In this document: one piece after another, positions 1-64,000 of the stretch
Numbering within the stretch: the first letter of the stretch is position 1
Layout: each line of letters starts with the position of its first letter
From: SAR202 cluster bacterium
GTDB taxonomy: Bacteria > Chloroflexota > Dehalococcoidia > Lucifugimonadales > UBA6952
NCBI GenBank assembly: GCA_009392515.1
Contig: VFGE01000020.1
Span: 3,239-67,238, forward strand
Length of the DNA: 64,000 nucleotides
Reading direction: 5' to 3'
Translations under genes and position numbers: made by a program
Notes under the pieces: generated by a model
Told to the model about the DNA's origin: nothing
The model's database searches: none
What the model saw: the letters and a program-made list of their open reading frames with translations, nothing else

Positions 1-291
1 CAAATTCATAGTATCGTAAATTGCCAAACCAGAACTAATAACACCTCCAGGACTATTAATATATAGATTAATATCTTTATCTGGATCTTCTCTTTCAAGA
101 TAAAGTAATTGAGCAACAATTAAATTAGCAACTTGATCATTTATCTGTGTACCTAAAAAAATAATTCGTTCACGTAGTAATAATGAATAAATATCAAATG
201 CTCTTTCACCTCTAGCAGAAGTTTCAATTACCATGGGAATTACATTTTTGTTATCTATATTTTCATTTATACCATTAATGTCATATAACAT
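1..291 (-). CDS. clpP: ATP-dependent Clp protease proteolytic subunit ClpP, N-terminal part (gene runs off the window start)
   Basis: Own reverse-strand translation from the ATG at 291-289: [97 protein letters not shown]. This matches the ClpP N-terminal consensus (RIIFLG, AQLLYLE, YINSPGG). It lies directly downstream of tig. Confidence 0.9.
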
Positions 292-301
292 ATAGTTCTC
301 C

Positions 302-1684
302 TTATTTTGATGATTTTGGCTTTGTAACCTTTGCTTTAGTTTTTGTAGTTTTGGGTTTAGTAACCTTAGGCTTCACACCCTTTTTCTCCTTTTTGGGAGA
401 ATCGTTTTCACCTTCAGCAATCGCAATTAAGCGTTCCAAAGTTTTTCTTCTTGAAAGCATGTTTCTTAAATTATTTCTGGATTCTTCTGTAGAAAATGTT
501 TTTTCTATTTCTTCTTTTCTTTCCTCGGAAGCTTCTATCGCATCGCTTATTTCTTTATCTAAGTCTTCTTCTGTGACAGTAATTCCTTCCAATTCCGCGA
601 GGGTTTCTAATGCATATGTAGTAGTAAGGCGATCAGTTGCTGATTGCTTAGCTTCCTCTTGAAATTCTTCAGGTTTTTTACCAATTATGGTTAAATATTG
701 TTCTATATTAACCTTATTTTGCTTTAGTGTTTCGGCTTGATTATCAATTATTGCCTGGGTTTCTTGATCAACCAAAATAGGAGAAACTTCTAATGTTGCT
801 CGATTTTTAAGCTCTTCTAATATTTTATTCTCATATTCTCTTTGTGCAGTCGTATTTGCATTTTCAAACAAATTATTTTTTATTTGTTCTCGTAATGCTG
901 CAACACTTTCAAATCCATCACCGACACCTTTAGCAAAATCATCATCCAGTTCTGCTAAATCTTTAGCCTTTACATCTTTTAAAGTAACAGTAAATTCACA
1001 GTCTTTTCCAGCAACTTCTTTGTCTTCATATTCTTCTGGAAAAGGTATTGTAAAAGTTTTGGTTTCATTCAATGCCATATCTAAAAGGTATGCATGAAAA
1101 CCTTCTACTGGACGATTGTTATGTTCTGTAACCAAATACACTACATCTGTTTGATTAGCAACTTCTTTATCTTCAACTTTTGCTATGAGATCTATAGTAA
1201 TTTGATCATCGTTTGCCACGGGTCGTTCCATTGGCACCCAATTAGAATTTGCCCAACGTAAATCCGTTATTACTGCTTCAATTTGCTCTTCTGGAATTGC
1301 AACAGGTTCTTTTGGAACGCGAATTTCTCTATAAGCATCTAAAGTTACTTTTGGCTCTAAGCCAATATTAATTTTTAATGTTAGTGGGTCTTCCGATACT
1401 ATATTTACCAAGGGTCTGCCAACACTTTCATCAGCATTATCTACAATTGCATCCTGTACTATTGAAGGCATACCTATGTTAAAGGCTTCATTTTTAATGT
1501 ATTCAACACCAAAATATGAATTCAGAATTGATTTAGGTACTTTGCCTTTTCTAAAACCGTCGATTTTTGCTTGCTGTCCTATTTTTTGATAAGCTCTATC
1601 CATAAATGGATCTAAGTCATCATCTATTAGTTCAACTGTTAATTCAATTTCCCTTTCAGGTAATTCATTTCTGGTTACTTTCAA
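302..1684 (-). CDS. tig: Trigger factor (ribosome-associated chaperone/PPIase) with a Lys-rich C-terminal tail
   Basis: Contains the GFRKGKVP ribosome-binding signature and has trigger-factor length and domain order. A TTG at 1684 preceded by GGGGAG gives the canonical MKVT start; the ORF-track GTG start is at 1696. The tig-clpP synteny supports the call. Confidence 0.9.
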
Positions 1685-1777
1685 AATACTCCCCACATAA
1701 ATAAGTTATTACTATAAACAGTCTATGATATATCACCGAAACATAAGTATACCATTTTAATTAAAAGTTTTTAATAG

Positions 1778-3592
1778 TTAATCTTCCTTGGATATAATTA
1801 AATGTAATTCTTCCAATTGCTCTTGTGGGATCAGTGAAGGTGTGCCAAATAATGGATCACTACCACTTTGTGTTTTTGGAAATGCTATTACATCCCTAAT
1901 TGATTCAGCATTGTCGGTTAATAAAGTAATCAAACGATCTATTCCAGGAGCAATTCCACCGTGTGGAGGAGCCCCATATTCAAGAGCTTCTAAAAGTTGA
2001 CCAAATCTTTCAATTTTACTTTCATTATCATATCCTAAAAAGTCTAGTATTTTTTCAAGTTTAGCTCGCGAATGGATTCGAATACTGCCACTAGCTAATT
2101 CCATTCCATTACATACTAAATCATAATGACGTGCTCTCATTTCTCCCGGTGAAGTATCTAGCAAATCCCAGTCTTTTTCTAATGGAGAAGTAAATAAATG
2201 ATGAGATGGCTGCCAATTGTTTGTTTCATCATCCCATTCAAAAACAGGAAAGTTCGTAATAAATGCAAAGGCCATATCAGTCTTATTAAATAGTTCTTCT
2301 CTTTCTGCAATTTCATTTCTTAATTGAGACATACATGTATTAACTACTTTGCTAGAATCCGCCATTATCAATATAAGGCTACCTGGACTAGCTTTAGTAA
2401 AATCAATTATTGATTTAATTTCATCTATAGTTAATATTTTTGAAACTGATGATCGTATATCTTCTATAGTTAAATCGTCGATAGAACTTAGTTCCTCTGA
2501 AACACCTATATACATCAAACCTTTACCGCCACGTGTTTTGACAAACGCAACAAGATCATCTAGTTGCCTGCGAGAGTATTTATTTAAATCAGGTATCATC
2601 AATGCTTTTGCTATACCGCCTTCATTTATGGGATTAGTAAGCACATGGGCAGATGAAGTTTTTGCAATTTCAGTAAGATTAATCAACTCTAGTCCAAATC
2701 TTAAATCGGGTTTATCTGTTCCATATTTATCCATGACATCGTCGTAGCTCAATTTTGGGAATGAACCAACAATAGTTCTATTATCAACCACATTTTCGAT
2801 AATTTCCGTATAAAGATCTTTAATCAGAGTCATAACATCATCTTCGTTTACAAAACTCATTTCAATATCTAATTGAGTATGTTCTAATTGTCGATCTCCT
2901 CGTAAATCTTCATCTCTAAAACATCGTGCTATTTGAAAATATTTTTCAAAACCGGAAACCATAAGTAATTGTTTTAGTTGTTGAGGAGATTGAGGAAGTG
3001 CATAAAAAGTACCTGGGTTCATCCGACTAGGAACGACAAAATCTCTAGCTCCTTCTGGTGTACTCTTGATTAAAATAGGAGTTTCAATTTCCATAAACCC
3101 TTTTTGGCTTAAAAATTCTCTTATGTGCTTCACTACGTTATGACGAAGTATTATATTCTGATGCATCGCAGATTTTCTCAGATCTAAATATCGATAGCGA
3201 AGACGAATCTGTTCATCTGTATTATCACTATCGTCAGAGATTTCAAAAGGAGGTGTCTTTGACTCATTTAAAACTTCCAACTCGGAACAATGAACTTCAC
3301 ACATACCACTAGGAATTCTAGTATTCTCTGTACCAGCAGGCCTAGGCATAACTTTACCTTTTATAGATACAACCCATTCCGGTCGTAAAGTTTGGGCGTC
3401 TAAATAACTTTTCTCTGATATTCCTTGATCAAAAACTACTTGAACTATTCCTGAATTATCTCGTAAATCTATAAATACTAATCCTCCGTGATCGCGTCTT
3501 TTATGCACCCATCCAGCAAGATTAATTGTTTGCCCTTCTTTGTCTAATGTAACATCGCTACAATTAGTATCTTTAATCACGATACTCTCCAT
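1778..3592 (-). CDS. aspS: Aspartyl-tRNA synthetase (bacterial type)
   Basis: 604-aa class II aaRS. Motif 2 is FRDEDLRGDRQLEHTQLD and motif 3 is PPHGGIAPGIDRL. It has an N-terminal OB-fold region and the bacterial insertion-domain length. Confidence 0.92.
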   Translation of the reverse strand: MESIVIKDTNCSDVTLDKEGQTINLAGWVHKRRDHGGLVFIDLRDNSGIVQVVFDQGISEKSYLDAQTLRPEWVVSIKGKVMPRPAGTENTRIPSGMCEVHCSELEVLNESKTPPFEISDDSDNTDEQIRLRYRYLDLRKSAMHQNIILRHNVVKHIREFLSQKGFMEIETPILIKSTPEGARDFVVPSRMNPGTFYALPQSPQQLKQLLMVSGFEKYFQIARCFRDEDLRGDRQLEHTQLDIEMSFVNEDDVMTLIKDLYTEIIENVVDNRTIVGSFPKLSYDDVMDKYGTDKPDLRFGLELINLTEIAKTSSAHVLTNPINEGGIAKALMIPDLNKYSRRQLDDLVAFVKTRGGKGLMYIGVSEELSSIDDLTIEDIRSSVSKILTIDEIKSIIDFTKASPGSLILIMADSSKVVNTCMSQLRNEIAEREELFNKTDMAFAFITNFPVFEWDDETNNWQPSHHLFTSPLEKDWDLLDTSPGEMRARHYDLVCNGMELASGSIRIHSRAKLEKILDFLGYDNESKIERFGQLLEALEYGAPPHGGIAPGIDRLITLLTDNAESIRDVIAFPKTQSGSDPLFGTPSLIPQEQLEELHLIISKED

Positions 3593-3769
3593 TAATCTAT
3601 ATATTTTAAATTAAACAGTAGATGAAATTATAATTGAAATTACTACGTAGTTCCAATTATTTTAAATTTTAATCTATGTTCAAAAACATACAACAGGCAA
3701 TATATTGCGATTGACAATAAAAAATGGATATAATTACCGAACTAGAAATGTAGAACAAGAAGGTGTTTG

Positions 3770-5614
3770 ATGGCGAATAAAAGAGTACTAATTGACAATA
3801 ACCCAGGAAGAAATGCACAAACTTATGGTATAGCAAGAGAACTTGGCACAGAAATGGAGTTAATCCACGAGCCTTCTGTAGGAGTTATAGGAAACAAAGG
3901 AGACTCTCAGTGTTATCTGGGAGTGCAACAAAAAGTTGAAAAAATTCATTCTACACTTTTGAAAAATATTGGGCTTGGTGACAATAAAATTAAAATGCGA
4001 TTAGTTCAACCTGAATATACTATTGCAACTTCTGACGGTATGAGGAACGGGACTAGAGAAATGAGATATTCACTCATTGGTAGAGAAGTTACTCATGATT
4101 CTATATGTGAACACTTGAGTGCTACAGGATTAGAAGGAATTATTGCCGTAGTTGCTTGTGACAAACCACCTGTCGGGACCCTGTCAGGAATTTTAGAACA
4201 TAACAGACCATCTATAATGATGTCTGATGGAACCATACGTCCTGGAATAGATTCAAAAACTAATGAAAAAATCGATATTATTTCTGGATTCCAAGTAGCA
4301 GGAGACGAGAACGAAGAATTCAAAAAACGAATTGCATCTGAAGCTTGTCCAGGATACGGAAGTTGTGGTGGAATGTTTACCTATAATACTATGCAAACTT
4401 TTCTTGGGGTAGTCGGTATGGAACCTTTACATATGGTTTCTCCTGCTTCCCAAGATCCAAGAAGAATGAAAGAATTCCCAGACGAACTTGTTGGTTATTT
4501 ACGCAATTTAATTGCCAATCAAATTACACCACGTGACATTGTCACTAGAGACTCAATTAGAAATGCTATGATTGTGGCTATGTCTGTAGGTGGATCAACA
4601 AATGTTTTATTACATGCACCAGAAATTGCGAGAGCAGCAGGATATACTAACTTTTTTGAACAAATCATGTCTGAAGAAGAATTTAATACACTTTCGCAAT
4701 ATGTTGTTCCTGTTCTTATTGATGCGAGACCTTTTGGACAATACTCGATGGTGGACATAGACGAAATGGGTGGTGTGCAAGTAATTGTAAAAGAATTACT
4801 CGATGTTGGGCTACTAAATGGAGATACTTTAACCTGTACAGGTGAAACACTTGCAGAACAAGTTGCAAGATTAAATCCCCCTGCTCCAGACGGGAAGGTT
4901 ATATATCCGGTAGAAACTCCATATAAAGAAACTGGAGGTTTAAGAATTCTTGGTGGAAACGTTTCAACTGATTTTACTGCAATTTTGAAACTTGCAGGTG
5001 TTGAAGGCGGGCTAGAAAACAATATATTTAATGGTAAAGCAAGAGTATTTGATGGCGAAAGACAATTATTAGATGCTTTAGAAAATCGGCCAGAAATATT
5101 TGAAGATCGTGATATGGTAATCGTCAGATATGAAGGTCCTAGTGGTGCTCCAGGCATGCCTGAAATGTTAGATTCAACCTCACGAATTACGACTTTATGT
5201 AGGCAAAAAGACATAGTTGTTGCCTTAATGACTGATGCAAGATTTTCTGGTGGGTCTGTTGGTCTCGTTATAGGTCATGTTGGACCAGAAGCAGCGCTAG
5301 GAGGACCAATAGCACTCATAAAAGATGGAGATAGTATAGTTGTTGATCTTAATAATAATCAAATCAATTGTTTGGAATTATCTGATCCAAAAATTATGCA
5401 ACAGAGGAAGAGTGCTTGGGAAAAAATAGTAGAATCTAATGGTGGAACTCATCCATCTATTGGAGATGCTAATACTAGACTACTAAACCGTATGAGGTTT
5501 TCATCTGTTTCAGCAAAATACGGGGCTGGTATGCATCCTAATAGAGAACTTTGGGTCAGTGAACCTAGATCTCCTGAAAAGTCTACATTTACACCTCGTA
5601 ACAAATATCGTTAA
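3770..5614 (+). CDS. IlvD/Edd-family dehydratase (dihydroxy-acid or sugar-acid dehydratase)
   Basis: Family motifs are VACDKPPVG, CPGYGSCGGMFTYNTM and the C-terminal TDARFSGGS. The ATG at 3770 sits 4 nt after AAGGTG; the ORF track begins one codon earlier at TTG 3767. The exact substrate is not assignable from sequence. Confidence 0.8.
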   Translation: MANKRVLIDNNPGRNAQTYGIARELGTEMELIHEPSVGVIGNKGDSQCYLGVQQKVEKIHSTLLKNIGLGDNKIKMRLVQPEYTIATSDGMRNGTREMRYSLIGREVTHDSICEHLSATGLEGIIAVVACDKPPVGTLSGILEHNRPSIMMSDGTIRPGIDSKTNEKIDIISGFQVAGDENEEFKKRIASEACPGYGSCGGMFTYNTMQTFLGVVGMEPLHMVSPASQDPRRMKEFPDELVGYLRNLIANQITPRDIVTRDSIRNAMIVAMSVGGSTNVLLHAPEIARAAGYTNFFEQIMSEEEFNTLSQYVVPVLIDARPFGQYSMVDIDEMGGVQVIVKELLDVGLLNGDTLTCTGETLAEQVARLNPPAPDGKVIYPVETPYKETGGLRILGGNVSTDFTAILKLAGVEGGLENNIFNGKARVFDGERQLLDALENRPEIFEDRDMVIVRYEGPSGAPGMPEMLDSTSRITTLCRQKDIVVALMTDARFSGGSVGLVIGHVGPEAALGGPIALIKDGDSIVVDLNNNQINCLELSDPKIMQQRKSAWEKIVESNGGTHPSIGDANTRLLNRMRFSSVSAKYGAGMHPNRELWVSEPRSPEKSTFTPRNKYR

Positions 5615-6795
5615 TGGAACAAAACCAAAACATTGACCGAATAACAAATCTCGATTTTATACGAGGAATTGCTGTATTAGGTATTCTTATTATGAATGCA
5701 ATATCATTTGTCTTGCCTAAATCTGCCTATTATAACCCTTCCTCTGCAGGAACAGATAACATTCTTGATTGGATTTTTGTTGCTCTAAGTCAAATATTTG
5801 TTGCTGAAAAAATGATGGGGTTATTTTCTCTGCTATTTGGTGCAAGTATCGTATTATTTATAGAGTCACAAAAACGTCGTGATCGTAGGCATCCTCATAT
5901 ACTCAGTATTTGGAGAAATGTCATTTTATTAATAATTGGTTCAATACATGCATCTATCTGGTTCGGTGATGTTTTGATAATTTATGCATTATGTGCACCT
6001 GTTGTACTTCTATTATATCGAATGAATAGATATTTCAATTTAATACTTGGGGTGTTGTTTATTAACCTTTCAATAATATTTGCAATTATATTTCAACCAA
6101 TTTTTGATGCCCAAGGTAACTTAATTATAACTGGCTGGGTAAAAGATTTTGTCTTATCATCTCAATCTGAAGCTTCCAAAATTGGATTAGGTGAATTATG
6201 GTTTGCCGATAAGACAATGACTGGGGAATTATTTGGTAGTTATATTGTGATCGACGCTTTTGGAAGAGCTTTAGGAATGATGTTAATAGGAGTTTTTCTA
6301 TATCGTTCAAATATTCTTCAAGGAAGCTATAGCAACTCTTTTTATAAAAAAATGGCAATTGCTGGATTTACAATTGGTATTCCATTAGCAACATATTCAC
6401 TGATCTGGGGAATTACAAAAGATTATAGCCCAAGTATTGCTCTTATTCACGCTAATCCTCATAGAATTGCCAATTTACCTTTAGTACTTGGGTACGTGGG
6501 ACTTCTCACAATATTAAATACAAAATTACCTCTTCAATACCTTACGAGAATTAGGTCAGTTGGGAAAATGGCACTTACAAATTATTTAACCCAAACCTTA
6601 ATAAGTACAGTAATTTTTACAATCATATTTTCTAATTTGATTCTTAGTCGATCAGAGTTAATACTTTATGTAATAGTAATTTGGACACTTCAAATTTACT
6701 GGTCAAAATACTGGTTAGACCATTTTCAATATGGTCCATTTGAATGGATTTGGAGAAAATTAACATACATAAATGCTAAGGAAAAAAATACTTAA
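5614..6795 (+). CDS. DUF418/YeiB-family polytopic membrane protein
   Basis: N-terminal RITNLDFIRGIAVLGILIMN and C-terminal YGPFEWIWRKLTY are typical of YeiB/DUF418 proteins. It has multiple hydrophobic spans. The start overlaps the upstream stop (TAATG). Confidence 0.7.
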   Translation: MEQNQNIDRITNLDFIRGIAVLGILIMNAISFVLPKSAYYNPSSAGTDNILDWIFVALSQIFVAEKMMGLFSLLFGASIVLFIESQKRRDRRHPHILSIWRNVILLIIGSIHASIWFGDVLIIYALCAPVVLLLYRMNRYFNLILGVLFINLSIIFAIIFQPIFDAQGNLIITGWVKDFVLSSQSEASKIGLGELWFADKTMTGELFGSYIVIDAFGRALGMMLIGVFLYRSNILQGSYSNSFYKKMAIAGFTIGIPLATYSLIWGITKDYSPSIALIHANPHRIANLPLVLGYVGLLTILNTKLPLQYLTRIRSVGKMALTNYLTQTLISTVIFTIIFSNLILSRSELILYVIVIWTLQIYWSKYWLDHFQYGPFEWIWRKLTYINAKEKNT

Positions 6796-8522
6796 TTACT
6801 GACTACTAATTCTGACCAATGCCAGGACTCTGAATTACGTATATTAATTACACCAGAGTTATAATTTTGTGTTTTATTACTAATTAATATTCCTACATGA
6901 TCTGTTATTGGTTCGAAAAGCAAAGCTTGCTCGAGAACATATTTTTGAATATCGATTATATGTTTTTCTCTTTCAATATTTGATGTATTTTGTAACTCAA
7001 TAAGTTGATCCAAATAATCAATTTGATGATTACTAATAGAATATTCACCGTTACTGTGTAACATTCCATATAAAAAGGTATTTGGAATATCAATCGGTAT
7101 CTTAGGTCCGAGGGATATATCATAATTTTTTTCAATCCAAACTTTCTGATAATATTCTTTGGGATTTAATACTTGGTATCGAACTTGGAAACCAGCTTCG
7201 GTGAGAATTCTGAGATATTTATCACCCAAATTTATATACTGATCACCATAGTCTCCAACATAAAAATCAATAGTATCATCTAGCCTCTCAAGATTTGCAG
7301 AATTTGTTTGATCATAATTCAAAGATTGAGTCAGTTCTGGAAGGTTAGTATAGGTTGTTTCTGATTTAGTAGAAAGTTCCCAACCACTAGAAGCTATAGG
7401 CAATCCAATACTTAATGAATCATAGGAATTTAAATCTAAATGCGAAAATATATATCTTCTAAAATGAACGTCATCAATTGGATAAACTGAAGCATTCAAT
7501 GCAAACAAAACGCCTTTACTATAATTTGGATTTATATCTATACAAGGCAAAATATTTAAAGAACAATGAGAAAAATGATTACCAGTTTTATCATCAATCA
7601 TAGATGCATTTATTTCGAGGTCTTTTATACCTAGCAATCGTTTCATTGACCAATAATCAACTATTGATACATTTACTTTTTCAGAAAGTACTAAAGCAAT
7701 TCTAGTATTCTCATTACTAACTGGTGAGATAAAAAATTCTTGAGCTTTAGGGAAACCTTCTTCAAAATAATTTGGATTTGCTGTAAATTCAAACCTATCG
7801 ACTGAATTCTCATTATATACCCAAGGGCCAGTTCCTATCGTAGGGCCAAAACGCAGACCTTCTTTAAGGTTTTGTAGTTCATATGGAATAATTTTAATAT
7901 TCCCATGAGCTAATCGCATCAATAAATCCGCATCAGGATACTTGAGTAATATTCGAACTTTTGATTCTTCTATTTCTTCAACCATATCTAATGAATTTAA
8001 TATACTCGAACTAGACCAATCGTTATTTTTTATTCTATTAAGGCTTTCAACAACATCCTTAGCTATCAATTTTCGACCTGAAGTTGGTATTTTGTCATGC
8101 CAAAATACATCTTGACGTAATGTAATATGATATTCAATATCACTGACTTGAATCCATTCAATACAAATATCACAAGTAATTTTAAATTCATTAAATCGTA
8201 ATAATCTACTATAAGAAATACCAGGGCCCATAGATAGTAATGAATCTGAACTATCCTCATGTACATCAAAATGTTCTGGATTTTTAGGTGAAGCTAAACT
8301 AAGAGTTCCTTGAGGTATATGAGCAATTACATTTTTAGTTTGAACTCTTTCAAGTTCTTTTTCTAAAGCCAATGTTGGTGTAGGTATAATCACTGGAATT
8401 GTGACCAGCGGTGTAGAAGTAGGAGTAGTAACTGACAATTCATCATTTTCAGTATTGCAGGCAACTAATCCAATTGTAGTTAAAATAATGGATAATTTAA
8501 TTAATAACTTTACATAAAACAT
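6792..8522 (-). CDS. ABC-transporter substrate-binding lipoprotein, family 5 (peptide/nickel type); orphan, no permease nearby
   Basis: Signal peptide with a lipobox (TTIGLVAC). The family-5-like core is ITLRQDVFWHD...LIAKDVVESLNRI. The 576-aa length fits. Confidence 0.6.
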   Translation of the reverse strand: MFYVKLLIKLSIILTTIGLVACNTENDELSVTTPTSTPLVTIPVIIPTPTLALEKELERVQTKNVIAHIPQGTLSLASPKNPEHFDVHEDSSDSLLSMGPGISYSRLLRFNEFKITCDICIEWIQVSDIEYHITLRQDVFWHDKIPTSGRKLIAKDVVESLNRIKNNDWSSSSILNSLDMVEEIEESKVRILLKYPDADLLMRLAHGNIKIIPYELQNLKEGLRFGPTIGTGPWVYNENSVDRFEFTANPNYFEEGFPKAQEFFISPVSNENTRIALVLSEKVNVSIVDYWSMKRLLGIKDLEINASMIDDKTGNHFSHCSLNILPCIDINPNYSKGVLFALNASVYPIDDVHFRRYIFSHLDLNSYDSLSIGLPIASSGWELSTKSETTYTNLPELTQSLNYDQTNSANLERLDDTIDFYVGDYGDQYINLGDKYLRILTEAGFQVRYQVLNPKEYYQKVWIEKNYDISLGPKIPIDIPNTFLYGMLHSNGEYSISNHQIDYLDQLIELQNTSNIEREKHIIDIQKYVLEQALLFEPITDHVGILISNKTQNYNSGVINIRNSESWHWSELVVSN

Positions 8523-8615
8523 AATTATATTTCTTTTATATACTTTCTTAATGATACCAAAAATTGTCTTAAATGATTATCGATATTAATATAGTGTGAT
8601 TATTGGAGTTTATTT

Positions 8616-9416
8616 ATGCTTATTGATTGCCATTCACATCTCGCAAATTATAATGAAAATGAAATCTCTGAAATAATTTCAAGAGCCAAAAAATCAGGCA
8701 TATCTTATATATTTTCAGCAGGAACTGACATAAAGAACTCTGAAAAAACTATCCATTTAGCTAATAGTAATGATGAAATCTATTGTGGAGTAGGAATTCA
8801 CCCCAATAGAGTAACAGATGATCTAAAAGATAATGACTTCTACAAATTGGAACAATTAGCTCAATCAAGTGATAAGGTTATTACAATGAGCGAAACAGGT
8901 ATGGACTATATGCCTAATGCTCCTGAAAGAAAAAAACAAGAAGAAGTATTTGTGGTCCAAATCACTATAGCAAAAAAATTAAAATTACCTATCATTTGGC
9001 ACTCACAAATTCCTGAAATTAATTCTTTTGGTAATCATAAAAATACTTTAGATATCCTCAATAATGAACATGCATATACAGTTGGAGGAATCATGCATTA
9101 CTTTCAAGCAGATTATCCAACAGCTAAAAAAGCTATTGAAAATGGATTTTTAATATCTTTTGCCAAACCATTATTAAGGCAAAAACATCAAAAAGAAATT
9201 GTTGAAAAGATACCTCTAGAACATATTGTTTTAGAAACAGATTCCTCGCCGCAACCATGGAAAAAAAATCGTTCTCTTTGGACTGAACCAAAGGATATTT
9301 TACTTGTTGCTCAAAAAATTGCCCAAATCAAAAATATTTCTTTTGAAACAGTAATGAACACAACCAGTGATAATATAAACCAACTATTCGACAACAAATT
9401 CAAAAAAGCTAATTAA
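8616..9416 (+). CDS. tatD: TatD-family metal-dependent hydrolase/DNase
   Basis: N-terminal LIDCHSHL, then GVGIHP, ETGMDY and ETDSSP motifs in TatD order. Length is 266 aa. Confidence 0.85.
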   Translation: MLIDCHSHLANYNENEISEIISRAKKSGISYIFSAGTDIKNSEKTIHLANSNDEIYCGVGIHPNRVTDDLKDNDFYKLEQLAQSSDKVITMSETGMDYMPNAPERKKQEEVFVVQITIAKKLKLPIIWHSQIPEINSFGNHKNTLDILNNEHAYTVGGIMHYFQADYPTAKKAIENGFLISFAKPLLRQKHQKEIVEKIPLEHIVLETDSSPQPWKKNRSLWTEPKDILLVAQKIAQIKNISFETVMNTTSDNINQLFDNKFKKAN

Positions 9417-9934
9417 TATATTGGCGCGATAACATAATATCTAACCACATAGCCAAAAACAATTAATATTGACGCGACACCAAATGATGACATAAAAGAT
9501 GCACCAATTAAAACTTTACAACACATCATAAGGGTCAATAATACCCAAATTAATGACATCACCAAGATGAGATATACTGAAAATGAAAGCCCAACCAAAG
9601 CAAACATTAATGTAAGTAACCAAGGAGCGTGACAAAAACCAATTATTGATAATGAAGATATAAATTTTATCTGATTCCTATATAAAAAATTCCCAATAAT
9701 ATAATATCCAATAGTTATTAAAAACCATTGAATAAATATTGATACGGTTACAGGAATAATTACAGAAAATGAATGCATATCTCCAATAATCCTGCCAAAT
9801 GATTCTGCTAACGAAATTAATATAATAATTAATAAAGATTGTTTAATTGAATTTGGTTCGTCAATTATTTCGCGAAAAGTCATTGGACGTAACTGTATTA
9901 CTCTAAATATTCGACCCAATATACCTTCTATCAA
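9413..9934 (-). CDS. Yip1-like small polytopic membrane protein
   Basis: 173 aa with about 5 hydrophobic helices after a short polar N-terminus. The TTG start lies 6 nt after a GAGG that overlaps the upstream stop. The family call is made by eye only. Confidence 0.4.
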   Translation of the reverse strand: MIEGILGRIFRVIQLRPMTFREIIDEPNSIKQSLLIIILISLAESFGRIIGDMHSFSVIIPVTVSIFIQWFLITIGYYIIGNFLYRNQIKFISSLSIIGFCHAPWLLTLMFALVGLSFSVYLILVMSLIWVLLTLMMCCKVLIGASFMSSFGVASILIVFGYVVRYYVIAPIY

Positions 9935-9942
9935 TTATAACC

Positions 9943-10422
9943 TCAATTATTCTTGTATGATTTTTTAGAACGCTTATCGATCGTTCTTTGCATTTCATCT
10001 TCTATAAGCTTAAAGTCATTTTTAGGTATTAAGTGTAAATCTCCCAAAAATGCTAAATGCCAATCTTCAGGACGCCAATTTTTTATAAATTGCATTCTAG
10101 GAGCAAGGATTTTTGCATCAATAAATTCTTCTTTGTTTAAGACACATTCAGGTTCCATATGAACTCTAAGAGAAAAATCCTCTTTCTCATGAATATATGT
10201 CCATTGTTTCGAATGGTCTTCAAAATATTCGGATGTAATATTTAAACTTGTAGTGAATGAAGATAGCTGTTGAACATAAATTAGCAATCTATCACCTACC
10301 AACATTCTCTTTATCTTTTTATGGTGTGGAACACGAAAACCTTGAACAGAGTAACCAAGGTTTTTCGTCACTAAAAAATTTTCTTCTGTTAGAGAAAGCA
10401 TCCAATAATTTCTTGGCATCAT
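9943..10422 (-). CDS. EVE/PUA-like domain protein
   Basis: The pattern NYWMLSLTEENF...GDRLLIYV...ITSEYFED...FSLRV...FIKNW...W..AFLGDLHLIPKNDFKLIE matches remembered archaeal/bacterial EVE-domain (PF01878-type) proteins. Confidence 0.5.
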   Translation of the reverse strand: MMPRNYWMLSLTEENFLVTKNLGYSVQGFRVPHHKKIKRMLVGDRLLIYVQQLSSFTTSLNITSEYFEDHSKQWTYIHEKEDFSLRVHMEPECVLNKEEFIDAKILAPRMQFIKNWRPEDWHLAFLGDLHLIPKNDFKLIEDEMQRTIDKRSKKSYKNN

Positions 10423-10501
10423 TCTTTCCTTAATTTATATAGATATCGGATTAATTACTATCAAATATAATAATTAATATCTATTGTATAAGCAAATGGT
10501 A

Positions 10502-11629
10502 TTATTTACTCATTAATGCTCTATTGATTTCATCTATCACAAATTGATCATTTTCATATTCTAGACTTATTTTTAAAGCCTTTTGGCATGCTTTTGTATT
10601 AATTTCACCCAAAGCCCAAGCTGAGTGACCTCGCACTAATTCTGATTCGTTATTATTAAGCGTATCAATTAATGCTGGTATTGCTTCTAAGATTTTAATA
10701 TTGCCTATAGCAACACAAGCATTTCGTTGTAAACCACTTAGTTTAGTTCGTTTTATAGGTGATTTACTAAAACGACTAGAAAATTGTTCTTTTGACATAT
10801 ATAAAATTTCTACTAAATCTAAATAATTATTAGTTTTTTTTGTAAAAGTTATGTTCTGTGAAACATCAGATTTATCATTTACAGGGCAAATATCCTGACA
10901 TATATCACATCCAAATATCCAGTCATCTATTAATGATCTCAATTCATATGGAATAGCTCCTTTATTTTCTATAGTCAAAAAAGAAATACACTTATTCGCA
11001 TCTAATTGATAAGGGGATACTATTGCTTTTGTTGGACATTCAATAATACATAATTCACATTTCCCACAATTTTTTTTAACCGGTTCATTAGGGGTTAATT
11101 CTAAATCTGTAATTAGAGCTCCAAGAAAGATCCATGATCCATAAATGGGATTAATTATATTTGTATGTTTACCAAACCAACCTAAACCAGCTTTCTCAGC
11201 AAATCCTTTTTCTAATAAAGAACCATCATCTACAAATATTCTTCCATCCATATTTATGGATAATTTATCTTGGAGAATAGCTTTGTATTCTTTTAACATT
11301 TTTTTAATTACTAAATGGTAATCTTCCCATTGTGCATACATAGCAATTCTACCTTTAGTACTATTAATTGGGGAAGTTTGATTTTCGTTTTGTTTATAAT
11401 TAACACCAACTACAATTACTGATTTAGGGTTAAGAAGTAATTGATCTGGAGAACCTGCTTTTATTAAACGTTCTTTATTTAGCCATGGCATACCATCAAG
11501 ATAATTTAATTCATAAGCTGCCAATGAATTCTTTATATGATCTTTTAAAATATTTGCTTCTGATATACCAACTAAATCAAAGCCTACTGATTTTGCAATT
11601 TCTATGACTATTTGTTCACGTGTTTTCAT
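10502..11629 (-). CDS. queG: tRNA epoxyqueuosine reductase
   Basis: Two ferredoxin-type clusters (CGKCELCIIECPTKAI, CDICQDICPVN) and C-terminal HEAT-like repeats (VRGHSAWALGEI). The 375-aa length fits. Confidence 0.88.
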   Translation of the reverse strand: MKTREQIVIEIAKSVGFDLVGISEANILKDHIKNSLAAYELNYLDGMPWLNKERLIKAGSPDQLLLNPKSVIVVGVNYKQNENQTSPINSTKGRIAMYAQWEDYHLVIKKMLKEYKAILQDKLSINMDGRIFVDDGSLLEKGFAEKAGLGWFGKHTNIINPIYGSWIFLGALITDLELTPNEPVKKNCGKCELCIIECPTKAIVSPYQLDANKCISFLTIENKGAIPYELRSLIDDWIFGCDICQDICPVNDKSDVSQNITFTKKTNNYLDLVEILYMSKEQFSSRFSKSPIKRTKLSGLQRNACVAIGNIKILEAIPALIDTLNNNESELVRGHSAWALGEINTKACQKALKISLEYENDQFVIDEINRALMSK

Positions 11630-11680
11630 AAAGTTACATAAAATAATAATTAAAGATATCTAATTATACCAACAGCTCTC

Positions 11681-11709
11681 TTGACTGAATATAAAACCCA
11701 ATTTATATT
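11681..11709 (+). promoter_or_regulatory. Putative sigma70-type promoter (TTGACT-17 nt-TATATT) for the 97-aa ORF
   Basis: The -35 is TTGACT at 11681-11686 and the -10 is TATATT at 11704-11709, with a 17-nt spacer, about 55 nt upstream of the ATG at 11765. AT-rich context lowers specificity. Confidence 0.3.
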
Positions 11710-11764
11710 AATACAATTCCGAATAATTTTCTAAAATAATTATGTAAAGGCAGGTTTTGAACTT

Positions 11765-12058
11765 ATGGCTGAAGCAGGTAAAAGATATATAACACCAAGC
11801 GGCGCAGAATTAATTGTTACTAAGGGTGGAACAGGTACCTTATCTGATGGCCAAATACCACTTCAAATAAAAGATGCTGGAGATGGCTATGACGGTGCTA
11901 CCTCTAATGGAACAGAAGCCTTAAGCCTTGGTAAAAGATTTCAGTCAAAAGATGGTTCTGTAACTGTCTTAGTCACAAAAGCTGGTGTATGTGACTTGCA
12001 ATATGATGGAGAACCAATGGAAATCCAACAACCTAGAAAGTTACCTTCCTCTGATTAA
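11765..12058 (+). CDS. Small protein with two degenerate desulforedoxin-like repeats lacking Cys ligands
   Basis: Internal repeat: GKRYITPSGAELIVTKGGTGTLSDGQIPL versus GKRFQSKDGSVTVLVTKAGVCDLQYDGEPM. This resembles the G-x-x-Y-x-C-x-x-C-G-x-x-V-x-V-x-K-x-G-x-G-x-L-x-C-C-G-x-P-M fold motif. Confidence 0.45.
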   Translation: MAEAGKRYITPSGAELIVTKGGTGTLSDGQIPLQIKDAGDGYDGATSNGTEALSLGKRFQSKDGSVTVLVTKAGVCDLQYDGEPMEIQQPRKLPSSD

Positions 12059-12313
12059 TTACTCACTACGAGTAGAATTTAACTGTTGAACTAATCGTGA
12101 TTTTCTTCTGGACGCATTATTCTTATGAATAGCACCTTTTTTTGCTGCACGATCTAATACAGATATTGCCTTTGACACTAAAACGTCCGCGTTTTCGTCT
12201 TGTGCAACTATGGCTTTTCTAGCAGCTGTCACTGCAGTTCTTGCAGATACTTTTGCTAATCGATTGTATCCTTGTTTTCTTATAGAACTTCTTAAAGTTT
12301 TTTCACTTGGCAT
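12059..12313 (-). CDS. rpsT: 30S ribosomal protein S20
   Basis: 84-aa basic protein. RSSIRKQGYNRLAKVSARTAVTAARKAI...AAKKGAIHKNNASRRKSRL matches the S20 consensus. Confidence 0.92.
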   Translation of the reverse strand: MPSEKTLRSSIRKQGYNRLAKVSARTAVTAARKAIVAQDENADVLVSKAISVLDRAAKKGAIHKNNASRRKSRLVQQLNSTRSE

Positions 12314-12356
12314 TTTGTCCCTTTCGAATAGAACATGATTATATCATGTTTACGTA

Positions 12357-14498
12357 CTAAATTCTTTCTACGCTTATAATTCCTTGTACTTCTTCTATCT
12401 TAGCAAATATTTTACCTAATTGCTCTATAGTGGATATAAATATATCCAAATTCACAAATGCTGTTCCGTCGTTTTGATTTTTACTCACAACATCATTCAC
12501 ATTAATTTTCTCAGAGGCAACAGCAGAAGTTAAATCTCTCAGTAACCCTACTCTATCCCAGGAATGTATTGATATTCTCACAGGATAATAGCTCTTAGAT
12601 TTACCCCAATTTACCTCCACAACCCTTTCACGATCCTGCTCTTTTTGAATGTTTTCACATCCGATCTGATGTACAGTAATCCCTTTTCCTCGAGTAATGT
12701 ACCCTACTATATCATCTCCAGGCAATGGAGAACAACATTTTGCCAAATTTGTTAATAAATCACCCACTCCTAAAACCTCTACTGATGAAGTTAAGTCTCT
12801 GACAATTGAGCTAGATGTTGTATTAATTTTTAAAGGAAGCGGGTCGTTTAACTTAGACAATACTTGCTGAATTGTAATTGAACCTGATCCCAGAGCTGTA
12901 AAAAAGTCTTCAACACTTGAGAATTTTAACGTTTTTGCTACTTCTTGCTCAGTCTCTTCAATATTAAATTTCTTTAAATCTCTTTGAAACATTTCTCTAC
13001 CCTTATTAAGGCTAGTGCTTCGTTCTTGTCTTCTAAACCATGATTTAATTCTTTCTTTTGCTGTTGCTGTCTGTATATAACCTGCATGAACATTTAACCA
13101 GTCTAAACTTGGACCACGAGTCACCTTACTGGTGAGAATTTCAGCAGAATCACCACTTGTCAATTTATAATCTAAAGAAACTAATTTACCATTAACTTTT
13201 GCCCCAATACACCTATGACCTACTTCTGTATGAATTCTATAAGCAAGATCAATAGGAGTGGATCCTACAGGTAACTCAAAAATATCGCCTTTTGGTGTAT
13301 AAACATACACCTGATCTTGAAATATATCTGTTTTAATATTTTCAAGAAATTCTTCTGGACCGCTTGACCCTTTTTGTACATCAATTAATTGACGTAACCA
13401 ATTTATTTTGGTTTCATATTTTTCATTTGATTGTTTTCCTTCTTTATACGTCCAATGTGAAGCAATACCAAATTCAGCTAATCTATGCATTTCATGAGTA
13501 CGTATTTGTACTTCAAGAGGCATCCCATTTAATCCCAGTACTGTAGTATGTAAAGACTGATACATATTCTCTTTTGGATTTGCTATATAATCATCGAACT
13601 GCCCTGATAATGGATGCCATAATTCGTGAACTATTGACAATGTTGTATAACAATCAACTTTTGTATTAACCAATACCCTTAGCGCAAATAAATCATGGAT
13701 ATCATCAAAATCTTTTCCTTGTTCTTCATACGCCTCAATCTTTTTAAAAATACTATATAAATGTTTTGCTCTTCCCATAACTGTAGCTTCAATTTTTGCT
13801 TGTTTTAGAGAGGTTCCTAACATATCCTGAACTAAATTAATATATTTTTCTCTCTCAAGACGTTTACGAGAAATCAAAGAAGCAATTTCTTTATAACTAT
13901 CTGGTTGAATATATCTAAATGCTAAATCTTCTAATCTCCATTTTACATCCCACATCCCTAATCTATGGGCTAATGGAGCGTATATATCTAATGTTTCTTG
14001 AGAGATAATGATTTGTCTATCTTCTGTGAGTGAAGCGAGTGTGGACATATTATGTAATCTGTCTGAAAGTTTAATAAGAATTACTCGTAAATCTTTAGAC
14101 ATAGCAATAAGCATTTTTCTTAAACTAGCAGCATTATTAGATCTAAGTTCATTTGTGGAATTATCATCCGAGAAACCAATATTTATATCGAGTCTATTTA
14201 ATTTTGTCACACCATCAACTAATTCTGCGACATGCGTACCAAATTCTTTTTCTAATTGAGAAAAAGAAACATCACAATCTTCTATAACATCATGAAGCAA
14301 AGCCGCAACAAGTGTAGTAGTATCACAACTTAAATCAGCTAAATACCTAGCAGTCTCAACTGGATGGACAATAAATGGGTCGCCAGATTTGCGTAACTGC
14401 CCTTTATGGGCGTTTTCAGCAAAACCTAAAGCTTTAGAAATTTTTCCTATATCTTCTTTAGGTAAATACGTATTAGCTATTTCCAATAAAGAATTCAC
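12357..14498 (-). CDS. rel: Bifunctional (p)ppGpp synthetase/hydrolase (RelA/SpoT homologue)
   Basis: 713 aa with an HD hydrolase motif (HDVIEDC), a RelA/SpoT synthetase core, a TGS region and a C-terminal ACT-like domain. The GTG start follows AGGTGA. Confidence 0.92.
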   Translation of the reverse strand: MNSLLEIANTYLPKEDIGKISKALGFAENAHKGQLRKSGDPFIVHPVETARYLADLSCDTTTLVAALLHDVIEDCDVSFSQLEKEFGTHVAELVDGVTKLNRLDINIGFSDDNSTNELRSNNAASLRKMLIAMSKDLRVILIKLSDRLHNMSTLASLTEDRQIIISQETLDIYAPLAHRLGMWDVKWRLEDLAFRYIQPDSYKEIASLISRKRLEREKYINLVQDMLGTSLKQAKIEATVMGRAKHLYSIFKKIEAYEEQGKDFDDIHDLFALRVLVNTKVDCYTTLSIVHELWHPLSGQFDDYIANPKENMYQSLHTTVLGLNGMPLEVQIRTHEMHRLAEFGIASHWTYKEGKQSNEKYETKINWLRQLIDVQKGSSGPEEFLENIKTDIFQDQVYVYTPKGDIFELPVGSTPIDLAYRIHTEVGHRCIGAKVNGKLVSLDYKLTSGDSAEILTSKVTRGPSLDWLNVHAGYIQTATAKERIKSWFRRQERSTSLNKGREMFQRDLKKFNIEETEQEVAKTLKFSSVEDFFTALGSGSITIQQVLSKLNDPLPLKINTTSSSIVRDLTSSVEVLGVGDLLTNLAKCCSPLPGDDIVGYITRGKGITVHQIGCENIQKEQDRERVVEVNWGKSKSYYPVRISIHSWDRVGLLRDLTSAVASEKINVNDVVSKNQNDGTAFVNLDIFISTIEQLGKIFAKIEEVQGIISVERI

Positions 14499-14635
14499 AA
14501 AATCACCTTAATTAATTATATCATTTGAAATAATTAAATGGAGATAAGTATACTTGATATATCGATTTTTCGAAATATAGACTTTATCGAATATAAAATA
14601 TAATATCTTTGTATACAATATATGAAAGGGAATAC

Positions 14636-15892
14636 ATGTTACAAAGGCCACGAGGTACTGCCGATATTCTACCGGTTGAACAAAAGTATTGGAAATTTAT
14701 ACATGAATCTACAGCAAATGTCTGCGAAAAATTCGGTTACAAACGACTAGATACCCCTCAATTTGAATCTAAAGATTTATTTATAAGAGGAGTAGGAACT
14801 CAAACTGACATTGTACAAAAAGAAACCTATACCTTCCAAGATAAAGGGAATGAAGAATTAACTTTACGTGCTGAAGGAACAGCACCTGCATGTCGAGCAT
14901 ATATAGAGAATGGGATGAAAAATTTACAACAACCAGTTCGCCTTTATTACCATGCATCGATTTTTAGATATGAAAGACCTCAGTCCGGAAGATACAGAGA
15001 ACACCACCAATTTGGAATTGAAGCTATCGGTGACAGTAGCCCATTAATTGATTGTGAAGTTATACAAATTGCAACTGATGTCATACAAGAATTGGGCATA
15101 CCGAATACTTCACTGTATATTAATTCTATTGGAGGAGCTTCTTGCTGTAGGAAAGATTATCTCTTAGGTCTTAAAACATATTATAGTAACCATCTCGAAT
15201 TATTATGCGATGATTGCAATAACAGAATAGAAAATAATCCATTAAGGTTATTAGATTGTAAACAAAAACAATGCCAACCGTTTCTACAAGATGCTCCTCA
15301 TTCAATTGATTCTCTATGTCAAGAATGTAGAGAACATCATGAAAAACTTCTTGGTTATCTAGATTCATTAGATTTACCATACATAATCAACAGTAAACTA
15401 GTAAGAGGCTTAGATTATTACAATAAAACAGTGTTTGAAATTCAACCAGAAAGAGAAGGTAGTCAAAACACAATCATTGGTGGTGGAAGATATGACGGAT
15501 TAATAGAACAAATAGGTGGACAATCAACTCCAGGTATTGGTTTTGGCTGCGGTATTGAAAGGCTTATACTAAATTTGAAGTCAAATAATATTGAACCACC
15601 AGAAATTTATGAAAAACCCGTTGTTATCTGCCATATGGGAGAAAATGCTTTAGATATTGCAGTACCATTATCAAAAAAAATGAGAAATAATAATATTCAT
15701 ACCATAATTGCTCCTTACGGTAGAAGTTTACGAAGTCAAATGAGATACGCATCATCAAACGATTCGGATTATGTTGTGATTATTGGAGAAGAAGAAATAA
15801 AACAAAAAACATATCGAGTAAAAGATATGAATAAGTCGACTGAATATGACCTAAATGAAAGTGATCTAATTAATTTACTATTAGAAATTTAA
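14636..15892 (+). CDS. hisS: Histidyl-tRNA synthetase
   Basis: RGTADILP, motif 2 FRYERPQSGRYREHHQFGIE, GGGRYDGL and GFGCGIERL are present. The ATG at 14636 follows GAAAGGG; the ORF-track TTG at 14609 is less likely. Confidence 0.92.
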   Translation: MLQRPRGTADILPVEQKYWKFIHESTANVCEKFGYKRLDTPQFESKDLFIRGVGTQTDIVQKETYTFQDKGNEELTLRAEGTAPACRAYIENGMKNLQQPVRLYYHASIFRYERPQSGRYREHHQFGIEAIGDSSPLIDCEVIQIATDVIQELGIPNTSLYINSIGGASCCRKDYLLGLKTYYSNHLELLCDDCNNRIENNPLRLLDCKQKQCQPFLQDAPHSIDSLCQECREHHEKLLGYLDSLDLPYIINSKLVRGLDYYNKTVFEIQPEREGSQNTIIGGGRYDGLIEQIGGQSTPGIGFGCGIERLILNLKSNNIEPPEIYEKPVVICHMGENALDIAVPLSKKMRNNNIHTIIAPYGRSLRSQMRYASSNDSDYVVIIGEEEIKQKTYRVKDMNKSTEYDLNESDLINLLLEI

Positions 15893-17311
15893 ATTAATTT
15901 GAGTAATGCTCATATCACCTTCAAATTTAGCATCAATTGCTGTTTTTTGACCTTCGAAATAGAATTCAACAGTAGCGCCAATATATTGAGAGTCATTTAA
16001 ACCTAACGTTACTGTATACAATCCATTCAATCCGACATCAAAATACAACCAAATATCAGAAAGATTATCTGTAGGCGCAACAACTCGAACATAATATTTC
16101 TTACCTAACTCAATGAATGTGCCATTTTTCTTTATTGTGCCTTGTACAAATGATGGCAACGGAGGAACTGCTGCTGAATTTAAATTTGCAGGTATTTTAA
16201 AATCAGTATTAAGTTTACCCTTATATAAATCAGGTACGTGTTTTCCAATAGTAGAAGTTCCAAGCATATAGACTATATCATCTTCACTTGAAACATTAAT
16301 TCCTTTGGATTTTAAAGTGTCTTTTGATATTGTTATTCCTACTAACGAATAATTACTATCAAATATCCCTAGACCTTCTTCTATACCTTCAATGGTCTCA
16401 TCATCCATTAAAATTAATTCTGCATACCTTATACCAGTAATACTATCTCGTTGAAATCTATTTACCAAAATCTCTGAATCCATCATAGTCCAACCGGGGT
16501 TATTCCCCTCACAATATAAACAAAATCCTATACCTTGATGAATATCATTAACTTTAGTATCAATAAGATTTGCACTTGGAATAGTTGGTTTACTATTATT
16601 GTAAATACTATCTAAAATATTAGTAGGCAAAGAGTTTGAGTCAATGATTTTGATTATTGCTAGGTCTATATTTTCATCTCTTCCAATAATCCATCCTCTA
16701 ACACTATTTCCTTGAGACCATCCTGGAAAATAAAGTTCAACAAATGGGTTAGATGTAAAACCAGCTGCCGTGGTAAGAATATGATTAGGATATTCACTTA
16801 ACAACCAGCCTGTTCTAAAAGTTTCTTGGTTCTGTCTACTTTCTGAGGTACTTTCTGTGTGTATCAAAGGCCATTTATCGAATTTCTCTATTTGTGATGA
16901 AAAATTTAATGATTCAGAATAGTTTGAGAATTGCCCAATCAAAACAGATGATTTACCAACAATAAAAGAATCCTTATCGGTATCCCAAATCCATGATGGA
17001 GTTGGAGTTGGAGTTGGTAGACTTTTTTTAGGTTCGTCTGTTGGAGAGACTTTTGGTACAGATTCAAGAGCCTTTGCAACAGCAGCATCAATCATTGCCT
17101 GAACATCTAAAGTAGGTTCAGCTGTTGGTAGTATTGGAGTTGGGGTTGGAGATTCAATAGTTGCAGTTTCTGCTAAACGTGCCGCAATTCCTGCATCTAC
17201 AGTTGCTTGAAAATCAATGTCTTGAAGCTCCATAGTAACTTCATCTGAACTTCCACAATTTACAATAAATAAAAATGATACTGCAAAAATTATGTTCTTA
17301 TATTTGTTCAT
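15881..17311 (-). CDS. Secreted lipoprotein with a trypsin-like (S1C-like) fold that appears to lack the catalytic His and Ser
   Basis: Lipobox FLFIVNCG and Pro/Thr-rich linkers. HILTTAAGF sits where the TNAHV motif is expected, DLAIIKI keeps the Asp motif, and GIEEGLGIF sits where GNSGGP is expected. Confidence 0.5.
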   Translation of the reverse strand: MNKYKNIIFAVSFLFIVNCGSSDEVTMELQDIDFQATVDAGIAARLAETATIESPTPTPILPTAEPTLDVQAMIDAAVAKALESVPKVSPTDEPKKSLPTPTPTPSWIWDTDKDSFIVGKSSVLIGQFSNYSESLNFSSQIEKFDKWPLIHTESTSESRQNQETFRTGWLLSEYPNHILTTAAGFTSNPFVELYFPGWSQGNSVRGWIIGRDENIDLAIIKIIDSNSLPTNILDSIYNNSKPTIPSANLIDTKVNDIHQGIGFCLYCEGNNPGWTMMDSEILVNRFQRDSITGIRYAELILMDDETIEGIEEGLGIFDSNYSLVGITISKDTLKSKGINVSSEDDIVYMLGTSTIGKHVPDLYKGKLNTDFKIPANLNSAAVPPLPSFVQGTIKKNGTFIELGKKYYVRVVAPTDNLSDIWLYFDVGLNGLYTVTLGLNDSQYIGATVEFYFEGQKTAIDAKFEGDMSITQINLNF

Positions 17312-17441
17312 ATACTTATCTCAAATCATATATTTCAATTGAATTATATCACAGAATAAATTAGAGAAATGCGTTGAACATGAATATTGATGTAAACTAT
17401 ACTTCAGTATAAATATTCATAAATAACAGATTATTGAGGAA

Positions 17442-18512
17442 ATGTTAGAAAAATTATCAAAATTTGAACAAAGATTTCGAGAAGTAGAATTATTGCTTGC
17501 CGATCCGGCTAATTCAGATAATCCAAAACTTCTGGCTGAATTAGGCAAAGAATACTCACAACTAGAATCAAAATCGAAAACTTATCATAAATATGACTCC
17601 CTATTAAAATCTATCTCAGGTTTGAAAAAAATAATTTCTTCCGAAGATGATAAAGAATTAATAGAGCTCGCTAAAGAAGAATTAAATGAAGAATTAATCA
17701 AGCAAACGAATCTAGAAGAAGAAATACAGGTATTATTATTACCAGAGGATCCAAATGATCAAAGAAATGTTTTTGTAGAAATACGAGCTGCTGCTGGAGG
17801 AGATGAAGCAGCATTATTTGCAGGTGATATATATCGTATGTATTCTCGATATTCCCAAATTGCCAATTGGAATATTGAAATAATGTCAATGAATGAAACC
17901 GGTATTGGTGGTTATAAAGAGATAGTTTTTTCTGTACAAGGTGAAAATGTATATAAAAGATTAAAATATGAAAGTGGTGCACACAGAGTGCAAAGGGTAC
18001 CATCAACTGAGTCATCAGGTAGAATTCATACTTCAACTATAACTGTAGCTGTGTTACCTGAGGCTGATGATGTTGATGTAGATATTAGCGATAATGATTT
18101 GCGAATAGATATCTTTCATGCTGGTGGTCATGGGGGACAAAATGTAAATAAAGTGGCTACTGCAGTGAGAATAACCCACATTCCTAGTGGAATTGTAGCA
18201 GTCTGCCAAGATGAACGTTCCCAAATGAGAAATAAACAAAAAGCTATGGATGTAATCAAGGCCAGGCTTTTAGACAAGGCCACTAGAGAACAACAGCAAA
18301 GTATTAGTAGTGATAGAAAATCACAAGTTGGGACAGGTGAACGAGCAGAAAAAATACGTACTTATAATTTTCCTCAAGATCGTATTACAGATCATAGAAT
18401 TAACCTGACCATCCATAATATGGAAAATGTCCTAAATGGAAATTTAGATATCTTGATAGATCCAATTCAAGAAAAAGAAAAAGAAATGTTATTAGAAAAT
18501 CCAGTAGTTTGA
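17442..18512 (+). CDS. prfA: Peptide chain release factor 1
   Basis: GGQ motif (AGGHGGQNVNKV), a PST tripeptide (RVPSTES) and RF-1 length. It is followed by prmC. Confidence 0.93.
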   Translation: MLEKLSKFEQRFREVELLLADPANSDNPKLLAELGKEYSQLESKSKTYHKYDSLLKSISGLKKIISSEDDKELIELAKEELNEELIKQTNLEEEIQVLLLPEDPNDQRNVFVEIRAAAGGDEAALFAGDIYRMYSRYSQIANWNIEIMSMNETGIGGYKEIVFSVQGENVYKRLKYESGAHRVQRVPSTESSGRIHTSTITVAVLPEADDVDVDISDNDLRIDIFHAGGHGGQNVNKVATAVRITHIPSGIVAVCQDERSQMRNKQKAMDVIKARLLDKATREQQQSISSDRKSQVGTGERAEKIRTYNFPQDRITDHRINLTIHNMENVLNGNLDILIDPIQEKEKEMLLENPVV

Positions 18513-19363
18513 TCAATATAAAAGAAGTCTTACTATCAACAAGAAAGGTATTAAACGAAAACGCTATTATAGATAGCGATTTAGAAAGTGATCTTCTTGT
18601 AGCATTTGCTTTAAAAATAACTAGAGCGCAATTACACGCAAATATTAATTCTCCTATTTCAATATCTGAACAAAAAACAATACAGAATTTAGTTAATAGA
18701 AGAATAGGTCATGAACCGCTTGCATATATACTTGGGGTTAGAGAATTTTTTGGGAACTTATTTCGAGTTAATGAATCAGTATTAATTCCTCGCCAAGAAA
18801 CAGAATGTTTAGTTGAATCTATTATAAATTACTTACGCCATAAATCTATTGAAAGTCCTAAAGTTTTAGATGTTGGATGTGGTAGTGGAGTTATTGGTGC
18901 AAGCATTTTAAAATATTTTCCTAATATAGACCTTATTTCAATCGATATATCTCCTAATGCGGCCCAAATTGCTTATGAAAATATACTTAAAATTACTAAT
19001 AATAATAATTTCCACGTGCTAGTAGGTGATTTAATAGAAAGTATAAAAGTGCAGGTAGATTTAATAGTCGCTAATTTACCATATATACCTACAAAAAGAA
19101 TTCCTACATTACAAAAAGAAATATTTCTTTATGAACCCAAAACTGCTTTGGATGGCGGAACTAAAGGTGTAGAAATAATTTCACGACTAATCGAGCAAAG
19201 TACTAAAATACTCAAACCTGATGGAGCCATATTTTTAGAAATTGATCCTGACCAGAAATATATACTTAAAAACAAAATACAGCACTTATTTCCAAAACAT
19301 AAAATTAAAGTTTTACATGACTTAAGCGGTCAAGAAAGAGTTTTATCCATTACAATTTTATAG
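18509..19363 (+). CDS. prmC: Release-factor glutamine N5-methyltransferase (PrmC/HemK)
   Basis: SAM motif LDVGCGSGVIG. The catalytic tetrapeptide reads NLPY (19073-19084) instead of NPPY. The TTG start overlaps the prfA stop (TTGA). Confidence 0.85.
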   Translation: MINIKEVLLSTRKVLNENAIIDSDLESDLLVAFALKITRAQLHANINSPISISEQKTIQNLVNRRIGHEPLAYILGVREFFGNLFRVNESVLIPRQETECLVESIINYLRHKSIESPKVLDVGCGSGVIGASILKYFPNIDLISIDISPNAAQIAYENILKITNNNNFHVLVGDLIESIKVQVDLIVANLPYIPTKRIPTLQKEIFLYEPKTALDGGTKGVEIISRLIEQSTKILKPDGAIFLEIDPDQKYILKNKIQHLFPKHKIKVLHDLSGQERVLSITIL

Positions 19364-20320
19364 TTCCATAGTTATTTTTAAACTATTATCTAACTTGGAA
19401 CTATATGTTTCATACGCTTTCTGCACTTCTTCAAATTTCATATTATGAGTTACTAAATATGATAAATCTAATCTATCTTGTTCTACTAATTCGATGCATT
19501 CATTAACGGCTTGAGGCATATCCCAAGTTCGTGCACTATTATGTACTTCTATAATTGGCAATTTTGAAGTCATTTCATCAAAATTGAATTCAAATACGTC
19601 TTCATCATGAGATAATCCAAAAAGTATTGCTTTCCCCTGTTTCTTTATTATTTTCCATATGCCATTAAGGGTTTCAGGTCTTCCCACAGCTTCAACAACA
19701 ATATCAGCACCTTCACCATTAGTAAGTTCTGCAACAGCTTCTTCAAGGTTATCTCTGTTAGGATTAATAACATGGGTTGCACCATTATTTTTTGCCACAT
19801 CCAAACGATAATCTAACAAATCTACTCCAATTACCTTTGTTGCTCCACCTTGGGCTAAAAAATTACTAAAACTCAAACCTATAGGTCCTTGACCTAGAAC
19901 AACAATTTTTTTCCCAATAACACTTCCAGTCAATTTGCATGAATGCATAACCGTACCTACAGGCTGGCACATTAGTAAAGTAGACATATCCTTACCATCT
20001 GGTAAACGAACTAAACGCTCTGCTGGTTCTGCAAGATATTCTGCTAATCCATTACCACCATCAGGGAAAACTATAACTTTATCGCCAACATTATATTCTG
20101 AGCTTTTTGTCTCCACTACAACACCAGCACATTCATGGCAGGGTTTACCATGCTCTATCGGATACATTTCTTCTTCAAATGTGCGATCAAAAATTCGTAG
20201 GTCACTACCACATATCGATAATCGCTCCATTTTAACTAAAACTTCCCCTTCACTAATTTCAGGATCCGGTACGTCCACAAATTCAAATTGTTGCGGGCTT
20301 GTTATACGAGCAATTTTCAT
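19358..20320 (-). CDS. Zn-dependent medium-chain dehydrogenase/reductase (sorbitol/threonine dehydrogenase-like)
   Basis: GHECAG-type motif (PCHECAGVV), Rossmann motif VLGQGPIGL, and 320 aa. Confidence 0.8.
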   Translation of the reverse strand: MKIARITSPQQFEFVDVPDPEISEGEVLVKMERLSICGSDLRIFDRTFEEEMYPIEHGKPCHECAGVVVETKSSEYNVGDKVIVFPDGGNGLAEYLAEPAERLVRLPDGKDMSTLLMCQPVGTVMHSCKLTGSVIGKKIVVLGQGPIGLSFSNFLAQGGATKVIGVDLLDYRLDVAKNNGATHVINPNRDNLEEAVAELTNGEGADIVVEAVGRPETLNGIWKIIKKQGKAILFGLSHDEDVFEFNFDEMTSKLPIIEVHNSARTWDMPQAVNECIELVEQDRLDLSYLVTHNMKFEEVQKAYETYSSKLDNSLKITMEL

Positions 20321-20357
20321 ACATCCTCCAAATTCAACTACATCAAATGATTAATAC

Positions 20358-21194
20358 TTATAAAACATAATTCTGCTCGATTTCGAACAATTGATCAACC
20401 CCCATAATGACAGCTAATTCTTGTCGATAGTTTGATACATCAAAATCGACTGTACCTGTTTTCTCAAATTCCTCCATACTATCCTTTACTGCTTTGTAAA
20501 TAACACTTGGTAAGTAATTATTTGGAGATATGACATTAAAGCCTAAGGTTTCTGCAGTAGCTGCGTCTATACTTTGTCCATTATATGATTTTGGTATTCC
20601 TGATAATTCTTTGGCATATATCTCTGCATCTTCTAAGGTTTGAATACCTTCAATCCTAATCATATCTGCACCTGCTTCATAATAGGTCTTTACTCTTTTA
20701 ATCGTATCTTCCCAACCCGATACACTGAGTGCATCAGATCGCCCTATAATCAAAAAATTATCACTCGATCTTGCTTTTACAGCAGCTTCAATTTTTTTTG
20801 CATGTTCTTCGATAGCCACAACCTGCTTACCTTCAAAGTATGCACATCTTTTAGGAAAATACTGATCTTCAAAACTAATTCCGCTTAATCCGGCAGCTTC
20901 AAATTCCTTAACAGTTCTCCAAACATTTAAAGCATTCCCATAACCAGTGTCACCGTCAGCAGTTACAGGTATATTAACTGATCGAGCAACATAACCAGCA
21001 ACCTCTAATACTTCATTCATTGTCATTAATCCAGCATCAGGATAACCCTTAGACATTGAAACGCCACCCCCACTTATAGCGATTGCTTGAAAACCTAAAT
21101 TTTCTGCAATTTTTGCTTGCAGGCAGTCGTAAACTATTGGTTCTTTTAATATCTTTTGATCCATAATTAGTTCTTTTAGATTTTTCGTACCCAT
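20358..21194 (-). CDS. Isocitrate lyase/PEP mutase superfamily enzyme (methylisocitrate-lyase / oxaloacetate-decarboxylase-like)
   Basis: DGDTGYG and the active-site loop FEDQYFPKRCAYFEGK (a KRCGH variant). The length fits a TIM barrel. Confidence 0.7.
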   Translation of the reverse strand: MGTKNLKELIMDQKILKEPIVYDCLQAKIAENLGFQAIAISGGGVSMSKGYPDAGLMTMNEVLEVAGYVARSVNIPVTADGDTGYGNALNVWRTVKEFEAAGLSGISFEDQYFPKRCAYFEGKQVVAIEEHAKKIEAAVKARSSDNFLIIGRSDALSVSGWEDTIKRVKTYYEAGADMIRIEGIQTLEDAEIYAKELSGIPKSYNGQSIDAATAETLGFNVISPNNYLPSVIYKAVKDSMEEFEKTGTVDFDVSNYRQELAVIMGVDQLFEIEQNYVL

Positions 21195-21303
21195 AAATTC
21201 ACCTCAAAAAGAATAATTCAAAAACTTGCTCGGACATTTATAATATTCTATATTTATTACTGATTACACATTCTACAACATGTTATTAAGCTAAATATAC
21301 AAA

Positions 21304-21804
21304 ATGAATGAATTATTAAACATATTAGTAGTTGCTCCAGAAATACCGCCAAATACAGGAAATATTATTCGATTATGCTCTAATTCAGGGTGTAATTTAC
21401 ATTTAATTAAGCCTATTGGTTTTAATTTTGATAATAAAAGTTTAAAAAGAGCACGTCTAGATTATGATCTTAATTGCAATATATCCATTTATGACACATA
21501 TGAAGAATATGTTGAAAAAAATAATCCTATAAATATTTATGCAACAAGTACATCATCTAATAATATGTATAATGATATTAACTATAATTTAGGGGATACA
21601 GTTGTGTTTGGCTCAGAAAGTAAAGGATTATCCTCTGAAATTCTTACTCAAATACCTAGTGCAAATATTTTAAAAATACCAATGATCCCTCAGAATAGAA
21701 GTATTAATTTATCCAATGCAGTTTCTATTGTTGTATATGAAGCATGGAGACAATTAGAATTTATTGGAAGCTCTAAAATTAAACAAAACGAATATTATAA
21801 TTAG
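21304..21804 (+). CDS. trmL: tRNA (cytidine/uridine-2'-O)-methyltransferase TrmL (SpoU/TrmH family)
   Basis: PEIPPNTGNIIRLC, LDYD, FGSESKGL and INLSNAVSIVVYEAWRQ match YibK/TrmL. Confidence 0.88.
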   Translation: MNELLNILVVAPEIPPNTGNIIRLCSNSGCNLHLIKPIGFNFDNKSLKRARLDYDLNCNISIYDTYEEYVEKNNPINIYATSTSSNNMYNDINYNLGDTVVFGSESKGLSSEILTQIPSANILKIPMIPQNRSINLSNAVSIVVYEAWRQLEFIGSSKIKQNEYYN

Positions 21805-21814
21805 AAAGGCTCAC

Positions 21815-22072
21815 ATGAGTGAAATAAAAGGATTAACAATCAAAAACCAGCAAGATTTAACTTCACTAGAAGCTTCTTCATCAAACCAACATGGTTTAAT
21901 TTACATAACTCATGGTGCCCCCAAAAACTGGGTTGCAAAGCCTGATGAAATGGTATCACACACATTAGCTGGTTTTTTCAAAGCTCTTAATCAAATTGAC
22001 GATCCTAGAATAGCAAGCCTTATGAATGACTATGGTCTAGTATATAGAGAGTTAGAAATAGACAATGAATAG
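21815..22072 (+). CDS. Hypothetical protein (85 aa)
   Basis: ATG at 21815 lies 6 nt after AGAAAGG. The ORF-track start at 21764 would overlap trmL. No family recognised. Confidence 0.45.
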   Translation: MSEIKGLTIKNQQDLTSLEASSSNQHGLIYITHGAPKNWVAKPDEMVSHTLAGFFKALNQIDDPRIASLMNDYGLVYRELEIDNE

Positions 22073-22100
22073 CATATATCTTCAAAATGTTTACTTGAAT

Positions 22101-22466
22101 TTATAGGTCAATTTGCTCCTGGTTTGGATCAAATGCATCTAACCCCATTTTTTCTAACATAACATTAAATGATTCAGGAATTACACCAGAAGTATTATAA
22201 AAATCATCTACGACACAAAGTACTAACTTATCTAATAAATTTACTATAGGTTCATTATTATCAGTCTGCCTAAATTTCACTATCATACTTTTTGCATGAT
22301 CAGTTGGAATAAACATAGTACCTTTAATCCAATTCATAAGAAAAATAATATGATCATTATTATCTGCCAATGAAAGAAGGTATGTTTTAACTTCCTCAGA
22401 ATCTTTTACTCCAAAAAGATCAAAGTAATTTGCAATTATGCTTTGTACCCTATAATTATCTTGCAT
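22101..22466 (-). CDS. Hypothetical protein (121 aa)
   Basis: Clean ORF filling the gap between neighbouring genes. No family recognised. Confidence 0.45.
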   Translation of the reverse strand: MQDNYRVQSIIANYFDLFGVKDSEEVKTYLLSLADNNDHIIFLMNWIKGTMFIPTDHAKSMIVKFRQTDNNEPIVNLLDKLVLCVVDDFYNTSGVIPESFNVMLEKMGLDAFDPNQEQIDL

Positions 22467-22474
22467 AGCGAAAC

Positions 22475-22948
22475 TTATATAATGACTACTTCTTCAAACA
22501 TATCGTAATTCGATTTATTCATACCCAAATTTTTATAAACCTGTTGGGCTATTTTATTATTAACGTCTACATAAAGACGTATTGCGTATACATCTCGGTG
22601 TTCCTTAGCCGAATTACAAACAAATTCATATAGTGATTTATAAACACCATTTCTTCTATATTCAGGACTTACGTATACACTTTGTATCCACCAATAATAT
22701 TTATTATGCCAATCACTCCATTCAGTTGTAAGCAATAGACCTCCAACTATTTTGTTGCTTATTGTTGCAACACAATATCTGCCCAAATGTGGATTATCAA
22801 ATACCGCTTGAACTCCTTGTGTAATTTCGTTTTGGTTCAGAGTAATATTTTCAGTTTCTAAAGCCATAGATATATTGAAATTTACGATATGAAAAAGATC
22901 ATCTTTTGATGCTAATCGTACCACAGGAATTTCGTATGAATTACTCAT
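22475..22948 (-). CDS. GNAT-family N-acetyltransferase
   Basis: The acetyl-CoA motif-A region is IQSVYVSPEYRRNGVYKSLYEFV. The ATG at 22948 overlaps the upstream DUF1330 stop by 8 nt (ATGAGTAA). Confidence 0.75.
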   Translation of the reverse strand: MSNSYEIPVVRLASKDDLFHIVNFNISMALETENITLNQNEITQGVQAVFDNPHLGRYCVATISNKIVGGLLLTTEWSDWHNKYYWWIQSVYVSPEYRRNGVYKSLYEFVCNSAKEHRDVYAIRLYVDVNNKIAQQVYKNLGMNKSNYDMFEEVVII

Positions 22949-23231
22949 TGTTACTGACAGTAAAACCAACTGTATCTGCCGCTTCATGACGTATAGAAGC
23001 TACGGGAGCATATTCTGAAGAATTTCTAAATGCATCCATTTGTTCAATTGTTGGAAATTCTAATATCACAATACGGTTCAAACCCCAGTTAGTATTATCC
23101 GCAATTATTTCACCACCACGAACAAGATATCGACCGCCATATTGTTCGATAATAGCCGGTACAAGTTCCATATATTCTCGGTACTTATCCCAGTCTTTAA
23201 CATTTATGCTACTAATTGAATAAACAGCCAT
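22941..23231 (-). CDS. DUF1330 domain protein
   Basis: 96 aa. MAVYSISSINVKDWDKYREY...GGRYLVRGG...IVILEFPTIEQMDAFRNSSEY matches the DUF1330 pattern. Confidence 0.75.
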   Translation of the reverse strand: MAVYSISSINVKDWDKYREYMELVPAIIEQYGGRYLVRGGEIIADNTNWGLNRIVILEFPTIEQMDAFRNSSEYAPVASIRHEAADTVGFTVSNNE

Positions 23232-23279
23232 ATTTTCTCCTTAAATACTAGTTACTATATTTTAATTTCACACGTTAAA

Positions 23280-24278
23280 TTATTGCATCTTTATCTCGGC
23301 TAAGCCTATACCAGATTCACCTGCGACAGCATAAAAAAGAAACAATCTACCTTGGTCTTCTAAAATAGCGGGATCTCTTAGTTGATTGACATAACCGTAC
23401 GCAGTGCTTCTAACAGACTCTATAAGAGGAGCATCTGAACCCTCCCAAGGAAAGCTTGGTCTTATTAACTCTACAGGCTCACTCTCTTTCCATTGATGCC
23501 AATCCCCAGTTAGGTCTATAGTACTAAAAAGTATCTTCTCTGGTACTTCCCCTACCTGAGTCCAAAACACCCACAAGGTATCTCCACGCAAAAGAACTGC
23601 GGAATGTCTCATATCCGGATTAAATAAAACGGGCCCTACTTCAAATTCGTTAAAACCATCAGTAGATCTTGATATCTCGCCTGGCATTGTAAGGGCATAA
23701 GTATATCCTCGATATTTGAATATCCGCATATAACTTCTGCCTAATATTTGTGGTTCAGTTTCAAATGATAAACCATCTTCGGATATGGCAACCCTGGAAA
23801 GTTGAGTTCCTACAGACTCAAGACCATGGAAGTACATAATAATTCTCTTGCGGTCATTATCAATATGGACATCAGGAGATGCTATATGTGGAGTTGTCAT
23901 TTCTGTTACCACATCGTGATGCATTTTGTTACCACCGATTCTTTTGGTTCTTTCTGCAATAAAATAATTTATCTGTTCTTCGGTAACTTTAGGTTTCTCC
24001 ACAAGAAAACGCGATTGTTCTACTCGAAGGCTGCCTGCTGCATGCACTGTCCAAGGGCCCTCGATCTGATCAGCATAAGCTAATCTAATATATGTTCCTT
24101 TATGATCTGCAAAATAGAGATAAAAATTTCCCAGCCTATTGCAAACCCAATCAGGGACTCTTATAGCTGAAGGCCCTTGTATGTTTACACCTATTGTTGT
24201 ACTCAGTCCTGGGTGAATTATAGGTCCTTCTGATAAGCGTTCTGCTATGATATGAACTTGTTTTTTGGGTTGACTCAT
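23280..24278 (-). CDS. Hypothetical protein, possible beta-propeller glycosidase-like fold
   Basis: 332-aa ORF with no signal peptide, beta-rich, with repeated aromatic/Asp blades. The family assignment by eye is weak. Confidence 0.45.
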   Translation of the reverse strand: MSQPKKQVHIIAERLSEGPIIHPGLSTTIGVNIQGPSAIRVPDWVCNRLGNFYLYFADHKGTYIRLAYADQIEGPWTVHAAGSLRVEQSRFLVEKPKVTEEQINYFIAERTKRIGGNKMHHDVVTEMTTPHIASPDVHIDNDRKRIIMYFHGLESVGTQLSRVAISEDGLSFETEPQILGRSYMRIFKYRGYTYALTMPGEISRSTDGFNEFEVGPVLFNPDMRHSAVLLRGDTLWVFWTQVGEVPEKILFSTIDLTGDWHQWKESEPVELIRPSFPWEGSDAPLIESVRSTAYGYVNQLRDPAILEDQGRLFLFYAVAGESGIGLAEIKMQ

Positions 24279-24395
24279 AAACTTCCTGAATTAGAGTCTT
24301 CATATTTATATATATCGACAATATATAACCAAAGATCAAAATAATGTCAACGCGTAGATGAAAGCAGCGCCTTATAAAACCAATTTTTGTTAAGC

Positions 24396-24704
24396 CTAAT
24401 TTTGAGAGATATAAGATCCCATACCTGAAGTTTGTTCGCTCACTAAGAAAGTTAACACGTCCTTACCTTTGTTAGTTTCAATTTCGGCATCAAATCTTTG
24501 GCCACCTAAAGCACCAATAAGTTCATATTTATTCTGAGTATATAATTTGCCTTCGTAAAACGATTCTTTGAGTTCTCTTTCTCTATCACCATCAAGATAC
24601 ATCTCAACCGCATCTCTCATAACATCGAAAATATCTTCTTTATCCAGATGAGTTGGAGATTTTAAAAAAACATATCCCCATCTCATTCCTTTGTGTTCTA
24701 ACAT
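24396..24704 (-). CDS. Hypothetical protein (102 aa)
   Basis: Clean ORF on the same strand as its neighbours. No family recognised. Confidence 0.4.
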   Translation of the reverse strand: MLEHKGMRWGYVFLKSPTHLDKEDIFDVMRDAVEMYLDGDRERELKESFYEGKLYTQNKYELIGALGGQRFDAEIETNKGKDVLTFLVSEQTSGMGSYISQN

Positions 24705-24861
24705 CTTGTAAACCTTAAATTAATACCAAAATAAAAATATAAACCTGATTTATTAAACACGCAATGGTTTTTTAAAATCATACTGATTTACATTTGTCGA
24801 TGATCTTTTCATAATAATCAAACCTACATAAACAAATACAATAGATCGAATGGAGAAAATT

Positions 24862-25653
24862 ATGGATTTAGAATTAGATGGCAAACGAGCTTTGATAACT
24901 GGTGGAAGTAAGGGAATAGGAAAGTCCATAGCAATTCAGTTATGTCAAGAAGGTGTAAATGTAGCAATCGCTGCAAGGACTAAAGAAACTTTAGACCAAG
25001 CAGCACAAGAAATCGAAAAATTAACAGGAAAAAGAGTAGCTACAATAGTTGTAGATACCACTCAAAAATCTAGTGTTGATAGTATGGTAAAAAAGGTAGT
25101 TGATGAATTTGGGGGAATAGATATTCTCGTAAATAGTGCAGCAATGGTTGGAGGACAAGTTAGAGGATCAATCTCTGAAGCTGATGAAAAGGATCTAATA
25201 GAAGATTTAGATACAAAAGTTGTTGGATACTTTAGATGTATAAAAGCTGTTGTTCCATATATGCAACAACAAAAATGGGGACGAATAATTAGTATTGGAG
25301 GAGTGTCTGCAAGGCAATCTACTATATATGGATTAAGAAATGCTGCAGTTGTACATATGACCAAAACTTTATCTGATCAACTTGGAGCCGATGGCATCAC
25401 ATTAAATGTTTTGCATCCAGGTTTAACACAAACACCTGCAATTAGGAATAGAATGGCTGAAACTGCAAAACAACAAGGTAAGACATTAGAAGAGATTGAA
25501 GCAGAATCTGCAAGGAATGTAGCAATTAAACGAACTATCAAACCAGAAGAGTTAGCATTTGTCACCGCAGTATTATCTTCTCCAAAAGCAGAATGCATTA
25601 CAGGGGAATCAATAGCAGGCGGTGGTGGAGCTATAGGAGCTGTTTTCCAATAA
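24862..25653 (+). CDS. Short-chain dehydrogenase/reductase with an atypical Y-x3-N active-site motif
   Basis: TGGSKGIGKS cofactor motif and NSAA. YGLRN sits where YxxxK is expected. The ATG at 24862 lies 7 nt after a GGAG that itself belongs to the ORF-track start codon context (24850). Confidence 0.8.
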   Translation: MDLELDGKRALITGGSKGIGKSIAIQLCQEGVNVAIAARTKETLDQAAQEIEKLTGKRVATIVVDTTQKSSVDSMVKKVVDEFGGIDILVNSAAMVGGQVRGSISEADEKDLIEDLDTKVVGYFRCIKAVVPYMQQQKWGRIISIGGVSARQSTIYGLRNAAVVHMTKTLSDQLGADGITLNVLHPGLTQTPAIRNRMAETAKQQGKTLEEIEAESARNVAIKRTIKPEELAFVTAVLSSPKAECITGESIAGGGGAIGAVFQ

Positions 25654-25669
25654 TAAAAGGAGTATAGAT

Positions 25670-26287
25670 ATGATATATGAAGTACGAACTTACACGCTTA
25701 AACCAGGCAGTGTGCAGGCTTATGAAGAAAGTTTCGCAGAGGCATTGCCGGAGAGAGTAAAATTCTCACCGCTAGCAGCATTTTGGCATACAGAAATTGG
25801 ACCATTAAACCAAGTAGTACATGTATGGCCTTATGAAGACCTAGCAGAAAGAAATAAAATAAGAGCGGAATCAGTAAAAAGTGGAAAGTGGCCACCAAAA
25901 CATAATGACTTAATTGTGAATATGGAATCAGAAATTTGGTTTCCAGCTGATTTCATGACACCATTTAAAGGGGATGTGAAATTAGGGAATATATATGAAA
26001 TGAGAATTTACACATATAAACCTGGGAGCATTGGAGAAGCATTAAAAAAATGGGGTGAAGCTATAGAACATAGAGAGAAATATTCAAAATTAGCATTTGG
26101 GATGTATACGGATATTGGGGGGTTGAATAAATGGATGCATATATGGCCCTATGAAGATCTACAAGACCGAAATGAAACTAGGGCTAAATCAATGCAAGAT
26201 CCAAATTGGCCGCCACCAACAAGGGAGTTTATTGTGAAACAAGAAAACAAAATCTTGGTACCTGCATCATTTTCACCAATGCATTAA
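25670..26287 (+). CDS. NIPSNAP family protein (two NIPSNAP domains)
   Basis: Duplicated pattern: IYEVRTYTLKPGS...HVWPYEDLAERNKIR and IYEMRIYTYKPGS...HIWPYEDLQDRNETR. Confidence 0.8.
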   Translation: MIYEVRTYTLKPGSVQAYEESFAEALPERVKFSPLAAFWHTEIGPLNQVVHVWPYEDLAERNKIRAESVKSGKWPPKHNDLIVNMESEIWFPADFMTPFKGDVKLGNIYEMRIYTYKPGSIGEALKKWGEAIEHREKYSKLAFGMYTDIGGLNKWMHIWPYEDLQDRNETRAKSMQDPNWPPPTREFIVKQENKILVPASFSPMH

Positions 26288-26550
26288 AAATCTATTAAAA
26301 TGCATATTTATTTCCAAAATAAAGCATTTTCTGTTAAAATAATGCAATATATAGACAATTTATATGCAAAAGTTTAAGGGACACTAGTATAGATAATAAA
26401 ACAAATCTCTCTGCAAAAGAATTACACCTTTATATTTTTCCTTGGTTCTCTGAAGCCGAAACGATTAGACGCGTTAAAGACAAAATCTCTTACGTACAAA
26501 ACAAACTTCTACAGTATGGAAAACCTCTTCAAACACGCCAAGTTAGTAAT

Positions 26551-27225
26551 TTGTGGGCTTCGTATAAATCTCACAAAGCCAAGATAGATGAGTCCCATAA
26601 TCTTTCAGGCCTGCCTTGGCCTGACTTATTTATTAATTGGAATGACTCTTCTTCATTGATGAAATTCCCCTTTATTAAAACAGAACATCTTCCTATGCTT
26701 AGACAAATGTCTGCATGGACCCAATCCACGTTTAGTAATGAATTTACAATAAATATTACATATAGAGAGGCTAATTGGTATTCATACCTACGCACAAACG
26801 CACCCACAATAGTCAGCGCTGTAGACATGTTTGCAATTGGAGGTTTGTTTGTAGAAAGAGATCGACAAAGCAACCTTTCTGGTATTTCTATAGATAACTC
26901 AGATTTACAAGATTTAATAACCTACCAACCTTGGCAAACTAAATATTGGGAAAATCAGTATTTAAATATGATAAAACAAAATATCGTAAAGCCATTAAAA
27001 AACCCTCTAGAAGAATTTCAACAGAAAGTACCTCGTTGGTTATCTAATTCAACTGAAGCATTAACATTCAAACATATGCTTATATTAGATTTAATATTCG
27101 AAATGTCGTGGCAACCAAAAAGAAATCAGCCATGGAACTTACCAACAAAAAAAACTGAATTCCCCAAAAAATATAAAATTACTGATGATAAAACGAAAAA
27201 TGATCGTGAAATAATAGTTTTTTAA
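26551..27225 (+). CDS. Hypothetical protein; true start uncertain
   Basis: The ORF-track start is a TTG. The same frame is open and protein-like from 26338 with no ATG, GTG or TTG in between (see finding). No family recognised. Confidence 0.45.
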   Translation: MWASYKSHKAKIDESHNLSGLPWPDLFINWNDSSSLMKFPFIKTEHLPMLRQMSAWTQSTFSNEFTINITYREANWYSYLRTNAPTIVSAVDMFAIGGLFVERDRQSNLSGISIDNSDLQDLITYQPWQTKYWENQYLNMIKQNIVKPLKNPLEEFQQKVPRWLSNSTEALTFKHMLILDLIFEMSWQPKRNQPWNLPTKKTEFPKKYKITDDKTKNDREIIVF

Positions 27226-27237
27226 TATAGGTGATAT

Positions 27238-28365
27238 ATGAAAATAGTAATAGCGCCTCAAGCATACAAAGGCTGTCTAAACTCGAAATCAGTAGCTTTA
27301 AACATTGAAATGGGTATTAGAGAAGCGAACCCTAAATTAGAAACTGTTTGCTTTCCTCTAGCGGACGGTGGTGACGGAACGCTAGATGTATTAGTGAAAT
27401 TTAGAAATGGAAAAATATTTACTAAAGAAGTTATCGGCCCACTTGGTTATCCTGTTCGAGCAGAATGGGGAGTTATGGAAGATAATAGAACTGCGGTCAT
27501 AGAAATGGCTTTAGCATCTGGCTTAGCCATTTGTAACCAGGAGAATTTTGATCTTAAAGACACTACTACCTATGGGACAGGACAATTAATACTAGAGGCT
27601 ATAGATAATGGATACAAAAACATTTTAATTGGTCTAGGGGGTAGCGCCACTAATGATGGAGGAGTTGGTGCTATTCAGGCTTTAGGTGGTATCTTTTTAG
27701 ATATAAATGATAAACAACTTCCATATGGCGGTGGTAATTTAATCAAACTATCTAGCATAAATACCGACAATATAAACCCCTACGTTAGGGAATGTGATAT
27801 TACAATAGCAAGTGATGTAACTAACCCTTTATGTGGGCCATCAGGCGCTACATACATTTTTGGGCCCCAAAAGGGCGGAACAGTAATCATGTTGGATGAA
27901 TTAGAAAATTCACTGCTACATTATAGTTCTGTTATAGCAAAACAAATTGGTAAAAATTATACAAATCACTCTGGTGCAGGTGCTGCAGGAGGATTGGCTT
28001 ATGGCCTAATGTCATTTACTAACGCGAAAATTAAATCTGGATTTGAACTAATTTGTGAAATGTTAAATTTCAATGAAATAATCAAAGATGCAGATTTAAT
28101 TATTACCGGCGAAGGCAAAACAGATTTATCTACTTTATTTAATAAAACTCCAATTGCTATTGCAAATAAAGCGAAGGAATTTAATATACCTGTTGTATGT
28201 ATTTCAGGGTCAGTAGGTAAAGGTTATGAGAAAATTTTAGAAAACGGCATAAGTGAAATAATTACTTTAGAAGAACTGGCGAAATCTACTGAAGATAGCT
28301 TTTCAAATACAGCCTTTTACCTTAGAAGTGCCACAAAAAAGTTTATTAACAATACAATGAATTAA
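27238..28365 (+). CDS. Glycerate kinase
   Basis: MKIVIAPQAYKG, PLADGGDGT and ITGEGKTD are glycerate kinase (GarK/GlxK family) hallmarks. Confidence 0.88.
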   Translation: MKIVIAPQAYKGCLNSKSVALNIEMGIREANPKLETVCFPLADGGDGTLDVLVKFRNGKIFTKEVIGPLGYPVRAEWGVMEDNRTAVIEMALASGLAICNQENFDLKDTTTYGTGQLILEAIDNGYKNILIGLGGSATNDGGVGAIQALGGIFLDINDKQLPYGGGNLIKLSSINTDNINPYVRECDITIASDVTNPLCGPSGATYIFGPQKGGTVIMLDELENSLLHYSSVIAKQIGKNYTNHSGAGAAGGLAYGLMSFTNAKIKSGFELICEMLNFNEIIKDADLIITGEGKTDLSTLFNKTPIAIANKAKEFNIPVVCISGSVGKGYEKILENGISEIITLEELAKSTEDSFSNTAFYLRSATKKFINNTMN

Positions 28366-28367
28366 TA

Positions 28368-29837
28368 TTACTCTTCTATTTTATTTTTTATAGATTTAAT
28401 TAGACCATTGAAAATTATAATATGTATAGGAAATAAACTATACCAATAAATTAATCCTAATAAACCTTTGGGTGCAAAAAAGGCTGTTTGTGTCAATGTG
28501 CAATTGTGCTCATTTTCTACAATATCATATTGTAACCAAGCTTTTCCGGGTACTTTCATTTCTGCTTTTAATCGAATTAATTTATTATCTATAACTTTTT
28601 CTATTCTCCAAAAATCCAAAGCATCACCCTGATAAAGTACTAATGAATCTCTTCTACCCCGCCGAAGCCCTACTCCACCAAAAAGTAGATCTATATAACC
28701 TCTTATTTTCCATAAAATATTTCCATATAACCAACCATTTTCCCCTCCAAGAGTAGATAAAAATTTAAATATATCTGAAGAAGATTTATCTATATTAATT
28801 AGTTTTTTATCATGAACCATGCCAGATATCTCGTTATAGTCAATCTGCTTATCATTTATCATTGAAATAGATTCAATTGGAACATCTTGACCATTACTAG
28901 AACTCAAAGAATCTGACCACGACGTTTCGACATCTTGATCATCTATATTTGATAAGGCTAGTTTTACTGCATCATCATAATTTATTAAAGAAATCTGAGG
29001 AAAATATTCTTGTGCTTTTGTATCATAAACGATACTCTCATTTTTCAAACCTTCTACTAAAGGTCTTGTGATTTTAGCAGAAACTGGGGTCGTCCAATGT
29101 ATCCAATAGGATGAAAGTTTCGGTGTTAAAACGGGAACCGGAATTAATAAACGACGTAGTCTTCTTATTAATGCGTATCTCTTTATCATATCGCCATAAC
29201 TTAATACATCTTCACCACCGATTTCAAACACATGATTTTTGGGAATTTTAGTGGAAATACTATGAATCAGGTATTCCAACACATTCTCTATTGAGATGGG
29301 TTGTGTTTTGGTATATACCCATTTCGGGCAGATCATAATAGGTAATCGTTCAGTTAAATTTCTAATAATTTCAAATGATAAACTTCCTGATCCAACAATC
29401 ACACCTGATCTAAATTCAGTGACATCAATTTCTGAACTACGTAATATTTCACCTGTTTGTTGTCGAGATAATAAATGTTTTGAAAGATTATCAGATACTT
29501 CTCCCAAGCCACCAAGATAAATGATCTTATTGAGTTTTTCCAATTCAGCAATTTCTACAAAGTTATGAGCAGCATTCACATCAGCTTCATCAAAGTTTTT
29601 ACCCTGAGACAAGCTATGAATCAAATAAAAAGCAATATCGATATTTTTGAACAAACCATGCAGTGAATCTTTATTCAACACATTTCCAGTAAATATTTCT
29701 ACTTTAGAATACCAAGGTCTATTCTTAATTCGATCAGGGTTTCTAGCTAAAATTCGAACTTCAAATCCGAGTTCTAAAAGTTTTGGAATTAATCTACCGC
29801 CAACGTATCCAGTAGCACCTGTAACAAGTATCTTCAT
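28368..29837 (-). CDS. Atypical SDR/NmrA-like NAD(P)-binding domain fused to a DUF2867-like C-terminal domain
   Basis: The ATG at 29837 gives MKILVTGATGYVGGRL (a Rossmann N-terminus). The C-terminal half has the DUF2867-like W/F-rich pattern. The ORF-track TTG at 29855 has no RBS. Confidence 0.7.
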   Translation of the reverse strand: MKILVTGATGYVGGRLIPKLLELGFEVRILARNPDRIKNRPWYSKVEIFTGNVLNKDSLHGLFKNIDIAFYLIHSLSQGKNFDEADVNAAHNFVEIAELEKLNKIIYLGGLGEVSDNLSKHLLSRQQTGEILRSSEIDVTEFRSGVIVGSGSLSFEIIRNLTERLPIMICPKWVYTKTQPISIENVLEYLIHSISTKIPKNHVFEIGGEDVLSYGDMIKRYALIRRLRRLLIPVPVLTPKLSSYWIHWTTPVSAKITRPLVEGLKNESIVYDTKAQEYFPQISLINYDDAVKLALSNIDDQDVETSWSDSLSSSNGQDVPIESISMINDKQIDYNEISGMVHDKKLINIDKSSSDIFKFLSTLGGENGWLYGNILWKIRGYIDLLFGGVGLRRGRRDSLVLYQGDALDFWRIEKVIDNKLIRLKAEMKVPGKAWLQYDIVENEHNCTLTQTAFFAPKGLLGLIYWYSLFPIHIIIFNGLIKSIKNKIEE

Positions 29838-29843
29838 ATATCT

Positions 29844-29872
29844 ATTATAACTCAAAACAAGAAGTATGCCGA
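29844..29872 (-). promoter_or_regulatory. Possible promoter producing a leaderless mRNA for the SDR/DUF2867 gene
   Basis: On the minus strand, TATAAT (29849-29844) ends 6 nt before the ATG at 29837. A 17-nt spacer precedes it, then TCGGCA (29872-29867), which overlaps the tRNA-Leu 3' end. There is no Shine-Dalgarno sequence. Confidence 0.3.
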
Positions 29873-29949
29873 GGGCGAGACTCGAACTCGCACGTCTTTT
29901 AGGACAATGGATTTTAAGTCCACCGCGTCTACCATTCCGCCACCTCGGC
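29867..29949 (-). tRNA. tRNA-Leu (anticodon UAA), long variable arm, CCA not encoded
   Basis: Reverse complement: GCCGAGGTGGCGGAATGGTAGACGCGGTGGACTTAAAATCCATTGTCCTAAAAGACGTGCGAGTTCGAGTCTCGCCCTCGGCA. It folds as a cloverleaf with anticodon loop CTTAAAA. Confidence 0.93.
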
Positions 29950-29979
29950 TCGTACTACATTACAATGTAATGAATAGTA

Positions 29980-31314
29980 TCAATTTGAATTAGAAAGTGC
30001 AATTATTTTAGAAATATTATCAACATTTTCTAAATTATTTAAACTTTCCCACAATTCCTCTGCATTTTGCTCACCCATTATTCTAGTAGCACAATAACAG
30101 AATTTTTCTTTTCGTTGTTCTTTAGACATAGGATTTTCAGTTGAACCTTGGAAGTCCAAACAACTATCAGATAGTTCAGTCCCATCTTCTAATGTTGCTG
30201 TAACCACGGCAGTAGTTCGTGTTGATTTACCATTGTTAGTATATGTAACATTAGATAAAAGATTTTCTACATCTTTGGAAAACCTTCTTTTATCACTAAA
30301 ACTTTCAATATTAATTATACCATCTAATATTGCTACTGTTGCACAATACCATGCACTAAATTTTCCATCTAATCCTGAACGCGGGATTGGACCTGAATGG
30401 CCTGGGTTACTTGTTTCAATATGAATTTTCACAACTTTAGATGGGTCAAAATCATTATTTTTTCTAAGGTTTAATGCTGCTTCAATTGGACGTTGCATAT
30501 TTATTTGAGCAGGAAATCTTTTTATGTCAAATCCTGGATCGATTAATGAAAATCTACTACCTAAATCATTTAAAAAAATATCCCAATTAACTTTTCCGTT
30601 AAATATGGCATCATTATAGCCATTTTCTGTTTCAAAAATATTTTTTGTACTAGTAAATCCAGATTCAACAAGTAATGCAGACTCTACTCCCATTCGAGCT
30701 GCATTTGCAGGATGTGTGGATTTAACCATAGTTCCCGTATTTGCAGTAAGGCCACCAGTTCTAGAAGCTGCAATCCCTAAACATAATTCTGTTTGATCAC
30801 TATTAAAACTAAGCGCCTTAGCTGATGCAACTCCTGCTCCTAATGGTCCAAACAATCCTGGAGGATGATATGCACCATTAGTAACTCCTTCAGTCGCTAA
30901 TCTCATTCTGGCTTGTATTTCCCATCCAAGAATGTATGAAAGTATTAATTGTTTACCATTAATACTACGATTTTCACCTAATGCCAAAGCAGATGGAAGA
31001 CATGAAGAAGTTCCATGAGTTGCAGGATGACCTTGAATTTCATAATCAAGACAATGTCCCGATACACCATTTATAAATGCTGCTAATAAAGTACTTGTTT
31101 TATAATTATGACCTATAACTGTAGATTGATTATTACCACCCAAAGTTGTGACATACTGTGATACTAAACCTGAAACTTCTTGGGTTGATCCAGCCATCAT
31201 ATTAGCAAAACCATCTATGATAGGAATTTTAGCTATATCAACAAGATCTGAAGATAGGTCAGAAAATTGGATTTCTGAAACAAATTCTGAAAAAATAGTT
31301 GTAGGATTACTCAT
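29980..31314 (-). CDS. MmgE/PrpD family protein (2-methylcitrate dehydratase-like)
   Basis: 444 aa with the family pattern throughout (DGFANMMAGS..., HCLDYE, GIAASRTGG). AGGAG RBS. Confidence 0.8.
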   Translation of the reverse strand: MSNPTTIFSEFVSEIQFSDLSSDLVDIAKIPIIDGFANMMAGSTQEVSGLVSQYVTTLGGNNQSTVIGHNYKTSTLLAAFINGVSGHCLDYEIQGHPATHGTSSCLPSALALGENRSINGKQLILSYILGWEIQARMRLATEGVTNGAYHPPGLFGPLGAGVASAKALSFNSDQTELCLGIAASRTGGLTANTGTMVKSTHPANAARMGVESALLVESGFTSTKNIFETENGYNDAIFNGKVNWDIFLNDLGSRFSLIDPGFDIKRFPAQINMQRPIEAALNLRKNNDFDPSKVVKIHIETSNPGHSGPIPRSGLDGKFSAWYCATVAILDGIINIESFSDKRRFSKDVENLLSNVTYTNNGKSTRTTAVVTATLEDGTELSDSCLDFQGSTENPMSKEQRKEKFCYCATRIMGEQNAEELWESLNNLENVDNISKIIALSNSN

Positions 31315-31325
31315 AACTTACTCCT

Positions 31326-31361
31326 AAAAACATATAGGCCTAAGGAATTCTTAGGCCTATA
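31326..31361 (-). terminator. Intrinsic terminator/attenuator hairpin between the ACAD and the MmgE/PrpD gene
   Basis: Perfect 12-bp stem TATAGGCCTAAG/CTTAGGCCTATA with a 5-nt loop (31333-31361). On the minus strand it is followed by TGTTTTT and then the AGGAG RBS of the next gene. Confidence 0.6.
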
Positions 31362-31387
31362 TAAAAACTTTTCTTAATTTAGTTCAA

Positions 31388-32548
31388 TTAAGCAGGAAGT
31401 GTTTGTATCATACCTAATTCAACCTTTTCTGGTGTATCAAGTATTCCTTGTGCTACCCTTGCTCGATGTTCAAATGTTGATCCCATTCTCATTGACCAAG
31501 AAGCAACACGTCGATACCACAAATGTATATCAAATTCCATCATAAAGCCCATACCACCATGAATCATTTGTGAATAAACTGTCACATGTTGTAATTTATC
31601 ATTACAGAATGCTTTAGCTTGTGAAACTTCAACCTGATAAGGCTGTCCTTGGTCCATCTTCCATATAGCCTCTCGTGTGAGTAATTCTCCACCATCGATA
31701 TACATAACTGCATCAGCCAACATATGAGCAACAGATTGAAATGCGCCAATTGGTCGGCCAAAAGCTACACGATTTTTTGAGTACTCAAGTCCCATTTCAA
31801 AATCTTTCCTTGCAGCACCACACATTTGGCTAGCATAAAAAACAGCTCCCAAATCTAACATATATTCTGCAGTAGTCCATCCTTTATCTATTTCCCCAAT
31901 AACACTATCTGAGGAAACTTTTACATTATCAAAGATTACCGCAAACTGTTTATCTTTTGCTGTTGGGACCTCTTTTTCTGTAGTAATTCCTGCAGAGCCA
32001 GTGTCAACTAAAAATAGGGTTAATCCTTTGCCAGTATTGGCAGTAACAATTAACTTATCAGCTTGATTAAAATTATCGACAAACAATTTCTTGCCATTAA
32101 TAACATAATCACTACCATCAGCAGTTGCAGTTGTTTTAACTGCTTCTTCTATTAGTCGAGGATCAGTTTCCTGGAAGGAATAAGTTAATATTAGGTCACC
32201 AGATGCAACTTGAGGAAGTATGTCACTTTTCATCGCCTCTGAACCATCTCTAGCAATAGTTAAAGCTGAAACCATAGTGCTTAGTAAAGGAACTGGAGCC
32301 ATATGACGACCAACTTCTTCAAAAATCAAACCTAAAAACTGTAGTGGCTCACCTAGTCCACCGTATTGTTCAGGCAAAGACAAAGCTGTCCACCCCAATT
32401 CTGCGGCTACTTTTTTCCACATATCTTGAGAATAGCCCAATTCATCTTTTTCCATATCTCTGACTAGACTTGTAGGACATTCGCCCTCCAAGAATTCTCT
32501 AGCAAGATTACGTATCATTTCTTCATTTTCAGATAACAAGACATCCAT
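31388..32548 (-). CDS. Acyl-CoA dehydrogenase family protein
   Basis: 386 aa with ACAD N, middle and C domain order (GWTALSLPEQYGG, ...GFMMEF...). Confidence 0.85.
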   Translation of the reverse strand: MDVLLSENEEMIRNLAREFLEGECPTSLVRDMEKDELGYSQDMWKKVAAELGWTALSLPEQYGGLGEPLQFLGLIFEEVGRHMAPVPLLSTMVSALTIARDGSEAMKSDILPQVASGDLILTYSFQETDPRLIEEAVKTTATADGSDYVINGKKLFVDNFNQADKLIVTANTGKGLTLFLVDTGSAGITTEKEVPTAKDKQFAVIFDNVKVSSDSVIGEIDKGWTTAEYMLDLGAVFYASQMCGAARKDFEMGLEYSKNRVAFGRPIGAFQSVAHMLADAVMYIDGGELLTREAIWKMDQGQPYQVEVSQAKAFCNDKLQHVTVYSQMIHGGMGFMMEFDIHLWYRRVASWSMRMGSTFEHRARVAQGILDTPEKVELGMIQTLPA

Positions 32549-32603
32549 TAGATCACCTTCTTGATGTATTTTTTATTTGTAATATTTGTTGCTTATAGAT
32601 TCA

Positions 32604-33806
32604 TTATCCTCTAGGTAGACCTAATCCACGTCTTGCAACTTGATCTCTCATTATTTGGACACTTCCATGGTTAATTCCAGATTGGAATGCTCCAAGTAGG
32701 TTATGAGCAAACAAACCACTTTCAACATTATTTGCTGAAGTATTTAAAAGTTGGCCATATGGTCCAAGCATTTGTGCATAAGCCTCTGTAGCTCGTAATC
32801 CATGTTCTGGAGCCCATACTTTTTCAGCTGAACCTTCATATGTGAAGTTTCCTCCAGATTCCACAATAGACATACTTCTCCAAGTCATCAATCGACATAC
32901 TTGGGCCTCTATCCACATCTCTGCAACTTTATCACGCACAGTTGGGTTATTTCGAATATTGAGATATTGGCTTGAATCACTTTTAGCCAGATTTACAATA
33001 TCTTCATCTCTTCTTACAGAAATCAGATACCTAGATGCTCCGACTCTATCTAAATTCAAACCCATTGCACCAACATACCAACCCATGTTGAGTTCACCTA
33101 GCAAACTACTCTTTGGGATTCGAACATTTTCATAAAAAGTTTCGTTAGTTCTAGGAGTTCCATAAGTGGTTCCTTCTGGAGCAGGAGGATCGTTTTGTAT
33201 TGTCCATAAAGGTCGAACAGTAATACCAGGGGTATCCATTGGAAGCAAGAAAATTGATATTCCTCTATGCTTAGGAGCTTCTGGGTCGGTTCTTGCCATT
33301 AAATATAAATGAGTTGATACATGAGCTGAGGATGTATATATCTTTTGCCCATTAATTACAAATTCATCGCCGTCTTCAACTGCGCGGCACTGCAAAGATG
33401 CAAGGTCTGCACCTCCACTTGGCTCTGTAAAACCTTGAGCAAAACTAATTTCACCCTTGATAATTCGAGGAATATAATAGTCTTTTTGTTCTTGCGTGCC
33501 TGCTGCCATAATAGCTGGAGCTCCACTTCCTCCACCACCAACAGATAATCCAACTCTTGCAAATTCTTCTTCAACGAGATACTGAGTTAGGCGATCTCCA
33601 CCTTGACCACCATATTCTTTTGGCCAAGATATACCTAACCAACCTCGCTCACCTATTTTCTTAAATAATTCATTCATCAAAGGGCCTCTACCGTCTTCAC
33701 CACGGCCATGAACCTCTTCGATTACGTCTTGAGTCATGTTTTCTGCGATGAAATCTCGAACCTCTTGACGCAAAGCTTGTTGGGAACTAGCATACCCAAA
33801 ATCCAT
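32604..33806 (-). CDS. Acyl-CoA dehydrogenase family protein
   Basis: 400 aa. GWLGISWPKEYGG, FTEPSGGADLASL and INGQKIYTS are ACAD motifs. GGAGG RBS. Confidence 0.85.
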   Translation of the reverse strand: MDFGYASSQQALRQEVRDFIAENMTQDVIEEVHGRGEDGRGPLMNELFKKIGERGWLGISWPKEYGGQGGDRLTQYLVEEEFARVGLSVGGGGSGAPAIMAAGTQEQKDYYIPRIIKGEISFAQGFTEPSGGADLASLQCRAVEDGDEFVINGQKIYTSSAHVSTHLYLMARTDPEAPKHRGISIFLLPMDTPGITVRPLWTIQNDPPAPEGTTYGTPRTNETFYENVRIPKSSLLGELNMGWYVGAMGLNLDRVGASRYLISVRRDEDIVNLAKSDSSQYLNIRNNPTVRDKVAEMWIEAQVCRLMTWRSMSIVESGGNFTYEGSAEKVWAPEHGLRATEAYAQMLGPYGQLLNTSANNVESGLFAHNLLGAFQSGINHGSVQIMRDQVARRGLGLPRG

Positions 33807-33962
33807 ATCGAACCTCCAAAAGTATTAAAGTACAATAAAATAAATTTTCTTTAGAACTTTGTTGTCAGCATATTTTGCACCCCAGATTATAGTATGTCAA
33901 TAGAAAAGAGGTATTCACAATACGCTAGTGATATTGTACTACGAATTTAATTAATCTTAAAG

Positions 33963-34454
33963 CTATAAAATATGCCCTTTTTCTAAACTAATTAAATATT
34001 TCTTAGAATCTAAACCCCCGCCATAACCAACAAGTTTCCCTGACTTTCCAATTACTCTATGGCACGGAATAATTATGCTTATTGGGTTAAGGCTATTAGC
34101 ATGTCCTATAGCTCTAACCGCTTTGCTATTTTCTATATTTTCAGCTTGTTGAGCATAACTAATTGTTGTTCCGTATGGTATCTGTAATAATGAATTCCAA
34201 GCGTTCATTTGAAAGGGTGTACCTTCGTAAAATAAAGGTAAATCAAATTTTTTTCTTTCTCCAGAGAAATATTGGCTAAGTTGTAATTCAGTAAGATTAA
34301 TTAAACTATTATCTCGAGGTGATGCTATAGAAATTAATCGTTCAAAATAATTTCGTTTCGTTTCATAAATGACTGCCCTTAAATGGGTATCGTCAGTTAT
34401 CAGATATAGATAACCTAAAGGTGAGATAATCTTTTTGTAGAAGTATTCATTCAT
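33963..34454 (-). CDS. ogt: Methylated-DNA--protein-cysteine methyltransferase
   Basis: Active site IPCHRVIG, YGTTISY and GGGLDSKKYL. Confidence 0.9.
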   Translation of the reverse strand: MNEYFYKKIISPLGYLYLITDDTHLRAVIYETKRNYFERLISIASPRDNSLINLTELQLSQYFSGERKKFDLPLFYEGTPFQMNAWNSLLQIPYGTTISYAQQAENIENSKAVRAIGHANSLNPISIIIPCHRVIGKSGKLVGYGGGLDSKKYLISLEKGHIL

Positions 34455-34497
34455 TGATTGTTTCTAAATGCAGTTAAAACAATATAAGTTTAATATC

Positions 34498-35889
34498 TCA
34501 GGAAAGAAACTGATCAAATTCTTCAGGTATTACAATGTCTCCCCATTGTTTTTTTAATGCACTCCAAGCCCGAATTGTAGCATTTTGAGCCTGAGTTATT
34601 ACTTCATCTTCATCCATAGTTAAAACTTTACCGTCTTTCATAACCCATTCTCCATCCACAATGACTGACTCAACGTCAGATGCTTGGCCATAATGAACTA
34701 ATGAGGATAATGTATCAATAATTGGAGATAAGTGAGGCCTATCTAATCGGAGTATAGATATATCAGCCTTCATATTTTTACCAATATTACCCAAATCGTC
34801 ACGTTCTAACGAATAAGCTGGGTTTAAAGTTGCCCAATTGAAGATATCTTTGGGTGTAGGAACCCCTGTGTCTTCACGCATACCTCTATTTAAAATTAAA
34901 CCAACCCTCATTGCTTCAAACATATCTTCTGACATATTATCTGTACCAAGAGTTACATTTACACCCAAATCAACCAAACCAGGCATATTTGCTAACCCAT
35001 GATATCCTCGTCTAGAACTTGAAGCTGGGCAATGCGCCATTGAAGTAGCTGTTTCAGACAAAAGCCCAATATCAGAAGTTGTACAGTATGAACAATGCGC
35101 TGCTAAAACATCTCTTCCTAGCCAGTCGTTTTCAAGTAAGTATTCAACAGGAGTTTTACCTTCTGCCATAGACTTAACTTGGGTAACTTCTTGTGATGAT
35201 TGAGCTAAATGTATAGTGCGTCTTAAACCTTTTGAGTGAGCTATATCATTAAGTTCTCTCAATAACCATGGAGAACAAATATCAGTCGCATGAGCAGCAA
35301 CCATACATTGAACTCTATTATTTTTTGTTGCATGATGATTATCAATTAACTGAAGTGTTCTCTCTAAAAAGGCATCTCCCCATGACTTATCATATCTATA
35401 ACCTGAGGTTCGAATTTCTGTTGTAACTGCATCTGCTGCTGATTCTGCCAAATATAACCTAAGGCCGGTATTAGCCATAGTTTCGGCATAAGAATTAACA
35501 AATCTTAATGGATCAACAAGTGTGGTTGTTCCTGACTTTATAGCTTCCAAGCATCCAACTGCTGCTAAAGCTTTTCTATCTTCATCGGTCATAACAAAGG
35601 ATATTGGTACCATATAACCATAAACTCGGTCGGCCGAACCTGCATTTTCAATAGCTCCTCTTAATACATTTAATACCGTGTGTGTATGATTATTTATCAA
35701 TCCAGGTATAATTAATCGATTTTTCAGAACATATTTATCAAAATTCTGATAGTTGGCTTCTAATACCTCGGCGTCACCAACATCAATAATCTTATCCTTA
35801 TCTATTGCAACAGCACCATTTGTTATAACTTTATCATTTTGTTCACCGGTAAGTATTGTTGCATGTGTAAGTAATATACCCATTTCCAC
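34498..35889 (-). CDS. Amidohydrolase-superfamily deaminase/chlorohydrolase-like enzyme
   Basis: HxH metal motif (INNHTHT), a later HCS... motif and GTD. The 463-aa length fits the MtaD/TrzA/AtzA-like subgroup. Confidence 0.75.
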   Translation of the reverse strand: MEMGILLTHATILTGEQNDKVITNGAVAIDKDKIIDVGDAEVLEANYQNFDKYVLKNRLIIPGLINNHTHTVLNVLRGAIENAGSADRVYGYMVPISFVMTDEDRKALAAVGCLEAIKSGTTTLVDPLRFVNSYAETMANTGLRLYLAESAADAVTTEIRTSGYRYDKSWGDAFLERTLQLIDNHHATKNNRVQCMVAAHATDICSPWLLRELNDIAHSKGLRRTIHLAQSSQEVTQVKSMAEGKTPVEYLLENDWLGRDVLAAHCSYCTTSDIGLLSETATSMAHCPASSSRRGYHGLANMPGLVDLGVNVTLGTDNMSEDMFEAMRVGLILNRGMREDTGVPTPKDIFNWATLNPAYSLERDDLGNIGKNMKADISILRLDRPHLSPIIDTLSSLVHYGQASDVESVIVDGEWVMKDGKVLTMDEDEVITQAQNATIRAWSALKKQWGDIVIPEEFDQFLS

Positions 35890-35894
35890 ACCCT

Positions 35895-36590
35895 CTATGT
35901 TAAGTCTTTTAATTCTACTGCTGCATCAGGATCTATGGGTCTCATTAAAAAATAATCCAACCTTCTTCTATAGAGATCTAAAATCCTACGTAACTCTTTA
36001 ACAGCAGTACTATGTTCATCAACTCGTAAATCTACACGAGCAAAGGTATCACTTCCATAAACTAAAATTGCAGCAGAATGATAGGGTGTCATGTCTTCAA
36101 TTTCACCGCCTGCATCCAATCCAGATTCTAAACTCAACATTAATCTTTGTTCTAAATCCTCAGATGAATTATTTTCAAAGGTTTGCGACATAGCTTTAAT
36201 GACCTCTTCACCTACTAATCCATTTCCTAATGCAATAAAATTGTTTCCCTCTTGATGACCAGCCCATGGACCATTTAATTTACCCGTTCGAGCAGCAGTA
36301 CGACCATCAACATCAATGATACCAATTTGTCTACGCTCTATATATTGATCAGATTTAGATAATTCATCCATAGTTGCTTTTGCGGAATAGCCAGTAGATA
36401 AAAGATTTAAAGCAAATTTACCCAAACGAGGATCAGTAGATGCTTGGGTTGTTATCGCACCCACATGAGGTTGTACATGAGGGCATCTTGAACCAACTGA
36501 TAAATCTGATGTAGTTACAGCAACTCCAAACATACCTGTTCTGTTACATCTTCCCACAATTGAAAAAGTACTACTTTCTATACCTATCAT
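35895..36590 (-). CDS. DUF1028 family (Ntn-hydrolase-fold) protein
   Basis: N-terminal TFSIVGRCNRTGMFGVAVTTSDLSVGSRCPHV...GAITTQA is the DUF1028 signature. Confidence 0.75.
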   Translation of the reverse strand: MIGIESSTFSIVGRCNRTGMFGVAVTTSDLSVGSRCPHVQPHVGAITTQASTDPRLGKFALNLLSTGYSAKATMDELSKSDQYIERRQIGIIDVDGRTAARTGKLNGPWAGHQEGNNFIALGNGLVGEEVIKAMSQTFENNSSEDLEQRLMLSLESGLDAGGEIEDMTPYHSAAILVYGSDTFARVDLRVDEHSTAVKELRRILDLYRRRLDYFLMRPIDPDAAVELKDLT

Positions 36591-36624
36591 AAAACACCTA
36601 CTGTTCGAATTTAAGAAAATATAA

Positions 36625-36701
36625 TGGAGGCGACGGCGGGATTCGAACCCGCGAATAGAGGTTTTGCAGACCCCGGCCTTAGACCACTTGGCTACGTCGC
36701 C
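36625..36701 (-). tRNA. tRNA-Cys (anticodon GCA), CCA encoded
   Basis: Reverse complement: GGCGACGTAGCCAAGTGGTCTAAGGCCGGGGTCTGCAAAACCTCTATTCGCGGGTTCGAATCCCGCCGTCGCCTCCA. Anticodon loop is CTGCAAA. Confidence 0.93.
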
Positions 36702-36719
36702 TTAATATATTCTTTATAA

Positions 36720-36803
36720 TGCCGAGGAGGAGACTTGAACTCCTACGAGCTTTCGCTCACGGCCCCCTCAAGACCGCGTGTCTACCGATTCCACCACCTC
36801 GGC
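36720..36803 (-). tRNA. tRNA-Leu (anticodon GAG), long variable arm, CCA not encoded
   Basis: Reverse complement: GCCGAGGTGGTGGAATCGGTAGACACGCGGTCTTGAGGGGGCCGTGAGCGAAAGCTCGTAGGAGTTCAAGTCTCCTCCTCGGCA. Anticodon stem is CGGTC/GGCCG and the loop is TTGAGGG. Confidence 0.9.
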
Positions 36804-36820
36804 CCATGGATTTTAAACTC

Positions 36821-36896
36821 TGGCAGGGGTGCGAGGGCTCGAACCCCGGACCTACGGTTTTGGAGACCGCCGCTCTTCCAGCTGAGCTACACCCCT
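36821..36896 (-). tRNA. tRNA-Trp (anticodon CCA), CCA end encoded
   Basis: Reverse complement: AGGGGTGTAGCTCAGCTGGAAGAGCGGCGGTCTCCAAAACCGTAGGTCCGGGGTTCGAGCCCTCGCACCCCTGCCA. Anticodon loop is CTCCAAA. Confidence 0.93.
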
Positions 36897-36932
36897 AAGG
36901 TTAAAACATCGTTTATGCTCACCAGAAGCTAC

Positions 36933-36962
36933 AGTATACAGAAATTTAGCATCGAAAATCAA
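36933..36962 (-). promoter_or_regulatory. Putative promoter of the Trp-Leu-Cys tRNA cluster (TTGATT-18 nt-TATACT)
   Basis: On the minus strand, TTGATT is at 36962-36957 and TATACT at 36938-36933, about 37 nt upstream of tRNA-Trp. The -10 hexamer is the same as the tRNA-Ala candidate promoter. Confidence 0.35.
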
Positions 36963-37802
36963 TTACGTCAATTTTTCCTTTTGTCCAACTAATTCTTCTA
37001 ATGAATCAGAACTATTATTACGTTCAGATTCTGTATACCACTGAAAAAAAATTATCCCCATAAATAGAAAGAAAACAAAAGCCCCAGGAATCTTCATAAT
37101 AAGACCACCAATTTGTTGATCTTCAATTCGGCTTAAACCCCACAGAACAGGTAGATCACTATACCAATGATAAATTTCTCCTCGAGAAAATGTAATAGCT
37201 GCCCCAACAAATCCCATAGGCAAAGTTTGGAAAAATAAATATATTATTCTTATTGGATATCCTAATCTTTGCACTTGTGCAGAAGCACCTAATAATGGCC
37301 ACCATAATACTAATGCTCCAAACATAAAAACTAGATGTTCGACAATATGAAGCCAATGATTTGATAATGAAAGGTCATATACCCATGGAACATGGAATCC
37401 AAAAATTACAATATTTGATAAGAAAAAAGCAATTATCGGATTAGCAAAAATTCGAAAAATAACTCTTAGTATTTTTAATTGAAAAATCCAAGTCCACAGC
37501 CATGGAGGAACTCCTTTTATATATAACGGAATAGAAACTAATATCAGTAATAGATGTTGTGTCATATGAGCACTAAATAAAAATCTATCTGCTAGTTCAT
37601 GAATAAAAGAAGTTAAGGCTATATATACAATTATATTAGCTAATGTAAAATAAAATAGTCTTCTATTATCTATCTCTGATGCTAAACTATATTTCTCTCT
37701 AAGTGGAATAATCGCATAAATATATAATGCTTGAAGTAATAAAACTCCAATAATTATTTCAAAATGTAAGTGCCACTCAGTCCAAGAAAATTGATCAGTC
37801 AT
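36963..37802 (-). CDS. ctaG: Cytochrome c oxidase assembly factor CtaG (caa3-CtaG family membrane protein)
   Basis: 279-aa polytopic protein. HMTQHLLLILVSIPL and HLVFMFGALVLWWPL are typical of Bacillus-type CtaG. It is located at the end of the cox operon. Confidence 0.6.
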   Translation of the reverse strand: MTDQFSWTEWHLHFEIIIGVLLLQALYIYAIIPLREKYSLASEIDNRRLFYFTLANIIVYIALTSFIHELADRFLFSAHMTQHLLLILVSIPLYIKGVPPWLWTWIFQLKILRVIFRIFANPIIAFFLSNIVIFGFHVPWVYDLSLSNHWLHIVEHLVFMFGALVLWWPLLGASAQVQRLGYPIRIIYLFFQTLPMGFVGAAITFSRGEIYHWYSDLPVLWGLSRIEDQQIGGLIMKIPGAFVFFLFMGIIFFQWYTESERNNSSDSLEELVGQKEKLT

Positions 37803-37835
37803 ATAACTATTATAAGTTAGTAGATATTTTTTGTC

Positions 37836-38264
37836 TTATTCGTTATCAATGACTTGCAAGCGTCTGAAAGTAAGTATTGTTCCAAGAATCATACTTCCAC
37901 TTAGTAAAACTGCAGTAATTATGGCCATAAAATCAGCCATTTGATTCCAACCTGACTCTGTACCAGTAGCAGTGATTATTTGTATAAATAAATATATAGC
38001 TAAAATAATAATAAATAATGCAGTAGCAGCACCAATTATCTTTCTAAACAATATATTCTCAGAAGCTGCAACACCTGCAGCGCCAATAGCTATTAGAGTT
38101 AAAATTGTTGCGCCAATTACAGCATAGGGCTCTAAAATCCCAAATCGCTTATGCTCTAGGTGAGCGAGGTATGTAAATGCTTCTCCAATACCAAATATCA
38201 ATCCTAGTGTAAAAAATACAACTATGAATGGAACCCAAAAAGCAGATAACAATCTGTCCATCAA
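37836..38264 (-). CDS. Uncharacterised 4-TM membrane protein embedded in the cox operon
   Basis: 142-aa ORF with four hydrophobic spans, on the same strand between ctaF and ctaG with short gaps. Confidence 0.5.
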   Translation of the reverse strand: MMDRLLSAFWVPFIVVFFTLGLIFGIGEAFTYLAHLEHKRFGILEPYAVIGATILTLIAIGAAGVAASENILFRKIIGAATALFIIILAIYLFIQIITATGTESGWNQMADFMAIITAVLLSGSMILGTILTFRRLQVIDNE

Positions 38265-38291
38265 ACTAACCTTTCATTTATCAACATTTAA

Positions 38292-38585
38292 TTAAAAAAC
38301 ACCAAACAATAACATAAGGGCACACAATACATAAATTGCAAGTATCAAACCACTACCAAATAGAATAGTAAATAATTTGTTATCAAATTTAAGATGCATG
38401 TAATACCCAACAACAACAACAAATTTGCCTATGGAAAGAATTAACAGTATAGGTATTAATACAGCAGAAAGAGCCTCTACATACACAACAGCTACCTCTA
38501 TTGCTGTTACAACGCTTAATATTAGAGCAATAACAACATACTTCATGGAACTAGGATGTTCTGTATTGTGATGTTCAGTAGCCAT
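38292..38585 (-). CDS. ctaF: Cytochrome c oxidase subunit IV (prokaryotic COX4/CtaF type)
   Basis: 97 aa with 3 TM helices and the N-terminal HPSSMKYVVIALILSVVTAIEV pattern. It lies downstream of subunit III. Confidence 0.6.
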   Translation of the reverse strand: MATEHHNTEHPSSMKYVVIALILSVVTAIEVAVVYVEALSAVLIPILLILSIGKFVVVVGYYMHLKFDNKLFTILFGSGLILAIYVLCALMLLFGVF

Positions 38586-38604
38586 ATTTTCTCCCTATAC
38601 TAAA

Positions 38605-39210
38605 TTAATGAACAATGTTTGGAGCTTCGATTAGATAAACAACGGTAAATATTACAATCCATACAATATCAACAAAATGCCAATACAAACCGGCTAATTC
38701 AATATTCAAACTTTGATCCTGTGATAATCTACCTCTAAGTGACATGATATAAAAAGACATCAAGATTACTACTCCAAATGTAACGTGTAAACCATGAAAA
38801 CTTGTAAGTGTGAAAAAGCTTGATCCAAATAAATTACCTTGTAAAGTAACTCCTTGTTCAACAAAGACTGTGAATTCGAAGTACTGACCACCAAGAAATA
38901 TACATCCCAGAATAGATGTTGCAAGCAACCAAATTCTCAATCTGGCGTGGTCACCTCTTTGTATTGCACTTAGTGCCAAAACCATTGTTAAACTACTCAT
39001 CAAAAGTACAAAAGCACTCACTGAAGTATATGGAATATTAAATACTTCATAAGGATATGGACCTACAACACTTTTACCCCTGTATAGTAAATAGGTGGAA
39101 ACAAGTGAGGCAAAAAACAAACAATCTGAACCTATAAAAGCCCACATCATAACCTTACGATTATCTAATCCTGTTGTCGTAGTATGACCTGCTGTCTCAT
39201 GTGTAGTCAT
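38605..39210 (-). CDS. ctaE: Cytochrome c oxidase subunit III
   Basis: 201 aa. FHGLHVTFGV and YWHFVDIVWI motifs, and operon position. Confidence 0.88.
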   Translation of the reverse strand: MTTHETAGHTTTTGLDNRKVMMWAFIGSDCLFFASLVSTYLLYRGKSVVGPYPYEVFNIPYTSVSAFVLLMSSLTMVLALSAIQRGDHARLRIWLLATSILGCIFLGGQYFEFTVFVEQGVTLQGNLFGSSFFTLTSFHGLHVTFGVVILMSFYIMSLRGRLSQDQSLNIELAGLYWHFVDIVWIVIFTVVYLIEAPNIVH

Positions 39211-39230
39211 ATTTAAAATACTCCCATTCT

Positions 39231-41132
39231 TTAATGATGATCCTCAGGGTCGGCTGGTTCAAAACACCAACCGTATGCCCCGAAAAATGTAGCAAGTATA
39301 CCAACTATTGCTATAGTTAAACCAACCACATTATATTGACTGTAAATTGCGAAACCAAAACCCGAAACTGATAACCCAATACCAGTTATAAATGGGAAAT
39401 AGGACAAACCTGGCATATGTATATCTACTTCTTCATCCCCTTGATTATCATCTGAAGCACCTTGCGGAATAGGCGTCATATAACCTTGCTCATCTGTACT
39501 ATATTTTGTATCCCAAAAAGAGTCTAAACCATTAACAATTGGGATTTCTTTAAAGTTGTATTCAGGAACTGGTGAAGGAATAGACCATTCTAGTGTCCTG
39601 CCGTCCCATGGATCTGCAAGATCAGTACGTCGTTCTTGTCTCATAGTGTAAAAAACATTGACTATGAATACGATAGTGCCTAATGCAATGATATATGAAC
39701 CTAAAGTGGAAACAGTATTCCAAAACTCCCAGCCATATTCAGCACCGTAGGTATAAATTCTTCGTGGCATACCGTCCATACCAAGCCAGTGCATAGGACC
39801 AAAACTCATATTCATACCAATAAATAATAAAACGAAATGAATAACACCCAAGTTTTCATTTAATAGCTTTCCACTAAATTTAGGCCACCAATAGTAAATT
39901 CCTGAGAAGATACCAAATATTGCACCGCCAAACAGTACGTAATGAAGATGGGCAACAATATAGTATGTATCCTGTTGTTGATAGTCTGATGGAGGAGCAG
40001 CATGGCTAACACCACTAAGACCACCGATAATAAATAAGAATACAAACCCTATAGAGAACAACATAGGGGTTTTAAAGTCTATTGAACCACCCCACATTGT
40101 ACCAATCCAATTGAATATTTTTACTCCTGTAGGAACTGCAATAAGCATTGTAGTAATAGCAAATGTAGCATTTGCTACAGGTCCCATTCCAACAGTAAAC
40201 ATGTGATGACTCCAAACAGCCCATCCCATAAATCCAATGAATATACCTGAAAATATAATAAATGGATATCCAAACAATGGTTTCTTAGAAAATGTTGGTA
40301 ATACCTCTGATACTATACCCATTGCAGGTAAAATTAAAATATAAACCTCAGGGTGACCAAAAACCCAAAATAAATGTTGCCATAAGAGAGGATCTCCACC
40401 GGCTCCAGGGGCGAAAAATTGCGTACCTAATATTCTATCTAAAGCTAGCTCAATTAAAGCTATAGTAATAACAGGCATAGCAGTAACTAACAAAATTGAT
40501 GTAATAAATGCCATCCAGGTAAATACAGGCATCCTCATCAGAGTCATACCGGGAGCCCTCATATTAATGATAGTTACAAGAAAATTCAAACCACCTGCAA
40601 CCGAAGAAACTCCAAGTACTAACAATCCAAGTGAATAGAAATCCATTCCTCTACCGCCACTACCATATTGGTCTAGAGTTAATGGAGCATAAGCAAACCA
40701 CCCTGAGTCTGCTGCTCCGCCTAGTATCCAACCTGCATTTAGTAACAATCCTCCCGAAAGATAAATCCAGTAACTTAATGCATTTAAACGTGGGAAAGCA
40801 ACGTCTCGAGCTCCAATTTGCAAGGGTACTATTAGATTGAAAAAAGTAACAGCTAAAGGCATAATCGCTAAAAATATCATAGTCAGTGCATGCATAGTAA
40901 ACAGCTGATTATAAATATCAGGTGAAACTATCTCATTATCTGCAAATGCAAGCTGACTTCTAATAATTACTGCTTCAAGTCCACCTAAAAGAAAAAAGAA
41001 TATAGCCGTAAAGCCATACATTATTCCTATTTTTTTGTGGTCAACCGTAGTAATCCAACCCCAAACACCTGTTGTGTAAGAAGTGGGTCTCTGCAAAAAC
41101 TTTGGCAGAGATCCTGAATTAGCTGCCATCAA
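39231..41132 (-). CDS. ctaD: Cytochrome c oxidase subunit I (heme-copper oxidase A-type)
   Basis: WFFGHPEVY-type motif (LFWVFGHPEVYILILP), HHMF and VAHLHYVL histidine ligands. 633 aa with additional C-terminal TM helices. Confidence 0.95.
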   Translation of the reverse strand: MMAANSGSLPKFLQRPTSYTTGVWGWITTVDHKKIGIMYGFTAIFFFLLGGLEAVIIRSQLAFADNEIVSPDIYNQLFTMHALTMIFLAIMPLAVTFFNLIVPLQIGARDVAFPRLNALSYWIYLSGGLLLNAGWILGGAADSGWFAYAPLTLDQYGSGGRGMDFYSLGLLVLGVSSVAGGLNFLVTIINMRAPGMTLMRMPVFTWMAFITSILLVTAMPVITIALIELALDRILGTQFFAPGAGGDPLLWQHLFWVFGHPEVYILILPAMGIVSEVLPTFSKKPLFGYPFIIFSGIFIGFMGWAVWSHHMFTVGMGPVANATFAITTMLIAVPTGVKIFNWIGTMWGGSIDFKTPMLFSIGFVFLFIIGGLSGVSHAAPPSDYQQQDTYYIVAHLHYVLFGGAIFGIFSGIYYWWPKFSGKLLNENLGVIHFVLLFIGMNMSFGPMHWLGMDGMPRRIYTYGAEYGWEFWNTVSTLGSYIIALGTIVFIVNVFYTMRQERRTDLADPWDGRTLEWSIPSPVPEYNFKEIPIVNGLDSFWDTKYSTDEQGYMTPIPQGASDDNQGDEEVDIHMPGLSYFPFITGIGLSVSGFGFAIYSQYNVVGLTIAIVGILATFFGAYGWCFEPADPEDHH

Positions 41133-41168
41133 TTTACCTCCGTTATTTTTATTTATTAGTGTTATTTA

Positions 41169-42269
41169 TTATCTTAATGTTTGCAAATATGCAACCAGAG
41201 CCTCAACATCTCCATCTTCAAAGTTTAGTGTTGGCATATAAACCCCAGGTTTCATATTTTTGGGATCAGTAATCCAAGAAGTTAAGTTTTCTTCGGTATT
41301 ATCAAACATTCCTGAAGCCAGCGTGGTCCTACTAGCAACATGAGTCAATACAGGACCTGCATTACCTCTTATTTTCATACCTGCTACTGTATGACAAGCT
41401 GCGCACATTTGATTCTCAACCTGTTGACCTCTTATAACTCCGCTGAATTTTTTATTAGCAAATATATTCGCACCTTTTGCTGCAAGGCCAGAACAATTTG
41501 CATCAGCAGAGGCACATTCAATAAGGCTAGCATTAGCAGATTTCTGTTCATTTTCTACCCATTCATCAAATCCAGCTTGATCATGAACATATACTTTGAA
41601 TTTCATGTTTGCATGAGATGTTCCACAATATTCAGCACATTGGGCATAATATTCGCCAGGTTCATCTGCAATAAACCACATAGAATTATTATTATTAGGA
41701 ACCAAATCCATTTTACCTGCTAATTTTGGAATCCAAAAACTATGGATAACGTTTTCAGATTTTAAGGAAACATTAATAACAGTGTTAGTAGGAATATGCA
41801 TTTCATTAGCTGTTACAATATTTATATTCTCATCAGTATATTCAAATCCCCACCACCATTGATACCCCTCAGCTGTTACTTCGATTTTAGGCATATTTGT
41901 AGGTATCTCGTCATGTTCGAAAATCATACTTACTGTTGGAATAGCAACAGCTGCCAAAACGAAAATAGGTGCTATTGTCCAAGCAATTTCGAGTTTATCA
42001 TGACCATGGACTTGTTTTGGAAGTTCATTTTCAGACTTTCTGCGATATTTTATGATTGTATAAACTAAACCTGTTTGAACTACAATAAAAACTGCAGCCA
42101 TTGCCCAAAAAAGGATCTCAAACAAATATCCCTGATCCCGGGCAATAGGACCTTTTGGATCAAATGTAGATTGCAAATGTTCAGGTGTACAAGCTAAAGA
42201 AAGCCCTAACAACATAGTTGCAAAAACAATCTTTAAAATCCTAGTGTGTTTCAAGTTATCACCATTCAA
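41169..42269 (-). CDS. ctaC: Cytochrome c oxidase subunit II with a fused C-terminal cytochrome c domain (caa3 type)
   Basis: CuA site HSFWIP...CAEYCGTSHANM and a C-terminal heme c motif CAACH plus a distal Met (YMPT). There is an N-terminal lipoprotein-like Cys. Confidence 0.92.
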   Translation of the reverse strand: MNGDNLKHTRILKIVFATMLLGLSLACTPEHLQSTFDPKGPIARDQGYLFEILFWAMAAVFIVVQTGLVYTIIKYRRKSENELPKQVHGHDKLEIAWTIAPIFVLAAVAIPTVSMIFEHDEIPTNMPKIEVTAEGYQWWWGFEYTDENINIVTANEMHIPTNTVINVSLKSENVIHSFWIPKLAGKMDLVPNNNNSMWFIADEPGEYYAQCAEYCGTSHANMKFKVYVHDQAGFDEWVENEQKSANASLIECASADANCSGLAAKGANIFANKKFSGVIRGQQVENQMCAACHTVAGMKIRGNAGPVLTHVASRTTLASGMFDNTEENLTSWITDPKNMKPGVYMPTLNFEDGDVEALVAYLQTLR

Positions 42270-42295
42270 GCTTTATTATATATCAATACATTCTA

Positions 42296-42319
42296 TCACA
42301 ATCTGTGATAAATTTCACA
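42296..42319. promoter_or_regulatory. CRP/FNR-family-type operator: TCACA-atc-TGTGA-taaatt-TCACA (perfect TGTGA-N6-TCACA at 42304-42319)
   Basis: Read directly from TATCACAATCTGTGATAAATTTCACAG in the 173-bp divergent ctaC / ctaA-ctaB intergenic region. The centre lies about 42 nt from the ctaC ATG and about 131 nt from the ctaAB ATG. Confidence 0.5.
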
Positions 42320-42442
42320 GCGAAATATATCAAAGACATTAGGTTCAGTCAATACAAACTGTAATCATTTATAAGAAGGCATAAAACATCATTCTTAAAA
42401 AAGACATTGTAGTTACTTAAGACCTGTTTTACAATAAAATTA

Positions 42443-44299
42443 ATGACTACTGAAAAAAATAACTATACAAACTTATTTGATCTTTCTGGGGTAGGTTCAG
42501 GATTTAAAACAATTCTGCTAATCACCTTATGTTTGCTTTTTGCACTTATAACTTTAGGTGGAATAGTTAGAGTTACTGATTCTGGTTTAGGGTGTCCTGA
42601 TTGGCCGCTTTGTTACGGGCAATTCATTCCGCCTCTTGAGGACGTAAATTACGCGGGTGAACTTATTGAGGTACATAAAATATGGATTGAGTGGTCTCAT
42701 AGGACATTAGCAGCTATAACTGGATTCCCTATTTTATTAGTGACAATACTTGCTTGGTGGAAATATCGTAAATTTTCACTAATAACGGTACCTGCTACAG
42801 TCGCTCTAATACTTTTAATCTTTCAAGTTGTACTAGGAGCGATTACAGTTCTAAGAGAATTACCACCAGAAATAGTTACAACTCATCTAAGCACTGCACA
42901 ATTTATATTTGCCACCCTGCTCTTTATGTATGTTATTTTGACTAACAAAATTCAACCTTTGAAAGACAAATTAATAATTGATAAAATTCCAAACCTTTTA
43001 CGATGGTCCATAATTGGTGCTGCAAGTTCATTTATAATACTTATATCGGGATCATATGTTGTTGGCGCAGGTGCAGGCACCAGTTGCCCCAATTGGCCTC
43101 TTTGTGATAACACTCTATTGCCGCAACTAAATATTCAATGGCTACATATGTTTCATAGAGTCGTAGTAGTAGTGGGCACTATCACAATAGCAATTCCTGT
43201 AATCTACGCATACAAAATAAATATTCCCAAAATTACTTTTCCAGGATTACTTGTAGGAACATTTTTACTCGCCCAAATTTTTATTGGAGCGTTAAATCCA
43301 GCTTCAGGATTTCATCCTGTATTCAGAGTCCTTCATTTGTCATTAGCGTCTGCATTATGGCTTGCATCTATGTACCTTTTAACTATTACCTGGATGTATC
43401 AAAAACAAACAAACTTAAAATCTGAATTCAATTTAATACAACTACTATCTGACTATTTTGAATTATCCAAACCTTTGATCATTTTATTATTACTACTTTC
43501 TGCTCTAACTGGAATGATTATTGCTGAGCAAGGTTTGCCACAAATACATCTTATAGCTACTGTATTAGTTGCAGGTGCTTTGGCTTCTGCCGGGGCTAAT
43601 GCAATAAATAATTTTATGGATAGAGACATAGATACCGTCATGTCTCGAACCAAATCCAGACCTGTTGCTGGAAGTAGAGTTAGCCCTACAAATGCATTGA
43701 TTTTTGGCATCGTATTAAACGTAATATCTTTCGTAGCCTTTTGGACAATAGTTAATTTACTTAGTGCTTTATTAACATTAGGTGCCACTTTATTTTATGT
43801 TTTTATTTACACGCTGTGGTTAAAAAGAACTTCTACTCAAAATATTGTTATTGGTGGAGCTGCAGGAGCACTTCCTCCTATCATTGGATGGGCTGCTGTA
43901 CAAGGCAGTATTGGACTACCATCACTATACCTTTTTGCAATAATTTTCTTTTGGACACCTCCACATTTTTGGGCACTCTCCATCCTTTTGGAAAAAGATT
44001 ATGCTAATGCAAATATTCCAATGCTAAATGTAGTTATGGGTATAGAAGAAACGCGTAAATTTATAATGATGCATTCAATAATTTTAGTTGCTTTAACTAT
44101 ACTTTTCTATACTGTTCCTCAACTAGGTTTATTTTACCTTGTTTCTGCATTAATCTTAGATGTATATTTTTTGTATCTTGGTATAAAACTCTGGCAGAGC
44201 CAAGACCATTTATCTGCGAGAAAATTATATTTATATTCCCTGTTATATCTTATGCTTTTATTAATAGCAGTTATGATTAGTAGTGGTTTCGGTATTTGA
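42443..44299 (+). CDS. ctaA-ctaB: Fusion protein: heme A synthase (CtaA/COX15) N-terminal half plus protoheme IX farnesyltransferase (CtaB/COX10) C-terminal half
   Basis: The N-terminal half has paired-Cys loops GLGCPDWPLCYG and GTSCPNWPLCDN. The C-terminal half has NNFMDRDIDTVMSRTKSRP and the UbiA-type second motif. It is a single 618-aa frame. Confidence 0.85.
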   Translation: MTTEKNNYTNLFDLSGVGSGFKTILLITLCLLFALITLGGIVRVTDSGLGCPDWPLCYGQFIPPLEDVNYAGELIEVHKIWIEWSHRTLAAITGFPILLVTILAWWKYRKFSLITVPATVALILLIFQVVLGAITVLRELPPEIVTTHLSTAQFIFATLLFMYVILTNKIQPLKDKLIIDKIPNLLRWSIIGAASSFIILISGSYVVGAGAGTSCPNWPLCDNTLLPQLNIQWLHMFHRVVVVVGTITIAIPVIYAYKINIPKITFPGLLVGTFLLAQIFIGALNPASGFHPVFRVLHLSLASALWLASMYLLTITWMYQKQTNLKSEFNLIQLLSDYFELSKPLIILLLLLSALTGMIIAEQGLPQIHLIATVLVAGALASAGANAINNFMDRDIDTVMSRTKSRPVAGSRVSPTNALIFGIVLNVISFVAFWTIVNLLSALLTLGATLFYVFIYTLWLKRTSTQNIVIGGAAGALPPIIGWAAVQGSIGLPSLYLFAIIFFWTPPHFWALSILLEKDYANANIPMLNVVMGIEETRKFIMMHSIILVALTILFYTVPQLGLFYLVSALILDVYFLYLGIKLWQSQDHLSARKLYLYSLLYLMLLLIAVMISSGFGI

Positions 44300-45015
44300 T
44301 AAGTATACAAAAAATATACAAACCTTTTTCCTACAGTATTACCTTATTAGTAGTATTTTTACTTTGGACTATTTTGCTAACTAACTGCACACCTAATGAA
44401 TTTAAAGGGACAACTATTACTAATGGTCAAGAAATCCCCTCATTTAAACTTACAGACCAATACAATAATTCTGTAATCACTGATGACTTTGATGGCCAAA
44501 TTATTGTTTTAACTTTTTTATATTCAGAATGTAAAGAAGAATGCAAAATCATTGTCCCAATAATCTCTAAATTGCAATCTGAAATTTTGAACCAACATCC
44601 AGACATTGCCAAAGATATAACATTCCTTTCCATTTCTGTGGATCCAAACAATGATATCCCAGAAAATACATATAAATACATGAGATTAAATAACGAAAAT
44701 CCTTACTGGCAATCGAAAGAAGTTCAAGCTAACTGGGTTTTTCTAAGTGGAGAACTCGAAAAACTTGAAGGTATTTGGAGTCATTATGGTATAGCAACAG
44801 ATGCAGCAATTATGGATCAAGGCAATGTTATTGAAGTAATTTCGCAAAAAACTATGCGAGATTTATATAATAATGACAACTTTCCTTCTTATAAAATAGA
44901 TCATTCTTTACCAATTTATATTATAGATAAGTCAGGCGTTACACGATCTGTTTATAATGATTTAAAAATAGATACTGAAGATATAATCCATGATATACTT
45001 CTCATTGCGAATTAA
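44296..45015 (+). CDS. SCO1/SenC-like thioredoxin-fold copper chaperone (membrane anchored)
   Basis: N-terminal TM segment, CxxxC motif (CKEEC) and a distal DHS...YIIDKSG motif. The TTG start overlaps the ctaAB stop (TTGA). Confidence 0.65.
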   Translation: MISIQKIYKPFSYSITLLVVFLLWTILLTNCTPNEFKGTTITNGQEIPSFKLTDQYNNSVITDDFDGQIIVLTFLYSECKEECKIIVPIISKLQSEILNQHPDIAKDITFLSISVDPNNDIPENTYKYMRLNNENPYWQSKEVQANWVFLSGELEKLEGIWSHYGIATDAAIMDQGNVIEVISQKTMRDLYNNDNFPSYKIDHSLPIYIIDKSGVTRSVYNDLKIDTEDIIHDILLIAN

Positions 45016-45033
45016 AAATTACAGGGGGCAATT

Positions 45034-46665
45034 ATGAATGGTACTGAAGCGATAGCAAGAATATTAAAAAAAGAAGGAATTGAATGGATATCCTGTTTTC
45101 CCTCAAATCCTGTTATTGAAGCAGCTGCTAAAGAAGGTATTCGACCCATAGCTTTTAGACATGAACGTGGGGGCATGATGGCAGCAGATGGATTCAGTCG
45201 CATGAATGATAGAAATCAATTTGGAGTTTTTGCTATGCAAAACCAAGCTGGTGCTGAAAACTCTATGGGTGGAATTAGCCAGGCTTTTGCGGACAATATT
45301 CCTGTTTTAGTATTACCAGGTGCCCCTGCTTTGCACAGAATTAATATAAGACCAGAATTCTCTGCAGTAGATACATTTAGAAATGTTTTAAAATACGGTG
45401 AGTTAGTTAATAAAGCAGATCAAATACCTGATGTCATGAGAAGAGCATTCCATCAACTTAGAAACGGACGACCTGGCCCTGTCATGATTGAACTTCCTAG
45501 TGATGTAGGTGCAAGTGAAATAAATATCGATATAGATTCGTATCATTCACCTACAAAAAGTACTCAATTACCTTCAATATCTAGTATTAAAGATACAGTT
45601 TCAGCGTTACTAAAAGCAAAAAATCCCATAATTTGGTCAGGTATGGGTGTTTTATTTTCTCAATCTACTGAAGAACTCAAGGAATTGGCAGAATTACTAA
45701 GTCTACCAGTATATACCAGTATGCCTGGCAAATCAGGATTTGATGAAACTCATCCATTATCATTAGGAGCAGGTTCTGGAGCAACAACTGCAGCTGCTGT
45801 TAAATGGTTAGATGAATCAGATTTAATCCTTGCGTTAGGTACAAGTCTAACTCGAACACCATATGCAAGAACTATACCTGACGGAAAAACTATAATTCAT
45901 AATGTTGTCAGTGTAGAAGATATTAATAAAGATTATAACGTAGAAATTTCACTTCCTGGGGATACAAAGGAAACGATAAAATTATTGATTGATGAAATAA
46001 AATCACAAGTGGGTGACAAAGGTAAACAAAGACCTGAAGTTATTAAAGAAATACAAAGTGTTAAATCAAAATGGCTAGAACAATGGTTGCCAATATTAAC
46101 AGATGATGAAGGACCGATTAATCCTTACAGGTTAATATGGGAATTAGACCAAACAGTTGATAAAACCCAAAGCGTAGTAACTCATGATGCCGGAGCACCA
46201 AGAGATATGATGGTGCCGTTTTATAATGCAACAACTCCCCATGGTTATGTAGGTTGGGGGAAAACTACTCATCTTGGGTTTGGTATTCCATTAATGATTG
46301 GGGTTAAAAAAGCATTCCCAGAAAAATTTTGTGTCAATTTTATGGGTGATGGTGCCTTTGGAATGTCTGGTTTAGATATTGAAACGTCGGTTAGGTCAAA
46401 TTTACCAATTACGACTATTCTATTAAATAACGGTGGAATGGCAACCTATCCTGGAGGCTTTCCTACTGCGCGAGAAGTTTATGGTGTTTCACATATGTTT
46501 GGAGAATATTGGAAAATAGCTGAAGGAATGGGCGCTACTGGTATCAAAATAACCAAGCCATCAGAAATTAAGCCAGCATTATTACAGGCACAAAAGCTTA
46601 ATAGCGAAGGAAAAACTGTTCTTATAGACGCACATACTAAATTTGCAGATCAAAGATCTAATTAA
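45034..46665 (+). CDS. Thiamine-diphosphate-dependent enzyme (acetolactate synthase / sulfoacetaldehyde acetyltransferase-like)
   Basis: N-terminal PYR domain (NGTEAIARILKKEGIEWISCFP...ERGGMMAADG) and C-terminal TPP-binding GDGAFGMSG...NNGG. Confidence 0.8.
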   Translation: MNGTEAIARILKKEGIEWISCFPSNPVIEAAAKEGIRPIAFRHERGGMMAADGFSRMNDRNQFGVFAMQNQAGAENSMGGISQAFADNIPVLVLPGAPALHRINIRPEFSAVDTFRNVLKYGELVNKADQIPDVMRRAFHQLRNGRPGPVMIELPSDVGASEINIDIDSYHSPTKSTQLPSISSIKDTVSALLKAKNPIIWSGMGVLFSQSTEELKELAELLSLPVYTSMPGKSGFDETHPLSLGAGSGATTAAAVKWLDESDLILALGTSLTRTPYARTIPDGKTIIHNVVSVEDINKDYNVEISLPGDTKETIKLLIDEIKSQVGDKGKQRPEVIKEIQSVKSKWLEQWLPILTDDEGPINPYRLIWELDQTVDKTQSVVTHDAGAPRDMMVPFYNATTPHGYVGWGKTTHLGFGIPLMIGVKKAFPEKFCVNFMGDGAFGMSGLDIETSVRSNLPITTILLNNGGMATYPGGFPTAREVYGVSHMFGEYWKIAEGMGATGIKITKPSEIKPALLQAQKLNSEGKTVLIDAHTKFADQRSN

Positions 46666-46667
46666 AA

Positions 46668-47459
46668 TTAAGAACCATTAAATATAGGGTCTCGTTTATC
46701 AATAAATGCTTTAAATCCTTCTTTACAATCAGCAGTTCTTGACATGGTTGCTATACCTAAATGCTCTAAAGCCATCTGAGATTCTAAAGATTGTTCAAAA
46801 GTTGAAACTAATAATTTCTTTGCCATACCTATAGCTGAAGTGGCACCTTTAGCTATAGATTCAACGAACTTTTGGCCATCTTCAATCAATGAATCTTCAG
46901 GTACAACTCGGCTTACTAGCCCCCAGTCCATAGCTTCTTCAGCGCTCAAAATACGATTTGTAATCATAAGGTCCATCATTTTTCTTATCCCTATGATTCT
47001 AGGAAGAAAATAACTGGAAGAACCATCAGGAGAAAATCCAATTCTAGAATATGCTAACGTAAACTTCGCAGAATCAGAGGATACAACAAAGTCCGATGCC
47101 CCAACCAAACTTAGACCTGCCCCTGCTGCAAATCCTTGCACTATAGAAATTACTGGAGCCTTGCATCTTGAAAAATTAGCTATTGCTGCATGTAAATTTG
47201 TAGCCATACTTTCTAGGTATTTTTCAAGATTACTGCCTTCTTGACTGAATGCTTTAACATTCCCACCGCCACAAAATATTTTTCCCTGTCCAGTTATTTT
47301 GATTGCTCTTAATTTAAAATTAGTTAGACATATTTCAGAAACTTGAGCCATTTCTTCTGCCATCTCTGATGTCATGGCATTTGCACTATCTGGAGTAGCA
47401 AATTCCATATATGCGATTTGATCTTTTATATCAAAATTTAAAGTTTTATAAGAACTCAT
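46668..47459 (-). CDS. Enoyl-CoA hydratase/isomerase (crotonase) family protein
   Basis: 263 aa with an FCGGGNVKAF oxyanion-hole region, GFAAGAGLSL, and crotonase length. Confidence 0.8.
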   Translation of the reverse strand: MSSYKTLNFDIKDQIAYMEFATPDSANAMTSEMAEEMAQVSEICLTNFKLRAIKITGQGKIFCGGGNVKAFSQEGSNLEKYLESMATNLHAAIANFSRCKAPVISIVQGFAAGAGLSLVGASDFVVSSDSAKFTLAYSRIGFSPDGSSSYFLPRIIGIRKMMDLMITNRILSAEEAMDWGLVSRVVPEDSLIEDGQKFVESIAKGATSAIGMAKKLLVSTFEQSLESQMALEHLGIATMSRTADCKEGFKAFIDKRDPIFNGS

Positions 47460-47472
47460 ATATACCTCTTTT

Positions 47473-48345
47473 TTATTGTATTTCTGATAACCATTGACTT
47501 ATTTCATATCCAATTTCTATTGGTGAGTCTTCTTGAATAAAATGCAAACCTTTAACTGTAACTTCTTTTTGATTTGTCCATTGTCTACAAAATTCCCTCT
47601 GTGCACCTGTGAGAATAGAACCAGGATTAGCATTGATAAATAATTTTGGAAATTTACTTTTATTCATAAATTCAGCATAATTACTAATTATTTCAACCAT
47701 ATGTTGGGGTTCCCCAGAAATTGGAATTTCTCTAGGCCATACTAAAGTTGGTAGTCTAGTTTCCATAATCGAATATGGAGATCTGTAAATTTCCATTGCA
47801 GCATCAGAAACACCGTTTATAGCACTATTTGGTAGTATTCTCTCAACAAAAATATTTTTTTCAAATATCAATTCTTCACCAGCATCAGATCGAAGAAGAT
47901 TAAATATATTTCTAGCATTCTCTGGCCACTCGTCCCAAGTTATTGGTCTAACTAAAGCCTCCATATAAACAATACCTTTTATTCTTTCAGGATTATTATA
48001 TGCCCAATAAAAACCTAGAGCAGAGCCCCAATCATGAATTACCAAGGTAATTTTCCCATCGGGCACCACATTGTCAATAAATTCTGACAAATAATTATAA
48101 TGCTCTAAAAAAGTATATCTGCAATTATCCGGTTTGCCAGAATTACCCATTCCGATTAAATCCGGTGCTATACAACGTGAAGTTTTCTCTATTTGTGGAA
48201 TTATATTTCGCCACAAAAATGATGATGTTGGATTTCCATGTATAAACATAATAACATCACCGTTTCCGCTATCAATATAAGACATAAATGAACTATTTAT
48301 GTCTACTTTTTTTCTTTCATAATTGTCTATTGAACTAATTTCCAT
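47473..48345 (-). CDS. Haloalkane dehalogenase (HLD-II, DhaA/Renilla-luciferase-like alpha/beta hydrolase)
   Basis: HGNPTSSFLWRNIIP, nucleophile motif IHDWGSALGF, YMEALVRPITWDEWPE and GLHFIQEDSP (catalytic His) closely match the DhaA pattern. Confidence 0.88.
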   Translation of the reverse strand: MEISSIDNYERKKVDINSSFMSYIDSGNGDVIMFIHGNPTSSFLWRNIIPQIEKTSRCIAPDLIGMGNSGKPDNCRYTFLEHYNYLSEFIDNVVPDGKITLVIHDWGSALGFYWAYNNPERIKGIVYMEALVRPITWDEWPENARNIFNLLRSDAGEELIFEKNIFVERILPNSAINGVSDAAMEIYRSPYSIMETRLPTLVWPREIPISGEPQHMVEIISNYAEFMNKSKFPKLFINANPGSILTGAQREFCRQWTNQKEVTVKGLHFIQEDSPIEIGYEISQWLSEIQ

Positions 48346-48348
48346 AGC

Positions 48349-49221
48349 TTACATACTCCGAATTTTTTTGATTAATAATTGGGCCATGTAATAATCTCTA
48401 ACACCTCCATTTTCTATTGGTGGTACTAGGTATATATTATTAAAACCTAAGCTTAATAATTCCTGAACAAACTTCAAAGCAATTTCCAACGAAGAAACAT
48501 TAGATTTCATTTCATTTTCTACATCTTCTGGTATAAATCCCCAATTTCTTCCAGTCTTAGAAAGCATTTGTACTCCATAAAAAATTGGCTTATCTATTCT
48601 ATAACCATATTGTGAATAATATGCTTTATGAAAATCTAAAATTAAACTTGTGTCATAACAAGGTTGCGAGATGAAAAAATCTGTACCGTTAGTAATTTTT
48701 TTTCTAACTAATTTTATTTCATTAATTTGTGGTACTTTTGAAAAATCTATAGCACTACCAACGGTAAAAGTTGCTATAGAATCTAATTTACTCTGTTGGA
48801 AATCCATTCCATGGTTCAAATTAACAATATCAGAAATTAAAGTTGTAGTTGTATAATCATTAACAGTTTTTGCTGATTTTTTTTGTTTGGTAGACTTATC
48901 TCCATTAACAACAAACACATTATTTAAATTTAGCATTTGTGCACCCAGTAAATTACTTTGGATAGCTAGTTTATTCATATCACGACAGTTCAGAGTAAAA
49001 ATCACATTTTGGTTTTCTTGATAGCTTAACTTATATGCAAAAGGTATAGGTGCTGATCTAACAGAGCCCCCAGGACTATCTATAATTAACAAAAAATCTG
49101 AATTGATATTTATAATTGATTCATACCCTACGTTATTTACACCTTTTGGGGGGGAAATATCTGTTATAAATACATTACCAAATTTTGTTTCTGTTTCTTC
49201 TATTTCTTGAATAAATCCCAT
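48349..49221 (-). CDS. Methylenetetrahydrofolate reductase-like (MetF family) protein
   Basis: Ordered resemblance to MetF motifs: DISPPKG (EFFPPR), TLNCRD (HLTC-D), VVNGD (ALRGD) and FFISQPCYD (AITQFFFD). The alignment is by eye only. Confidence 0.55.
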   Translation of the reverse strand: MGFIQEIEETETKFGNVFITDISPPKGVNNVGYESIININSDFLLIIDSPGGSVRSAPIPFAYKLSYQENQNVIFTLNCRDMNKLAIQSNLLGAQMLNLNNVFVVNGDKSTKQKKSAKTVNDYTTTTLISDIVNLNHGMDFQQSKLDSIATFTVGSAIDFSKVPQINEIKLVRKKITNGTDFFISQPCYDTSLILDFHKAYYSQYGYRIDKPIFYGVQMLSKTGRNWGFIPEDVENEMKSNVSSLEIALKFVQELLSLGFNNIYLVPPIENGGVRDYYMAQLLIKKIRSM

Positions 49222-49291
49222 ATCATATGACCAATAAAAAAATTTAATCGTTTAAATTATTTTTTGTAATTATAATAACTGGATAATAAAA

Positions 49292-50125
49292 ATGAGTACA
49301 ATATATTTTGTTGGCACACCTATAGGTAATTTGAGTGACATTACCCTACGAGCAATCGAAGTTTTAACTAACGTAGACTTGATATTAGCAGAAGATACCA
49401 GAACAACTAAAAAATTATTGAATAAATATGAAATTAACACAAAGCTATTAAGCTATCATGAACATAATAAAACAAAACGTCTCTCTGAAATATTAGAAGC
49501 ATTGGATACTGGAGATATAGCTCTTGTTTCAGATGCCGGAACACCTAGTATACATGATCCTGGAACTCTCCTTGCAAACGAAATCTTAGAAACTGATCAT
49601 AGTATTGTGCCTATACCAGGTCCATCTTCAATAACAACTGCTCTTTCAGTTTCAGGATTGGATTCTGAACATTTTACATTTTGGGGTTTTTTACCTCATC
49701 AAAAAAGAAAACGAGAAAAAATAATTTCTATGATATCTTCCATTGAAAACACTTCAGTTTTTTTTGAAACCCCTCATAGATTAAAGTCTACTTTAGATTT
49801 ACTTCAACAATTATTAAATCCGCAGAGGAAAATTGTTGTCTGTAGAGAACTCACAAAAATATATGAGGAAATTGTAAAAACTACAATTTCAGAAGTAAAA
49901 TCAAAATTCCTAAATCCAAAAGGGGAATTTACAATCGTAATTGAAGGAAAATCCGATTTTTCAGAAAATAAATTATCAGAGGAAAAAATATTTAGTGAAA
50001 TTTATGAAGATCTTAAAATACTAAAAAAAGCTGGGTCGGGTCCCAAAGAAGGTATTCAGTGGATTATGAAGCATTATCCCCATATTAGTAAAAAAGAAAT
50101 TTATGATATTTGGATTACAATTTGA
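49292..50125 (+). CDS. rsmI: 16S rRNA (cytidine1402-2'-O)-methyltransferase
   Basis: N-terminal IYFVGTPIGNLSDITLRAIEVL..AEDTR, SDAGTP and the tetrapyrrole-methylase fold pattern of RsmI. Confidence 0.88.
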   Translation: MSTIYFVGTPIGNLSDITLRAIEVLTNVDLILAEDTRTTKKLLNKYEINTKLLSYHEHNKTKRLSEILEALDTGDIALVSDAGTPSIHDPGTLLANEILETDHSIVPIPGPSSITTALSVSGLDSEHFTFWGFLPHQKRKREKIISMISSIENTSVFFETPHRLKSTLDLLQQLLNPQRKIVVCRELTKIYEEIVKTTISEVKSKFLNPKGEFTIVIEGKSDFSENKLSEEKIFSEIYEDLKILKKAGSGPKEGIQWIMKHYPHISKKEIYDIWITI

Positions 50126-50207
50126 TAATTACAAAAAAATATTTGATTTGTATCAAAAAATTAGTTTAAAATAGTTATCTAATCCACAAGCATTAAAGAG
50201 GATACAT

Positions 50208-51863
50208 TTGTCAGAAAATATCTTGGTCGCAACTGCCTGGCCATATACAAATAATTATCTCCATTTAGGCCATATAGCAGGTTGTTATTTGCCTGCAGAT
50301 ATTTTCGCTCGTTATCAAAGGGCTCGCGGAAACAAAGTGATAATGGTGTCTGGAAGTGACCAACATGGTACTCCAGTAACAATTGCAGCTGAATCAGAAG
50401 GTGTTCAACCAATAGATATTGTTAATAAGTATAGAAAAAACCATTTGGAAGTTTGGGAAAGGCTTGGGATATCCTATGACCTATTCACTACTACTGGAAC
50501 TGATAACCACATTGCTACGGTTCAGGACATATTTACAAAACTATATAATAAAGGATTAATTTACAAGAAAAATATGACTTTATTATATTCTGAGATTGAT
50601 AATAGATTTCTCGCTGACCGGTATGTAGAAGGAACTTGCCCAGATTGTAATTTTGAAAGAGCTCGGGGAGATCAATGTGATCAATGTGGGAAACCAATGG
50701 ACGCCCTTGAACTAATCAATCCTATTAGTAAATTAAGTGGTGATACTCCAATACCTAAAGAATCTGAACATTTCTTCTTAAAATTGAGCGCTCTAGAACA
50801 ACCTTTGTTAGATTGGATAAAAAAGAACGATTATTGGAAACCAAATGTGAAAAATTTCAGTTTAAAATATCTCACAGAAGGATTAAAAGATAGAGCAATA
50901 ACACGTGATATTGAATGGGGTATACCAATTCCATTAGAAGGATATGAAACTAAAAGGATTTATGTATGGTTTGAAGCTGTAATTGGATATCTATCTGCCT
51001 CAAAAGAGTGGGCACAAATTCAAAACAAACCTGATGAATGGCAAAAGTTTTGGTTTGATAAAAATGCACGAAGTTATTACTTTTTAGGAAAAGATAATAT
51101 ACCATTTCATACTATAATTTGGCCTGGAATATTACTTGGATATGAAAACCATAACTTACCGTATGATGTACCTGCTAATGAATATATGAATCTCTCTGGA
51201 GGTAAATTTTCAAAAAGTGAAAATCGAGCGGTATGGACACATGAATTTTTAGAAAAATTCTCTGCTGATGCCCTACGATATTACATCGTTTCTAATATGC
51301 CTGAAAATAGTGATTCTGATTTTACATGGGAAGAGTTTTTGAGAAGAAACAATGATGAGTTGGTAGCTACTTTAGGAAATCTAATCCACAGAATACTTAC
51401 CTTCACTTTTAGAAATTTTGACAGTAAAATTCCTGAACCAAAAAAAATAGAAACTAGTGATGAAAAATTGATGTCAGAGATTTTTATCACTAAAGAAAAA
51501 GTTGAATCCAATTTGGATATTTGCAAATTTAGAGAATCGATGAGAAATATAATGAATCTTGCTCAAAATACCAATAGATATTTAGATTCAGAAGCTCCAT
51601 GGCATTCTATTAAAACAGATAAAGAACGAGCTGGAACAACCATGTGGGTTTCATTATATGCAATTAGTGCTATAAAAACATTTCTATACCCATTTATGCC
51701 AAATGCATCTCTTCAATTAGGAAGCTATCTAGGAATCAGTACTGATGTAAATCAACCTACTTGGGAAGTCGAAAAACCTAAATCAGGGACTACTCTCGAA
51801 ACACCTTTTCCTTTATTTAAAAAACTCGAAATTGATATAGAAAACCCATTAGCAGATGAATAA
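50208..51863 (+). CDS. metG: Methionyl-tRNA synthetase
   Basis: HLGH (YLHLGHIAG), a Zn knuckle CPDCNFERARGDQCDQCG, and KFSKS (a KMSKS variant). The TTG start lies 6 nt after AAAGAGGA. Confidence 0.92.
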   Translation: MSENILVATAWPYTNNYLHLGHIAGCYLPADIFARYQRARGNKVIMVSGSDQHGTPVTIAAESEGVQPIDIVNKYRKNHLEVWERLGISYDLFTTTGTDNHIATVQDIFTKLYNKGLIYKKNMTLLYSEIDNRFLADRYVEGTCPDCNFERARGDQCDQCGKPMDALELINPISKLSGDTPIPKESEHFFLKLSALEQPLLDWIKKNDYWKPNVKNFSLKYLTEGLKDRAITRDIEWGIPIPLEGYETKRIYVWFEAVIGYLSASKEWAQIQNKPDEWQKFWFDKNARSYYFLGKDNIPFHTIIWPGILLGYENHNLPYDVPANEYMNLSGGKFSKSENRAVWTHEFLEKFSADALRYYIVSNMPENSDSDFTWEEFLRRNNDELVATLGNLIHRILTFTFRNFDSKIPEPKKIETSDEKLMSEIFITKEKVESNLDICKFRESMRNIMNLAQNTNRYLDSEAPWHSIKTDKERAGTTMWVSLYAISAIKTFLYPFMPNASLQLGSYLGISTDVNQPTWEVEKPKSGTTLETPFPLFKKLEIDIENPLADE

Positions 51864-52839
51864 TATAGAAAAAATCGATCTTATAAATATTTATAAACCA
51901 ATACAAAAATCGTTAAATACCGTAGATGAAAATCTGCTTAACTTACCAGTAAACCAACACCCTACTCTTGCAAAGCCTTTACAACATATTTCAAATTCAA
52001 GTGGCAAGAGAATGAGGGCTGCAATTACATTACTTACGGCTCAAACAGAGAAACCGGTAACAATTGAATCTATATCTATGGCTGTAGCTATAGAATTATT
52101 TCACCTAGCTTCTTTAATTCATGACGATGCAATTGATAAATCAGCTGTACGAAGAGGAGAAGAAACAATAAGTAATCTTTATGGTACAGATATGGCAATA
52201 TTAATAGGTGACCTGGTATTCGCAAATTCTGCCTCGACTGTCTGTGATACAGGGAATATCCTCGCTATACAAAGATTTTCTGAAACAACTATGGAAGTTT
52301 CTACAGGGCAAATTTTAGAAACTTCACAAAAGTTTAATACTCAACAAAATATTGAAGGATACTTAGAAAGAATATATAAAAAGACCGCTTCAGTTTTTGA
52401 AACTTCAGCTGAAACAGGTGGAATAATTTCTGGCGCATCAGAAGAAAAAACTGCTCTGTTAAAATCGTATGGGTATAATTTGGGAATGGCGTTTCAAATC
52501 ATCGATGATATTTTAGACTTTGAAGGTGACCCAAATGAATTTGGTAAACCTGTAGGTCAAGATTTAGAACAAGGGTTACTTACGTTACCATCACTACTTT
52601 ATTTAGAAAAATTCCCTGATGAAACAAGTATTCCTGCATTATTTTCAGACGGTGATTCTCAAAAATATAAATTCCAAGTGGTTGAAAAGATTATGAATTC
52701 TGAAATTATCGAAGAATGTTATATCAAAGCTCAAAATTACTGTAATACTAGTAAAGAGATGTTAGAAAAGTTGCCAAATTCTGAGGAAAAAGCATCGCTT
52801 AGTTTATTACTTGATTATGTAATCGAAAGAAGACAATAA
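51856..52839 (+). CDS. Polyprenyl diphosphate synthase (trans-IPPS, hepta/octaprenyl type)
   Basis: First Asp-rich motif LIHDDAIDKS and second motif QIIDDILDF. The start overlaps the metG stop. Confidence 0.85.
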   Translation: MNNIEKIDLINIYKPIQKSLNTVDENLLNLPVNQHPTLAKPLQHISNSSGKRMRAAITLLTAQTEKPVTIESISMAVAIELFHLASLIHDDAIDKSAVRRGEETISNLYGTDMAILIGDLVFANSASTVCDTGNILAIQRFSETTMEVSTGQILETSQKFNTQQNIEGYLERIYKKTASVFETSAETGGIISGASEEKTALLKSYGYNLGMAFQIIDDILDFEGDPNEFGKPVGQDLEQGLLTLPSLLYLEKFPDETSIPALFSDGDSQKYKFQVVEKIMNSEIIEECYIKAQNYCNTSKEMLEKLPNSEEKASLSLLLDYVIERRQ

Positions 52840-52843
52840 TAGC

Positions 52844-54373
52844 CTAACTAAGTATTCTAAAGCCATCTTTAATAACTACATCGACTGCTAATTTATGAAC
52901 ATTTGTGTGATCAATATTTTGTAAATTCTGGTTTAATATAACAATATTTGCTTTATCTCCTACAGAAGGTTTTTTGGATATGATATCGTTAGCACTAACT
53001 TGATTTACTCCTTGACTGATCAACCACATCGATTCCGTAATGCTAATCGCCTGATTACCGTTGTATATGTTACCTAATTGATCTTTTCTATTAACCATAG
53101 ATTGGATATTTATCAGAGGATCCAAATTTCCATAGGGAGCATCAGAACCTATAGCTAAATTAAATCCACTATCTAATAAGGTTCGATAGTTGAAAGTATA
53201 AGGTTGAAGCATTTTAGGTATTCTTTGAGAATACCTAAACCCGTTTTGATAAATAAATGAAGGATTAACTACTAAGTTAACACCCAGTTTTTTTGCTTTT
53301 GTGATAATCTCTGGAGTTGCTTCAGTAAAATGTTCTATTCTATCTTTATTTGGGTGATTGCTATTTGAATAAACTATTTCTAAAGCATCCAATGTATTGT
53401 TAATTTCGTCTTGGGTAACTGCATGAATAGCTACAGGAAATCCATATTTGTGTGATTCGCTAATTTGATTTGAAAGTTGATTTAAGTTTGGATATATACT
53501 CCCAGAAATGGAACTAACAATTATCTTTGTATGTCCTAACATCATATCTTTTTCCTTATAACCAAAATATAAACCTCTATTAATAAATTCATCTAAATGA
53601 TCGATACCAGGTAATAAAGTAATAGAAGGAGAAAATTGCAGACTGCTACTATGTTCGAGACAAATATTCCATTTTTCTAGATCATTATTTATAGAAGCAT
53701 CATGAATATAAAATATTCCCATATGGATAAGTTGTTCTAAGGTATTTGAAATATTAATTTCTGTCCGTTTTGCTTGATTCTTCTCTCTCAACAAAAATGA
53801 AATTTGTTCATTCATATCAAAAAACCATCCTGTAAGATTCCCATTATCGTCGCGGTCAATTAATCCCCTTTTATAATCTTCTGAAGAAGTACTAATACTT
53901 AATCTTTTCATTGCCAAACTATTCATAAAACACGCATGCCCAGATCTGTGATTAATTTTTATTGGATTATTTTTGAAAATATTATCTAAGATATCTAATG
54001 ATAATTGGTTATCTAAATCCATCTCATCAAAACCATCACATAATATCCAAGTACCTTCAGGAGAATTTTCTATACTATTTGAAATGACCTTTAGAATTTG
54101 ATTAATGTTTTTTACTTTTGGATATGAAACATCTAATTGATTTAAACTTGAAGAATACGAAAATAAATGTAAATGAGCATCAGCAAAACCAGTAAGAAGT
54201 GTTTTACCTTCACAATCTACAATCTGTGTATTTTGTGCATTAATCACGTCAATATTATCGAAGTCTACAGAATGTATTATTCCATTTTTAATATGAATAT
54301 TTGTTTGTGAAAGATCAAATCTATTTTTTAAAATAGTTGCATTAAATAAAAATAAATCGTCCATTTTCTCCAA
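52844..54373 (-). CDS. Amidohydrolase family protein (YtcJ-like, amidohydrolase 3)
   Basis: FADAHLHL metal motif, a later IHAV motif and GSDAP. 509 aa. Confidence 0.75.
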   Translation of the reverse strand: MEKMDDLFLFNATILKNRFDLSQTNIHIKNGIIHSVDFDNIDVINAQNTQIVDCEGKTLLTGFADAHLHLFSYSSSLNQLDVSYPKVKNINQILKVISNSIENSPEGTWILCDGFDEMDLDNQLSLDILDNIFKNNPIKINHRSGHACFMNSLAMKRLSISTSSEDYKRGLIDRDDNGNLTGWFFDMNEQISFLLREKNQAKRTEINISNTLEQLIHMGIFYIHDASINNDLEKWNICLEHSSSLQFSPSITLLPGIDHLDEFINRGLYFGYKEKDMMLGHTKIIVSSISGSIYPNLNQLSNQISESHKYGFPVAIHAVTQDEINNTLDALEIVYSNSNHPNKDRIEHFTEATPEIITKAKKLGVNLVVNPSFIYQNGFRYSQRIPKMLQPYTFNYRTLLDSGFNLAIGSDAPYGNLDPLINIQSMVNRKDQLGNIYNGNQAISITESMWLISQGVNQVSANDIISKKPSVGDKANIVILNQNLQNIDHTNVHKLAVDVVIKDGFRILS

Positions 54374-54493
54374 TAAACCTAAAAGAAGTAAAAATTATGC
54401 TTTATTTAAACTAGGTATTTAAATACGGTATGGATATAGTTTACATAATAAAACAAAGGTTGGAAAATTTATCAAAATAGATAGGAGTTTAAT

Positions 54494-55255
54494 ATGTATA
54501 CAATAAAAGTATTGACTCATGGAATGAATGTTGGATCTAATCAAGCACGATTAGGGCTATCCTCAGTGATACTACTTCAAGGAGAACAAAATATATTGGT
54601 AGATGTAGGTCACTTTGGTAGAAGAATATTACTTGTCGAGTCATTAGAAAAAGAAGGATTAAAACCAGAAGATATTTCCAGTATAATACTAACTCATTCT
54701 CACTGGGATCATTGCCAGAATGTTGATTTATTTCCTAACGCAAAACTTTATGTCCATCAAAAAGAAATTGAATATGCCAATAACCCAAGAAATAATGATT
54801 GGGCAACACCAAAGTATTTTAATAAAACAATTGAAAATCATAATGTATCAATTATTACACAAGAAACTGAAATAGAGCCAGGAATACAAATAATTGAAAC
54901 ACCTGGTCATACCCGTGGCCATATTAGTGTAGTTGTATCTACAAATGATGGAAATACTGTTATAGCTGGAGATTCATTAACTGATGCCTTTTCGTTACAA
55001 AGAGGCACTCCTGGGTTAATATTTTGGAGTAAAAAAGAAGCGAGTGAAAGCGTTGAAAAAATACGAAAAATTGCATCTGTAGTATATCCTGGACATGACA
55101 GACCTTTCGCTATAAAACCAAATGGTGAAATAGAATATAAAGAAGGACCAACATCAGTTACTTTTACTGGTGGATTTGAAAATTCAGAAAGTGGTTTTAG
55201 TGCCACATTAAATCTTGAAAAAACTCGTGTACCGTGGGTACATGAAGAGGCATAA
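54494..55255 (+). CDS. MBL-fold metallo-hydrolase
   Basis: HSHWDH motif, TPGHTRGH and a distal GHD. Confidence 0.8.
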   Translation: MYTIKVLTHGMNVGSNQARLGLSSVILLQGEQNILVDVGHFGRRILLVESLEKEGLKPEDISSIILTHSHWDHCQNVDLFPNAKLYVHQKEIEYANNPRNNDWATPKYFNKTIENHNVSIITQETEIEPGIQIIETPGHTRGHISVVVSTNDGNTVIAGDSLTDAFSLQRGTPGLIFWSKKEASESVEKIRKIASVVYPGHDRPFAIKPNGEIEYKEGPTSVTFTGGFENSESGFSATLNLEKTRVPWVHEEA

Positions 55256-55277
55256 CTATATTCGAAGGAGGTTTACA

Positions 55278-56015
55278 GTGTTAGAAGATATCAAAGGCAA
55301 AGTTGCATGGATTACTGGTGCAGGAAGTGGAATTGGAGAATCTGCAGCAATAAAATTAGTCGAAGCTGGTTGTAAAGTTGCTCTTTCAGGCAGACGTATT
55401 TCTGTACTTGAAGAAGTAGCTTCAAAGATTAACTCAAATAACGTATCAATTCATCAATTAGATGTATCTGATAATGAATCAGTTGTGCAGACTGCAAATG
55501 AAATAATTAAACAATACGGTCAAATTGATATTGGAGTATTTAGTGCCGGTATCAATGTTACAAAAAGGAATTGGCCTAATGTATCGATTGAAGATTGGAA
55601 TAGTGTTATAAATATTGACCTAAATGGTGCATTTTATTGTTGCCAATCAATTTTACCAACAATGAGAAAACAAGGGAGTGGTTTAATAATTAATATTTCA
55701 TCTATGGCAGGCAAACGAGCAGGTGCCTTAACTGGACCTGCTTATGTTTCAGCTAAACATGCCTTAAATGCAATGACAGAAAGTTTGATAATTGAAGAAA
55801 GAAATAATGGGATTAGAGCAACAGCTATTTGTCCAGGAGAAGTGGCCACCCCTATTCTAGATAAAAGACCAATTCCTGTTAGTGACGAAGATAGAGCAAG
55901 AATACTTCAATCTGACGACCTTGGTGAATTAATTTTATATGTTGCAAAACAACCACCGCATGTCACTCTTAATGAAATTTTGATCAATCCAACCTATAAT
56001 AGGTTTGAAAATTAG
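55278..56015 (+). CDS. Short-chain dehydrogenase/reductase
   Basis: The GTG at 55278 lies 6 nt after AAGGAGG and gives VLEDIKGKVAWITGAGSGIGES. The catalytic motif is YVSAKHAL. The ORF-track start at 55215 would overlap the MBL gene. Confidence 0.82.
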   Translation: MLEDIKGKVAWITGAGSGIGESAAIKLVEAGCKVALSGRRISVLEEVASKINSNNVSIHQLDVSDNESVVQTANEIIKQYGQIDIGVFSAGINVTKRNWPNVSIEDWNSVINIDLNGAFYCCQSILPTMRKQGSGLIINISSMAGKRAGALTGPAYVSAKHALNAMTESLIIEERNNGIRATAICPGEVATPILDKRPIPVSDEDRARILQSDDLGELILYVAKQPPHVTLNEILINPTYNRFEN

Positions 56016-56944
56016 CTTTTTATAGATATAGGCTCAGATAGTTTTGTATGTTGTTCATCCGCATGATACGAACTTCTAACCAATGGTCCTGACTCTACAT
56101 GGCCTAAACCTAAACTTTGCCCAATCTCTTTTATTTCTATAAATTCTTCTGGGGTATAGAATTTTTTTAGTGGAGCATACATTTCCCCAGGTCGTAAATA
56201 CTGACCGACTGTTAATATATCGCAACCAACATCAACAAGATCTTGCATAGTTGACTTAATTTGAGAAAGATTTTCGCCCAAGCCAACCATCATACCAGAT
56301 TTTGTTATCATGTTTGGATCAATTTCTTTTACCCTCTTCAATAATTCAATTGAGTAGTCATAATCACCCTTCGGACGAACTGTTTTGAATACGTCTCTAA
56401 CAGTTTCGATATTATGATTTAAAACTTCTGGTTTTATCTCAATTATTTTTTCTAAAGCATCAAATGAAAAGTCAGGGATTAATAATTCAACTTTACAATT
56501 AGGACGCAATTTTCTTATTTCTGTTACACATTCAACAAAAACAGATGCACCACCATCTGGTAAATCATCTCTGTTAACAGAGGTAATAACACAATAATTC
56601 AAACCTAGGGTATCTACAGATTTTGCAAGTTTGAATGGCTCCATGACATCTAATGCTGTAGGTCTTCCAGTTTTTACTGCACAATATCTACAGGCTCTAG
56701 TACAAATATCTCCTAAGATCATAAAAGTTGCAGTTTTTCTTTCCCAACAATCACCAATATTGGGGCATCTAGCTTCCTGACAAACAGTATGCAAGTCGTT
56801 TTCTTTAAGTAAATTCTGTAAATGTATATAATTTTCGCCACCAGGAGCTTTAACTTTAAACCATTCTGGTAAACGGGGGCGAGTTTTAAGTTCAACCCTT
56901 GTTGTCTTGCCTGCTATTCGATTATTATTATTTCGACGTTCCAT
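56012..56944 (-). CDS. lipA: Lipoyl synthase
   Basis: Auxiliary cluster CQEARCPNIGDCW, radical-SAM motif CTRACRYCAV, and C-terminal RSSY. Confidence 0.93.
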   Translation of the reverse strand: MERRNNNNRIAGKTTRVELKTRPRLPEWFKVKAPGGENYIHLQNLLKENDLHTVCQEARCPNIGDCWERKTATFMILGDICTRACRYCAVKTGRPTALDVMEPFKLAKSVDTLGLNYCVITSVNRDDLPDGGASVFVECVTEIRKLRPNCKVELLIPDFSFDALEKIIEIKPEVLNHNIETVRDVFKTVRPKGDYDYSIELLKRVKEIDPNMITKSGMMVGLGENLSQIKSTMQDLVDVGCDILTVGQYLRPGEMYAPLKKFYTPEEFIEIKEIGQSLGLGHVESGPLVRSSYHADEQHTKLSEPISIKS

Positions 56945-57003
56945 ATGTTACACCTTATAAATATTATAACTGAGCTGCAGATAATTTAAAACAATAAATA
57001 CTT

Positions 57004-58848
57004 ATGCGTAAAAAATATAAAATTCAACGAATACAAGATGATGAAGAAAAACTACAATTAACAATTACTTCAACTAGTAAGTATGGAGAAGGAGTATTTC
57101 TTGAAAATGATTTACCTTTATTTATTGAAGGTGCTATTGAAGGTGAAGAAGTAATCGTACAAAAAACGACCAGAGCCCAAAATTATGAAACTGGTAAGGT
57201 TATAGATGTAATAAAGCCCTCACCTAAAAGAGTGAAACCTTTTTGTAAATATTATGGGTCTTGTACAGGATGCCAATTACAGCATATACAATATGAAGAA
57301 CAACTTGTTATGAAAAAAACAAGGGTCAAAGAAGCATTAAACAAAATCAGTAAATTATCCAATGTAGAGATCAAAAACACCCTACCTGCTCCTGAAATTA
57401 CTCATTATAGAAATCATGCACGTTTTACTGTCAGATATGGAGGTAAATTAGGATTTGTTAATAAAAACACTCGTGAATTCATTCAAATTGATGAATGTAA
57501 GATAATGAACAAAGGAATAAATGAAAAAATCAATCAATTACAGGATAAATGTGAAGAAACTTCACAACTGTCTATAAGGCACTCTAATATAACTAGCTCT
57601 TTTCTTATACAACCTACCTTAAAATCCAATCAGATCACTGTAGAAACAGGACAATCACACTATCTTGAAACAGTCGATCAAATACCTTTTAAAGTTGCAT
57701 CACCTTCTTTTTTCCAAGTTAATACTGCACAGATTCCAACTATGGGAAAAATAATAAAAAACCATTTAGACCTTAAAGGTAATGAAATAATCATTGACGC
57801 ATACGCTGGTGTTGGTACTTTTGCCGGATTATTGAGCCCGTATGTTAAAAAAATATTTGCAATTGAAGAATCTCCTTCAGCGATTCAAGACGGGAAAGAC
57901 AGCTTGATTAAACAGACAAATATAGAGTTCCTACAAGGTAAAACTGAATTAGTTTTAGATAATATTACTGAAAATATTGATGCTATAATCGTTGATCCTC
58001 CCAGAAAAGGTTGTGATGTCCAGTCTATAAAATCTATATTAACAATGGAACCTAAGAATATAATTTATATTTCATGTGACCCAGACACATTAGCTAGGGA
58101 TCTACAATTACTCTTAAATGGAATGTATAAAATTGATCTTATTCAACCATTAGATATGTTTCCTCATACTCATCATGTAGAAACTATAGTGATTCTCACA
58201 AAGCAAATATATTCAGATATAATTTTGGCCTCATCTTCACCAAGAAGAAAAAAAATACTCGAACTTGCGAACATCAAGTTTAACATCAAAGAACCAATAA
58301 AGCCTGAATATTCATCGCTAACTAATCCAGAAAAATATGTCGAAGATATATCCATGTCTAAAGCAAAAGAAATAGCAGCAGCTCATAATTCTGGGATAAT
58401 TATTGGATCAGATACTATTGTTTATTCAGATAATGAAATTCTCGAAAAGCCAAAAACAATTGAACATATGAGATCCATGTTAAAATCCTTATCTGCAAAT
58501 AATCATAAAGTTACCACAGGGATAAGCATTATTGATTTGGACAACAACACCAAAATATCAAAATCATTATCAACTACTGTTACTATGAAAACAATTACAA
58601 ATGAATTACTTGAAAAATATATAGAGTCTGGTCGGGGTTTTGATAAAGCAGGTGCATATTCTATACAAGATACAGAATATAATTTTGTCGAAACTATACA
58701 CGGCTGTTATTTAAATGTAGTTGGACTACCACTATGCCTATTAGATGAATTATTTGTACAATTAGGATATAGTCTATATTTATCAAATAGAGATAATACA
58801 CATGAGTTATGCAACTCAAGTAAATACCAAAGGATTGGAAATATATGA
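57004..58848 (+). CDS. Fusion: RumA/RlmD-type RNA (uracil-5)-methyltransferase (TRAM, 4Fe-4S and MTase domains) plus a C-terminal Maf nucleoside-triphosphate pyrophosphatase domain
   Basis: N-terminal part: CKYYGSCTGCQLQH plus a downstream DECKI Cys, DAYAGVGTF, DPPRKG and ISCDPDTLARD. From about 58215 onward: IILASSSPRRKKILE...GSDTIV...KAGAYSIQD...VVGLPL, a Maf signature. It is one uninterrupted 614-aa frame. Confidence 0.85.
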   Translation: MRKKYKIQRIQDDEEKLQLTITSTSKYGEGVFLENDLPLFIEGAIEGEEVIVQKTTRAQNYETGKVIDVIKPSPKRVKPFCKYYGSCTGCQLQHIQYEEQLVMKKTRVKEALNKISKLSNVEIKNTLPAPEITHYRNHARFTVRYGGKLGFVNKNTREFIQIDECKIMNKGINEKINQLQDKCEETSQLSIRHSNITSSFLIQPTLKSNQITVETGQSHYLETVDQIPFKVASPSFFQVNTAQIPTMGKIIKNHLDLKGNEIIIDAYAGVGTFAGLLSPYVKKIFAIEESPSAIQDGKDSLIKQTNIEFLQGKTELVLDNITENIDAIIVDPPRKGCDVQSIKSILTMEPKNIIYISCDPDTLARDLQLLLNGMYKIDLIQPLDMFPHTHHVETIVILTKQIYSDIILASSSPRRKKILELANIKFNIKEPIKPEYSSLTNPEKYVEDISMSKAKEIAAAHNSGIIIGSDTIVYSDNEILEKPKTIEHMRSMLKSLSANNHKVTTGISIIDLDNNTKISKSLSTTVTMKTITNELLEKYIESGRGFDKAGAYSIQDTEYNFVETIHGCYLNVVGLPLCLLDELFVQLGYSLYLSNRDNTHELCNSSKYQRIGNI

Positions 58849-59060
58849 ATATTATAGGAATTGGATTTACTGAGTTAATCTTCATACTTTTAATTGCACT
58901 CGTTTTTTTAGGACCTGGCAAAATGGTTGAAATTGCACAAAAAATTGGTGGCATGCTTAGACAGTTTCAAAATACTGCAAATGAATTGCCTAAAATGCTT
59001 GCATTAGAAGATCTTGAAGAATCAGATAAGAATGAAAAATCAAAAAATAACCCAGAATAA
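58845..59060 (+). CDS. tatB: Twin-arginine translocase TatA/B-family protein (TatB-like: LGPGK)
   Basis: MNIIGIGFTELIFILLIALVFLGPGKMVEIAQKIGGMLRQF. The ATG overlaps the upstream stop (ATGA), and it lies directly upstream of tatC. Confidence 0.75.
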   Translation: MNIIGIGFTELIFILLIALVFLGPGKMVEIAQKIGGMLRQFQNTANELPKMLALEDLEESDKNEKSKNNPE

Positions 59061-59062
59061 CT

Positions 59063-59833
59063 ATGGAAAATAATCAGGAAGAAATTGCCTTAAAAAGCCA
59101 CTTAACTGAATTGCGAAATCGTTTCATAGTTTCAGCAATTTCCATATTTGGTGCTACAATTGTGATGTTTTTTTTCCATCGTGACATTCTGACCATATTA
59201 TCTGAACCAATTCGTACATTAGAAAGAGTCAATCAAGATGGAACTACCCTACAAAGCATAGAATTGGTATATACCAATGCAACAGAAATGTTAGGAATTT
59301 CTATGAAAATATCTTTTACTGCAGGATTAATAGTTGCCATGCCTGTAATTATTTATAATGCAGTAATGTTTATTTCTCCAGGTTTGACTCGGCAAGAGAA
59401 AAAATATTTATTTATTTCCCTACCTCTTATAACAATAACTTTTATTGCAGGAATATTATTCGGATATTATGTACTACTACCTCCAGCAATACACTTTTTA
59501 CTAACTTTTAATTCAGATATAGCAAGCCCGATGATCCGTATAGGCCAATACATTAATTTAATGGTCAACTTGCTTTTCTGGTTAGGATTTATCTTTCAAA
59601 CACCTTTTATAATGTGTCTACTAACAAAAATAAATGTTGCTAATTCTCGTATTTTTGCAAGAGGAAGAAAATATGCTATTGTTCTTGCTTTTATTCTTGC
59701 TGCAGCTATAACACCTACATTTGACCCTATCAATCAAATCCTTGTTGCTATACCTATTATAGTTCTATATGAGTTAGGGATTTTTCTGTCATGGGTTATA
59801 TCCCCGAGATCTAACGAAATTAAAACTGTTTAA
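59063..59833 (+). CDS. tatC: Twin-arginine translocase subunit TatC
   Basis: 256 aa with 6 TM helices, HLTELRNR at the N-terminus, and TatC spacing of conserved P/F/E residues. Confidence 0.88.
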   Translation: MENNQEEIALKSHLTELRNRFIVSAISIFGATIVMFFFHRDILTILSEPIRTLERVNQDGTTLQSIELVYTNATEMLGISMKISFTAGLIVAMPVIIYNAVMFISPGLTRQEKKYLFISLPLITITFIAGILFGYYVLLPPAIHFLLTFNSDIASPMIRIGQYINLMVNLLFWLGFIFQTPFIMCLLTKINVANSRIFARGRKYAIVLAFILAAAITPTFDPINQILVAIPIIVLYELGIFLSWVISPRSNEIKTV

Positions 59834-59838
59834 TAGAA

Positions 59839-60051
59839 TTAAGGTTTAGGTGATTCAGATGATTTCTCTGTTTCAGTAACGTCTTCTTTTTGTGCTACTG
59901 TTTCTGGTGATTCTTCTTCATCTTGGCCTCTTTTAAAAGCTTTTATACCTTTACCTAATGCTCCGCCAATCTCAGGCAGTTTACCTGCGCCAAAAACAAT
60001 TAAGATTATAAATAGAATAATTATTAATTCTGTAGGACCTATCCTAGGCAA
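59839..60051 (-). CDS. tatA: Twin-arginine translocase subunit TatA
   Basis: IGPTELIIILFIILIVFGAGKLPEIGGALGKGIKAFKRG is the canonical TatA pattern. The TTG at 60051 lies 8 nt after GGAG. The ORF-track GTG at 60060 overlaps that GGAG. Confidence 0.85.
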   Translation of the reverse strand: MPRIGPTELIIILFIILIVFGAGKLPEIGGALGKGIKAFKRGQDEEESPETVAQKEDVTETEKSSESPKP

Positions 60052-60115
60052 TTTACACACTCCAAATCATTAACTTATTGTTTAACATTATAGTCTTAGC
60101 ATTTTATTATGTCTA

Positions 60116-60143
60116 TTGACTATAATCACAAGTGATTTATACT
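60116..60143 (+). promoter_or_regulatory. Putative tRNA-Ala promoter (TTGACT-16 nt-TATACT)
   Basis: TTGACT at 60116-60121 and TATACT at 60138-60143, 22 nt upstream of the mature tRNA 5' end. Confidence 0.4.
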
Positions 60144-60165
60144 ATTGTTCTGGTATTCTTACTTT

Positions 60166-60241
60166 GGGGCTGTAGCTCAGCTGGGAGAGCGCCTGCTTTG
60201 CAAGCAGGATGTCAGGGGTTCGAGTCCCCTCAGCTCCACCA
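60166..60241 (+). tRNA. tRNA-Ala (anticodon UGC), CCA encoded
   Basis: GGGGCTGTAGCTCAGCTGGGAGAGCGCCTGCTTTGCAAGCAGGATGTCAGGGGTTCGAGTCCCCTCAGCTCCACCA. It forms a clean cloverleaf with a G3:U70-type acceptor and anticodon loop TTTGCAA. Confidence 0.95.
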
Positions 60242-60248
60242 TTAATTT
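60197..60248 (+). repeat. attL-like copy of the 52-bp direct repeat (tRNA-Ala anticodon loop to CCA plus 7 nt)
   Basis: TTTGCAAGCAGGATGTCAGGGGTTCGAGTCCCCTCAGCTCCACCATTAATTT is identical, 52/52, to 61596-61647. The flanking bases differ on both sides. Confidence 0.9.
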
Positions 60249-60299
60249 AGGTTCAAATTGTCACCTTTTCAGCTTAGGTGTCATCGCTATTTTTATCAA

Positions 60300-60322
60300 A
60301 GTCCTACACCTTGTCCTACAAC
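60300..60322 (+). repeat. Left arm-type repeat pair AGTCCTACAC / TGTCCTACAAC
   Basis: GTCCTACA at 60301-60308 and 60313-60320, 52 nt inside the attL-like repeat. Confidence 0.6.
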
Positions 60323-60427
60323 TGGCTTTTTTTTGGTCAAATAAATTGCACTTTTAATTATGTAAATTTTTCAACAATTACTATTTTTTGAAAGACCTTT
60401 TTAGAAAAAATAAATTAGGAGTTATTT

Positions 60428-60556
60428 ATGGAAGGATTGGCTGTAATCGGATTTGTTTTTGGAATGATGGGGATAGTAGCATTAGTTCGTGTTGAAAAAT
60501 TAATAAAAACTCTAAAAGCAAAAGGAATTCTTGAACAGAATTACAAAGAAGAATAA
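60428..60556 (+). CDS. Small single-TM peptide (42 aa), cargo of the cassette
   Basis: Not in the ORF track because it is under 60 aa. ATG lies 7 nt after AGGAG. Sequence: MEGLAVIGFVFGMMGIVALVRVEKLIKTLKAKGILEQNYKEE. Confidence 0.45.
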   Translation: MEGLAVIGFVFGMMGIVALVRVEKLIKTLKAKGILEQNYKEE

Positions 60557-60640
60557 CCTTTTTTATAAAAAATGAAATTGTCACTCATATCCTATTACCC
60601 CTATATCAAATCTCTAAGCCATACTCTTATGTCGACCCTG

Positions 60641-60649
60641 TGATATAAT
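60641..60649 (+). promoter_or_regulatory. Extended -10 promoter element TGATATAAT
   Basis: A TGnTATAAT match about 30 nt upstream of the 60679 ORF. There is no good -35, as is usual for extended -10 promoters. Confidence 0.35.
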
Positions 60650-60678
60650 CTCGGCATTATGAAAAGAGGGGTATGAAT

Positions 60679-60993
60679 ATGCCTAATACAATCGAGGTTC
60701 TTTTATTTGCAAAAATAAATGCTGTTGTACTGGGATTTTTAGGTTTAATATTAGGCTTATTATATTCTGTTGGTGGTTTGGTTATTGATATTCTCGTCAG
60801 TAATGGAAATATAAATTCAAACGAAACGTCTGGATTAGGTATTGGAACATTGTTAGCTTTTGGAGCAATAATTGGTATGCCATTTTTATTTTCATTGATA
60901 GGTTTTTTTTATGGAATAATTTCTGCTTTTCTCTATAACCTAATCTTTTGTAGAATTAGAACTCTCTTAGGTAATTCCTTATTTAAAGATTGA
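60679..60993 (+). CDS. Small polytopic membrane protein (about 104 aa), cargo of the cassette
   Basis: Three Gly-rich hydrophobic spans. The second ATG (60679) lies 7 nt after AGAGGGG; the ORF-track ATG at 60673 is only 1 nt after it. Confidence 0.55.
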   Translation: MPNTIEVLLFAKINAVVLGFLGLILGLLYSVGGLVIDILVSNGNINSNETSGLGIGTLLAFGAIIGMPFLFSLIGFFYGIISAFLYNLIFCRIRTLLGNSLFKD

Positions 60994-61036
60994 GTGTATT
61001 AATCGAAGAATAGAAAGGGCGAAAAAGGTTAAAATA

Positions 61037-61435
61037 ATGAAAGTAAAAATTATTAGTATTCCAGTTTTAGATCAGGATAAAGCTTTAATCTTTTATACTG
61101 AAAAGCTGGGATTTATACTAAAAAACGATGTCCCAATTGGTGATGGAAACAGATGGTTAACACTAGTTTCACCTGAGTGGGAAGATGGTCCTGAACTATT
61201 ATTAGAACCTGCACCAAAAACTTTCGAACCTTCTAAAGTCTACCAAGATGCACTAATGGAAGCTGGAATTCCATATACTCAATTAGATGTAAATAGTGTT
61301 GATACTGAATATAAAAGGCTCACAAAATTAGGTGTTGTTTTTAGCATAAAACCAACTGAAATGGGACCTGTTAAAATTGCCATTTTCAATGACACCTGTG
61401 GGAATCACATTCAAATTATTGAAAGCTTGAACTAA
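61037..61435 (+). CDS. VOC (glyoxalase/bleomycin-resistance/dioxygenase) superfamily protein
   Basis: 132 aa. Contains the N-terminal beta-alpha-beta-beta-beta module pattern (ISIPVLDQDKALIFYTEKLGF) and C-terminal FNDTCGNHIQIIE. Confidence 0.75.
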   Translation: MKVKIISIPVLDQDKALIFYTEKLGFILKNDVPIGDGNRWLTLVSPEWEDGPELLLEPAPKTFEPSKVYQDALMEAGIPYTQLDVNSVDTEYKRLTKLGVVFSIKPTEMGPVKIAIFNDTCGNHIQIIESLN

Positions 61436-61460
61436 AAAACTTTTTTTATTATGTCTGTCA

Positions 61461-61500
61461 CTGTCTACAAATTATCTTTGTCCTACAACAGTCCTACAAT
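61461..61500 (+). repeat. Right arm-type repeat cluster: (C)TGTCTACAA, TGTCCTACAAC, AGTCCTACAAT
   Basis: GTCCTACAA at 61480-61488 and 61491-61499, plus a degenerate copy at 61463-61470. They have the same orientation as the left pair and end 95 nt before the attR-like repeat. Confidence 0.6.
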
Positions 61501-61595
61501 GCCTAAGCGACTGTTAGCGACTGCAAGGTATGACATGAATATTATTTGCAAAGCCATGATAATCTATCCCAAAGCTAGCGATGGATTACAGGTAA

Positions 61596-61647
61596 TTTGC
61601 AAGCAGGATGTCAGGGGTTCGAGTCCCCTCAGCTCCACCATTAATTT
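61596..61647 (+). repeat. attR-like copy: displaced 3' half of tRNA-Ala (non-functional fragment) plus 7 nt
   Basis: 52/52 identical to 60197-60248. It lacks the tRNA 5' half and is followed by the terminator. Confidence 0.9.
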
Positions 61648-61658
61648 GAAACTAAAAA

Positions 61659-61692
61659 GCACCTAGAGATTCGTCTAAGTGCTTTTATTTTT
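61659..61692. terminator. Bidirectional intrinsic terminator (ancestral tRNA-Ala terminator; also serves the convergent HA-domain gene)
   Basis: Stem GCACCTAGA/TCTAAGTGC (9 bp, 1 mismatch) with loop GATTCG, followed by TTTTATTTTT. An A-run upstream provides the T-run on the other strand. Confidence 0.7.
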
Positions 61693-61720
61693 ACAAATCG
61701 CTGAACGTAATAGTTAGATT

Positions 61721-62167
61721 TTAATTAGGATTTTTAGGATTTGAACCTAATTTCCAATCTATATCAGCTTCTTTTAATCGTTTCTCACGATTAAGATCAA
61801 GAGTTCCTGCTCGTTTATACACTCTTTGTCTATTTAGCCAGTCGCCTATGCCCAAGTTATTATGCCTTGTTCCGCTAGAGGGGTCTCCATTATTTTTTGA
61901 TTTCCAGTCGATGAGTGCCCCTAAATAGCTTTCCCAGCTAGCACTAGTATTAAGGATTAAATGAGTTTTAATAGATTCTGAAAAAGAGGCAGTTATATTT
62001 GTTGGGCTATTAATTACAATCTTACTTGGCAACCTACTGCTAATATTTCCCCTTTTACCAAGTTCAAATCGTAGCCCATCTATTTCTTCCGCTAAAACCT
62101 GATCATGGTCTTTTAATGCAACGAGAATGTTCCACTCTTCAGTAAATCTCCAATTTTGTTTGCACAA
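61721..62167 (-). CDS. Helicase-associated (HA) domain-containing small protein
   Basis: WESYLGALIDWKSKNNGDPSSGTRHNNLGIGDWLNRQRVYKRAGTLDLNREKRLKEADIDW fits the HA-domain repeat pattern (W..L..F...G....LG.W...QR....G.L...R...L...G..W). Confidence 0.55.
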   Translation of the reverse strand: MCKQNWRFTEEWNILVALKDHDQVLAEEIDGLRFELGKRGNISSRLPSKIVINSPTNITASFSESIKTHLILNTSASWESYLGALIDWKSKNNGDPSSGTRHNNLGIGDWLNRQRVYKRAGTLDLNREKRLKEADIDWKLGSNPKNPN

Positions 62168-62321
62168 TTCATTCTCCTTATTCTGAATATTAGGATTCTC
62201 TAATAGCTTTATAGCAGTACTTGTTAGGTTTGCTCAGAAAAATCAATTTATACATCCAAGTGCATACTACATTACTGAGAGCCCTCAATGCATGATATGC
62301 CGCAATTCTATATCTTAGACA

Positions 62322-63968
62322 TTATTGTGATTTGAGATGCTTAGATGAATTAGCACGTGCTCTGCGTTTTCTATCCTCAATTTGACTATAACGTTCTTCA
62401 TACCATTTTGCTTCCACTGGTCCTGCAAAAGGGGGATGTTCAAATTTACAATTTTCCCCTTCGAGTCTCGGATCATTGCGATCTTGTAACGTTTTGAGGA
62501 GTTTAGATGAAAGCTCTTTCACAGTTTCAGAGTACTCTGGATCTCCTGCCACATTGATTAAATAGTCTGGGTCAGATTTCAAATCATATAGCTCTTCTGC
62601 AGGCCTCTTTCCAAAGCAAAGGTCAAATTTCGGTTTCACGTCGGGCTTACTTCGATTCGTTAGGAGCCATTCTTTTGTCGGGCCACCATCTAAGTCGTGA
62701 TAAACTGAACTGCGCATGCCACGAAAAGCTCCTAATTCGGCCATTTTCTCTGGGTCCACTATGTTCGGATCAATCAATTCTCCCGGATGCCCACTCGGCC
62801 ATCTATCAGGAGCGAAATTACGTATATACAAGTAGTCTTGAGTCCTGATGGCTCTAGAAGGATAGGGTTTGCCATCCTGTTGAGACAACGCAACGTGCCG
62901 TTCCCTACCTGTAATAACGTAACCGGAGCCAAAACTTGATTCACCTGAGGTCGATGCTGTCATTAAAGGAAGAAGACTTTCCACCATTTGATCAGGAGGA
63001 GTTTCACCAGCAGCTTCGAGAAAAGTTGGGGCAAGGTTCATTAGATTAACGAATTCGTGTATCACTTTTCCTGGCTGTATATTTTGGGGCCATCTGGCAG
63101 CAAGGGTAACTTGGGTTCCAATATCGTAGAGATTTGCCTTTGAACGAGGAAACCCCGGAATCCCGTGGTCGCCACTAATTACAATCAATGTGTTGTCCAA
63201 TTCTCCGATGTTATCCAATTCTTCGAGTATTATTCCGATTCCTGCGTCAACAGCCTGAGCTTCGCCAAGATAATCGTTAAAATCTTCCCGTATTTCGTGT
63301 ACGTCTGGCAGAAAATCCGGCATTTTCCCTTTTAATTTATCCGGATCCAGACCCCACAAGTCTTTCCCAGATCCTTTTTCCCATACTCTGTGAGTATTAA
63401 CGGGTCCCCACCAGTAGCAGAACGGATCACCTTCAGGGACATCTTCCAGAAATGAAGCAAAGTTCCTACGGGTTTCGTCATACAGGACTTCCTTGGCCGC
63501 TTCCACACCCATCTCGGGAACAAGCTTGGTAGCTTCAATTGAAAATTCCCGCCATTTGTTACCTGATGGTTCGTATTTAGCCCGGTAGCCCCCATGTGGT
63601 GCGTCTTCCGCAATTCCAGGAGACCAGACCTTGTACGTATAGCCAATGTGATAGCCTTTTTCTTCAAGGATTAGCGGGTAGGTAGGTATAGATTCATCCC
63701 AACGACCACCCTCCAGTATAGCCCCCAATCCTGTCTCCCAGAAGTATGTGCCGGACAGAATAGAGCTCCTACATGGAGTGCAGCTTGGCACAGGGACATG
63801 AGCGTTGGTAAATATAGCGCCTTCATCTACAACTCTATTGAAATTAGGTGTTTCGATAAGTGCATTTATAGAATCAGGGCCTTCGAACTTGGCGTAAGCA
63901 TTTGCATACCTTCCCCAGTCATCCGCAAATATAAAAACAATATTAGGCCTTTGGGTTGATTGCGTCAC
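62322..63968 (-). CDS. Cys-type sulfatase (arylsulfatase family), no signal peptide
   Basis: NIVFIFADDWG, formylglycine motif SCTPCRSSILSG (C-x-P-x-R) and GDHG. The GTG start lies 7 nt after AGGGGA. G+C is markedly higher than in the rest of the window. Confidence 0.88.
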   Translation of the reverse strand: MTQSTQRPNIVFIFADDWGRYANAYAKFEGPDSINALIETPNFNRVVDEGAIFTNAHVPVPSCTPCRSSILSGTYFWETGLGAILEGGRWDESIPTYPLILEEKGYHIGYTYKVWSPGIAEDAPHGGYRAKYEPSGNKWREFSIEATKLVPEMGVEAAKEVLYDETRRNFASFLEDVPEGDPFCYWWGPVNTHRVWEKGSGKDLWGLDPDKLKGKMPDFLPDVHEIREDFNDYLGEAQAVDAGIGIILEELDNIGELDNTLIVISGDHGIPGFPRSKANLYDIGTQVTLAARWPQNIQPGKVIHEFVNLMNLAPTFLEAAGETPPDQMVESLLPLMTASTSGESSFGSGYVITGRERHVALSQQDGKPYPSRAIRTQDYLYIRNFAPDRWPSGHPGELIDPNIVDPEKMAELGAFRGMRSSVYHDLDGGPTKEWLLTNRSKPDVKPKFDLCFGKRPAEELYDLKSDPDYLINVAGDPEYSETVKELSSKLLKTLQDRNDPRLEGENCKFEHPPFAGPVEAKWYEERYSQIEDRKRRARANSSKHLKSQ

Positions 63969-64000
63969 TGATTGGTCCCCTTTCCACCACTTATCTATTA

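Follow-up and report, generated by a model that had tools for sequence, protein, structure and literature searches.

In the 64-kb stretch of DNA analysed here (the window), positions 60249-61647 most probably (at about 0.7) represent a small integrative cassette that arose by Campbell-type recombination at a tRNA-Ala(UGC) gene and is now a CIME-like unit carrying cargo only, in a marine SAR202-type member of the Dehalococcoidia. The cassette is the youngest layer of a hypervariable, additive island, which extends from tRNA-Ala to the genes for an 81-aa protein, Fur and ZnuABC. The features of the locus are collected in Table 1.

Table 1. Features of the tRNA-Ala cassette and its surroundings (positions in the window)
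Feature	Position	Strand	Basis or remark
Intact tRNA-Ala(UGC) gene	60166..60241	+	ARAGORN; Rfam tRNA, 71.2 bits
Core copy 1 (attL core)	60197..60248	+	Anticodon loop to CCA (45 nt) plus TTAATTT; attL/attB/attR alignment
Left (P'-type) arm, non-coding	60249..60403	+	Alignment of six alleles; homologous arms beside the same tRNA in other strains
Left-arm motif pair AGTCCTACAC and TGTCCTACAAC, candidate arm-type protein-binding sites	60300..60322	+	Direct; starts 12 bp apart
Hydrophobic ORF, 42 aa	60428..60556	+	Gene call in public assemblies
Extended -10-like element TGATATAAT, upstream of the membrane-protein gene	60641..60649	+	Read from the sequence
Predicted membrane protein, 106 aa (104 aa from ATG 60679)	60673..60993	+	Homologues
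VOC/glyoxalase-family protein, 132 aa	61037..61435	+	PF00903, E = 1.3e-13
Right (P-type) arm, non-coding	61444..61595	+	Begins at the end of similarity to L067, an arm-less VOC context
Right-arm direct motif trio TGTCTACAA, TGTCCTACAAC, AGTCCTACAAT	61462..61500	+	Same orientation as the left-arm copies
Core copy 2 (attR core)	61596..61647	+	3' half of the original tRNA, displaced, with 7 nt of flank
Intrinsic terminator, original tRNA-Ala terminator (B' flank)	61655..61692	+	Fold; directly 3' of the tRNA in empty-site strains
Older island layer: 148-aa HA-domain protein (61721-62167) and 548-aa sulfatase (62322-63968)	61721..63968	-	
Possible vestige of a third tRNA 3' end, GTCCCCT-TTCCACCAC-TTAT	63975..63994	+	Adjoins the conserved 81-aa gene just past the window end

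The two core copies form a direct repeat with 52/52 identical positions. Its left edge is tRNA position 32, where the anticodon loop begins (the anticodon TGC is located at position 34), while its right edge lies 7 nt past the CCA end. The attR core is identical in all 22 copies present in the retrieved loci and the window. A tRNA-Ala(UGC) gene with a perfect 52-bp duplication, followed by a strong terminator, had been proposed in a preliminary description of this DNA, and both were recovered at the expected positions. The terminator hairpin (61655-61686) with its T-run folds at -15 kcal/mol (z = -5.1), and none of 200 shuffled sequences was equally stable; a simple consensus scan for terminators missed it because the hairpin contains an internal mismatch. 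Rfam search returned the tRNA only, besides a sub-threshold tmRNA-like match that is due to the half-tRNA. Between the core copies lie 1,347 bp with three small genes and no integrase. An assembly artefact, already considered in the preliminary description, or a chance duplication is hardly credible as the origin of the repeat. Several contigs do break at or near it, as is expected at a polymorphic repeat, but both copies are spanned on one contig, with identical sequence, in at least ten independent assemblies from different samples, and a 52/52 match lies far beyond chance.

The search for an empty site in relatives, suggested as a first check, gave a positive result. In the sister strains represented by L026, L027, L028 and L058, which are approximately 94-96% identical to the window strain in the 10-kb flank, the tRNA-Ala is joined directly to the TTAATTT-GAAACTAAAAAGCAC terminator. 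Base for base at the junctions, the left side of attL corresponds to the left side of this attB and the right side of attR to its right side, in agreement with the Campbell model. Occupied and empty strains share 93-95% identity in the B' terminator, in line with the 10-kb flank; since the terminator diverges in step with the genome, it looks ancestral and not imported. The anticipated presence/absence polymorphism was also observed, the locus being polymorphic among close relatives.

Following the Campbell model, a circular donor would have carried an attP of approximately 360 bp, consisting of a P arm of about 152 bp, the 52-bp core and a P' arm of about 155 bp, the core matching the host site exactly over the 3' portion of the tRNA that begins with the anticodon loop and over the 7 nt beyond CCA. 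Conservative site-specific recombination into the tRNA-Ala(UGC) gene would have rebuilt the tRNA from the element-borne core and displaced the original 3' half and its terminator by 1.4 kb. The 5' part of the present tRNA-Ala would then derive from the host, and its 3' part, from the anticodon loop on, from the element. As the repeat starts exactly at the anticodon loop, we infer that strand exchange took place there, which would be typical of tRNA-targeting tyrosine integrases. The earlier interpretation of the duplication as a tyrosine-recombinase-type scar is supported by the repeat edge at position 32 and by the attB of the relatives, a tyrosine integrase being the presumed enzyme. A regenerated tRNA together with a displaced fragment is known to mark the endpoints of tyrosine-integrase islands (PMC4383910).

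Homologous recombination could also have produced the polymorphism seen today, either by RecA deletion between the 52-bp repeats or by an island swap via the conserved flanks (TatA/tRNA on one side, 81-aa/Fur on the other), and even the original Campbell insertion of a circular DNA might have relied on homology over these 52 bp. This explanation is possible, though somewhat doubtful. The empty-site strains differ in the next layer too, where giant fn3 proteins are encoded instead of the HA-domain protein and the sulfatase, so that whole-island exchange could account for the polymorphism as well as excision could. In all versions the boundaries of variability are the conserved flanks, and in L033 the left arm is fused directly to the giant-gene region, which represents a deletion product; replacement and additive islands are also known in pelagic bacteria (PMC10872708). 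However, homologous recombination does not yield a duplication of a tRNA half with its left edge exactly where the anticodon loop begins, it explains neither two arms with shared, oriented repeats nor the recurrence of the layout with other arm motifs, and the ancestral appearance of the B' flank speaks against it. A point against site-specific insertion is that no contig preserves the locus exactly as it would have been beforehand, with tRNA and terminator followed by the HA gene; wherever a contig carries the HA gene, the right end of the cassette is there as well.

Both non-coding ends of the cassette contain copies of the 8-mer GTCCTACA. Counted within the window, the 8-mer is no common repeat: it occurs 6 times in 64 kb versus 1.09 expected, a number reached by none of 100 shuffles. 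The four copies on the + strand (60301, 60313, 61480 and 61491) are all located in the two ends of approximately 150 bp, in agreement with the preliminary description of a rare 8-mer clustered in both arms in the same orientation. A degenerate motif, TGTCTACAA, is found at 61462-61470, and the 12-mer TTGTCCTACAAC is common to both cassette ends. An explanation of the arms at the RNA level was rejected, as they fold no better than shuffled sequences and gave no Rfam family of their own.

At least five alleles carry a left arm of this family beside the same tRNA. Across six aligned alleles the mean column identity is 84%, the first 45 bp or so being nearly invariant, and identity to the LRMED lineage is 77-91%. 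A search for the left-arm pattern in metagenome contigs gave four matches, all at the same tRNA-Ala and in the same clade. In the alleles L003, L034 and L036, TCCACCA replaces both left-arm motif copies together. In L037 the motif region is identical to the window in 24/24 positions, the surrounding arm being 77-91% identical, and L037 and L003 are nearly identical to each other apart from the motif pair (TCCTACA versus TCCACCA). The layout recurs in L001/L055 on a different arm, which holds two copies of TTTTGTAACAC. Despite a flank identity of 99.87%, L034 differs in arm allele and cargo, which indicates that turnover is recent. For the right arm, no homologue was found in any other locus retrieved; similarity to the arm-less VOC copy of L067 ends at 61443, and the right arm begins exactly there.

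The arm-type-site model is that of lambda Int. In a lambda-type attP, short repeats distinct from the core lie in both arms and are bound by the N-terminal domain of the integrase. In the cassette, repeats are present in the arms, are enriched and switch as units between alleles. Judged by their sequence pattern, the two GTCCTACA(A/C) direct repeats of the P' arm and the three of the P arm most likely represent arm-type sites, which may be bound by a recombinase or its accessory protein. The left arm might instead belong to the host, as a conserved stretch 3' of tRNA-Ala that could serve as a promoter/operator region for small hydrophobic ORFs, the repeats being operator sites. Its divergence between lineages is similar to that of the flanking core genes, which also counts against the main reading, as the arm could be old and vertically inherited and not recently acquired; each allele has a small hydrophobic ORF behind the arm, and there is a weak promoter-like match at 60388-60416. 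Nevertheless, such a role as host sequence is very unlikely: several close strains lack the arm and have the terminator or other sequence right after the tRNA, three copies of the motif lie at the other cassette end, on the inner side of the second core, and the arm contains no significant RNA structure.

The cargo matched the earlier description of a 42-aa transmembrane peptide, a membrane protein of about 104 aa with an extended -10 element, and a VOC/glyoxalase protein. No Pfam family was found for the 42-aa or the 104/106-aa ORF. Homologues of the 106-aa protein with 43-60% identity occur in other bacteria, Bacteroidota included, and members of the VOC family in SAR202 and Bacteroidota are 75-83% identical. 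The VOC gene is also present in the unrelated, arm-less context of L067, with 93.7% DNA identity.

The reported lack of integrase, excisionase and replication genes in the cassette was confirmed. No recombinase domain was identified in the cassette, among essentially all larger ORFs of the 64-kb window (Pfam) or in the 10 kb downstream (precomputed annotations), and no integrase is encoded in approximately seven alternative island versions. The distantly related SAR202 member L004, in which TatA and tRNA-Ala are arranged alike, carries BNR/sortilin and MFS genes at this place and no integrase. Viral contigs scanned with the left arm, the L001 arm, the 42-nt tRNA core and the 106-aa cargo protein gave no match, and BLAST of the whole cassette against phages and plasmids returned tRNA-Ala genes only; none of these island versions, contigs and records held an integrase-bearing relative sharing the arms or core. 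Among the core occurrences examined in the retrieved contigs, no attP junction (circular, 61595-60249, or tandem) was present, and no second insertion site or other host of the cassette was seen. The recombinase-less state would be that of a deletion derivative of a larger element, or of a passenger that always relied on a recombinase elsewhere.

It is conceivable that the 1.35-kb unit and the sister alleles sharing its left arm are currently mobile, non-autonomous elements, served by a recombinase from another island, a phage or an element of another cell, with the switching arm motifs deciding the pairing of recombinase and cassette. In favour of this are a core repeat without mismatch in any copy observed, two intact arms that together hold five motif copies in the same orientation, and the discreteness of the arm alleles. 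Such mobility would agree with the different cassette behind the nearly identical flank of L034 and with the empty site of the sister strains, and a trans-dependent system would show no integrase of its own in its island versions. Against it stand the failure to find the recombinase or a circular junction in the material listed above, the right arm without relatives and the occurrence of the cassette in one context only, as it was always linked to the HA-domain/sulfatase layer in the contigs examined. Moreover, the one further allele that was traced through to the distal end of the island, L036, lacks both a right arm and a second core copy. Current mobility is therefore considered unlikely. 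Because no integrase-bearing relative, attP junction or second insertion site was found, an active, trans-mobilised element and an inert remnant cannot be ranked. A broader proposal is rather less likely still: a family of recombinase-less mini-cassettes in streamlined marine SAR202-type Dehalococcoidia, sharing a P' arm of about 150 bp whose paired repeats fall into distinct specificity classes (TCCTACA and TCCACCA, perhaps also GTAACAC on another arm), would be moved into and out of a single tRNA-Ala site by a recombinase located elsewhere, as an integron-like system in which the arm alleles act as address labels.

At least seven island versions are found between tRNA-Ala and the 81-aa/Fur genes in strains which are 94-99.9% identical in the flank. 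The layer beneath the cassette has a GC content of 45-50% versus approximately 31% for the host. This HA-domain/sulfatase layer is absent from other strains, where it is replaced by other cargo, and a longer version of it is present in L042; a DCC1-like gene is an older layer in relatives. In the relatives, older layers are delimited by decayed tRNA halves next to B'-like sequence. At the position of the possible third tRNA 3' end, a degenerate tRNA half is detectable in L003, L037 and L002 (0/300 shuffles); the copy in the window is not significant alone (56/300 shuffles). In the presumed order of events, the cassette would have entered the island last. Of the preliminary description of the cassette, the scar, the missing integrase and the repeat-bearing arms stand; what it missed is that the cassette is not an isolated element but the top layer of an island.

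Several known kinds of element resemble the cassette. CIMEs, known from the ICE and IME of Streptococcus, are defined as having kept attL and attR while integration and transfer genes were lost (PMC5704250). The cassette likewise has attL and attR at the 3' end of its target gene, lacks recombination and transfer genes and lies in a tandem accretion. However, CIMEs are defined by descent from, or mobilisation by, a known related ICE or IME, and here no parent, helper or ICE/IME with the same att specificity was found in the roughly seven island versions, the viral contigs or the phage/plasmid BLAST. The host also differs, being a streamlined marine member of the Dehalococcoidia, the region shows no trace of conjugation genes, and the element measures only 1.35 kb. 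With Islander-type islands the locus shares the regenerated tRNA, the displaced 3' fragment and the identity block from the anticodon loop on (PMC4383910), as well as an unoccupied attB in relatives; such islands are, in contrast, recognised by their integrase gene, and no element-encoded recombinase is present here. Non-coding arms with direct repeats on either side of a core are shared with the lambda-type attP, the arm sites here being candidates only.

Marine islands with partial-tRNA repeats, tandem insertions and degenerate remnants have been described (bioRxiv 10.1101/2020.12.28.424599; PMC10872708). The tycheposon-shaped islands of Prochlorococcus also occur in a marine oligotroph and show repeated insertion at a tRNA site, partial tRNAs between layers, newer elements that push older ones inward, degenerate remnants and a small cargo of niche genes (bioRxiv 10.1101/2020.12.28.424599). 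Integration at an island tRNA with partial tRNA copies, tandem layers and remnants was found here as well. Tycheposons differ in carrying a tyrosine or serine recombinase and a replication module (primase, helicase or polymerase), whereas the three small ORFs of the cassette contain no such domains. The additive flexible island of 'Ca. Methylopumilus' has a streamlined pelagic host, variable size and content, repeats of the tRNA-Lys 3' end and a small, mostly hypothetical cargo (PMC10872708), and the present island similarly occupies one tRNA-side site with content differing among close strains. The repeats of the former comprise the last 20 bp of the tRNA, while here they comprise 52 bp from the anticodon loop on and the newest layer has arms at both ends. 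An integron cassette, an IS and a MITE were rejected as identities of the element: its ends are direct, tRNA-derived repeats, the repeat scan gave no terminal inverted repeats, and neither intI nor a transposase is present.

A tRNA-bound, strain-variable island is a well-known kind of structure, and the import of the locus lies mainly in extending a familiar pattern, that of partial-tRNA repeats in additive islands and CIME-like remnants, to a new host group. It provides a base-resolved example of gene-content turnover in an abundant, uncultured and genome-streamlined ocean lineage, with attL, attR and attB all recovered from wild populations and several successive layers at one tRNA. To our knowledge, the gene-transfer vehicles of SAR202-type bacteria are not known. 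Should the arm motifs turn out to be sites for a trans-acting recombinase, the locus would serve as a lead to the enzyme and to these vehicles.

The preliminary description had reported a duplication of the tRNA-Ala 3' half around a short insert, and this was confirmed as a perfect direct repeat of 52 bp, with 1,347 bp and three ORFs between its copies. As the anticodon lies at tRNA position 34, the repeat covers the anticodon loop from its first base, and it extends to 7 nt beyond CCA. A hairpin with a T-run comes after the second copy, and the strong terminator proposed there was borne out by its predicted fold (-15 kcal/mol, z = -5.1, 0 of 200 shuffles as stable). An assembly artefact was ruled out: both repeat copies share one contig in at least 10 independent assemblies, made from different ocean samples.

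Features of the tRNA-Ala locus, with positions in the window
Feature	Position	Strand	Remarks
RumA-Maf fusion gene	57004-58848	+	single 614-aa ORF; RumA-type tRNA/rRNA U5-methyltransferase domain (PF05958) and Maf domain (PF02545)
tRNA-Ala(TGC)	60166-60241		
tRNA acceptor end	60233-60241		CTCCACCA
First core copy	60197-60248		52 bp
Inverted repeat, left half	60244-60258		15 nt; core/left-arm junction AATTTAGGTTCAAAT
Left (P') arm	60249-60403		non-coding
Cargo ORF 1			42 aa
Cargo ORF 2			membrane protein, 104/106 aa
Cargo ORF 3			VOC/glyoxalase, 132 aa; PF00903, E = 1.3e-13
Right (P) arm	61444-61595		non-coding; starts where similarity to the arm-less VOC copy of L067 ends
Second core copy	61596-61647		52 bp
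Terminator	61655-61692		hairpin and T-run
HA-domain protein and sulfatase genes	61721-63968	-	148 and 548 aa; 45-50% G+C
Inverted repeat, right half	61739-61753		47 bp beyond terminator, within 3' end of HA gene
Possible tRNA vestige	63975-63994		
Conserved 81-aa gene, Fur, ZnuABC	just past window end		

Close matches come from MAGs under the labels Dehalococcoidia or SAR202 cluster bacterium, and the genome has a G+C of about 31%. Upstream of the tRNA lie housekeeping genes (the RumA-Maf fusion, TatA, TatC and a second TatA), and the fusion ORF is kept in all related contigs. Among contigs with a TatA gene identical to that of the window, the stretch from tRNA-Ala to the 81-aa gene varies, with several kinds of content. 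In three related contigs (L026, L027 and L028) the tRNA is joined directly to TTAATTT-GAAACTAAAAAGCAC and then to the terminator, which is the empty site that the preliminary description had proposed to look for; L058 is an additional variant. In the window, the core/left-arm junction AATTTAGGTTCAAAT pairs as a 15-nt inverted repeat, 93% complementary, with the site 47 bp beyond the terminator, and the empty site of L058 also has TTGAACCTAA immediately 3' of the tRNA. The terminator loop is inverted between L026 and L028 (AGAAATTAATCT vs AGATTAATTTCT), while the stems are identical.

Aligned to the window, the empty site (attB) equals the left end of the cassette (attL) through the end of the 52-bp core, and the right end (attR) from the core start onward. 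The terminator flank of the empty-site strains is 93-95% identical to the window, in step with their 10-kb flank (94.4-96.0%), so that the flank after the second core behaves as ancestral chromosome. As judged from these alignments, the attL/attR/attB relation is as predicted for site-specific integration of the Campbell type, where a regenerated tRNA and a displaced fragment mark the island endpoints (PMC4383910), and its exactness supports the reading as an integration scar. The polymorphism seen at present may stem from excision of the cassette, from RecA deletion between the two 52-bp copies, or from a swap of entire island alleles via the conserved flanks; the empty-site strains differ in the next island layer too.

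The same-orientation 8-mer clusters described at both insert ends were also recovered. GTCCTACA occurs six times in the window against 1.09 expected, and all four plus-strand copies, together with a degenerate fifth, fall within the two non-coding insert ends, which also have the 12-mer TTGTCCTACAAC in common. The left arm, made up of the ~155 bp that follow the tRNA, is one of a family that L033, L034/L036, L003 and L035/L037 carry at the same tRNA, with the first ~45 bp almost invariant. Its paired motif is GTCCTACA twice in the window, L035 and L037, TCCACCA twice in L003, L034 and L036, and neither in L033. L003 and L037, which are of the same lineage, have near-identical left arms apart from the motif pair. 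L037 and the window are identical over the motif (24/24) and 77-91% identical over the remaining arm. The tRNA acceptor end has the 7-mer TCCACCA too, possibly by chance; alternatively, the repeats could be derived from the tRNA end or mimic it. Motif pairs that switch as a unit, together with an oriented repeat at both ends, would be expected if the repeats were sites recognised by a protein, for example arm-type sites of an integrase. Since its divergence between lineages is on a par with that of the flanks, the left arm may be old and vertically inherited.

A further arm at this tRNA, in L001 and L055, departs from the window about 12 bp beyond the core; its layout is alike, with TTTTGTAACAC twice. 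The L001 insert (11180-11609 of that contig; also in L055) has no coding sequence over at least 400 bp, and every contig of this type breaks 28-413 bp past the tRNA; possibly, the insert is a longer element, or one present in several copies, that assemblers fail to resolve. No homologue of the right arm was found in the other loci compared. Neither arm gave a significant RNA fold, and the Rfam search returned the tRNA and no other RNA family.

All cargo genes of the preliminary description are present. The VOC protein belongs to a strongly conserved family of 131-132 aa, with 75-83% identity in SAR202 and many Bacteroidota, and an 80% identical copy lies in a core chromosomal context on SAR202 contigs of the same samples. 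Homologues of the membrane protein, part of them from Bacteroidota, show 43-60% identity. Because the G+C of the cassette equals that of the host, a donor of similar base composition is suggested. On L067, a 968-bp Logan contig (DRR671419), the VOC gene and the membrane-protein 3' end lie in other surroundings, with 93.7% DNA identity, followed by a zinc-ribbon membrane protein and without arms or tRNA half; the two-gene cargo thus exists outside the cassette.

The island exists in several versions. In the window it comprises the cassette, core, terminator, HA-domain gene and sulfatase; others carry a DCC1-like gene, two giant proteins (1,802 and 655 aa), the left arm with a repeat-rich secreted-protein gene, a fusion of the left arm with the giant-gene region, or the L001 arm. 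The HA-domain/sulfatase pair is a foreign, older layer, and a longer GC-rich version on PBVD01000023.1, which has BNR sialidase-like, HpcH aldolase and second sulfatase genes besides, resembles a module for the use of sulfated glycans. Next to the 81-aa gene, L003, L037 and L002 have a degenerate tRNA 3' half whose flank resembles that after the second core (score reached by 0 of 300 shuffles); for the possible vestige at the same position in the window, the figure is 56 of 300. Compared with the window at 50166-60400, L034 shows 99.87% identity across 10 kb of flank and, like L036, carries at the same tRNA the TCCACCA-twice arm allele and a different cargo, which argues for very recent cassette turnover. 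The layers follow the pattern of an additive island, with repeated insertion at one tRNA, the newest layers tRNA-proximal and older ones decaying, as is known from the Prochlorococcus tycheposon islands (bioRxiv 10.1101/2020.12.28.424599) and the tRNA-Lys-linked island of pelagic Methylophilaceae (PMC10872708).

As had been claimed, the three cargo ORFs hold no recombinase, excisionase or replication domains. Pfam searches of the larger window ORFs and precomputed annotations gave housekeeping functions only, and the 10 kb downstream encode Fur, ZnuABC, an aminotransferase and an amidohydrolase, with no recombinase. An integrase was likewise absent from all alternative island versions examined and from a distant SAR202 relative in which TatA and tRNA-Ala are arranged alike. 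The viral contigs scanned had no match to the left arm, L001 arm, tRNA core or 106-aa cargo protein, BLAST against phage and plasmid records matched tRNA-Ala genes only, and a metagenome scan placed the left arm at this tRNA-Ala only. Among the core occurrences examined in the retrieved contigs, attL, attR and attB were present and no attP junction was found.

In the best-supported reading, an attP (P arm, 52-bp core, P' arm) on a circular DNA recombined with tRNA-Ala, with the crossover at or near the anticodon loop, and the cassette is at present a recombinase-less unit resembling CIMEs as defined in PMC5704250. Overall, the preliminary observation holds and its interpretation is supported. 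The cassette is best filed as a cargo-only integrative remnant within a tRNA-anchored additive island, an already known type. The most interesting residue is the arm family with its switching motif pairs, combined with the total lack of a recombinase in any version seen; these features leave a modest chance that the cassettes are mobilised in trans by a recombinase encoded elsewhere.
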